Shown in pieces: positions 1 through 64,000 of a stretch of 64,000 nucleotides of DNA (the stretch's first letter is position 1; each line of letters begins with the position of its first letter). The notes below the pieces were generated by a model. The model was not told the DNA's origin and did no database searches. It saw nothing but the letters and a program-made list of their open reading frames with translations. The DNA comes from Tubulanus polymorphus (Eukaryota; Animalia; Nemertea). Made by a program: the position numbers and the translations under genes. The stretch lies in contig NC_134029.1 in the NCBI RefSeq assembly GCF_964204645.1, positions 20,144,950-20,208,949 of the forward strand, given 5' to 3'.

Positions 1-2288
1 TTTAATTTCATCTCGGTTGATCTCGGTTCATCTCGATAAAATACATCATCTCGGTAATAAGGATGACCCTTTGGAATTGCTTATGAAATGTGAATTTTAT
101 TGTCTCTTACACTGTATTCCGGGTGAACTGAAGTATGAAGAGATGGCAGACTATTTAACGACTGCTTTCACATTGGTAACTGAAATATCTGACAGCTGCC
201 AATGTCTGTGACACTTTTTATCTCAGCGACGACACTTAAATATAATATGTTAATATGAGTACCCGGGGTGTTCTTATGCCTGGAGAAATTAATCTCTCTA
301 TAAGAGCGAGCTGTGGTTTATGTCTTATCGTGGAAGATCCAGATTATGACTGAAAAAGACGGGTCTGCGTTAATTAAATCATAAATAGAAACCTGCCGAT
401 GGCATTATGCATTATTAAAAACAAATAGTGATAGATGATTATGGTCTCCATGTCTGTCATCGGAACATCTTTACGACTTGACAATCTTAGCCTCAATTAT
501 ATGGTAGACCATGGATTCTAAAACGTCCATGGGTAGACCTAGGCTAAGTTGAAATTCCTATGAAGATATTAGCTGAAAGTTAACTGAGCTACGAATGTAA
601 ACAGGGCTAGCTTACTACTATAAGGCCTATCAAGCTTACAACACTGGCCTCTCCGCTAATTGACGTTCATCAGAACGCTTTGAAAGTTCTTCTTTTACGC
701 GGAAAGCAGCTAATTCGATGGATTGTGGTCGCCCTGTGTTGTCGAGAATATGAAAAAAGCAAATTGTAAGGACGTGGAAAAACGTGAAAATTCCAGAGTT
801 CGTTAATCCAGCCCCTGCGTTTGTTATATATCTGAGGTCAGTTTTCTGCCGGGAAACTGGTCGTTCTTAAGTAACAAATCGAGAGAGTAATTACCCTTCC
901 ACTGACCGCACCTTTCCTGTAAACAGTTCATCACTCGGGCTGTCTGTTTCCATGGTTACGTTGATACCGTATTGACAGTTGCGCCAAGTGAGATTTTAAC
1001 GGCGTTCCCAAATCATTTAAAAAGATATCTAACATTTAATATGGCTTTGTTGTCCTAACGATCAGATATGATTCTATTCTTTGAAAAGTCGATGTTTTTA
1101 AAGTTTTTCGATGCCTGCATTTACATGTAAGAAATGCTTGACATCTTAAAACGAATCTAATCATGTCGCGAAGATTTGAAGAACTGTTCTTCAGCGAGAA
1201 CCTTTGAGCATCATTTCTTTGTTGCGGGATCGTTGAGAATTTAACTGCATAGTTTAGCTCAGTTTGGACGGCTATCCTAGAGCCCAACGCGCATCCGATG
1301 CAGGGAAACAGGAGATGGAAACATGTTTCCTAGCGTTTCTCTGCGTCATGAGCATCTCCGAGAAATAAAAAACACGGTTTTGAGAAACGATGTTTCCAAG
1401 ATCAAACATGTTTGGTTCTACAGTGTCGGGGTTGAATTTGGCTTAGGGGATTTTCTCTTGGTTTCATCTGCTTTAGAGCCCGTTATTAAACCTTTGACTG
1501 TTCAGATTGAACTCAATCTGTTCGATTGAATCCAATCCAAGACCAAAAAGACAAAGGAATCATCTTCAGTTGATTACTGATTTTCAAAAGGTCATCAGTC
1601 GATATTATGAGAAAACTTCTGATTAATCGAGTTGAGAGTTATAGAGAACTTGCGTTTCGTGTAGTCGGTGATGAGGCCATCGGCGTCGTGTTAATTTACA
1701 GCGAGCGATTCTAATCTCGTTATTCCGAGAATCCGTCAAGGACATCGACGACGAACGAAATGGGAAACTTTTTTTCGTGTTTTGTCAGAAGAAAATATCG
1801 TCGCGGCGACCTTTCAAAATGTCGCCGGAATAATTCTCAGAAAAACATCCGCAGTTAGAGTTACATCAGAAGTCTTCGAAGTTTACGCGGTGGCGATATT
1901 ACCACTCCGTATAGGATAACAGTCACATATAAATCTGATATACGCGTTGCGCGCGGTGTTTACGGCGAACGAGTCATCTCCGATGATCCCGTTTAATTGG
2001 ATCGTTTCATATTTCGCGTCGTCGTCGTCATCGGAAAGTTCTCGTCTCTCTCTGGCTATCATGGTAAGGACATTAGCGCGCACGCGTTCGTTCGGATTTT
2101 ATATATTTAGCGAACTGTAGCGGCGAGCGTTGTCTTTCTCGCGTCATCATCATTGTCGTATTGTATAAGAAGTCATTTATGTAACGCAACCTACGTACGT
2201 ACGTACGCGCCGGGACTTGTCATTAACATCTGCAGTGGCAGGCCTATCCTCGCTCACTCGCTCGTCGTGTTGTCTTATCCTCTTACAG

Positions 2289-2445
2289 GTGTGAAAAAAA
2301 AAACATTAACGTAGCCTAATTGCAAAAAGTGGCGATGTTGTTTCTGTAGAATTCGGACGGTTTTATCTACTCGAAACGTTTATTCTATTTCAACCGATCT
2401 TAGCGGTTAGGTTTTAAGTCGATTTAAGGTATTGGCTTCAAATTG
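2289..2445 (+). other. Possible 5'UTR exon of TRMT9B
   Basis: Pyrimidine tract plus TTACAG acceptor at ~2288 and G|GTATGT donor at ~2446; no ORF. Linkage to TRMT9B is inferred only. Confidence 0.3.
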
Positions 2446-3080
2446 GTATGTTTTTATGTTAAATTATTTGTTGTTTTTTATGTTGCTAGTCCGGCGGCTT
2501 TCTGGTCGAATATGGTAAATCGACTAAAGGGCCTATAATTTTTTTGGTGAACTGTCCAATAAGTCATTCCATCTCAAACGGTTTTTCTGGACCCCGTCGT
2601 ATATGGCAACCTCGTTTTCCAATTCAAAAATATTGGTAACTGTCGGTAATTTTCGGTGTTTGTTTATTCAATAAGCTAATAAGGGACCTAAATCAGCTTA
2701 CTGTCACTTGATATCAGAGATAAATGAACCTGATATCAGAAACGAGAGTGACAAAAAAATTCTTGATTTCAAATTGACTTTTTGTAGTTTCAAGGCATAT
2801 TCGACAGTTCGCCAGAAAGTCAGCGAGTTAATCTAAAAGTATATCGGAATCAGGACATATTATATCGTATGCATTTCAATTATTTTGACAGCTTTTTGTT
2901 TTTCTCTATCGACAGACCGGTATTTGTCGTGAATTCGTAGTGTTGACCTCGGTCGTTATTGTTTACTAGTTGTTTTGTTTTAAGCCCAACGGACACGACT
3001 CATGGTAACAGACATGTTTCACCTCGGAAGTATTGTTCCCAAAACTGATTCTCGTAAACACGTATATCTTGACACAGGGA

Positions 3081-3374
3081 AACCCTTTCAGTGCGTTTAC
3101 ACCGCAGTGCGGTGTATATAACGGTGATGGAATTTGCTAGTACACCGCACTGCGATGTATTGATTTAATAAGTAATTACTAATTATCTCTCTTGAAAGAT
3201 GGCAGCACCTGTCAAACATAGTGAAATACTAGTAACTAACGATATACCGCGCCCCTGTGTAGACGCACTATAGTGGTATTCCCGTTATTCAACACACTAG
3301 GGTGGAATTTTTCAGAATTTTCAAATTATCTTCAGCACTATAGGTTATTAATTAGCCAGCACTGAAAGGGTTAA
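3081..3374. mobile_element. piggyBac-like MITE (copy 1)
   Basis: TIRs AACCCTTTCAGTGC / GCACTGAAAGGGTT, with TTAA at the right end; internal sequence matches 60066-60343. Confidence 0.7.
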
Positions 3375-3568
3375 GAAACATGTTCCTATAACTGTTTTCC
3401 TCGACGTGTGCGTTCGGCTTAGCGAGAAACATGGATTCGAGAAAACATGGTTCTGAGATCGAACACGTTTGATTCCGTGTTTCTGTGTTTCCCTGTTTCT
3501 GTATATCGTGGGCTTTAACAGTAAACAAGTTCGAGAAACGATATTCTGAGGTCGAACACGTTTCATTC

Positions 3569-3846
3569 CAGGGTCCGATCTGATATAGTATAGTATATTC
3601 TAGTATATTCTCATCAGGGCAAGTAGGTTATCATTATCACTTGTCCCCCTCCCCCCTCGGGCTAGTCCCCCCCCCCCCTAGTGCAATTTTATGTCTCAAA
3701 GCTTTTTTCCCACTGGATAAAACGGATGATAGTGCCACCAATCGGACTGCCTGAATAGGGCAAGTAGCTTTTGGTAGGGGCAAGCAAAATTTCAGATATG
3801 CTTACCCCCCCGGGCAAGTGGCTTTCATTCCTTAGATCAGACCCTG
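3569..3846. mobile_element. MITE family with CAGGGTCCGATCT TIRs (hAT-like termini)
   Basis: CAGGGTCCGATCT...AGATCAGACCCTG; internal GGGCAAGT repeats; further copies at 22914-23140 and 46884-47121. Confidence 0.75.
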
Positions 3847-4618
3847 TGATTCCGTTTTTTCATTTGTCATATGCGTTGGGTTTTATTGATGCTGAAATTT
3901 GCGTTGTCAATTGTAGGTTTAAATGAATAGATTTGATTTTCAGTATTACAATAATATTACCGGTACCTTAATGACAACAAAATATCCAGTTTTATTAGAG
4001 GAAGCTTTGTATAAATTGTTGTTAGATTGATCATTATGCCGTTGCGAGCATGTTCTGTACTGAAGAACCTTTGCGAGGAATTGAAATCCGTGCTTTTGTT
4101 GTTTGTTATTCTGAAATCGTGGCCACACGTAGAGGTAGCCGACTGAAATTGAAATCATGCTCAAATAGTAGATATTGTTTATCGTCGTCTATTGCGAATT
4201 AGAATAATTCGTATAAATCCCGTTATTTCTGTTTGAACCATGCATTGTTCGGTGTTCGTGGTGAATTAATTATCGGACAATCCCTTGAGGGCTTCTAATC
4301 TTCTAATTCCCTAAAAGGTCTTTCAATTAGGAATTCAGTAAGGTGGGTTTTGATATATTCGTCTGATCAGGCTTGCACCGATCATTTTCACGATGATTTC
4401 AATACGTAGTATAGTGGAATTAGGTACTTTACTCAAAAGGATGCCTATGATCCGCGGCTCCTTTGATTTGAGCAACATGCCAGAAGCTCCTTTAAAACTC
4501 CTTCAATTTTGAGAACTAGACAGTTGGAGATTTTAGAAATAGTACATAAATAGGTATATGAAAGTGATACAAATGCTTCCTCGAAGAAACTTTCTCCTTT
4601 GAAACTCCTTGTATCCAG

Positions 4619-4937
4619 GGACCGGCTGTGGCTGAGTGTTTCCAGCGTTTGACTATGGGAAGCCAGGTCGTGGGTTCGAACCCTGTACGTTACCATAGTG
4701 TCCTCGGGCAAGACATTTATCCTCATTGCCTCGCCCCACCCAGGAGTAAATGGGTACCTGGCCTGATAGATGATGCCTCCCTGAGCGCTTGTTAGCAGCT
4801 CGGTGTTAATTCTCCCCAGCGAGAGATGACCGATACATGTTAGAGTATTAAATGGCTTGGGTAGTAATACCGAAACATATAAAGCACTCTGAATTTGCTG
4901 GATTTAACGCTATATAAGACACATATTATCATTACAC
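4619..4937 (+). mobile_element. tRNA-derived SINE with conserved central domain (CORE/Deu/Nin-like)
   Basis: A box TGGCTGAGTG and B box GGTTCGAACCC, followed by GTGTCCTCGGGCAAGACATTT...CCACCCAGGAGTAAATGGGTACC and an L2-like tail GCTATATAAG...TATTATCATTAC. Confidence 0.8.
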
Positions 4938-5445
4938 AGTTCAAGCTTGGTATAAATTGTGTTTCTACGATTTTTCCCTTCTTGATATAACATTGATTAA
5001 CGTCTATTTGAGGTTCGCTCGCCGCAGCCGCTATTGAACGCACATTTTTTGTCCCCGCGGGACAATATGGCCCGACTCACTCGGGTTACTACCGCCCGTG
5101 AACGTCGTATTTTTTTTTATCGGCTTAAAACGTCAACGGGATTCATCTGCATTCGCGATTAGTCGGCGTGATCTTATTACGCTGGTTATAATGAAGTGCT
5201 GCTAAGTTGATTTGTTGTGTATGAATGATGTTATTTCGATCCCGCGGGTGTCTGTACACACACATACGCACATACGCGCGCGCCCGGTGGTGTCTCGACG
5301 GTGCCCGGTGTAAACGTTCACTCTGTCTCGGTAAATTCGCGCCTGTAATTTATCAGGCTGCAGCGATGTTATTTCGACTATAAATCACGCTCTTCCCGTC
5401 GTCGTTTGATAATAAAATCATATCTCTAGGATTCTTTACGCGTGT

Positions 5446-6220
5446 CGGCCGCTTACCTGGAAATCAGCGAAAAATCGGGGATTTTGAAAAAATTCTGTTT
5501 ATTGAATTGCTTGCATTTCATCGATTTATCACCCATGAAATTCGAGGTCGTGTAACTGGGCGTCCATTTATCCGGAAATCAGGGGATAGTTAGTTGAAAA
5601 TTTGTTAAGGTAGTTAGATTGCACGTATAATCAAACTAAGGCGGCCACGTACCTGGAAATCAGGGAAAATTCGGGGAATTTTCTATTGATTGAAGTAGTC
5701 TGGGAATTTTGCAAAAAAAGCTAAAAACCAGGGAAAAAGTCGGAGATATTTGTTGAGATTGCGCGTAAAATCAAACAGTTTCCGTCTGTGTCTTGCATAT
5801 TTGACTGTGTTAATTGATTGGATTTTTAGCAGATCAAGTCAGGAAAAACAACGTGCATGTCAGGGAATAGCCGGGGTAAAAAGCAAGTCAAACAAAAGCG
5901 GCCACCCTGTCAAACAGTTTCCGTCTATGTTTGACGTAGATGTATTTGACTTGAGTTCGGTTGGATTCTGAGCGGGTAAAGTCCAGGAAAACAACGTGCA
6001 TGTCAGGAAATAGCCAGGGAGAAGTCAGGGAAAAAGCAAGTCAAATAGAAGTGGCCACCCTGTCAAACAGTTTCTGTCTATGTCTTATATCGTTGTTATA
6101 AGACATAGACACTCACTGTGTTAATCGATTGGGTGAAGAGTGAGTTAAGTCAGGGGACACAACTTTTAATGTCAGGGAATAGTCCCGGAAAAAGCAAGTC
6201 GAATAAAAGTGGCCATCGTG
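5446..6220. mobile_element. Cluster of nested/partial CAGGGTGGCCAC-TIR MITE copies
   Basis: Repeated GGCCACNTACCTGGAAATCAGGG...AAGCAAGTCAAATAAAAGTGGCCACCCTG; same family as 8200-8446, 8647-8920, 47168-47445, 49594-49711, 60933-61211. Confidence 0.75.
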
Positions 6221-6338
6221 TCAAACAGCCACAGCTGTATGGTTAATGTCTATATATTTGTTTTTTTCTCGTATCATTTTAAAGATCGCAGTGCGCAGAC
6301 GTCGTCGTGATGAACAATGATAGTTGACGGTAGTCGCG

Positions 6339-9300
6339 ATGGACAGGGAGACGGTATCGGTCGCCCTCGAACAGAGGTACGTCCACGACGTTTACAGCCG
6401 TATCGCGCCGCACTGCTGTCGCACGCATCATAAAGCATGGCCTCGTGTCCGACAATTCCTCGAAGATCTCCGACCGGGATCTCTCGTCGCTGATATCGGT
6501 GAGTTTTATCGTTTTCGATCGGCCTATTTCAATTACGTCGCGGTATAACGCTTTAAAGGGACCATTTCTACCACGTGGCAACGTTTGGTATCCAAAATTA
6601 ATTTTTTCGATGATTTATGTTGTGGGATAGGATAAGTGCCCTGGTCTTAAATGATGGGACTAGTCTCACCTTTGCCTTACAAAAGCGCTTACTAAGTGCT
6701 TACTTTCATTATTAAAAAAATGGCTTTCTCACTCAGACTAATACTGCTATGAACCCTGTTCCATTTTATCCGATCACTGAATTACTCTTTAAGGAGCAAC
6801 TGCATTATTCAGGGTTCCTACGGGTCCTTAAATTCCTTAAATACCCTTAGATTCAGGAAATCAAAATTTCAGGGGTTAAATATTTCCACTCTAATCCCCC
6901 TTGAATTCTGAAAATTGCTTCTGTAAATTTTCTGAATTTCTGAACAAATAAGCTGGGTATTTTTTTATATTTGACGATTCTGAGAAAACCTCGACATTTT
7001 TGTTTACAGGTTGCGGTAATGGACGTTACTTAGACATCAACAAATCGGCGGCGTACATCCTCGGCTCCGACCGGTGTTCGAAGTTCGCCGAACTCGCCGG
7101 CGAAAAAGGCCACGAAACGATGGTGTGCGATAATCTACGCGTGCCGTATCGCGATTCGTCGTTCGACGCCGTCATCTCGATCGGCGTCATCCATCATTTC
7201 ACGACGACCGAACGTCGAGTCGAAGCGATCCGTGAATTAGCGCGAATACTACGCGTCGGCGGCCGATTGATGATCTGCGTCTGGGCGATGGAACAGACCC
7301 GACGAAATGTAATTATCAATCTCTCTCCTCGCTCCTCTCTCTTTTCCTCCTTTCCTCTCCACCCTCTCCCTCCTCTTTCCTCCCCTCTTCTATCTCCCTC
7401 CTCTCTCCTCCCCTCTTCTCTCTTCTCCCTCCTCTCTCCTCCCCTCTTCTCTCTTTTCCCTCCTTTCTCCCCCATTCTCTCTCCTCTCCACGTTCCTCTA
7501 TCTTCCTCCTTTCCTCTCCACCCTCTCTCTTCCCTTTCTTTCTCTCCTCGTTTTTCACTCTTCCTCCTTTCCTCTCACTTCGCGCTCCTCTCTTCCTCCT
7601 TTCTGTCCTCTCTCCCTCATCTCTCTTCCCCTTCTCTATCCTCTCTCTTATCCCTCCTTCTCTCTTCTCGCTCCTCTCTTCCTCCTTTCCACCCTCTCTC
7701 CCTCCTTTCCTCTCCAATCTCTCCCTCTTCTCTCTTCCCCCTTCTCTATCCTCTCATCTCTCCCTCTCTCCTGTCTCTCTTCTCGCGTACCCAGGATTTA
7801 TATCGTATTTCGCAAATCCACCTGCAGGGAAATTAAAATTGATTTATGTCCTGATAGGTTGTACGGCATTAATTACTACGCATAACCGGGGAAATTGATG
7901 ATATTCAGTTTTCCGCATTTCGACGACGACGTTTGAATAAACTTGGATCCGAATGTTAGAATGATGTTTATTTTTCGTTAATTACAGTTCGATGCTCAAG
8001 ATGTTTTAGTGCCGTGGAATAAAGATACGAAACGACAAAGAAAACGAGGTAACCATCTGCGCTAACGAGTTCTGTATACCCTCGAGATCCGGGGCTCGTA
8101 TTTTGAATGCTGTTTACCCGTGTGTGAAGACCCGCACAATCTGCGGTGCACTGACTTGTCCAATGATTGTGTCGTCTAAAAAGTGTCTTAAGAAGAAAAC
8201 AGGGTGGCTACCTACCCAGGAATCGTGGAAATCAGAGAAAAGTCAGGGAATTTTTTTTCAAAAAAAGCTTTAAATCAGGGAAATTTATTGAGATCGCTAG
8301 ATCGCGCGTAAAAACAAATATTATCCATCTATGTCCGTATTTGACTCTGTAAATTGATTGGATTCTCAACAGATCAAGTCAGGGAAAACGATATGCTTGT
8401 CGGGAAAATTCAGGGAAATATGATTCAAATGAAATTGGCCACCCTGGAAAATCATCAAAAGATCATTGTATTTAGTTCTAAGTGCCATGATGAAAGAAAA
8501 ATCTGTTTCGCGCAAGCTGTTTTCTATTCTTGTGTAAGATTGTTCTACTTAATAGCTGGAATTCTCGAACAGATTTTTAATTACGTCTGCTGACTATCAT
8601 AAGACTTCTCTTGACGTCTAGAAGCACTATGTAGATTAATTTGTTTGGGTGGCTACTTGCCTGGAAATCATTGAAGTCAAGAAAATTTCTCATCTTTTAA
8701 ATCTGGGAATAGTCGGGGAATTTTGTAAAAAAATCTTGGAAAACTCATGGATATTTGTTGAGATTGCTAGATCGCGCGTAAAATCCAAAAGTTTCCGTCT
8801 ACGTCTTTCGTAATTGATTGCGTTAATTGATTGAATTGTTAGTTGATCAAGTCAGGGAAAATAACGTACATGTCAGGGAATAGTCGGGGAAAAGCAAGTC
8901 AAATAAAAGTGGCCACACTGACCTACTTGTCATGAAATTCCCTCGGAAGTAGGATTCAACGGATGATGGATTAATTTCTATTTTTTCTCATTCATAGCTC
9001 GGTCAAAAACGAGAAGATTACAACACGCCAGCAGTAGTTCGCTGAGCGAAGATGAAAACCTTTCCGACGCCGTATCGTTAGACTCCGAGCCGGCCGCGCG
9101 TCGAAACGGCGACTCGAAGAAACAAACGCACAAAAACACGATCAGGAACCTGTTCGAAAAAATCGCCGATCTTGTCGAGAAAGCTCAGAGCGTCGACGGC
9201 GATACGTCGTCTCCCGTTCTGAAAGCGTCATCGCCGCCGCCGCCAAGTCCGACCGAATCTCACGAACGTATCCGACAACAAACGCTCGAAAACAAGACGA

Positions 9301-10487
9301 ACGCCCCCTATTCCCCGATTCGTTATTCCCCGCAAAAATCTCCCGTGCTGCCGCCGATGTTGTCCGACGCGACGGCTGATAGCGTTCCGCGCCGCGTTCG
9401 TAAAACGTCGCGCGATTACGACGAAAAGCGCAACAATTCGCTGCCGGACGTGTTCCGCGGCGGAAACATTTTCAATTTCATCAGCTCGAAATTCACGAAC
9501 CGAAAATCGACGAGCGAAGAGAACGTCGTCGTCGTCGATAAGGACAACGCGTATAGAAATCTGATCAATCATATCATCGAGAAGGAGCCGCATATTTTCG
9601 AGGCGAATAATTTATCGTCGTATCGCGATTTATCTCGAGAGGGCGATGGCATCGGCGGCGGTATCGAGGAGTTCGACTTTCAGGTGCGCGAATTCCCGCA
9701 GAGCAGTCGCCCGCGTCGTCAATTGCTTAGCGATAGTGCCTTACAAACAACCGATGCAAGCAACGGTTATCACCGCGCTGATTCGATACATTCCAAACGA
9801 CGAAGCCATTCCGATCGCGTTTACGCGACGACGACGAATGGCGCCTCGTCCGTGTCGGTCGAGGATTTCTCGTCGTTCAGTATTACGGATGATGACAGCG
9901 ATAGTTTGTTCAGTAACAGTCGCCTGGGATTCGGCGAGTTTTCGACCGAACCCTCGCAGCAGCAGCCGATGATTAAACCGACCAGTTTGAATATCACTCC
10001 GTACGACGATAATGTTCCGATGGCCGCCGTTTCCGAACAAAATGGCCACCGTTGTAATAATAACAACGATCGTAGCGAAGAATCGCGATTTTCTAGTAGT
10101 AAATCTAGTCACCTATCCCTTCCGTCGCATTCTAGTCGTTTAGGTTCGGACGAGTTTTCCAGTAGTTCGTCCGACGTTCACTCAGGTAGTACGCCTAGTA
10201 GTCAAAACGAAGATCTCAAAAACGCATTTGTCGTTAGTAATCTCGCCACCACGGAATCGTCGCGTCCGGCGATCGCGAAAAGTCCCGACGTCGGAAAGAG
10301 ACGACAGTCGCGCGAGTTGAACGCCGCCGACGGTATCAAATCGCCGACGTATCATCGATACTATCACGTGTTCAGGGACGGAGAGCTGCCAAAGTTGATC
10401 GAGCGCCATGTGCCCGGTTTGGCCGTCGTGCAAGCGTATTACGACCACGCGAACTGGTGCGTTATTGCTGAAAAAATCGTCGTTTAG
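6339..10487 (+). CDS. TRMT9B: tRNA methyltransferase 9B-like (TRM9/ALKBH8-type SAM methyltransferase, ~669 aa)
   Basis: Frame-consistent GT-AG exons 6339-6498, 7010-7308, 7988-8048, 8998-10487. Motifs LEQRYVHDVYSRIAPH, AWPRVRQFL, SAM motif I VADIGCGNGRYL, FDAVISIGVIHH, VWAMEQ, QDVLVPW, a long disordered insert, and C-terminal YHRYYHVFRDGEL...YYDHANWCVIAEK, as in KIAA1456/TRMT9B. Confidence 0.93.
7320..7785 (+). repeat. (C/T)-only low-complexity polypyrimidine tract in a TRMT9B intron
   Basis: ~465 nt almost entirely C and T, with degenerate CTCT/CCTC units. Confidence 0.95.
8200..8920. mobile_element. Two CAGGGTGGCCAC-TIR MITE copies (8200-8446, 8647-8920)
   Basis: CAGGGTGGCTAC...TGGCCACCCTG termini; shared core GAGATTGCTAGATCGCGCGTAAAA. 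Confidence 0.75.
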
Positions 10488-13400
10488 CCGCACAGACGAC
10501 GATAACTATTAAATGAAACAAACACTTTTATCAGAGTACAGTTAGAGTTTAGAAAGTTTTTTAATTTTGTAGTCGGGTGGTTTTGATAACCAGCAATGCT
10601 AATAATGTATTTGTAGGATTTGAAATTCAGGACTCTTCATACGAAATTGGGTTCAAATTTTAATAGAGACGATAACTGTGCAGCAGCCATGACTAGCCCC
10701 GGTTTATACGCCGGAAGACCCTGTTTTTTAATCGAGACAATTAAGCGGGAAATACACTGACAGATCTATTTCATGTCGTTAATTTATAGCCGTTTGATGT
10801 GCAATAACATAGGGTCAAGGTCGCGTCGATAATTTGCGACCAGATGATCTGAAAAGATCTATATACGCTGGACGGCGTGTGAAGCGTGAAGCGCGATCGG
10901 TATGTTTTCAATGTGTTACATGAATGAATTTGTATGTAGTGATCGGGTACGTTTTTACGAATTGCTTGTACGCGTAGTTATTTTTAAAGAGGATAGCGAA
11001 TTTTTTATCGTAGACATCGTTTGTCATATACGGATTTATACACATGAAGCACACACTGTTGTCGTATATACAAAAGAAGCCGACACACAATAATCAATTT
11101 TTACGGTAAATGAGAATTATCAAGTTTATTTCAACGACGCTTGACCTTTTAGATTTAACGAAAGTGAAGTAAACTGATTTGAAGCGACAATGTTTATATT
11201 ATATTTAAATCGTTAAGATTGTTGTAATCAGATATTATAGCTGTCACCGATTGTTTCTTTTGTTGTAATTCGATATATAGTCTCTTTAAAACATGGCCGT
11301 CCTTTGCCTCTAAAATGATTCCGATATTTGATGCAGAAAGCAGGTTGTATTGCGAATTTCATCGTTACTTACGAGGGACCAATATAAACATGCATGCATG
11401 TCCCCAACGCGTAGGACATGTCTTTATATTGCGTATTCTTTGTACCTATGTTCTTGATTTACCTTCATTACTGGGATATCGATAATTTGTACATTCACAC
11501 AGAATTATTTAACTATTTATGATCGTTTCGACTATCACATTAAGGTAAGCACAGGGAACCTTAAATCATTGAGTGCTCTGTATGCTCTCTCCGGGGTCTC
11601 TCTAGAACGTTTTCATTCGGTAGTCAATGAATTCCAGCTCGTATGCATGGTATTTGTTGTCATATCATCGCCATATCTTGAAAAAGTATCTGGCCTCTTG
11701 ACTGTTACAATTTCCACCTGTCTGCGATCGGTTAGAAAATTACATTCCTTTAAATGGATGCACCCCAAGTGAAAGCTGACTGGTTTTTTATGGCTTTAAA
11801 ACTCAACTGCAACCATAGCCCTTTTCAAACTGCTGTCAAACATGTATGCAGAAATAGTCATGCATTAACACTCCCTTTTTACACTGGTGACTTCCAAATG
11901 TCAAATGACGTAATCTAGTGCCTATTGAGGAATGAAAGATTTTGCGTAATGTCTCTTATCGAATGAAAGTTGGCTTTTTTATTCTTCATAGCTCTGACTG
12001 TGCACGGAAAAATGATACACATCAGTATAACCATCATTCATTAAGCCATGAAACCTAGAATTAGCATTAGCGAGATAATATTATTATTCGTCTGCGTTGT
12101 TTTTGATGATTTTTGGCTTCCCCCGTTGTTCCTGCTGATCTTGTTTGTTCAGTATTACAAACCACGAGTCGTCCTTTTATCGTTACTTTTGCTTTTTATT
12201 TATTTTTTTCCTTTCGGTTACAACATCATAATAAGCGTTTTATATTAATATGTGTTTTTTATTATATTTATCTGAAACTAATAATGAAAAGTGCTTTGTT
12301 TACATTTTTGTGTACATATTTATTTATTGATGTATTTATATTTATTTCATTACTTCATCTAGCAGTCATTTTTAAATCTTTTATTGTAACTTTCTTTCCT
12401 TGTTCTTAATTGGTTATCTCCAAATCATAACTTTCATTTTCTTTGCCTTACATATTTTTGTATTTTCTCTATTGATCTATGTATTATTTCTCATATATGT
12501 TCTTATTGTTATATCATTGTATTGGGCTGCCACACTTAGGATACAGAACTATCACTTGGTTCTTTCTAGTCTATTGGGAACACCTATTTGCTTTATCTTT
12601 TTATGATTCAACACGTTTCCTTAGCATGAAGATGTTTATGAATTATGTTATGAACGTCAAATACATGATTAGTCTGTAATAGTCGGACCAGTTCCATTTC
12701 CTGCTGGTCGATGTTAGATCTGACCAATTTCTCATCTGCCGTCTGCTGTTGCTGCTGACTCGTCGTGAAGGGATTACATTTTCGATCACCTTTGACATTT
12801 CACTCTAGTCATCAGTCCGGTAATTTACAATCGTCGTCTGTCGGTTGAGTTTTAAATCAATCAGACGGGTGTGCGCATGCACGGCGATGACGAACATGTA
12901 CCACCAGCCTCGACGTAATGAGTTTATGTAACCATAGAGACTGTGTATATATACAAGATCATGGTCTGATGAGTATGTGTGCGTGTGTGTTTAGGTAACT
13001 TTGATTGATCACGATGGGACCTATTAGTTCTTGTCAGGTCACATGTTCGTTCACATGCATGATGAACGACTCCATCTATCTGTTTAATTCGTCATCTTTC
13101 GTAATTAGTGTTTCAGGTTTACATGTAATCACCTTCATCAGCTATAATACAGTACTGCCTAATATTCCACAATTTCGGCGGATTCAGAAAATATAAGAGA
13201 AATTCCTAGACTAGGTTGCTCAAAATATATACACTCCTTTACTATTGAACTTTTCATCTTTGCTTGATTTATTGCGGGATTTCTCTTTGTTTATTCATCT
13301 TACACACGGATATTGCGTAAAAGAATCATTACAAAGTTTGAACTATTTAAATCATTAAGGTCAAATTTTAAAGAATTTTTTGTTTATTTATTTAAAGAAA

Positions 13401-14350
13401 ATCTGTATTTGCTGAATCTCATATATAATGAATTGTGTTCAAAATGAATCTCGAAATCTTAGCTACTGTTCTTTTGAATAGGAAATTTTGGTTGAACATA
13501 TCCAATTTTTTGTATGTATGGATAATTAGTGAATGTTTATATAACAAGGCACAACAAATTGAAATGATTGTTTGAAGTGGTTGCAAATTGTTACAAGCAC
13601 AATGACTATATTGTACCAGAGAAAGATTTCGAAGCCAGTATTTATGTACAACAAATGTGTGTGTGTGGGTATTAGTTATAAAATGAAATAAAAAAATGTT
13701 TTAATGTATCTTAAGGGATTGGTTTTACATGTTGTACTACTTAACTACTCACTTGTCTTCCCCTATCATATCCCTTTTGTAAACAATAGGAATTGTGTTT
13801 TATTGGATAAACGTCAATAGCACTAAACCTCACCCTACTCAGACTTTCGACTAACTTGAAAAATAATATAATCATTTTTGTGCCTAGCCAACTTATTTTC
13901 CTCACTCACTTAGTGACCTTGCCCAGTTTGTCCAGTTGATGATATTGTCAGCAAGGCAATTTCCCAATTTTTGGTAAGAAAATTATACCTTATGAATGCA
14001 ATTTCAAGTTCCAGGCAATTTTTTAATGGTTGATAGACACTTACCACATAGCCATAGACCCTATCATTTGTTCCTACCGCACAAAAAAGGCTGGTATTGA
14101 ATTTTAATAACTGGACTGAGGGAAATACAATTATTATTACGGATAGCCATGAAAAGCAAAACTAAAGAAATGCAAAACAATTACGGATAGCCATGACAAT
14201 CAAAACTAATGAAATACAAAAAAATTCATCGCTTATAAAATATTTATTCCTGAACAAACAAGTTATCAGTTCATAGAAGCACACGTCTGCTATTCTATAT
14301 CCGAGTAAAGGAGTTCAAAAGTATTCCAAAATAAAAAACAAAATCGCACT

Positions 14351-15368
14351 TCATTTGTATCTATTCACTTTACTCAAACGCCCGTTTCTGCGTATCTGCT
14401 CCAATCTGAGCCGCACCCAATAATCCCAAGAATCTTGGTCCAGTTCTTCCACCAGTATAGGTTTAGGATCTAATCGTAATTCCCACAGCCAATCGGGATA
14501 TTCCGAATCCGGTTTCAATTCAGGATCTTGACCGTCTTTATAAATATTCGCTCCGCAGCAGAATTTAACAAGTTTTTCCGGATCCTCCTCAACTTCCAGT
14601 TCCTTTTTTTCCAGAGGCGCCACCATGCCTAATCCTTTCACTGAAATTGTAAAAAATTGAAGGGGATTGATCGAACACGTAGTTTTTCATATATAAAGCC
14701 TGGTTGTGTAACCAGATTGTTGATGACATCGAACAAAATCTCATCTAAATTTCTATAGAACGAATGAATTACGGCATTTTAAAATTCAATACCGAATATA
14801 GAATAAGTTTATTCACAAAGCCTAGACTCCTAAAAATCAAATCGTCATGTCGATCAAATAAGACAACTTCAAATTCATTCCAAGTTGATTTAATTCATAC
14901 GATACAGTCCAATGATAAAGTCAAAGAAGTAAGTGGAACCTCGTCATAACGAAATTAGATACAACGATTCATCAGATATAACAAATAGAAATATAGAATT
15001 AGGGCCTATAGAATTTTGTCCCAAATAAGAGAATTTGATTATTTTCATACTGGATGAACTATCGATTATAACGAACAGATTTTCTTATCCCATGAAGTTC
15101 GTTGTAACGAGGTCCCACTGTACAGTACAGTGAAGTGAAGGTAGTAGTAAAGAGTAAAAGACTTAAGTGCAAGAAAAAATATACATTTCAATGTCATCAC
15201 AATACACAGGCTGTTTGGGAAAGTTTAATACTTACTCCCTTTAACTCCTCCAGCCTTCTTTGCATATGTCACACATGGAATTATGGTTTTCTGATGTAGG
15301 ATGAGAGTCTTTTGTAGAAGATTTCGTGAGGATTTCAGAGCCCGGAATATTCTCATGGGCGCCGCCAT
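14351..15368 (-). CDS. MRPL54: Mitochondrial ribosomal protein L54 (mL54), ~140 aa
   Basis: Exons 15368-15236 and 14640-14351 (phase 1, GTAAGT/CAG). MAAP... presequence, YAKK, and VEEDPEKLVKFCCGANIYKDGQDPELKPDSEYPDWLW. Confidence 0.93.
14932..15122. mobile_element. pogo/Tigger-like MITE in the MRPL54 intron
   Basis: TIRs AGTGGAACCTCGTCATAACGAA / TTCGTTGTAACGAGGTCCCACTG followed by TA. Confidence 0.7.
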
Positions 15369-15840
15369 ATTGAATTTATCTTCCACCGCGACTGAAAGGA
15401 ATTTCAAGGTCAAATCTTTTAGACTGGTTGCCGGTCTTTGCCATCTAGACTGGTTGCCTGTCCCATTCACCGGTCACTGCGCATCCTCGCTTGCCAGGGG
15501 TCCGGTATCACTCCCGAACTCGCTTCCACCAGCTCGGTCAGCAGCGCTCTTGGCCTGGTCCGGGTGTCATCCAAAAATAATCATTAGAAATATAATTCTG
15601 GTTAAAGAAGATATTTTTGCATTTTGTCGATATATTATGCCAACTTTGGTTTTATAGGGTTATCAACCTTTGATGTGGCGCTAGCGGACGGACGAGCAAT
15701 TATCAGATGGCAACAAGCAACTGGCATGTCCCTTCAGGTCTTCCATACTGTCGCGTCGGGGCAGCGGCGCGCAGAGAATCCGCGGGTCCTCACTACTTCC
15801 GGTGTGGAGTCGTGACCCGCCATATTGAAATGTGGTAAGT
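15360..15840. promoter_or_regulatory. Bidirectional housekeeping-type promoter (MRPL54 / orphan + strand first exon)
   Basis: GC-rich; YY1-like CGCCATATTG at 15363 and 15818; ETS-like ACTTCCGG at 15795; + strand donor G|GTAAGT at 15835. Confidence 0.55.
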
Positions 15841-16215
15841 CTTGGAATTTTTCCGTTTTTTATTCTTGAATAATATCTATGTATTAGGTTAACAGTTCGC
15901 TATAAACCCCGGAGATGCAGGTACTAAACACCGTCTCTAAAACTGACCTGAGACCCGCCGCCAAACAATATTCAAAATCGTTTTTGAAGCACGTCACGTG
16001 TGTCGTCGTCACGGTTCGGTGGTCCGCACCTTCACCTTGTCCTTGCCTGTGACTGTGATTGTGTTGTGTACGTATGAGGGAGAAATTATCCGAGTTATCC
16101 TACAATAATTATTCAAACACATTGAGAACAAACTGTTGAATTAGTTACATGTGACCCTAGCCTGCTTGTTGAAAACAAATATCTAACAGCAAATGCAATA
16201 AATCTGCTAGCTAAG

Positions 16216-16485
16216 AAGGCCCGGACACACTGGGCGAACAGCAGCAGCCGCTTATTTTGAAACGACCAGCATCTAGCGCCACCTTGCTATCATGTGAACC
16301 GTCGAAGAGCCGTGATTGGCAGGTTAATACAGCGCTCGAGGGACTGATCGTCGTACCCGGAGACACTGGGTCGCCGGCGACAGAATGGGTTCGGGCGATT
16401 TCGTTGGCCGACTAAGTCGCCCAAGGCGATTGCCCGAACACACTGGGAGATTTACCGACGAAATCGCCCAGTGTGTCCGGGCCTT
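16216..16485. mobile_element. MITE with 22-bp perfect TIRs (PIF/Harbinger-like termini)
   Basis: AAGGCCCGGACACACTGGGCGA at 16216-16237 and its exact reverse complement at 16464-16485; internal CCCG.A.ACACTGGG subterminal repeats. Confidence 0.8.
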
Positions 16486-16696
16486 TAGTGATATTGTTTG
16501 AAGATCGAGGTCTTCAACACACTAACAGTGTGTGGTGAATATTACCAGTAATAATTGTGGCGAAAATGGACCCTGTTTCTGTTTAACACCTCTGGTTCAT
16601 TTTTGTTTCAGCACCTCATCCTTTCCTCCGATATCTCCGGGTGGGGCGATTTTATTTGTATATATATATATGTATCTGTTTTCGATGGTTTAAATT

Positions 16697-18449
16697 TGTA
16701 GTCTGAAAATTTGGACACTGTAAAGTTTTTCAGGCGTCTCGTTACGGTCTATTCGCGTTCAGGTCGGGGTTTGGATCAGTTTCTGTCAGGAAATAGCACG
16801 ATCAAATCTTTTTATTCGGCTTTTATCGTAAATTCGCGCTATAACATTCAAGTTACTTACCTTTAGTCTATTCTTTTGATATCGTTTTTTTACTTTAGAA
16901 CTGCCGTTTGGTAATGTCATAATCCTATTTTCATCATATTTACATAGTTTGATTTGTTTTCTTCGGTTCCTCGCTCGGCGAGTTGAGCTTTGTCGCACCG
17001 CTAGGCGGCTTACTATTCTTGCGCGCGTACATCAAACTCGGGTTTGATATTGGAATTTCGTTTTTATCCACTTTAATGTATTCTTTTGGTATTTTTAGCG
17101 CGTGTATTGACTATATTTAATTTCTGGGAGCATTAATCTTCCTGTTAACTATTTTATTCGCGTTCTATTTAGTGCGCGCTCTTGGCCTACTTCGCGCGTA
17201 GTGATATCACTACTGGCCAATGAGCGCACTCGGATTCCTATAAAAGGCGGGTCGTTCGAGCGTGTCGGACATTCCGATCTTTGGTATCATCACGCGTCAC
17301 ACGCAGAATTCCGACTTTACTATTGACTTTGCTATCGAGAACATGAGTTATATATAAGATGTAAGAGATTGATCCTTCCTATCTCGCCTTCGGGTTGGAT
17401 ATGATCATCTTGTCCAACCCGAAGGAAGCAAATTATTTATTCGCGTTAACTTACGTACGATCGTCTGGCCGAGTTTGATTTTCGGGCGAGTTTGATTTTC
17501 GGGCGAGTTTGACTTTTCGGCCGAGTTTGATGTCGCCGTTTATGACTATCTTCTAGTTAAACTTTTACCGGCCGACAGAGCGTCACCGATCAAGATATTT
17601 CGTCGAGCAAGCTTGTGTACATATTCGTTATCTACCCGCCGGGTGCTTCGATTTTTAAATTATTTTCTTGCCGATTTGATTCGCTCTCGGTCGGGCGATT
17701 TAAATGTTAATAAATGTATATATCTAACATATTCCGAGCGATGATTTGAGATCGTCGTTAGGACCTTTCGAGTCTCGTACTGTACGCCCGAATGAGACAT
17801 GCATTTTTGACGCGACCTCGACGCGAGACTTTTTCGAGACGCGCCGCGAACTAAGAGAATTTAAAGATATGCTGTTAATTTTATTGACTTAGTTACATTA
17901 AATTTGAGAGTCCACGGGCTCTTATCTTATGACGATTTATATAAGTCTTATATCTTCGTCTTTTCTGAACGAGGAGAGGAGTTCCGCCGCTATTTTTCAC
18001 CTCAGTGCCAATCTATTATTATTCGTCTTTATGAGAGGACCAGTTCGATCAGGGACGTGTCAGCAGTAGTTAGATGGAGACCATCAATCGAGGATCCGAA
18101 CCCTCAGTCCTTTATTGACTGATGGCCTTCATCCGGGGGTAGTCATGACAGAGTGTCATACGTAGAGAACGGTAGATGTTGGGGAGAACTAGGTTCGAAC
18201 CCGAGCGAAATCCTGGCCAGGTAGTCGCCTACTTGGATGCTGAGCCCTGATCATGGAATGAGAAGGATGAATATTTATTTGACGATAATTTAGACAAGAA
18301 TTTATATCTTTTCCCTGAGGAGGAATTACTTCCCCCAATATTTTCGTATAACCCGATTATATTGTTTCAGGGCGAACCCTAGTAGCAAACGCCTATTTTA
18401 CTTATCCAACCCTAAAAAGAAACACGCTACCCAGGAGAGAAACGCTACA
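16697..18449 (+). mobile_element. Candidate solo LTR (~1.75 kb)
   Basis: Ends TGTAG...CTACA; internal CCAAT (17216) and TATAAAAG (17238); 17-bp tandem GAGTTTGATTTTCGGGC at 17470-17530. The target-site duplication is not clean. Confidence 0.4.
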
Positions 18450-18692
18450 ATTGTTACAGATACACACAACAGATTTCATCAATTGATCCTTTTTCAACGG
18501 TCAATTCGAATCAGTTATAAACAACAATATGAACAACTGCCCCCCTCACTGACTGTAACTAGGCTGAGATCAATTAATCATCTTTTAGAAAAGGTTTGTC
18601 TCTCAGTAACTGATATCTGTGAATAGTCTACAATCAACAGATACCACATTTAAATCTTATATTCTTTATTTCAGGCATAGTCAAGAGCAACG

Positions 18693-19152
18693 CTGTAGGA
18701 GCATCAGAGGAGTATCTTAGGAGTAGCGGGAGTATCGTAGGAGCAGCGGGAGTATCGTAGGAACAGTGCAGGAGTATCATAGGAGCAGCAGGAGTATCAT
18801 AGGAGCAGTGCAGGAGCATCATAGGAGCAGTGCAGGAGTATCGTAGGAGCAGCTGGAGTATTGTAGGAGCAGCAGGAGTATCGTAGGAGTATTGTAGGAG
18901 CAGCAGGAGTATCATAGGAGCAGCAGTAGTGTCGAAGGAGCAGCAGGAGTATCGTAGAAGTATTGTAGGAGCAGCAGGAGTATCATAGGAGCAGCAGTAG
19001 TGTCGAAGGAGCAGCAGGAGTATCATAGGAGCAGCAGGAGTATCGTAGGAGCAGTGCAGGAGTATCGTTGGAGCAGTGCAGGAGTATCGTTGGAGCAGTG
19101 CAGGGGTATCGTTGGAGCAGTGCAGGAGTATCGTAGGAGCAGTGCAGGAGCA
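18693..19152. repeat. Minisatellite (GGAGCAG(TG)CAGGAGTATCGTA)n
   Basis: ~20 degenerate 21-23 bp units. Confidence 0.92.
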
Positions 19153-19187
19153 CCTGAATGAATCACAGAAGAGATAAGTAGTTTAAG

Positions 19188-22100
19188 AATTATGTCTTCA
19201 TTGATACCACTTATTGATGGAGGAGTTGAAGATGTTCAGGACCAGAATTCAGTTGATCTCCTTACAGACTAAAACAAAATGTAGAATCATTATAACGGTT
19301 ATTGAATTTGTCTCCCGCAAGTATCTGTATCCATCTTCAGCTCACTTCACACTCAGCTATAGATCAGTTCCTTACAGCGACCACTGAATCAACCTAAACA
19401 ATTGAAATAATGATAACACATTCTATTTATGAATACATATGAAGCACATCTAAAACCAAAGTGATAAAAAATAGAAAGTTGTAAAATGTTTTCTGAGGCA
19501 GTCTGATTTGTGTCAGATTGTAACTGTAGAAGTTTCACTCATTGTTTCAGTCTAATTGAGATATGACTGATGTACATGTAACATTGACTGTGTAACACTG
19601 CTGTTATTTGTTCACTTATTCCTCCTTAGTGTGAAGAATGTTTGTTCTCTCATCTTCATTAGCCATAAGAATCATTCTCATCCATCTAACTACAACATCG
19701 TAACATTTCTACTCATCTTATCATAGAGGGAATGAGTTGTATGAGGTTTGGGTATGGAATGGGGCGGGGTATGGTGTAGTTGACTGTTAGGGTAGGATAT
19801 GGTAATGTGATAAGGTAAGGTCGGTTGGATGATGCAGGGTTGTTTGATGTGGTTGGATTCGATGATGAGTTTAATATAGAACTGTTTGGGGGTAAGTGAT
19901 GTAAGTGGTAGTGTACGATGTGTATGTTCGGAGGGTGTATGATGACGGATTGAAAGGTTGCTGGTAGAGGGCGGTACAGTAGCATCCTCACTCACCAGGG
20001 GTCGGGTTGCTTCCTGCAGTTGCTCACGTCGACACAAACGCTGACCGAAACTTTATTTATCGGTTGGAATACGAGGAATTATTCAGCCAATGAAAGCAGA
20101 GTAATTATCAGATGTGAGCTTCAGCAGAACGCAACCAGACCGTGGCGAGTGAGGATGTGTAGTAGTGATACTGGTATGGTATGTGTAAGATAGGGGGTGT
20201 TGTGTTGAGGATAGGGTAAGGCATGGTTAGATTAATATGAAAGTGTAAGTTTAGGTAATGTTGGGGCAGGATGTTTGGTGTTGTTGAGGTTCCGTTCATT
20301 AAGTACGTACACAAGAAATATGACCTTATTTCAAGGTCCTACCTTGTGTACGCACATTGTACTATATTGCCGATGACCTCCTACCTTAGTACACAATGAT
20401 TGATCATGTATTATAAAACATTGATAAACATTGATAAGCCATAAAGCTAGCTCCTCTTGAAGGGATTTACTAGGATGCAGCCTTTTAAAGGGCAATGAAT
20501 TCATTATATTGTTCCAGGCTCATGGCTGAACTAATACCTACAGATGAGTAGCCAGGCTACTACAAAATTGTACAGTAAAAATTAGAGCACTTTGTGTAAA
20601 TAGCTACCTAGCTTTGTATGCGGATCGCAGATCGTACACTTTTGCTGTTGAGGTCCTACTTAGGGCTTCGTGCTGAATGGACGGTTCCTTGAATGAAGGG
20701 TGAATTTATCCATGTTTTCACTAAATAACGGGGTTTTTGCTGTGTTTTGAATGGGGCAACAGTAAAATGTTTTGAACAATGGTGAGTGATGCTCCTGGCG
20801 CTCCTTCACTAATCTATAGACAGTACTGAAGTACGGCTCCAGAGATTGTCTCTATCAATACTGATGCATCATCTCCCCCCCCCCCCACAACTTCTTTAGA
20901 TAGTTTCTGTCTGATTCGTCGGGAAATGGTGACATGAATGGTGACAGGACAGTACAGGGTCGTGAGGGGTGATGTTGGGGTAGGGTCATGCGATTCAGAG
21001 AAAGTGGACCGGTCCAGAGTTGCAGTTGGGATACAGTACGAGCCTGTGTAGAAATTGGACCGGTCCGGAGTTGGAGATGGGATACAGTACGAGCTCGTGT
21101 AGAAAGCCCTTCGTTTTGAGTACACTGGTATTTTTGAAATGAGTTTCACTCATGTATGCACTGACTGAAAATACTCACATGTGTATTTTCTCAAGTTGAA
21201 CTAGTGTTTTGATCTGCATTCATTATGACATTCACTGACATGTTGCGCAGCGTAATTGAATACAAGCCTGTATAGGAAGCCAGTCCTTTTGAATGCGCGG
21301 CTCATTTACAAAATATAGGTACGTGCAAAATTCTGATATGCGTTTATTTTGCAAATATTGATGATGAAGATCGGCTTTCGGCATGTCCTTAACAGGATAG
21401 AATCTAACAGAGTGATTTCAACTTGGATGTAAATACTTCGAGGGTTTATATCAGTAGTATCGTACCTAGTCTTACCTCCTTCCCTACCTCCCTCCCGCGC
21501 TAACTATTCCAAAATCTCTATATGAAATACATCGAGAATGATGCTAATGAAGATTGAATTCATCGATTCATTTAGGAATTGAAACTTGTTTCATGGAACA
21601 AATGGTGCTGCAAATAAACAATATCATCAAACAATGATATGATTCTGTTTGACTAGTGAACTGCTGCCCTACTACTGGTTTTAAAAGCACTGATTGAGAT
21701 GGATTTAAACCCAGTTCAATTACTATATTTCCTATACACTTACTGCCGGGTGGTACTGACACATAGCAAGGAGAGATAGAGAGAGAGAGAGATAGAGTGA
21801 GCCATAAGAAAAAGAAAGAACATGAAAAGAGTGGGGTCTGAGAGCAATTCGAAGGTTTAGTGTCCTGCTGGCTTATCGAGCGGGCAGGGGTCTATTCCTA
21901 CCTCAACTCAACAAAGGTGAGCTTAAAGCCACCAAGCACAAAAGTGGGGTCTGAAGGGTACTCCACTGCTGGCTTAAAGGGCGGGCAGTGGTCTATTCCT
22001 ACCTCACGTGCTTAAAAATGTTTGCAAAAAATGGCAAATAAGATATATATAGTGTGTGAGAGTGAGAGTGAGAGTGAGAGAGAGGCTGAGTTTCATGTAT

Positions 22101-24025
22101 CACTGGGTGTAACGTGATATAAGAAATAATTCACAGAAAATCTTGAATAATTTTATTGTGGGTTCAGAGTCTATTTCTCATCAGTTTGCTATTTGTAAAG
22201 CTTGTAGTTGGATAAAAACTAGTCAGAGATTTGTGAATCAGAAGATTTTGCCGTCATTTGCTTCATCAAGAATCGTTCACTTGTTAAATGAATGATGTGA
22301 CACACATGTAAATACTTTTACTGATTTGTCATTGTTTGTGATGGTGTCTTAATATTCAACATCTTACAGGTATCATCTCCTATTATTTCAAATAGAATTG
22401 AGGAGTAGTTTGAGTGAATGGGAGGCTTGAAAAAATATTTCACTCAAGTTCCATTAGATTTAGTTTGACATTATCTGATTGATTTTAGTGTCTCGACTAC
22501 TTTTCAACCAGTAGTTCATTGTAGGTTTGTCGGGAATTGTAAATAGACTTAAGATTTTCGATAAGAGAGTCGTTCACCAACAAGGTTTTAGACGTCACAT
22601 CCATAGCTCCTTCCGCTACCAGGGAATTCATTTTTACCCAATAATGATAATTATCATGGAATATGTATGGAATAGTGAAAAATTCTAAATATGAATAGGA
22701 ATTGCATTGAGATGTCTAACGGGAGTGGCTTGGAGGCGGCTGAGAGATGGACCGACCCCATCAATCACTCATCACACTCTGTACTGTCCTAGCTCCACCC
22801 ATTATATCACATCATGTACCTCTCAACCTTCCACAGACACCACCACCCCTGACCATTTCTATACCGAATTCACCCTCGCCTCAACAACACCAAACATCCT
22901 GACCCCACATTTCCAGGGTCTGATCTAAGCACTTGTCTGATTGCCCGGGACAAGCATATTCTCATCAGGGCTAGTAGGTTATCATTATCACTTGTCCCCT
23001 GGGCTAGTGAAATTTTATGTATTTCATGTCACAAAACTTTTTGCCAATCGATACAACAGTTGGAGTGCTTGTGTAGGGCAAGTAGATTTTGGAGGGGGCA
23101 AGTGAAATTTTTAGATATGCTTGCTCCTTAGATCGGACCTCGAACTTACACTTTCATATTACTCTAACTGTACCTTACTCTATCCTTAAAACAACACCCC
23201 CTACCTTACACATACCATACCAGCATCACACCTGTACCGCCCTCTACCAGCAACCTTTCAATCCATTATCATACACCTCCCTAACTATACATCGTACACT
23301 ACCACATACACCCACCCCAAACAGTTCTATATCAAACCCATCATCTAATCCAGCCATATCAAACAACCCTGCATCATCCAACCTGACCTTGCCTTATCAC
23401 GATGTCCCATCCTCCCCTAACGTGTCAACTCCCATACCCTGTCTCATTCCATACCCAAGCGCCATACTCCTCATTCCCTCTATGATTAGATGAGTAGAAA
23501 TGTTACGATGTTGTAGTTAGGCGGATGAGAATGATTCTTATCGCTAATGAAGATGAGAGAACAAACATTCATCACACTAAGGAGGAATAAGTGAACTAAT
23601 GACTGCAGTGTTACACAGTCAATGTTACATGTACATCAGTTATAACTCTATTAGACTGAAACAATGAGTGAAACTTCTACAGTTACAATCTGACACAAAT
23701 CAGACTGCCTCAGAAAACATTTTACAACTTTCTCTTTTTCTATCACTTTGGTTTCAGATGTGCTTCATATGTATTCATTAATAGATTGTGTTATTATTAT
23801 TTCAGTTGTTATGATTAGGTTGATTCAGTGGTCGCTGTAAGGAACTGATCTATAGCTGAGTGTGAAGTGAGCTGAAGATGGATGCAGATACTTGCTGGAG
23901 ACAAATTCCACAACCGTTATAATGATTCTACATTTTGTTTTAGTCTGTTTGGAGATAAACTGAATTCTGGGCCTGAACATCTTCAACTCCTCCATCAATA
24001 AGTGGTATGAATGACGATAGAATTT
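19188..24025. repeat. Long inverted repeat (arms ~19188-20290 and ~22879-24025)
   Basis: Examples: ATACCACTTATTGATGGAGGAGTTGAAGATGTTCAGG (19204) versus its reverse complement ending at 24008; CTACAACATCGTAACATTTCTACTCATC (19690) versus 23489. Each arm carries its own insertions. Confidence 0.9.
22914..23140. mobile_element. CAGGGTC(C/T)GATCT-TIR MITE inserted in the right arm of the long inverted repeat
   Basis: CAGGGTCTGATCTAAG...CTTAGATCGGACC; absent from the left arm. Confidence 0.75.
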
Positions 24026-25538
24026 CAACAGTTTATTTCATGATTTCCTGCAATAGAATTTGATAAATTGAAGAATCTGTAATTTTGATTTCAGTGTCAA
24101 TCATTGCTGAGGAGTTGTAGAATCTGATATAGAACTGATTTTCATAGTCAGCTACAGATATTGCTGGTACGTATTACATGTTTATGGATGTAATAGAATA
24201 ATATTTATTCATCATCATTACCATCACACTAGTTCTGCCTCCTCAGTAGCAGGCAGTAATGTGCCTCCTGAGGAGGCAATCAGTCCTCTTGCAATCACAG
24301 ATTGCCCGTTCTTGTGCTGCCACTCTTAAGGTGGTCAGGTGACATTGGGTCTTACTTTTAGTTCAACTGAGTGTTTGCTTCTCAGGTCGACTCTTAGTTG
24401 CCATTGGAGGTTGGAGCGTTGTCTTACCTGACTAGATTGCCTAACCACCTGGTATTGTTAATGATTTCCCATTTCGTTTTAACCTGCTAGGAAATGACCA
24501 ATTACCAAAAGACGACCAGGGATCGCCAATTACCAGAAGACCTGGGATGATCAATTGCCAGAAATGACCAATGGCTAGGCAGGCCATGACCAGCGATAAC
24601 AGATTGCCAGTATAATTGTATGATTGATTTTCTGTTTGTGAATGAACTTGAGAACAGTCGCTGCTCTTTAATCCCATCAGTTACAGCCACGTTATGATAA
24701 AATTTCAGTTTAAATCTCTTGCACACGATCACCTCTATCTTACCTCTATCTCACCTCTATAATAAATGCTAATGTTTTATTTTAACTCTCATCAATCAAA
24801 ACGTGGTTGTCATTGATAGAATTAGAGATGCTATACAGCTGGCTGATAGTCATAATTCAAAACCTTTAATTGTGTTGTAGAACAAGTTCACAGAAACTGA
24901 AATCGCAGAATCTATTTTGTAAATCTGAATAAATGTATTTATTATTGTGTTGTGTTGTTTATTCAGCGCGATCTGTCGTGATTCAATCACATGATCCGCT
25001 CTTTATGTCAACTCCCTCCAAAATTCTGGATCCGGTGTTATTAATTGTTTTAGACCATAGAACAGAGTTTTATGTTTGGGGCGTTAAATCTTAAGACGAG
25101 TCCCAAGTTGTTATACATTGCTTACAGTGAAGTGATTTTCTATAACAACTTTGAACCAAGCTATCAATCAGGTCTCGCAATTGCATTTAATTTGTAATTG
25201 ATAATCATCTTTACACGCTGAACTCTTACAAATTCTCTATTGCCATTCTTCCATAATCCGAAACTCATCCAGGTTTTTTAAAGTAAAGCCGCGCACGTTG
25301 GCGATCTTCCCATGGACTGGTTGCCGGTCTACTTGACTGGTCGCCTATTCGCAGAGAACTACTGAAGACAGAGACCGATAACCAGTCTGCCTATCTGCGG
25401 TCTATCTTCAATTAGAATGGGACAGGCAATCAGTCTACGAATGAAGGGTGAAGATGCAGGGAGGGTAGCGATACTGACCCTTGGCAAGCGAAAGTCTCAA
25501 ATCAATAAGCGATCTCCAACTTTAAAGGTCATTTAACT

Positions 25539-25828
25539 TTTAGGGGGCAGAACCCGAAAATGGCCGGGCAATGAATGATCACACTAACGAACCAAGTTGA
25601 ATGCTCGCTTGCCACAGTCGTGTGTTCACCATATAATTATTCCGTTATAGTTCTATGATTATACACAGAGAACAGCCCGGCAGCGGTAGCCTTAAATACT
25701 GTGTATAATCATAGAACTATAACGGAATAATTATATGGTGAACACACGACTGTGGCAAGCGAGCATTCAACTTGGTTCGTTAGTGTGATCATTCATTGCC
25801 CGGCCATTTTCGGGTTCTGCCCCCTAAA
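25539..25828. repeat. Perfect 130-bp inverted repeat with 30-bp spacer
   Basis: 25539-25668 is the exact reverse complement of 25699-25828. Confidence 0.95.
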
Positions 25829-26309
25829 TACCAGCCACAGCCCTGAGTATAACCTAGTTCATCCGCAGCCGCCGGGTCACTTCAAACTGTTATAATCACT
25901 TCAGTTCATAGGCTAGGTCGAGAGTGACCGGCGTCCGACGTCTTGAGCTCACGTGGATCAGGGGTCGCGATAGCGATGCACCACTGACACGAAGGTTCTC
26001 AGTGAAAGCCAGATCCGACCATTGGATCTTCTCATAGCCCGACCCTACCAGCGAACAGCCTATCTGGTCAATATTGAAATGTCCCATCGGTCCACAGAGT
26101 AAAATCGCCAAGCCAGTCATTCATCTCTTGCTCTCGCTTCACTGTGCCGACATAATTCTGATTCTCCTGTCGTTCCTTGCAACGCTGCGCCTTTCCATAA
26201 TCTGTTCTTTTTTCATCGTCTAATATGTTCTCTCCTTTTCGGGGCCGATTTATCTTCGAAATTCTGTGTTCTATGCTGTCCGAAAGCGTCAGCTCTCCTT
26301 CGTCAGTCT

Positions 26310-26735
26310 CGTGTGGAGAACGTCGGGACGAGTTAGATGATGTCCCTACGTGCCTTCGCACGGGGAACGCAAACCAGTTTGACAACGCCTCACTTTTACT
26401 ATCTAACTACAGGGTGTGCTGGATGACGTCGGATTGCTCGGGGTAATTGAGTGGTCATACTGGTCTCGGCGGCAGAACTCGATCCAACCTGGTTCATTCA
26501 CTGGCAGTAGCTAACTCTATTTCAAGCCATTGGTTCACCGGCAGAACTCGATCCAACCTGGATCATTCAGTTTGTGGTACTCTTTTTTGTCCTGAGCAAT
26601 CTGGCAGATTTTTCAGATATTGGTGCCGTCCAGCGCACCCTGTAGGTAGGTGATGAAAGTGAGGCACTGTCGTTCCCCGTGCGAAAGGACGTAAGGACAG
26701 TGTTTCCTGGCTGGGTCGTCACCTGTTCTCTGCGC
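26310..26735. repeat. Degenerate inverted repeat (~120-bp arms) enclosing a direct repeat
   Basis: TGTCCCTACGTGCCTTCGCACGGGGAACG (26341) pairs with CGTTCCCCGTGCGAAAGGACGTAAGGACA (26671); CTACAGGGTGTGCTGGA pairs with TCCAGCGCACCCTGTAG. The loop contains GGCAGAACTCGATCCAACCTGG twice. Confidence 0.85.
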
Positions 26736-27499
26736 GTGAACGGCGAAGGCACCCTTCGCTAGTTTGAGTTTTATCTCAATTGTTTCAATGTGGGGTGCTT
26801 TTCAATGGTCCATAAAATGCCGATTTTATCGATATGAACAGCGTATCCTCGATCTCATGATATTCATTTTCAGCATATTATCAGCTCAACTACTGATAAC
26901 CTTTTACCAATAAGAACACACAATAGAATCAAAAACATTAGATAACAAAAGTACATCTAAATAGTTGATATGATCATGGACGTATAAACTAGATAATCTA
27001 GTTTATACGGCCATGGTATGATAGAATGCTTGATACTTCATGAGATCATGGACGTATAAACGTTTTACGTCCATGATGAGATACACAACTTGAGCATCAT
27101 CAAGCATCTTTTTAGATTTTCAAAGTTCGATTTTTTCGTTTTTTATGGATCATTGATTTGGCATTGATTTGTATGAGATTAAAAGATAGTTTTATTGTAA
27201 TAATTATGACAACATTGTTGATATTGTTGACGCAACATTTTTCAATGTTGTTTGTAATAAGCATTTTTAATAATACCAGATAATAGACGATACCAGTTTT
27301 ACTGGTTTCATTCTCCAGATAAAGTATAAAGTGATCTACTACTTTTGTTGTTTTTTTTTTTATATAACAAGCATGATTTAAACTTCTTTTTATGACAACA
27401 CCCGGTTTTACCGGTTTCATTGAGTCTGAATGCGGTTCTTGACATTTTTAAGCAAAACAACCATGCACAATGTGACAAAATACAAGAATTACAGAGGAT

Positions 27500-27880
27500 A
27501 TAAAAGTTAGATTAGATTAAAATGTGACCATAGCGAAACCTGTAATAAATTCATGTATAAATTAATAAATTTTTGTAATAGAAACACATCACAATAAACA
27601 AAGATATTTACAAAAATACATACGATTACAGACAATGGAATTTCGTTAAAATTTTGTCGAACTGACAATATCCTCTTTGGAGCCATAAAGAAAGAACTGA
27701 CAAAGTTGTTCAGCATTTTGGACTTTGGAGCACTGTCCTTTCTGTACTAAAATGTGAGCGCTCAGCTGAATGATAGATGTTCCTCGTCCTCTATGACGTG
27801 GCAGTTTTGACGACCTGCTATCTCTATCGAGCCCAATGTACCGCCCTTTCTGTACTTAATGGTTCTAGGCAGAAATATTG
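27500..27880 (-). mobile_element. Degraded 3' end of a non-LTR retrotransposon (CR1/L2/Daphne-Crack-like ORF2 C-terminus)
   Basis: The minus strand reads, with stops and a frameshift, ISA*NH*VQKGRYIGLDRDSR..QNCHVIEDEEHL, matching the RISxHxLxIExGRY...CxxC...EDExHF zinc-knuckle motif. Confidence 0.6.
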
Positions 27881-28444
27881 TTTGGCAGAATTATGAAAAG
27901 TATCACGACTGTGTGTTAAGCAGTTCACGTAGAGCTAGTTCACGCATCCAAAAATTAATAAATTCAGATCGAGGCGGATCCAAGCTATATTCCACTGTAT
28001 TCCAGAATACAGTCAGGAAAATGTGACCAACACAATCTGACATGATAGGTCCAGAATGCTTTGGATACAAGAAAAACGAGTCATTTTATAATATTATCTT
28101 CAACCCTAAACCACCGTTTAATGAGCTTGTAATGTTGAAAAGTTGCCAGGTGATTGAGCAATAATTGCTAGGAATATATATGTAGTTGAAATTTTTTTTT
28201 CAAAATTCAGACGAAGTAGGACAGAATGGATGCCAAATACTATGTTTTTGTTATCTAAACCAAAGGAGTGGAGTTTTTCATGCTCTGACATAGGATTTAG
28301 GACTCATTAAATAGAAAACAGTCATCCAATACTTGATTGCCGACACAAAGGCATCAATATTTGGATATAAACTTAGGTCTCCAAACATTGGCAGTACGTA
28401 AAGGAGATTTAGGATGAAGACTGGTCAACTGATTGACTGGTTCA

Positions 28445-28750
28445 ATATGTGATGGTATAGAGGGTGATAATGACGATGATGATGGCGAAAATGATAGTCA
28501 TGAGGATCGGAGATCATGGTGATGGTGCAAGTAGGGTAAGTAGTCATGATGCTGGCGATTGTGATGATGCAGCTGGAGAAAGTGATGGGGATGATGGTGG
28601 AGATGGTTGTGATGACGGCGGTGATACTGGAGAAACTATGGGGTAATGTTGGAAACGATGATGCCGTTAGTGATGACGTTGATAAGAGGGATGATGATGC
28701 TGGAGAAGGCGATAGTGCAGATAATAATGATGATGGTGATAATGGTAGTG
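28445..28750. repeat. (GAT/GGT)n low-complexity tract
   Basis: Degenerate trinucleotide repeat producing spurious ORFs in several frames. Confidence 0.85.
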
Positions 28751-29065
28751 ACTTTGTTAAGACCGTCAAAAATCAGCTTAGAGACAAAGGGACGCACATC
28801 CCTTTTCACAGCTGCTCATTTCAATGCAATAATATATTATTTGACTGTCGTCTGAGTGGAAGAGATGATTAAAATGTACCGGTATTGCTATAATTTCAAC
28901 AGAGTGATCAATATGATAAGTTTTTGTGCGTTCAGCTTAGAGACAAAGGGAACACAGTACTTTTCACAGCTGCTCATTTCTATGCAAGACTACATTATTC
29001 ATTTCTATCCAATACTACATTATTCATTTCCATGCAATACTACATTTCTGATCAAATAATATATC

Positions 29066-29102
29066 TATTTAAACCGCTATTATCAATACCGCTCCATTCA
29101 GT
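29066..29102 (+). promoter_or_regulatory. TATA box plus initiator of the Cys-rich peptide gene
   Basis: TATTTAAA at 29066-29073 and Inr-like TCAGT at 29098-29102, about 45 nt upstream of ATG 29146. Confidence 0.55.
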
Positions 29103-29145
29103 ATTCGTACGTGCATTGAAACACATTTCACATAATCGGAGAAAT

Positions 29146-30838
29146 ATGTCTTCTTCAAAGGTAATTCGTTTTATAATTCTCTTTTGTAAAATTAGTTGAT
29201 ATCCTACCGTACACCAGTGGACCAGGTGGATCATCGCTATCATCTCAATGTCATCCTCTACGGTCGCAGTGGTTAACGTATAGAATAGATTTATGATACT
29301 CCAACCACTTCCATGGTGGAAAAAGAGTTTTTACATTTTATTACATCCGAGAAACTTGTAACATGTGGTCGGTTCTCGTTCTCCCGGGAGGCTGGAGTTT
29401 TAAAAGGTCGTTTTAAGATATTGAGGTCGTAGATTACTGATTGATGCCAGAGACAACAGGGTATGTCTGTAACCGGTCGGTTCCGGGTACGACGTAACGC
29501 ATCTTTCAACTGTGCAGCATTGTCCTGTGCATTCTCTCATCAGTAGATCAAAACACATCCTTACGTACTTGAAAATGTATAATTGATAAATGTGTGAACA
29601 GATTATCTAAGGAACGAGTTTTTTTGGCGTTTTGTCGATTTTAAGGCAGTAACTCGGCACATAGAAAAGCGCTGCTCCGCAAACTATTGAAATTAGGTTT
29701 ATGTGTGGTATTTTTGTCCATACACTTCGGAATATGTACTCGAATGGCACAGTAATACTGAAAACTTGCGACACCTGGTGAATCCCCACTTGCCAACAGT
29801 GAAATCCGTCTTTTTGCTGAACTCACACCACTATTCCAAAATCTTCTATATCCTATAGTAAAAACAAGAAATTCGAGAGTTTAGTTCATATAAGCGCGTA
29901 AATTCAGGGGAAATCCTGCTTATGGCAGTGGTTTTCGCCCCACATACCCAACCTAACTTTTGAATTAATCAAACCTTTAGAAAGGAGGGGTATCCCAGTA
30001 CAGGTATGCCAGTACATCCGAGCCCAATATCTAAGGGAATCCCTAACCGTGTTTGGTACCCTTACTCCAAGCAAAAACAGTCCAGGGAATCCCTTATTTC
30101 ATCATCAATCTGTCTCTCAGGATCAATGGATTTCATACATATAACCGAAATTCGTTACCTAGCCCATTTGCAGAAATTATGGCAACATTTATGGGGGACC
30201 TCTTCTTCACTCTAGGTACTATTTTTGGGGTCCGGCCCTATGCATCTTCGAGCTACTAACCTAATTGTGGTCTGATGCCTGCTGCCGTAGCTGTTGTCCT
30301 ATCACACACTAGCGACACGTGGTAGATCCACGCTTGCCGCATGTGAAATTCTCATGTGAGGCGACTATTGAGTCCACGAAAAGCAGGCTAATTACTCGGC
30401 TACTTATTCCACTTTTTATTTTTTCTCGCATCTGCCATTATTGAAGCTACCTAAATCGATTCAGCACTACAAGTTTTAACATAAACACATCCCCTAATAT
30501 TGAAAACGAAATAAAAAGATGACCTCTCTACCTCAATGGGAAATTATATATCTAGATGTTCTTTATCTTATTCTTCAATGACTTAGCAAAACCGCCTATC
30601 GCAGTATATTTCTCTTTGGAAATATACCTTGTATAACGATATGCTTTCATTTCAGTATCCGATGGTCATGGTTTTAGTTCTGATGATGGTCGCTGGAAGC
30701 GTTACTTCTGACGAAATAGACGATCGTTGTCGCAAATGTGCAATAGAATGTTCATCAGCCTGTAGTGAGGACTATGCACTATTTGCGCTTTTTCTTTGCA
30801 AGTATGGATGTAAACGTGCGAATTGTGATGGATGTTAG
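29146..30838 (+). CDS. Secreted cysteine-rich peptide precursor (65 aa; 42-aa mature peptide with 8 Cys)
   Basis: Exon 29146-29160 (MSSSK, AAG|GTAATT) joins in phase 0 to exon 30656-30838 (TTTCAG|YPMVMVLVLMMVAGSVTS-DEIDDRCRKCAIECSSACSEDYALFALFLCKYGCKRANCDGC*). Hydrophobic signal peptide; AATAAA at 30904. Confidence 0.75.
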
Positions 30839-32288
30839 TTCCCAATGATGTCGACTTTTAAAGCGATCGATGTCAATTCGCTGGTATCATTGATGTGACT
30901 TCAAATAAAAAACACGTTATCTAAAATAGTAGTTTCTTTGTTCGTTTTCTGACGCGGGCAACTACCATTTCTTGGTGAAGGTAGAGGGTCAACCAAGTCT
31001 GGGCTTATCACTAGCCTCATTATCTTTCCTTCTGATTTAGCATCGACCACTTTTAGGGATATTGATTTCGCATTCTCTCAAGTCCTTATTAAATTCTTTT
31101 TGTTTTTTTCTTACTTTCGCGTACCCGGTATGGCCTTTTTATAGTTTTTTGAAGAGTTCTTGGGGGATTCACAATTAGAAGGAGTAGGAAAACTCCTATA
31201 CCTTTTTTCCATATAATTATATCTCTTCTGTGCGGTGAACGGCAAAATGGCAGGAAAAAAGGCCAAGGAAAAGAAAAGGCCAGAAGAAATGGCCAAGGCA
31301 TTTGCCCAGGGACAAATGACCAACTAAAAAAATGGCCACGGAAAAAAGTAGTCAGTAACCTGCCTGTGGATTAGTTTCACGATCGGATATTTTCACAAAC
31401 CACATAAAGTATAAGCCCATCCGATTAAGCTGCCACCAACGATAAGGTAACTAACTAGGAAAAAAGAGGCAAGGAAGATGAAATGAAAAATTAGATATCA
31501 TTTCATTAACAACCACAATAATAAATGCATTGATCTTTTGACATGTCGCTTTTAGAGATTATAAGACCCCCCCCCCCAGTCCTGAATTAGTTTACGTAAA
31601 TTTACGATGATTATATCTCATTTTGATGTCATAGTTTTCACGACTAACGCCTCGCCGCCCATTCCTCTGGTACAGGCCCGCTCATTAAGTTCTTCGCAAC
31701 TGTATTAGCTTTTAATAGATTCACAATCTGTTTGTTGCCGGTCCAAAAATCACAATTTAGAATTTTTGGAACCTAGCTTTTATGCGAAAAGCTTGAGGTA
31801 GTGCCTCGAAAAAAAGTAAAATTTACCCATATCTTCTCAATATTATAGACAGACTGCACATTATTTTGTGATATTCATGTAAGGAATGAAAGCCCGACTG
31901 GTTGCCTGTCCAATTCTGCAGATAGCCGGTAACCAGTCTATCGCTCCCGAACTCGCTTCCGCACCAGTTCGGGAACGACGGATGAAGACGGTTTGTTGTA
32001 CAAGGCCAAGTCGACATTGGAACGGTTAATAACTTAGTACGGTAACGGAAATACGATCGCCTCGATCACCGGCTAAATCGACAGCTTTATAAAACAATCT
32101 ATTGGACCGATGTGGGTTTTTGGGTCCATTTCATTCGTCAATCGCTCGTCGATACAAAATGGCGGCTTTTTGAACATAGAAAATAGTTACTATTTTGCTA
32201 TCATAGGGTCCAGTAGTCAGTTACCTGTCTGTGGTAAATAATGTTATCAATTGTGCTCTTTTTTTCCCCAGTTTTTAGATAATCAGTC

Positions 32289-37159
<4,871 letters not shown>

Positions 37160-37939
37160 CGAAATAGAAACTGTTTGCTTTTTTTGCTGAATAGACAACA
37201 TGAGGCCAGATGTGAAAATCTGGGTTATACCGAGGTTTGAAGAGCTGTTAGGACTTTTGACTGGGATGCTAAGTTGAGGATTTGATCCAAAGACAATATC
37301 CCAATTATAATTTACTAACACGACGTCTAAAGGATCAATCCACTACACGGCCCCTGATGCATGATTCCTCAGCACAGAGGACAAGCTTTCGTCACACCAA
37401 GAAGAGACCACCGAAGCATCTCGCCGAAAGAGCTGTAAAAACATCACGAAGAAAGTGTTTAATATGAACGACTTACGTTTTATTCGCCCAAAATAAAGAA
37501 AATCAAGGCATCTTTTAAAATATTGATACGATAGTTCATTCGCTACTCTGATCATCATAACATTTGACAGAAATGATTTATGTGAAACCGTAAAAAAATT
37601 AAAATGAATTTCAACCAATACATTGATGATGTCTGATGTCATGCGGTGGACTTAATTCTAACAAATTGCAGTATCCAATATGTAAATGATATACATGGTT
37701 AACTATACAATTATTTACATAAAAACGTTTAATAAACTAGGAAAGTAATGAAAGTGGAGAAAAATGGAAAAAAATAAACCATCGTTGATAAAATGGTTAA
37801 CACTCTTAAACTCAATCAAGATCAAGCATACCGGGCATTCGCCTAATAAATGCAAACCAAATCTATGCAAAAGAATACCGGTAAGTGACATTCATCGTAC
37901 ATTTTTCAACGGGAAGTATTTCAAAGATCAGAGATTCAT

Positions 37940-40738
37940 TCAATCATCTAAACAAATGAGTTCAGGCTGCGTGTTACTACTAGCCGAAGTGGCCGCGATG
38001 GGTTCGCTCAGCGACATCACCATGCCAATTTTCAGACCCATTTCTTCCCCACCCGATTCATCGACCGATGCCGAAGACGTAATACTAGTCGGTACTAGTA
38101 GACTACTAGTCTGAACTAGTAGACTTTCCGTTGTATTGTTCGTACTATTCGAGCTAACAACTGGAGTCGTAGTAGTAGTAGTCGTCGCGATTGAAGACGA
38201 AGACTCTGATGATAAACACAATATATCACTGTCGCCACTTCTGTTTCTTTGCTCCTGGTAGTTGTCTCGCGTAGGTGTAGGATTTTCACTAGTGGTGGTT
38301 GTTAAAGATGACGAAGTTTCAGAAAAACGCGGTAAGGAAGGAACCCGAGTGATAGCCACCGTCGACGCAATAGAAACGGATGATATCGCAGCATTCGTCG
38401 CAGTAACAGGTTCTACATCAGTCACCACGGAAGCAGGCTGTACAGCAGCAGTAGGCATAACAACAGATGGGATGCTAGTAGATACCATAGAAATAGAAGA
38501 TGAAGCCGAGACTGCTGAAGCAACAGTCTGGTCATTAGTTGATGTAGCAGTTACAACAGAGTGACCATCGATGGATGTCACAGCAACAGTTGGGTCACTA
38601 GCAGATGTTACAGTAGCAGATATAGTAGCCAACGTTTCAGTAGCAGACATAGTAGCTGATGGTCCAGAAGCAGACGTGGTAGTAGCTGATGGTGCAGTAG
38701 CAAACGCTGTAGTTAACGTTAGAGCAGCAGAGGTGGTAGCTGATGTAACAGACGCAGCCGAGGTACCTCCTGTGATGTGAACGACGTCGTTGGTTTTCGA
38801 CTGGTCGTTAGTTGCGGAAGTTGCCGAATTAGCGACTGCCGGTTGCTGCTGAGCAGCTGCCGCTTTAGCCGCGGCCTGTTGCTTCGCTAACTTAGCCGCG
38901 AGCAATCGATCTTTGTATATGTAGTTGAGTTTCGACAAAATGCCGCAGAAATCGGACACCTTTATCAGTTTATTACAGGCTAGTTTCTGTTCATTGAGAC
39001 GCCTCGCTCGAAGCAACACGGCCGATAAAGACGGCGAACACTCCGCCAATTCGACCTTTAACACGTCGGTCAACGCGTATAAAAACTCCGAAATGTCGAT
39101 CGGTTTGAAAAACTGTTTGACGACGTCTTGCACCAAAATCAGATCGTTGTTACCCTGCTTTTTGACCATCAAGAAACGCTTTCCTTCGATGGTCGCCAAT
39201 TGCAGCGTGTGCTCGGGTGGAGGTTTACTCGCTACGGGAATATTCGGCCGAGGCGCATTGTTTGCCACGACAGGATTATTTAACGACTGTGGCGGCGCGG
39301 CGTTCGAGTGAATGACCAGCGCCGGATGCTGATGAGACGCCGATTGAACGACGGCCGGTCTGAGAGCTTGACTCATAACGGCGTACTGATTGTTCGACCG
39401 AGGAACAATGATTCTCGGCTGCGGGGTCGAATGCGCGACGGTAGTAGCGACCTGAGGCCGCGCCGCGCTACCCATCGAGACCGGCGTCATATGGTAAGCC
39501 GGCGGTAGTTGAATGTGATGCTGTGCGGGCATCGTAGGATGCTGCACGACCGTATTCGGTGGCGCCCTCGGTACGAACTGCGACGACGACTGCACGGGAA
39601 TCGTATTGTTACTAGGCACGGCTGGTCGCTGCTGCTGCTGCTGCTGAGGGACTCCGCCGTTCATCTGATTCATCGGAGGGCGATTCATCTGCATCGGATG
39701 CATCATCCGATTAGCCGGATTCAACATGATGCCCGGTCCGTACTGAATACCGGGCGGCTGCACCTGGTAACCCGGCGGCGCCGGCATTACGATCGGCACG
39801 GCCGCCGGCGGCAGAAATTTGGCGTGCGAGAACGGGTCGTGCGACGGCAGTTCGATCACCGTCGGTTTACAATTGCTGCGAATCACGTCCAACGGAAACA
39901 ACTCCAACGACGAGTTGAAGTCGAAATCGATCATCGCTTCTTTGCAAACGCGATTGAAAAAGATCACTTCGTCGGCGTTGCCCGGCTGTCCTTTCACGTT
40001 CAAATCGGTCATCAAGCCGGCCGCGTATTTCACGACCTGGAATGGCACGAGGCGTTCCTTGTCGTCGCGATAAACGTACGGCAAAACAGTGTTGTTCACC
40101 TGCACCCAGCCGCCTCGCGTAATCGAACGCGGGTTGAACTTCATCTGTTTGAGTTTCTCATCGGGGAAACTGTCCCTGACGACTTTGAAGAACTGGACGA
40201 ACTCGCTGAGTTTGACGATCAAGTCTTTCTCGGTGAATGGCTCGTGGCCGTACTCGAAGTCGCAATGATGAGTATTGATTTCGTTGAGTAATTTCACCTC
40301 GTTCGCCGTTACATAATAACTATGCAGCGGCGGTTTCTCTTTCAGCTCTTGCGGATAAACGTTCGGATACCGACTGAGCAGTTTCGTTTCCACGATACGA
40401 ACGGCCACGTAGTGAATCTTATCCTTGCCGCGAAATAAAACGGGAACGTTCACGTCGACGATGCTCGTCCATCCGAAGATTCCTCGCGCAGACGCTTCAT
40501 CCATCGGATCTGGTTTTTTCGGCTCGTTGTTACTAGTAGACGCAACGGGTTGTTGAGTCGTCGGTTTAGACGTTTGCGGTCTCGGCTGAATTGCCTGCGG
40601 TGCTTGTGTTGTTCGCTGTTGTTGTTGTTGCTGCGGAGGCTGGCTGGTTACCGGTACCGGTGTAGCGGTCATCTGTCCGTCGCTGGATTCTGTGACGTAC
40701 AGAGCGTCCGGAGGCTCGGGTTTCACGTTTAACGGCAT
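37940..40738 (-). CDS. Uncharacterised 932-aa protein with three repeated globular domains separated by Q/P- and S/T/A-rich regions
   Basis: Single 2.8-kb coding exon; acceptor TTCAG at 40763; first ATG 40738 (MPLNVKPEP); non-coding first exon ending at 41436 (GAG|GTGAGT); head-to-head with MRPS30. Confidence 0.88.
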   Translation of the reverse strand: MPLNVKPEPPDALYVTESSDGQMTATPVPVTSQPPQQQQQQRTTQAPQAIQPRPQTSKPTTQQPVASTSNNEPKKPDPMDEASARGIFGWTSIVDVNVPVLFRGKDKIHYVAVRIVETKLLSRYPNVYPQELKEKPPLHSYYVTANEVKLLNEINTHHCDFEYGHEPFTEKDLIVKLSEFVQFFKVVRDSFPDEKLKQMKFNPRSITRGGWVQVNNTVLPYVYRDDKERLVPFQVVKYAAGLMTDLNVKGQPGNADEVIFFNRVCKEAMIDFDFNSSLELFPLDVIRSNCKPTVIELPSHDPFSHAKFLPPAAVPIVMPAPPGYQVQPPGIQYGPGIMLNPANRMMHPMQMNRPPMNQMNGGVPQQQQQQRPAVPSNNTIPVQSSSQFVPRAPPNTVVQHPTMPAQHHIQLPPAYHMTPVSMGSAARPQVATTVAHSTPQPRIIVPRSNNQYAVMSQALRPAVVQSASHQHPALVIHSNAAPPQSLNNPVVANNAPRPNIPVASKPPPEHTLQLATIEGKRFLMVKKQGNNDLILVQDVVKQFFKPIDISEFLYALTDVLKVELAECSPSLSAVLLRARRLNEQKLACNKLIKVSDFCGILSKLNYIYKDRLLAAKLAKQQAAAKAAAAQQQPAVANSATSATNDQSKTNDVVHITGGTSAASVTSATTSAALTLTTAFATAPSATTTSASGPSATMSATETLATISATVTSASDPTVAVTSIDGHSVVTATSTNDQTVASAVSASSSISMVSTSIPSVVMPTAAVQPASVVTDVEPVTATNAAISSVSIASTVAITRVPSLPRFSETSSSLTTTTSENPTPTRDNYQEQRNRSGDSDILCLSSESSSSIATTTTTTTPVVSSNSTNNTTESLLVQTSSLLVPTSITSSASVDESGGEEMGLKIGMVMSLSEPIAATSASSNTQPELICLDD

Positions 40739-41681
40739 CTCAGCTGCAATCACTCTCTTTCCCTGAATTAAAAACAAGAAAACTAACTTGAAAGTTTATT
40801 GAAGAAAAAAATAACACGTAGCCTGTATGTGGGGCCTATGGCCTATCTGTCATCAAGCATTACACAACTTTAAAATCTTCATTTCGTGAGATTACGTTTA
40901 AATTCCTATAAATATATCAGATGAAAGTCGAAATATTTTCAGGCCTAGCTTACACTACTGCGGGCACTGGACCTGTCAAGCAGCACGCTACGGGGCTTTC
41001 TTTACTACTAACACTGACGTTCATGGAAACAGAGTTCTGTTTCATTTTTACCAGGAAAACCCATGGAATTTGGAAGTGGATGACTTGCCGCTGGTCCCTG
41101 TAAATAAATAGGCCATACACTGATATAGTACACACCACACGCACCACACAGACCAGCGGGCACAGCCACAGGTCCACACATACAGTCAGTGTAGCGTGTT
41201 TAAAATTTCTATTTTCGGAATGGTTGTGTTTCTAACCTAACCATAACACTATTCTTTACGCCACACAGTGGAAAGGTTACCCAAACTGTAGTTAAACCCT
41301 ATTTTCTTTCTGATTTTGTTATTCTTGTCACTGTAATTTTGATTTTGAAGACAATAAACATTAATTGAATTGAATTGTTAAAAGAAACAGGCCCCAGGCC
41401 CAGACTCCAGAGAAAGCTCTTCTGACTTAACTCACCTCAAATCCTCGTCGAAAACGCTGCTACAGCCCCATGTAATTAAGTAGGTTTATTTGTTAACATA
41501 AATTTTGTTAATCAGAGCCGGATAGATTCTGTTTTCGGACCGCAATCGCCATGAATAGCACTAACCTGCTACCTAACTAACCACTAATGTTTGGTTTCGA
41601 ATCCCAGTAATTAAATCCAGCCATACACGGCCATAACCGCGTTTTAGTGATATTGCATATGGCAGCGGCCTGTCGGCAAAG

Positions 41682-44553
41682 ATGGCTCTGCTAAAAATCG
41701 GTCGTTTTCTAACGAATAAAACGTCTCCCGGTAGATTGATTCGTAGATTCGCGCACCAGAATTCAGCTCTACTCAGCGCCGACCCTTCTGAGTATACAGA
41801 CGAGCCCGAATACCCGGCGATTAAACCCAGATATCCGCCCGGAAAATGGGAAAACTGGACCGAAAAAGACGCCTGGGAATACTGGCTGGCCGGCGACCAG
41901 TTATCGGAAATACCGACGCTACACGAAAAGTTTCATCGAGTCGTTTCTTTGGACAAGGAAAAAGCGACTTGGCGCGTGCGCCCATTGGAGAAAGTTCCGA
42001 GAATCCTGCCCTATCAGCAGCACGTAACGAAATCTAAAATTATTTCCGATTTGCCGAAAATTTACGATAACGTTGTTGGCTTCGACGCGGAATTGCTAGA
42101 AACTGTTAAACCGCTCGTGCGTCGTATGATTCTCCAGGAGAATATTTTGAGCGATCGAGAAAATCGCGACGAAGACGACGATGGTATTATCCGGAGGAAA
42201 TATTGCTCCGACACGTTGAAGTCGATAATTGGAGCGTTGCGCGCGACGTTGGCCGGGAAGTACGAGCACGTGCTGCGGTCGCACGTCGACGAGGACGCGA
42301 AGATCGAATCGTTCTGGAAGGTCGGCGGATACTCGAAGAAAGGCGACGACGAGATTGATGAATGTCGCGGAAGGAATAATTTGGGTTTGCTCCGGATGCA
42401 GTTCAGCGATCGCGCGGATTTGTTAATCAGAGGAGAAACTCCTTTACCTCCTGTAAATAAGATTATATTGATAGCTTACGTAGATTAGAAATTGCAATTC
42501 AAATGATCTTGCATGAAATGATGGTTTAATGCAGGTTGGAAACTCATTACAACAAACTTCAGGGGACCAGAAAATCTATTTGTTATAACTGATAGTTTGA
42601 TATGTCTAGTATGAAATTACTGAAATTGTCCTGTTCAGGATGAAATTTTTTGTTCGTAAATCCAGGTCCCACAACCAGAAAAGTTAAAATATAAAAATTT
42701 ATTTTAAAAACCGAATTTTTAGTTTTCAACAAAGAACATTTCTGGTCATTGCTGAAATGGTCATTCCTAAAATGGTTTTTAGTATAAAACCAAAAATTTC
42801 GTTTGATAGTAAATTTTGATATTATGGTATGGTAACTTTTCGGCTTTCAGATTGTGGGACTTGGATTTATGATTCATTCATGACACGCGAAGCTCTACCT
42901 CATCATTCTTTGTATCTTATTATCGCATACATTTTGATATCTTATTATTGCTGCTGTAATTCAAATTTTTCAATCCAGATTGTCTCTTAATTCGGATGAA
43001 ATCTTGTATCTGATTACGGGTAAACTTTAACGTTTCAGTTTTTCGATATAAATGACAGTTTATGTATCGGTGAAGAGCCTCAATACAAGTTTACTCCATC
43101 AGCTCTGGGACAATTTGCTAGCAATACTAGCCCTAGTATATGTGCAGGTAAGTACCAGCGTCCAAGTCACAAAAAAATCTAACTTAAAATCACTTTTATA
43201 TTGGTTGATTCAATTTTCTCAATTGTTGATTTAATTTCTATGGTATTTAGGCAGGAAAATATTACCGTAACGGTTTGTATCAAATTATTCTATTTTCAGG
43301 TTATCTGACAAAAAATCAGTTCATCGAAGGAGATCCGTGCGAATTCGGGTATCTAGCTTGTTTGAATAGTTCGCGAGATTTATCGCAGACGCGCAGCGTA
43401 AATGTAGCTAATCTAGACGACGATCAACTCAGTCAGTGGGATCTCGGTTATGGAATGCTGACTTGTTTCAGCTGGGCACTAGCCCAGGCTTATAACCAAG
43501 GTAACTTTATTGCTGTCATATAGGCCTTACCAGAATTTCATTTCAAAATTTAAGAAATAATATTTGGTGGCACTATTTAGATCCCATAATGTTTTCTTAA
43601 GGTATCAGCTCCTGTTTCAGGTTCTGTTTTAAGTTCTTTATGATTGATGATTTCATGGCTTCAAATGATTTGCGCTGGCAAGGATTCTGTAAAGATCGGC
43701 CAGCTTCACTAGTAGTTACTGGGTTACAGCGCTTCAATTTAAAATTTCAATTTTAAATTCAAGAGGAATCAACTTTTCTCATTAGTAGATCAATTTTCTG
43801 TGAAATCTATATAATGCCATCCATTGAGTGGAAAAGCGACTCTTATATCCTATGACTTGAAAGATAATGTTGAGATTAATATCTATTTGATGACTTGTTT
43901 AATTCAGGAGCCTAAAAATGCTGGTAAACTTCCATTGAAATGTAACTAATTTTCACTACGAACAACCCAGTGTATTGATGCACCATCTGGTGTGTGCTGG
44001 TATCCCATTCATTGCTTCATTTTCTTCTCGCTAAAAGCTGCGTTGTATTGTATTTACAGGTTTCTCGTATCTAAACGAATTGACGTCGCCGTTTTCGAGT
44101 CAAGCGATCGTCGCCGACGGCCGGAAAATAACGTTCGTCGCCTATCAACTCAATACGGTACAATTGTGGAAAGAAAACGTGAACAATCCTCTGCGTAATC
44201 TGTGCTGGCATACGCCGCAGATGAACTTATACGAAAAAATCGAAAACGGCGAAGTCGTCGGCTTAAACGACGAGGCTATTAGTTTGATATTGAAATTCTT
44301 GCTGATGAAACCGGTTTTACGCGAAAATATGCGACCATATTTGTCCGAGGCGTCGCCGCTTTCCGTCGACGCGTACATGAACTTGAAGGACGAGCCGAAA
44401 ATCGAGCGGCCCCACCCGCCGCGATTGTACGCTGAGAAAAAGGAAATTTCGTTCCACGATTTGGACCCGTTGACGAAGACGGCCGCCCTGATGGATAGAG
44501 TTTATAAGGAGTACGAGAAAAAGTGGGATCCAGTGAAACAAAAGTGGAAATAG
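41682..44553 (+). CDS. MRPS30: Mitochondrial ribosomal protein S30 / mL65 (PDCD9 family), ~524 aa
   Basis: Exons 41682-42452, 43039-43147, 43300-43500, 44060-44553. Presequence, PEYPAI, GDPCEFG, FSWALAQAYNQGF, SQAIVADGRKITFVAYQLNT, RNLCW. Confidence 0.9.
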
Positions 44554-45680
44554 AATGACATTCTTATAATGATTGTTTGCTTGAAATGAAAGATTTGGCT
44601 CGTTTGTTGACAATTCATAAAAAAGGATCGATTTGCATTGAATCGAACTGAGCTCAACAGAGAAATAACTGTAAATGAGCTCCTCCTATAGACCCTGATA
44701 TGAAAGAATGAAGTAGTGAAAATTCTCAAGAAATGAGCTCCTATAGTTAACCGATATGAAAGAATAAACGAAAATAAATGAAAATGAAAACCAACTAAAT
44801 TTAGCAATCTTAATATTTCTTGAATGCTCTTGTGTCTTCGCTTTACGAGCTCTGCCTTGTCATTGGATAATATATAATCTGGTTGAGTGAAAAAATCTGG
44901 CAGAGAACTAAATGTCCCGAGGGCAGTGTTGATGAAAGACGTGTATGTATATATATATATTTATAGCTGTGATGACACCGATCAATAAAAGCTCTGCACA
45001 TGAAGCTGTTATAGATTAAAATACGATAGGATCGTCTGGTTTAGGAGGGTGTGAGAACTTCTGCTAAATATAATGATTATCACATCTTTCGATATCACGA
45101 TGCATTTGTCGGAGAGATTTCAGCTAGAGAGGAATAGGGCTGTAACGTCATACTGCAGGAAATGCTGTGACTCATTTAGATGTAGGATTTCAAATGCGCC
45201 TGGTTTGCATTTATTGTCTGATTTACCAAGTATTACTATAATCAAGATAGCAGATATTGGAGAACAGGTAATTTGTTCTTTTTGTAAATTCAAGACGAGC
45301 AGAGTAATTTTGGTTAATTGGCGTCAACATGATTTCTATTGCTGCATGAATATCAGTCTGAATATACATTGGCAAAATGTAAAGGGTTCGACCATCATTG
45401 GATGGGACATAACTGGTCCATGGTTGAGAGTGCAGGGCCATGGTTTAGTAGCTGGTCTACTAGCCCTCAGGCGTTGGGTTCGAATCCAGCTGAGATCCCC
45501 ATTTATTCCAGTATCGAAATCAGAATAAATTTCAGTTTTACTAAATTGATGAATCGCCAATAACTGTTTACTGAAACTTCGTTGGTTTTTTATTAAAGAT
45601 ATTCGGTTATTCTAAGATTTGCCAGATGGACAGTGTGATCAGAGCTCCTGGCAGTAGAACCGGGAACTACTACTCTAAAG

Positions 45681-50713
<5,033 letters not shown>

Positions 50714-51665
50714 TCGAACTCGATCATTTCATGATTAGTTTATCGTTATCTCGAAGTCTCCCTGGAGTTCATACAGTGACATGATTTTGTTCGAAGGAAA
50801 ATGCTACGACAGCATTTTAGCGTTGTTTATCCGCGAATAACGAATTCGATGCTGAACGAAGAAAGTCGGGATTGAACAGACGGAGTAAATGGCGTTTGGA
50901 AAAACATTATCAAATTATTTTTGAAATTAATGAGCATAATGTACGGATAGAGACGACCTGAATTCGAAGTTGTATATGATAAACTCATAACGAGAAAATT
51001 GTCGAAAATTCCGACGAAATTAGATTCGTACATGTATATGAATAGTTGATGTGTGTATGTTTTTTGTACTCAGTGGATGGTATCTGTCTTCCATACGAAG
51101 CATTGTTCGTCTGCCTATTTAGTATTTCTCTCTTTCAGTTTCGTTTTATTTGCCGAATCGATGAACCGGAATTCATCTTCGCGGCGCAGTCACGTATTTT
51201 TATATATTATACCATACAAAAGTTTATTGGTTTAAAACGAGGACCCAGTTCGGCAGTTGTGTGTATTACGTTGAATTTGTCTGATTTTCTTTTTAGTTCT
51301 CTAGTCCGATTTCGGTTGAATATAAACAGCTGTTGGACTGGGTTCAATTTTCTCTCGCCGTCGAATTTTATGTCTGCTGCTGTCTAAGAATTATGTACAT
51401 GTTTTATACTAAGTCATTCTCCTCGATACGGAATATTTGAATGGACTGAAAGTTCGGTAAACCTTCACTGACTCGGATTACTGTTGATTATAAGCCAATC
51501 TAACAGGCCACCCCTAGAACAGGAGATCGTTGGATGCAGTAGATTTAACTCGCTTCGGATCTCCGGGGATTATAAACTTTCAAATTCTATGCTGTCGATT
51601 GACGATGGGTGGTGTTGACAAAAATTGGAATATTCGTAGAGTAGCCGTGTTAACCAGGTTTAAAA

Positions 51666-51856
51666 TAAGTAACGAGACGAGTAGTACTGTATAGGTTAAC
51701 TATTTATTTGACGCACGAGCTTTCGCTTCTAATGAATAGAAGCTTCATCGGGTGAAAAAATGTTTTTCACCTGATGAAGCTTCTATTCATTATTTGCGAA
51801 AGCTCATGCATCATATAAATAGTTAACCTATTCAGTACTACTTGTCTCGTTACTTA
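51666..51856. mobile_element. Penelope-like palindromic relic with inverted minimal hammerhead motifs
   Basis: ~94-bp arms; + strand CTGATGA-AGC..GC-GAAAGCTC at 51771-51805, mirrored on the - strand as CCGATGA-AGCTTCTA..TAGAAGC-GAAAGCTC. Confidence 0.7.
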
Positions 51857-52931
51857 TACATAAATCGGAGGACGGCAAGAAAATCTATGAATATATGTCC
51901 GCTACTTGCGATAATCTAAGGCAATTGGTTCCCTGGGTATTTACTACTGTAGTGCATACGGTACCTGGTATTTACAGGGTACTGCATAGCTGATGATATC
52001 TTAAATAGAAAATCTAACTTCTTTCTTTACACGATGACAATAGATTTCGAGTGAAGCAAGGTTTACTGTACGGTGAGAAAATGAAACATATTCTAGTCAC
52101 TTCTCATTATTACCATCATTTCAAAAGGCACGCTTTCTTCAGTTGTTGGATGTTATTCAAATGATTATCTCGATTATCATTATCCGGACCCAGTTTAACG
52201 GTTGTCGGGTACTATTGATGAACTCTTACGGTTAAAACATCGGAAATTAACTATTTTTAAATAGAGTCAAACTTAGCCGACACCTGTTAAACTAGGCCCT
52301 GAGTTTTTAAACATTGCGTTTTATTATTTCATTTCATTTTTGGTAATAAACAAGTTCATTTCTGAATTTGGTGTCAAATGTTTATTAGATTTGTGTAGGT
52401 TGTCAGTGTATGCCGTAAGGTACCAAAGTATATCACTCACATTTCCTAGTTTCTCAGGGGTGGATGGATACAAATTTTCTTGCCAAGATATGGAAATCCT
52501 GTAGGGGTAAGCAAGTCGGTCTTGGGGGGGGTGTGTTGGCGCTCACTTGGCTTGGATCGTCGTCGATGTGTCTGACTGCCCTTTCAAATTCTAGAAGGCA
52601 CTCACGATTTGAGACTAAAATAATTGCGTAACAACTTCGGAATATTATACACGTACAATACAGACTTTTATTGATTCATTACATGATCCAACGATTTAAA
52701 ACATGCAGCCATATAAAAATATTCGCTGATTTGTAATTCGGTAGAAATTATTTACACATGAATAGATCATGATGATGAGGACTCTTAACATAAATAACAA
52801 TAAAATATAAATAATCCACAGAATTATACTAACTAATATTTATTACATGATTTGATACAAAACTGCAAATGAAGATTGATTCTAAGCTTTTGGCAGTGAT
52901 AGCAGAAGGGGACACGTAGGTTATTTAATTT

Positions 52932-55900
52932 TTACAGTATCGATCCGCTTGCCAGGGATGAATTAGCTAGATGTAACGGGCATGGTCCATCGGTCCACTA
53001 CAAGATAAAAGAAAATAAATTTCCCTTGCGATCTGTGATTTAATTTGTAAACCTTTGAACGAGTCTTCAGAATTTGAAGTGCAGCGGCTGATTTAGGGAA
53101 TGGTCTCGGGCGGGGAGAGAAAGCTCATTAAAACCTACAAATTTGACACTACATCCTTTAGAAAATTACATATTTTTCGATGAATTCTTAAGAAAATCTA
53201 ACCGAGCGCGCGACCCGGCTAGTAGCCTATGACATGGTTGCTCGATCAGAAAAATACCTTTTTGTCTGGACCCTGCCTCCCAACTTCCCTAGATCTACAC
53301 CCTGAAGTGGTATTTATCGATGCTAAAAGCAACGATTTCCACGCCTGGCAGTAAAGCTAAATTAACTGAATTCAATAGCCCTTACTTGTATGAGATTGTG
53401 TTCTGGTTGTTGCGAAGCTTGGAAGTGATCTTTCAGCAGCGATTGCGAAAATGCGTTATGCATTCGAAGTCCGTCTGCTGCTTGTACCGGATCTCCCAAC
53501 GCGTGGTATAGATCCTTCAGTAAAGCCGAAGCCCACAGTTGTATGTGTAGATCGGGTATTTTACTCGCCAAATGCATCGATGGTGTTATCATATTCATCG
53601 CTTCCTAAAAAAAGAGATAATATCTGATTAACAACGGGCAGACATAAACGAATCTTGAAATAATTCTAATGAAATTTCTTTATTCGAGACAGATAATGGT
53701 GACTGCAGAAATTATCAAGTACCGGGTATCTGGGCTCTTCTTCATTATCTTAACACATTCACTGCCACTGTGGTTACGCCCCCACCGATTGCCTCCACGC
53801 GTATACTCATAGATTGGCACTGGAGCTATTTAATAGTCAGTTACCAATGACCATTGAGAATGAATTGGAGTTTTTTCACATTTCCAGCCAATGAGGAACT
53901 GAGTCAATCTCGCGTGCCAGATTTCAAATCGAGCAGTCAATCAGCTACAAGTATACTCGTAGTGGCACTGGTGAAAGAACCGGCAGTATACCCGAGCCAG
54001 CAGTGAACCTGTTAAGTTTGCATTTTTTCCATAAAAAGAAAAACAAGATCATGTTATTGTTTGGTTAAGATTACGAGTTGGTAGCGAACTTACATTGCTG
54101 TTACCGAGAGACAGAAATATATGACCGAGCAGCACCAAAGAACAAGAGGTCAGTCGATTTAAATCTTCAGCGTTCGCCATCTTCAACGTTTCTCTCAAGT
54201 AACGTCTGCAGAGTAAAAACATCATGTTCGTTTATTTTTTGCACTAACTATGAATGTTTCCAGTATGGTATATTATGAACTAGATGGAATAACTTACTTG
54301 GCTTCATTGTATCGGCCTTGAAAGAATGACTGAAGACCTCTTACGTAATACGCCGACGCTCTTAATGTATATGACCTAAAATATCGAAATAAGCCGTATT
54401 TGAGAGTGCTCAGTAACTGCAAAAGCTGTTTTTCAGTTTTTCTTTTTTACATGGTTCATAGTATACGTAGTAAGGCTTAAGCAAAAGTAGACACTTCTCA
54501 GACCTTTTGGTGCAGAAAAAGTATCACTTTGAGTGAATTGCGTCTATGATAGAAATTTTAACTGCTCATCATGATTTGTCAAACCATAACAATAATCTGA
54601 ACAAATCACCTATGCACTAGGACACATGTTCATTGCCCAGAAGTGATGAATGCTTTTTTTATTTTTTTATCAACACTTAGCATCGCAATGTGACAAATAT
54701 TTTCCAGATAGCTTGTCAGTCAAAATGTAGCACTTTTCCGCACATTTAAGTGAAAAGAACCGTAAGCACAAATCAGGGCCTTAATAAATTTTTCAAACAA
54801 AGGAAGTGCTTAGTAGACATGCTATAATAAACTATGTTAGGGTAGTACATACTCGGTATGAAGCCGATCGGGGTCAATTCGGTCCATGAGCTGATTCAAA
54901 TCCTGGTGTCTGTTCGTGCGAAGATAAACTATCGCCAAATTCAAATTGATGAATATCCACAGATCAGAATCTCGGGATAACTGAAATTGGATGAATTGAA
55001 ATGTCACTCGATGAGAAAGCTTTATCATCATAAATAAAATGTAGCTGTAGGTAAGATATGATTACTCACATGAATGGCTGCATTAAACTGAGCCTCTGCT
55101 GAATCCATACAATTCATGGACATCGCGTATAGGCCCTGAAGAAAATATAAAAATATCTGTTGTATTTGCAATCATTTTCCATAGAAATTTATGGTGTACA
55201 ACAGTTTCTGCGAGCACCTGGAAATACTTACCAGACAAGTGTGAAGTTGAGCACCGTGCGTCTGCCATAGAACTGGTTGAGGTTGACAAACCTGACATGC
55301 TTGAATAATCTACATCGACAAAACACAAATTATCCAAACCCGGAAAAAATAACAGAAATTTGCATTGAAAATTGTACTTGTTGTAATTATCTTTCCTAAG
55401 GGAACAGGGCCCCTACTTGGACACAGCCAACTTGAATTGTCCTGTGTCCTTCTCTTTTATCCTTTATGGTGTTTTCTTGCAACTTTTTTCTTGTTCTTAC
55501 TGGTATCAAAAATACATGTATTTTTGCTGGTATTTAGTAGAGGAATCGAATTTAGAATTTGAATACTTTGATAATAGCTTCTAGGAAACTTAAGGAAGTC
55601 AAATCGTCGATTTTTAACCTCATTCAGTTTTGGTTGAGCTTATTTCCATTCAGAATAATTAACAAAGTTTTACTCACCTCAGTGATCGCGATTGATTTGT
55701 TTCCCATGATCAGTCGACACATGATTATATGTTCTAAAAGCATTAACTGGAACGTACTGAGTAGAGGACTAGAATCCAACACTACAAAACATATCAAATG
55801 AAATATGACTCGTTCAATATTGAAACTGCCATCGAAATACTGTAAAACCTGCTTATTTGGATCAGTTTCATCCAGATTTTCATCGTATATGAATAGGCCC

Positions 55901-58602
55901 TATCATGTAAAAGACCAAAATATGATGTTTACTCTGGATTTCTCATAAACTGAATGAATTTTTTTCAGTCCCAAATGATCCGAATTAAGTAGGTTCTATC
56001 TACTGTATCAGGTCGTCGTATGAAACCTACTTTTTAATTTTTCGATCTGCATCAGAGCCTTATCGGTGTATTTCTGCGCCTTATCCATATAGCCGGCCTG
56101 CATCGAATGCATTACCGTTACCTAAAATACGAACCGGTAAAGATTCAGGTATCACCAGACACAAAAAATCGCCACACACAGGGTAATTAGCTATGATTCT
56201 TTACTTTACTCACCAGATAGACTAGAACGCACATGTGTTCTTTCGGTAGCCACTGAAACATGTCGCCCGACTGGTTGGGCAGCGGTTCTAGAAATTTCAT
56301 CAGATTTTAAAGAAATTTAGCATCAAGCGTGTTAAATGGTAGTTCATATGACCAGATTAATGTGGAAATCAATAAACGATTCACTCACCATCATCAGTAT
56401 GGGCTGCGGTGATAGTCTGAATACTCTGCTGTAACTGTTTCAATGATGGTTTGACGCTTTTTACCTGAATTTAGAATTTAGCGCGTAGATATTCAAACCG
56501 TAAATTTCACATTTTTTGTAATAAAGGAAGATTACAGATCATGAACGGCTAGCAATGCTTCGAGAACGCACCTGACCAGCCATAAGAAAATGGCAAACTT
56601 GAAGTACGAGGAAATATATTTTCAGCGATTCCTTCCAGCTGGTCTGTCCGGTGAACTGTTCGATTAACTGCGCGGCTAATGATAATACGCTGTGTACTTC
56701 GTTCAACTTCTTTTCAATCAACAAAATCTACATTGAACGAATATAGAAAACGGTTACAGTTTCTTTCGAGATGTTATTTCTTCTTATGTCTACGCATTCT
56801 ATGGCAGGATGATAGGGCGTCAAATACATGACAGTCGACTCCGGTCAAGTTGGATCCATGAAAATTTGTCGAAGTTTGTTGGTAGGCCCTACACATAGCC
56901 ATACAGTACACTCTGTTCAAATCGGATCTGTAAGGACTGTAAAAATGTGTCCGACTTGAGTAATATCCGAGTTGGATGTAATTCATATACAGTGTCCCAA
57001 TAAACATTCCAACTAACATCCGAATCGAACGGTTATCAGAGTTTATCGGATCCAACTCGAGTGTAGTCTACTGTTTATAATCATTGCGTCAGAAAATATT
57101 TCAACTAACATTTATCCGACTTCAGAAGTAGATGAGCCAAGCCTTCTTATAATATAGATGATAGAATAGGCCTATAGCCATTTTTGACTGAAGAGAATTT
57201 GCAGCCACATTTTACTGAGATGAAAATGAATTCAATATTACCATTCCTTTGCTGAGTAAGAACAGAATGCGAGTGTGTTCGGCTCGTTTGACGTGTGAAA
57301 ATTCGGCACCGACTCCTAATAGTTCGCTAGCCGACACGAAATCCTTCTCTAAAGTGTGCAGTTGCTGTAAAATGAAGGCAAGATCTACAGAGATGTATAA
57401 ACACTTGTAAGTCTGAAGTTCCAGGGCCCCTACGGATCAGTCATTCCTGCATATAAGGAGTTTTGTGAGAAAATTTCAAATTTCATGGAAGCGCCTGCAT
57501 CACTTTAAATATCCCAATAAAAGTAGATTCCTCCTGAACCGATACTGTTTATCTTGGTAAAACCATTAATTCTGTGGTTTTGTAAGAAAATTTCTATCCT
57601 TTGCACTACCTAAATTCGGTTCTAATTTGGTAACCACCTAATTGGGTAAAAACAAATTCCAACTGTATCAATTTAGGCAGTTTTCAATTTTAGGTGTTTT
57701 AAATGAGTTTCAGGCATTTTTCTCAAATGAAAGGAGGTTCATGCACCTTCTTAGAAGGAGTTTATAAGGAAGCAAGGTATCATAGGAACCCTGTGGTCTT
57801 TAGGGAGAGATATAAATGACTTACCGCCAATTGAAATAACAAACGACAATGCCAATACGCCGACTGCTGAGATATTTCGATCGCTTTCCTTAATATAGCT
57901 TTCACCGGATGCATCTGGCCCTGAAGAAATTATCAAAAATTGGAATAAGTGGCAAAAGCAAAAATATATTTCATTTATGACGCCCGTTTCTTGCTTTCAG
58001 CCAAAAGTTACCTGCTTCTCATAAATTTGCGCTAAAACGCTGGCGGCTTCGAATTTAACTTCATCTAAAGATACAATCTTCACAAAATAATTAAGGATAT
58101 AATTTGCTGACATATTTGATACTATTATCTTAAAACTAAATGTGATAATCCACTATTCGTATTAGGTACTTATTAATTTTTGCAAGGATACGGTCAAAGA
58201 CAAATTCCACTGGAAAGAAAATGAGAAACATTTTTAAATATATGATAGATCAGTCCGATCGTCAGTTTTAGTCTCACCCAAACGAACGCTACAGCGATCG
58301 ACAAAACTGGGAATACTTACCGCTTTTTCCAGATGAGTCCGAGCCAGATCGATGTTTTTGGTGTGACTGAACAGGATGCTACCGAGTTGCAGATGAGTTC
58401 TGGCTTCGATTCTCGGATTCGGTTTGAAATTGAAGATCGCCTGTAAGCACTGGATGCACAGTCGTATGTTCGGCGGATTCGACGTGCGGAAATTCTCGGC
58501 CAGGCCCAACAACGCCGAATACCAGGGCTCGAATTGCGGAGTTTGAGCCGTCGGGGGAGGGGGAGGCTGAGAAGCTGCAGCGGCTGGATTATTGTTCGCC
58601 AT
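52932..58602 (-). CDS. MAU2: Cohesin loader subunit MAU2/SCC4, ~610 aa
   Basis: 17 frame-consistent exons: 58602-58321, 58209-58192, 58077-58012, 57920-57825, 57364-57242, 56727-56572, 56464-56389, 56287-56214, 56121-56031, 55781-55678, 55309-55232, 55135-55070, 54980-54853, 54375-54298, 54205-54094, 53604-53386, 52997-52932. Motifs [62 protein letters not shown]. Confidence 0.96.
55839..56008. mobile_element. pogo/Tigger-like MITE
   Basis: ACTGTAAAACCTGCTTATTTGGATCA...TGATCCGAATTAAGTAGGTT..ACTGTA; similar element at 36608-36872. Confidence 0.55.
57422..57792. mobile_element. CAGGG(C/T)(C/T)CCTAC-TIR MITE
   Basis: CAGGGCCCCTAC...TAGGAACCCTG; reverse-oriented relative at 62779-63212; fragments at 4479-4620 and 6809-6950. 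Confidence 0.7.
58078..58191 (-). other. U12-type GT-AG intron in MAU2, following an 18-nt microexon
   Basis: Minus-strand 5' splice site GTATCCTTG; branch site TCCTTAAT close to the AG. Confidence 0.88.
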
Positions 58603-58662
58603 CTTGTTTACTACTCACTTGCCACAGATCGATTCGATTCAAGATTGAACCCGGAAGTAAGT
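58600..58662. promoter_or_regulatory. Compact bidirectional promoter (MAU2 / TMEM60-EXOC1) with a + strand non-coding first exon
   Basis: YY1-like CGCCATCTT spanning the MAU2 ATG; ETS-like CCGGAAGT at 58651 overlapping donor GTAAGT at 58657; matching acceptor TTTGTAG at 59409. Confidence 0.6.
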
Positions 58663-59458
58663 TGATTTCTTTTTAAACTTGCCTTTTCTCACTAATAACG
58701 CTCGCTATTCCGATTTAAGGCGACTGGATATAAATCTTTGATATCATATGATTAAGATTAAAGCTGTAGTTAGTATTTTTCGGACCGTCAGGCTTCGTAA
58801 TCTCCTAAAATTAAGCTGCAAATTTATCATCTCAATTAAGTTAAATTCAATTTTACTTTATTTGACATACCCCTAAACAACAAACTTGCCATAACTAAAG
58901 GCATTTTTATTCATGCAACGCATATCGCGGAAAAAATTCATCTTTTTCAGCGAGTGCCTACAACTATTAGTTTACAACGCCCATTTACCAGGCCTAAAAT
59001 TTAGGCCTATTCAACTCAAAATGTGCCAATGCGAGAAGGCCTACTTAACGCAGCTAAATTGCTCTTTGTTCAAGGCAATTTGCAAATTGGCACCTGTGTG
59101 GCAGTTAAGATCGTTAATAGATCAAAAAACAAAATTGCAGCTTTTTTGATCGCAGAAAATTCAGGCTTACGGGTCTAGAGGGTAGAGTCATTTATAAAAG
59201 GCGATTCGATTTGTACCTAAATGATAGCTATCAACAGAGTAAAGCGATCTGATACGAGTCGCTTGAATAAAAATGCTGTAGACCTAAGCTAGATTAGCTT
59301 AGAGTAACCAAGTCATTGAATGGTGTTCAATGATAACCAGCCGCCCTAACAATCCCCAGGCCATAATCATCTATTTGTTTGGCCTCTAATTGATTACTTT
59401 TCTTTGTAGGTCCAGAAAATAGTGTGACTTTCGATGGATATTTGTTATTAGAACTTTG

Positions 59459-59842
59459 ATGGCAGTTCTCCACCGAGCTCTGTTTTCATGGTTCATAGCT
59501 TTGGTGTTCATCATCCTGCTCGCGTTGCGTCTCGACTCGAAAGTTCCGTGGAATTGGTTCATCATTTTCACGCCGCTGTGGATATTCGACGCGATCATCT
59601 CGTTTTACCTGCTCTTCAAACTGATATCGCACTATCGAAACGGCTACGACTCGACCGACCTGTCGATCAAGCGGAAGATCTGGTTTCTGATCGCTCTGTT
59701 CCTGAAACTGACGTTTCAAGTTTTATTGTGCATCAGACAAGAATATTTCCCGGCGAAAATCGAATTGTATTACGTTATGATACCTATTTGGATTTTATTG
59801 ATCGGTTCAATCGGTGACGTATTTACGAGTTTAACGTGGTAA
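59459..59842 (+). CDS. TMEM60: Transmembrane protein 60 (127 aa, 4 TM)
   Basis: Intronless ORF MAVLHRALFSWF...LRLDSKVPWNWFIIFTPLWIFD...LKLTFQVLLC...YYVMIPIWILL, typical of the TMEM60/TMEM185/TMEM203 family. Confidence 0.9.
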   Translation: MAVLHRALFSWFIALVFIILLALRLDSKVPWNWFIIFTPLWIFDAIISFYLLFKLISHYRNGYDSTDLSIKRKIWFLIALFLKLTFQVLLCIRQEYFPAKIELYYVMIPIWILLIGSIGDVFTSLTW

Positions 59843-59865
59843 TCGTCGGTAATCTTCTCTCGAAA

Positions 59866-62800
59866 ATGTCGAGAATTAACGTCGTGTTGCAGAGGGATGT
59901 CTTTCTTCCCGATATGGAACGTTTGATCGCGTTTGTTCACGTATTCAAAGGCGGCAAAAAGAAGAAAACAAGTTTACTATGCCTAGCAGGTAACGATAGC
60001 GACCATTTGAAAATTTTGGAACGTTGACACTGTCGTAGACTGCGCCTAGTTGAAATTAGACCTGTTAAACCTTTCAGTGCAACTACACTGCAGTGCAGTG
60101 TATTAGATCGGCGATGAATTTTGCTAGTACACCGCATCGCGGAGTATTGATGTTGTTAATGATTAGTTTTTATCTCTATTCAAAGATGGCAGCACCAGTC
60201 AAAGCATAATATTAGTAACTAACTATACACCACGCTGCGGTGTAGACGCACTAGCTGTATGCCCATTATTCAATGCATTTTTAGAATTTTCAAATTATCT
60301 CCAGCACTTTTAGATATCAATAAGTCAGCACTAAAAGGGTTTAAGCCACGCCACATCTGTTGAATTCATTGCTTCCGGATTAAAGATAAATAGATTTAGT
60401 AGGCCATTTGGACTGAGTTATCTTTGATGGGGTATCTCTTTATCAATTTCTAAGCATCAAAGATATCATGTAATAGTATTTACATCTTTTTATGATGTTT
60501 GGAAAATTGAATTGTTTTTGTAGTTACTACTGAAAAGCCAGTACAAGCGACTATCTATCAAGTCAAGAAATCGGAAAAAGTGGACAGTTACAAGAAAAAA
60601 TGTCAGTGGCCACTGAGATTGTTAAAACTCGTTGACGGAAAAGATGCAAAACAAGTGAGTCATTTCAGTGGACTATGATTTAGAATCTTGAAACTTTGTA
60701 AATCGATGCGATTGAGACTATCACTTTTTAAAATGATGAAATAACATTGAGCAATTAAACTTAAGAAAATTGCCTATAGGAATCACCTGGAATTCTCGGT
60801 TACCTCTGTGCGCCTTTCTTACTCTGGAAAGGTGCACTGCAAATAGTGAGTAAAATGTTCGAATGTTACAGTAACCAAGAAATGTAGGAGACATAAGAAC
60901 AATTATCGATTGTATACATCTATATAACAACAAGGGTGGCCACTTACCATACCTGCAAATCAGAGAAAGGTCAGGGAATTGATTATCTTTTCTGTTAAAA
61001 AATTCAGGGAATGTGTAAAAAAAAAGCTAAGAGGGAAAAGTCAGGGAAATTTGTTGAGATTGCTATACCGCGTGCAAAACAGTTTCCATCAATGTCTTAC
61101 GTATTTAACTGTGTTAATTAATTGGATTCTTAACAGATCGGGTCAGGGGAAATAACGTGCATGTCAGGGAATAGTCAGGGAAAAAGAAAGTCAAATAAAA
61201 GTGGCCGCCCTTTAATCCAAGAGTGATGACTTTGGTACAAGAGCGTTCATTACGAAATTATATACCGGTAAAAGTAACTTTTAAAAGCATGTTATTGTGT
61301 TGTACAGGAGTCACCAGCATTGCTGGATAATTTGTTTTCACCTTTCGAAGAGGTAGGTTTAAATGGCAAAACCGATATATTTATTGAAGAACTCATATAC
61401 ACTGGTTCTTACCTTGGGACGCGTTAATCAATTTCAACATAGTTCTCATATCCAAGGTGTTTTTCTACATTCATTATTTTGTATCACCCTCACTTATAAT
61501 TTTCATAATTTTTTTTCCGCAAAACATATAGGCCTAACGAATATCTTCATTTTCTTTTTTGTTTGACTACCTTTAATTTTTCGAATTCACTGCCCTCCCC
61601 CTCCCCCTCCTTTGTATTCATGTAGGCCTTGATATGAAAAATATCAAGAAAGCCGTGACTGGTTGAAAAATCATGTTTGCGGTTCACTATTATTTCTCTT
61701 TGTCATTAATAATTTTAATGACATTGAATAACGTTTTCAGGGAAAAAAAGATGGGTGGAAGGATTCCACAGGAAAAAAGAAAAACAGTTGTTTAAAATTG
61801 ATATCGTGGGTTATTCTTAATGATATTCATCAAGACAAGGAATAGTCTTAACTATTAACATTTTTCTCTTTCTTTATTCATTCATTCACCCATGTGGAAT
61901 TTTACAGAAATGCTTCGATATGGACCTTCACATTGACAAGCAAGTTTATAAGTGGGTGTCCGGCAACCGTGCAGAACGAGATTACTTCATCACAAGTTTA
62001 TTCAAGGTATGGCAGATTTACTAATACATATGTAAAAAATCAATTTTTGAAAAAAGCGGATTCGAATTGAATAAGGTTGAAATGATTTGTTGTTCTATTA
62101 TTGCATGTCGAAAGCTGTCGAAGAAACACGTTTCACCCCAACCCGAATTTGTGAATGTGCCATCCCATATATTGGAGGGTATGTTACACGATGATGATCC
62201 TAGCCTTGCCTACATCAACCATTTTTCAACGGATTTCATTTTCAGTTGATCTGTAGGCCTATTACCCTGCAATTGATATACAAAACACTTTGTAATTTTC
62301 ACGTCGAAGTATAATGCATTAAAACCAGTTGATGAAACACTATTCTGTGTTGTAGAGAGAATCCCACAAAAATAACGAAAATGTAACTGAAGCTAATAGT
62401 TTATTCAACGTTTCGACTATATCCTAATAGCAATCTTCAGGAATAATGTATATCCGCTTCAACACCGATATATAAAAGCTCCTGTTCTCGTAAACGTCAT
62501 TCAATCTTGGCCCAAAATCATATCGCTATCTTTCGATAATTTAGAGGTTGCGGTGATCAGTGACACTGTGCGTTTGGCTCCGCAAGGCGATGATATATCT
62601 GTAGCTAGCGATGATTATCAGGCGTTGTCGACGAAAGAAGAAACGGACCTCGAAACGTTGATGTCGCAGTGCGAGTTCTCTATCAGTAACGCAGAGGCAT
62701 TCGCTGAACAACTGTCAAAAGATTTGTCCGTCTTGGATGGGGTACGACATGCGCATTATACGACATTCCACGTATTATAGGGTCCCTACAACTCCTTGAT

Positions 62801-64000
62801 TCCTTAAAATCTCCTTCTAAACTGAAAGTACTTTTAAAGGTGCTTGAAACTCCTTTGATTTGAGCAAAATGCCAGAAACTCCTATAAAACTCCTTCAATT
62901 TTGAAAAATAGGCAGTTCGATACTTTAGAAGTTGTACATTAGACTAAGCCTAAAATCAGTACAGTTCGAATCAGGATCTTTTTGTTACCCTATTAGGTGG
63001 TTACCAAATGGAAAACCAAGTTTAGTAGTATCAAGGATAAAAATTTGCTTATAAAAACACTGTATTAACGTTTTACCGAGATAAACATTACCGATTTAGG
63101 AGGAGTCTACTGTAATTAGAATACAAAAGTGATATAGATGCTTTCTTGAAATATGTAATTTTTCTCCTTAAAACTCCTCATATCCAGGAATGACTGATCT
63201 GTAGGTACCTTGTATAAACAAATCAACATGATAAGCATTGGCAAAAGAATGTGCAATTAATGTTTCTATAGGAAAATATCCATTCAATAATGGGTTCTGA
63301 GGATCAAGTGAACACATTGATGCAGCTTCTGGAAGATGGAATAAACGAAGCGCAAGCAATCGAGGAAAAATTGGACGCTTACGACGAGTTTCTTAAGGTA
63401 AAGGGCTGCTTAAGGTATTTCAAGAACAAGCACAATGATTAATGGATATATTACAACGCCAGATGTTACTTATCAATTGAATATGCTTGACTTAAAATAC
63501 GAGTATCAAAAATATGCATGAAATGTTTGTCTGTGATTTATATAGGGTTTACTCCTACCATATGTCTGATTCTATACATTAGCCTTGCTTAGAAAAAATA
63601 AAGTTAGTTCATCATAGGAATCTGTCAGATTTTATCTCCAAAATAGGTTTTTCCGAAAGATCTTATGCCAGTTGCTCAAAAGTTGGTTACAGTTAACCAG
63701 TGGATAGTTGACATAGCGACAATTAAAGGTTTATTGTTACTGTGGTATTTATCCACCGGCTATCTTCAACCACCCTTTGAGCAACTGACCCCTTGTATTT
63801 TGGTTGGGTTCGTAAAAAGTCATTAATCATTACTAAGCCACATATATTTAAGCCACTCGGAGTTCACTGTAGTTGAAAAGCCCTTCAAGCATTACATATA
63901 TGATATAGAATAAAGAGATGAATCGTTGTAGAATATGAAAGATTTGATGGAAACAATGAAGGAAAAAGATGCATTGATTCACATACAGAACCGGAACCAC
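59866..64000 (+). CDS. EXOC1: Exocyst complex component 1 (Sec3), 5' part; runs off the window
   Basis: Exons 59866-59989, 60524-60654, (optional 61308-61352), 61908-62006, 62115-62178, 62545-62741, 63272-63397, 63932->64000. [63 protein letters not shown]. Confidence 0.95.
60066..60343. mobile_element. piggyBac-like MITE (copy 2)
   Basis: TTAAACCTTTCAGTGC...GCACTAAAAGGGTTTAA; homologous to 3081-3374. Confidence 0.7.
60933..61211. mobile_element. CAGGGTGGCCAC-TIR MITE
   Basis: AGGGTGGCCACT...AGTGGCCGCCCT with the family core sequence. Confidence 0.75.
62395..62445 (-). ncRNA. Minimal type-I hammerhead ribozyme motif (Penelope-associated)
   Basis: Minus strand CCTGAAGA-TTGCTAT..ATAGTC-GAAACGTTG-AATAAA: a CUGANGA / GAAA core with the palindromic ACGU stem III. 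Confidence 0.55.
62779..63212. mobile_element. CAGGG..CCTAC-TIR MITE
   Basis: AGGGTCCCTAC...GTAGGTACCTTG; AACTCCTT internal repeats; homologous to 57422-57792. Confidence 0.7.

What the first reader, a model, noticed from the sequence alone, without database searches (positions are those of the whole stretch)
58620..59989. Candidate bicistronic TMEM60-EXOC1 mRNA with leaky-scanning signature
Seen: the TMEM60 stop (59842) is only 23 nt from the EXOC1 ATG (59866), in a different frame. The gap has no AG acceptor, no AATAAA and no room for a promoter. Both ORFs sit in one apparent exon (59410-59989) fed by a non-coding exon at the MAU2 bidirectional promoter. The TMEM60 ATG has a weak context (ttgATGg, -3 T) and the EXOC1 ATG a strong one (aaaATGt, -3 A). 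Only two ATGs (59488, 59777) occur in the ~405 nt between the starts, where roughly 6 would be expected at random. Known: weak first start, ATG-depleted first ORF and short spacer are the hallmarks of leaky-scanning or re-initiation dicistronic mRNAs in eukaryotes; these two genes are not linked in human. Inference: one mRNA makes both a small membrane protein of poorly known function and Sec3, hinting at co-regulation with exocytosis.
Basis: partly seen in the sequence, partly recalled or inferred. Interest (0 to 1): 0.82.

Follow-up and report, generated by a model that had tools for sequence, protein, structure and literature searches.

The report
Two-protein mRNA in a ribbon worm
In a ribbon worm, the small membrane-protein gene TMEM60 and the start of the vesicle-tethering gene EXOC1 (Sec3) lie 23 bases apart in one spliced exon, so both proteins are likely made from one messenger RNA, a known kind of arrangement that was not seen for this pair in the other genomes sampled.

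Summary
The layout is real. The window is from the nemertean Tubulanus polymorphus. TMEM60 (59459-59842) ends 23 nt before the EXOC1 ATG (59866), with no AG in the gap. One spliced run shows a single path: non-coding exon, GT-AG intron, exon 59410-59989 holding all of TMEM60, then EXOC1 exon 2. These are contigs from one sample with a one-base hole at a variable site, not single molecules.

ATG depletion is only suggestive within the window (P 0.06-0.33). Against orthologues it is clearer: second-lowest ATG density of 31, and a -3 T start where 28 of 30 have a purine.

Best reading: bicistronic mRNA, EXOC1 likely reached by leaky scanning, helped by re-initiation after the uORF. Translation is untested. 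The pair was absent from 60 informative TMEM60 loci (25 groups; none known to be nemertean), so co-regulation with exocytosis has no support. The scan noted this kind of unit on other DNA, not this pair. Verdict: new member of a known kind.

The parts
58321..58602 (-). MAU2 first coding exon, head-to-head with the unit
   Evidence: PF10345 Cohesin_load E 3.5e-21; X4 contig of 1980 nt starts at 58601
58630..58656 (+). non-coding first exon (part seen in contigs; true 5' end not mapped), donor GTAAGT
   Evidence: X4 joint 58656^59410, GT..AG, 27 nt on this side
58657..59409 (+). 753-nt leader intron
   Evidence: table 5
59410..59989 (+). shared exon: uORF, whole TMEM60 ORF, spacer and first 41 codons of EXOC1
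   Evidence: X4 contigs 59410-59575 and 59577-59989, with GT-AG joints at both ends
59434..59451 (+).
59412..59491 (+). predicted stem-loop covering the three 5' AUGs (lead only; pairing changes with the window folded)
   Evidence: z -3.29, 1 of 200 shuffles; 0 of 76 control windows reach -3
59459..59842 (+). TMEM60 ORF, 127 aa, intronless, weak start (-3 T)
   Evidence: PF10269; 48-53% identity to proteins named transmembrane protein 60; 3 of 3 listed variants synonymous
59488..59817 (+). overlapping 109-codon ORF in the EXOC1 frame; 15 codons on the other allele; unlikely to be a protein gene
   Evidence: variant at 59533 gives a stop at codon 16
59777..59842 (+). in-frame Met107 of TMEM60 (-3 G); initiation here would give 21 codons ending at the TMEM60 stop
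59843..59865 (+). 23-nt spacer, no AG, no ATG
59866..59989 (+). EXOC1/Sec3 start (-3 A) and first coding segment
   Evidence: 100% identical to residues 1-41 of XP_074649870.1, 894 aa, with PF15277, PF09763, PF20654
60524..60654 (+). next EXOC1 exon, joined to the shared exon in the contig that also holds the last 266 nt of TMEM60
   Evidence: X4 record 27
61908..64000 (+). further EXOC1 exons (61908-62006, 62115-62178, 62545-62741, 63272-63397, 63932 onward)
   Evidence: joints (the joint from 60654 to 61908 is inferred from GT/AG); 270 codons without a stop

Best explanation
The whole TMEM60 reading frame and the start of EXOC1 sit in one exon that assembled contigs show spliced at both ends, so one mRNA likely encodes both proteins, and EXOC1 is likely made by ribosomes that scan past TMEM60 instead of translating it. 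Shown: the sequence layout, the two splice joints, both proteins as separate database entries, and the weak, AUG-poor TMEM60 frame. Inferred: one promoter shared head-to-head with MAU2 gives a capped RNA with about 76 nt before the TMEM60 AUG. Some 43S complexes start at TMEM60. Others leak past the three -3 T AUGs (59434, 59459, 59488). Others again translate the 5-codon uORF and resume scanning too close (7 nt) to use the TMEM60 AUG. Both of the last groups must also pass Met107 (59777) to start at the -3 A EXOC1 AUG. The link likely arose in this lineage by joining a compact TMEM60 coding exon to the first coding exon of EXOC1, not because the proteins work together.
For: Run X4 carries 7 canonical intron joints that X1-X3 lack, so it is read here as RNA. 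On 58540-60075 it lays only 4 contigs. One joins 58656^59410 and runs to 59575. One starts at 59577, in TMEM60 codon 40, and runs through the stop, spacer and EXOC1 ATG into EXOC1 exon 2. There is no other joint, and the loose ends listed are only the exon-2 continuation and a 49-nt repeat-like match in the leader intron. The one-base hole falls on a variable site seen in X1, with no AG before it. No AG in the spacer; first AATAAA at 61194. TMEM60 looks maintained: 3 of 3 listed variants are synonymous and the conserved columns are intact. Its start has -3 T while 28 of 30 non-redundant orthologous loci have A or G. Its internal ATG density (0.52 per 100 nt) is the second lowest of 31, and 9 of 89 orthologous proteins have as few internal Met (median 4). 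Precedents: weak first start and AUG depletion tested in algae (PMC11892635, abstract and two result sections); a uORF carrying ribosomes past a first gene to a start 332 nt on in KSHV ORF35-36 (PMC3561293, abstract and Discussion).
Against: Contigs are not molecules: overlapping separate RNAs can be stitched together, rare forms are dropped, the run is one sample of one study, its library type is not on record, and the path has a one-base hole. The X4 contig over later EXOC1 exons has about twice the depth (142 against 72-75) and an intron-2 contig exists; the tool says depth cannot rank parts of a gene, but a second, internal start for a shorter EXOC1 is not excluded, and 32 joints were not shown. 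AUG depletion is not significant against within-window nulls (P 0.06-0.33), and L020 is lower still. Four upstream AUGs, one with -3 G, should cost much EXOC1 output. The uORF start is itself weak. No translation data exist for either frame.
Confidence: 0.68

Rival explanations
1. Overlapping monocistronic RNAs: EXOC1 has its own start inside the TMEM60 ORF (or is trans-spliced there), TMEM60 has its own 3' end, and the assembly stitches the two together.
For: A contig across two genes does not show one transcript (tool caveat). The exon is CpG-rich (o/e 1.69), though other coding exons are too (1.39-2.02). AG dinucleotides exist inside the ORF (e.g. 59735, 59828). In loci L001/L002 a tight TMEM60 cluster has AGs in its spacer. 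In Drosophila only 45 of 159 dicistronic loci are exclusively dicistronic (PMC4528330 passages).
Against: No second joint or leader-like loose end in X4. No AATAAA or ATTAAA before 60379, and the X4 contig is spliced across EXOC1 intron 1, where a TMEM60 3' end would be expected. One search found no paper on spliced leaders in nemerteans (1 listing, on chaetognaths). The weak, AUG-poor TMEM60 start would be unexplained.
Confidence: 0.15
2. Same mRNA, but EXOC1 is made by ribosomes that finish TMEM60 (or its last 21 codons from Met107) and re-initiate across the 23-nt spacer, or by internal entry.
For: Very short spacer; Met107 has -3 G and opens a short frame ending at the same stop. FlyBase curators note that most fly dicistronic pairs do not fit scanning.
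Against: Re-initiation after a long ORF is inefficient (established knowledge, recalled) and improves with spacing up to 79 nt (as cited in PMC3561293 Discussion). No TGGGA motif in the last 150 nt (its role in calicivirus re-initiation is recalled). No unusual structure before the EXOC1 AUG (z +0.58 and +0.83).
Confidence: 0.12
3. The RNA is in effect an EXOC1 mRNA; the TMEM60 frame is a barely translated relic in its leader and the working TMEM60 gene lies elsewhere.
For: Weak start shielded by a uORF. The genome could not be searched for a second copy. One X3 contig joins foreign letters at 59577.
Against: The frame is intact, full length, about 53% identical to orthologues, and 3 of 3 listed variants are silent, while the overlapping frame tolerates a stop.
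Confidence: 0.05

Closest known systems
Human bicistronic transcripts PYURF-PIGY, ASDURF-ASNSD1, MIURF-MIEF1, STREMI-SLC35A4 (14 listed in PMC13303939; passages read)
   Same: A small conserved protein upstream of a larger conserved gene on one spliced mRNA.
   Different: Those have ribosome-footprint and 100-vertebrate conservation support. Here translation is untested and the pairing was not found in other loci. TMEM60 is not mentioned in that paper's main text (0 hits; its dataset was not opened).
Green-algal bicistronic loci translated by leaky scanning (PMC11892635; abstract and sections 6 and 8 read)
   Same: Short ORF1 (384 nt against medians of 291-357), short spacer (23 nt against 40-183), short leader (about 76 nt against 54-83), weak ORF1 start, fewer AUGs than expected before ORF2.
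   Different: An animal gene; an extra uORF before ORF1; an in-frame internal AUG with -3 G; no mutational test.
KSHV ORF35-ORF36 mRNA (PMC3561293; abstract and Discussion read)
   Same: A short uORF next to the first gene's start, then a few hundred nt (414 here, 332 there) to the second gene's start.
   Different: There the key uORF overlaps a strong ORF35 start and has the stronger context. Here it is weak, ends 7 nt before a weak start, and two more AUGs lie in the way. Cellular, not viral.
Drosophila dicistronic genes (159 pairs, 2.5% of genes; PMC4528330, passages and supplement search)
   Same: An invertebrate gene pair without a known functional link sharing a processed mRNA.
   Different: Sec3, exocyst and TMEM60 do not occur in the 11 supplementary files that could be searched, the polycistronic list among them; a TMEM60 orthologue listed only under a CG number would be missed.

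Membership tests
Eukaryotic bicistronic mRNA | Two non-overlapping, conserved protein-coding ORFs on one strand in one transcription unit | tested here: met
   PF10269 ORF and EXOC1 (XP_074649870.1) 23 nt apart
Eukaryotic bicistronic mRNA | Both complete ORFs on the same mature, spliced molecule | tested here: inconclusive
   Spliced contigs give one path and bridge TMEM60 codon 40 to EXOC1 exon 2, but they are assemblies from one sample with a one-base hole
Eukaryotic bicistronic mRNA | No separate promoter, splice or poly(A) site that resolves the two ORFs | tested here: inconclusive
   No AG in the spacer, no AATAAA before 61194, no second joint among 4 contigs; transcript ends cannot be read from contigs
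Eukaryotic bicistronic mRNA | Both ORFs translated from that mRNA | not testable with these tools
   No Ribo-seq or proteomics
Leaky-scanning bicistron (green-algal type) | Weak ORF1 start, stronger ORF2 start | tested here: met
   -3 T against -3 A; 28 of 30 orthologous starts have a purine; no species-wide start consensus could be built
Leaky-scanning bicistron (green-algal type) | AUG depletion before ORF2 | tested here: inconclusive
   P 0.06-0.33 within the window; second lowest of 31 against orthologues
Leaky-scanning bicistron (green-algal type) | ORF2 output falls when the ORF1 start is strengthened | not testable with these tools
   Needs a reporter
uORF-driven re-initiation bicistron (KSHV ORF35-36 type) | Short uORF placed so that its ribosomes miss the ORF1 start | tested here: met
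   5 codons, stop 7 nt before the TMEM60 ATG
uORF-driven re-initiation bicistron (KSHV ORF35-36 type) | uORF efficiently used, and ORF2 output dependent on it | not testable with these tools
   Its context is weak (-3 T, +4 G); needs mutation
Operon resolved by spliced-leader trans-splicing | Acceptor AG between the ORFs and leader sequence on the downstream mRNA | tested here: not met
   No AG in the spacer; no leader-like loose end in X4, though contigs can drop short tips
Conserved functional gene pair (MOCS2- or PYURF-like) | Linkage kept across distant lineages | tested here: not met
   0 of 70 loci match EXOC1 (best E 0.86); 60 have 200 nt or more behind the stop (25 groups); simulated 50%-identity exon found 27 of 30 times; close relatives not sampled

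The most novel reading that the evidence does not exclude
A cellular version of the KSHV ORF35-36 switch: a short uORF of the TMEM60 leader (human TMEM60 also has a short uORF and responds to DENR/MCTS1 loss in reporters, PMC5473865) has been turned into a ferry that carries ribosomes past TMEM60 to an essential exocyst subunit. The TMEM60:Sec3 ratio would then be set by ternary-complex supply and shift towards Sec3 under eIF2-alpha phosphorylation, as for ATF4. It would be a recent, lineage-limited bicistron, useful for watching how one is born and tuned.
Probability: 0.22. Interest if true: 0.72.

Novelty: new member of a known kind. Interest (0 to 1): 0.47.

Why it matters
Bicistronic mRNAs are known in flies, humans and algae, so the kind is not new. 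I found no report of this pair or of a nuclear polycistronic mRNA in a nemertean (listings). If true, full-length Sec3, a core secretion protein, is made only as the second cistron behind four AUGs. Because TMEM60 orthologues elsewhere have strong starts and many AUGs, the locus offers a before-and-after comparison of how a first ORF is retuned once a gene is captured behind it. It does not, on present evidence, say anything about TMEM60 function.

Tried and rejected
Own genome: none held, so no second TMEM60 copy and no species-wide start consensus could be sought. Sequencing runs: no holder is on record as RNA; X4 was judged RNA from its intron joints, X1-X3 show no such joints. X4 has no cover in 59996-60075; taken alone this is no evidence. 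Contig depths (72, 75, 142) were not used to rank parts. Fusion proteins: a search for longer TMEM60 relatives gave 1 hit among 331 candidates, a 394-aa PF10269 protein, and EXOC1 residues 1-270 matched none of 189 fetched proteins; weak evidence only. Genome contigs and viral contigs held no TMEM60. MAU2 exon 1 matched none of 70 loci (best E 1.5). Read-through of the TMEM60 stop is rejected as a route to EXOC1 because the frames differ. The 109-codon overlapping ORF is rejected as a third protein: no Pfam match at cut-off, and a stop on one allele. uORF conservation: several orthologous loci have upstream ATGs within 60 nt, but many loci are genomic and the ATGs may lie in introns, so this was not counted as a test. 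EXOC1 exon 1 alone gives no Pfam hit, so Pfam was not relied on for the linkage test. No complex prediction was run, since no binding is claimed. Paper searches for TMEM60 + bicistronic, TMEM60 + EXOC1, dicistronic + Sec3 + exocyst, spliced leader + Nemertea and nemertea + polycistronic gave nothing on this locus; one search was too loose to count (5,693 papers, none of the 10 listed names Tubulanus). Most subscription papers are outside the library.
Full report
What is there. The sequence shows a 127-codon ORF at 59459-59842 and an ATG at 59866 in another frame, 23 nt apart, with no AG or ATG in the gap. The first ORF belongs to PF10269 and is 48-53% identical to proteins named transmembrane protein 60 in Lepeophtheirus and Lytechinus. 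The second start is residue 1 of an 894-aa exocyst complex component 1-like protein of Tubulanus polymorphus, XP_074649870.1, whose first 41 residues match the window at 100%; the species is a nemertean. The TMEM60 protein is also held by NCBI and UniRef as its own entry. Seven EXOC1 segments join to 270 codons without a stop. MAU2 starts at 58602 on the other strand.

RNA evidence. Four runs of one study hold the stretch, none labelled RNA. X4 alone shows canonical intron joints, 7 of them, in MAU2, the leader and EXOC1, so I treat it as RNA. On 58540-60075 X4 lays 4 contigs: MAU2; a 193-nt contig joining 58630-58656 to 59410-59575; a 49-nt repeat-like match in the leader intron; and a 544-nt contig from 59577 through the TMEM60 stop, spacer and EXOC1 ATG, spliced to the next EXOC1 exon. 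The break at 59576 coincides with a C/T variant in X1 and has no AG before it, so it is not an acceptor. No other joint and no leader-like loose end was listed. Limits: one sample, contigs not molecules, rare forms and short tips dropped, ends not mappable. Later EXOC1 exons lie on a contig of about double depth and an intron-2 contig is present; I cannot interpret this, and an extra internal start is not excluded.

Start codons. The first three have -3 T and +4 G, Met107 has -3 G, EXOC1 has -3 A. The three variants listed inside TMEM60 are all silent there, and one of them, present in X1 and X4, stops the 59488 frame at codon 16. That frame is therefore not a maintained gene.

Is the AUG shortage real? 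Against base composition, 2 seen versus 6.3 (Poisson P 0.062 at a mean of 6); against codon shuffles, 1 out-of-frame versus 2.1-2.4 (P 0.33, 0.21); against 7,943 nt of other coding sequence in the window, P 0.095, with 21% of 259 overlapping windows as low. Against orthologues the signal is clearer. Of 70 loci, 62 had a usable Met start and collapsed to 30 groups (21 full-length, 9 partial). Of these 28 have a purine at -3, and only L020 (GC3 0.89) has a lower internal ATG density than the window. Of 89 non-redundant proteins (from 107 passing the coverage filter, of 189 held), 9 have at most one internal Met. I read this as modest support for retuning, not proof. The region 59412-59491 folds better than shuffles (z -3.29; 0 of 76 control windows reach -3), but the window was chosen after looking and the pairing changes with the window.

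Conservation. The full EXOC1 protein matches none of the 70 TMEM60 loci from metagenome contigs (best E 0.86); 60 have 200 nt or more behind the stop, 25 after collapsing, and a simulated exon at 50% identity was found 27 of 30 times, at 40% 23 of 30. MAU2 exon 1 matches none. The loci are unnamed, and I have no sign that any is a nemertean, so conservation in close relatives is untested. Two loci, L001 and L002, have TMEM60 followed after 25-26 nt by other genes (an HMG-box-like ORF, then an ATG10-like ORF), with AGs in the spacer and many internal AUGs. TMEM60 can thus be packed in front of unrelated genes, which argues against a functional TMEM60-exocyst link.

Mechanism. Most likely one capped mRNA serves both frames. 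TMEM60 is made by ribosomes that skip the weak uORF and accept its weak start. EXOC1 is made by those that leak past all upstream AUGs or that re-initiate after the uORF, too late for the AUG 7 nt on. Met107 is a sink under either route. Re-initiation after the whole TMEM60 ORF is less likely: the ORF is long, the spacer short, there is no TGGGA motif and no special structure. All translation steps are inferred.

Known cases. Human bicistronic transcripts (PMC13303939, passages), algal leaky-scanning loci (PMC11892635, abstract and sections 6 and 8), KSHV ORF35-36 (PMC3561293, abstract and Discussion) and 159 fly dicistronic pairs (PMC4528330, passages; supplement search without Sec3, exocyst or TMEM60) cover the kind. 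Human TMEM60 was tested as a short-uORF, DENR/MCTS1-dependent 5' UTR (PMC5473865, passages); the effect on mouse Tmem60 was only about 8% (PMC6547434, passage). Searches for the pair and for nemertean polycistronic or trans-spliced mRNAs found nothing relevant in the listings. Earlier scan notes hold no TMEM60 finding but several bicistronic units in fungi, a probable diatom and abalone.

Verdict. A real and probably bicistronic locus (both ORFs on one mature RNA about 0.85; both translated from it by scanning about 0.68). It is a new member of a known kind, apparently not widely conserved, with one added feature worth testing, the uORF. Interest 0.47.

Noticed in passing
window 60780-60845 and 61308-61352 (+): EXOC1 intron 2 holds two in-frame cassette-like exons (22 and 15 codons) that both begin with Glu-Ser-Pro and look duplicated. 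The first is in the RefSeq protein P0190. X4 has an unspliced contig over this intron (60625-61937). Possibly regulated inserts in the N-terminal lipid-binding domain of Sec3.
   Followed up: partly
L001 68-1507, L002 1-1184: Intronless contigs with TMEM60, a 25-26 nt gap containing an acceptor-like AG, a 136-138 aa HMG-box-like ORF (Atlas scores 0.87-0.88, lead only) and an overlapping ATG10-like ORF (PF03987, E 3.8e-33 in L001): a separate candidate three-gene unit.
   Followed up: partly
window 58601-58630: The X4 contigs of MAU2 (-) and of the TMEM60-EXOC1 unit (+) begin only 28 nt apart, each 1-2 nt behind an AG, with no foreign letters: a very compact or overlapping bidirectional start. 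A CCGGAAGT (ETS-like; label recalled) motif overlaps the first donor at 58651-58658.
   Followed up: no
L029-L062 (26 of 70 loci match my pattern): One group of related TMEM60 loci shares a two-part conserved motif within about 90 nt behind the stop, ending in CTGCAG: a 3' UTR element or a conserved acceptor.
   Followed up: no
window 59577: A 56-nt X3 contig joins 26 foreign letters, absent from the window, to the TMEM60 ORF at this place: library chimera, second copy or structural variant.
   Followed up: partly
window 59815-59865: On the window's allele only one stop (TGA followed by C) separates the 59488 ORF from the EXOC1 start in the same frame; read-through would add 126 residues to EXOC1. 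The other allele closes this frame early.
   Followed up: partly
window 60007: 12-nt insertion in EXOC1 intron 1 in runs X1-X3 relative to the window.
   Followed up: no
L006, L008, L023, L025, L026, L047, L048, L051, L054, L058, L063, L064, L065, L067: In these loci the TMEM60 frame breaks off part-way (mostly near codon 70-75, apparently at an intron), whereas the window and most other loci have it in one piece.
   Followed up: no
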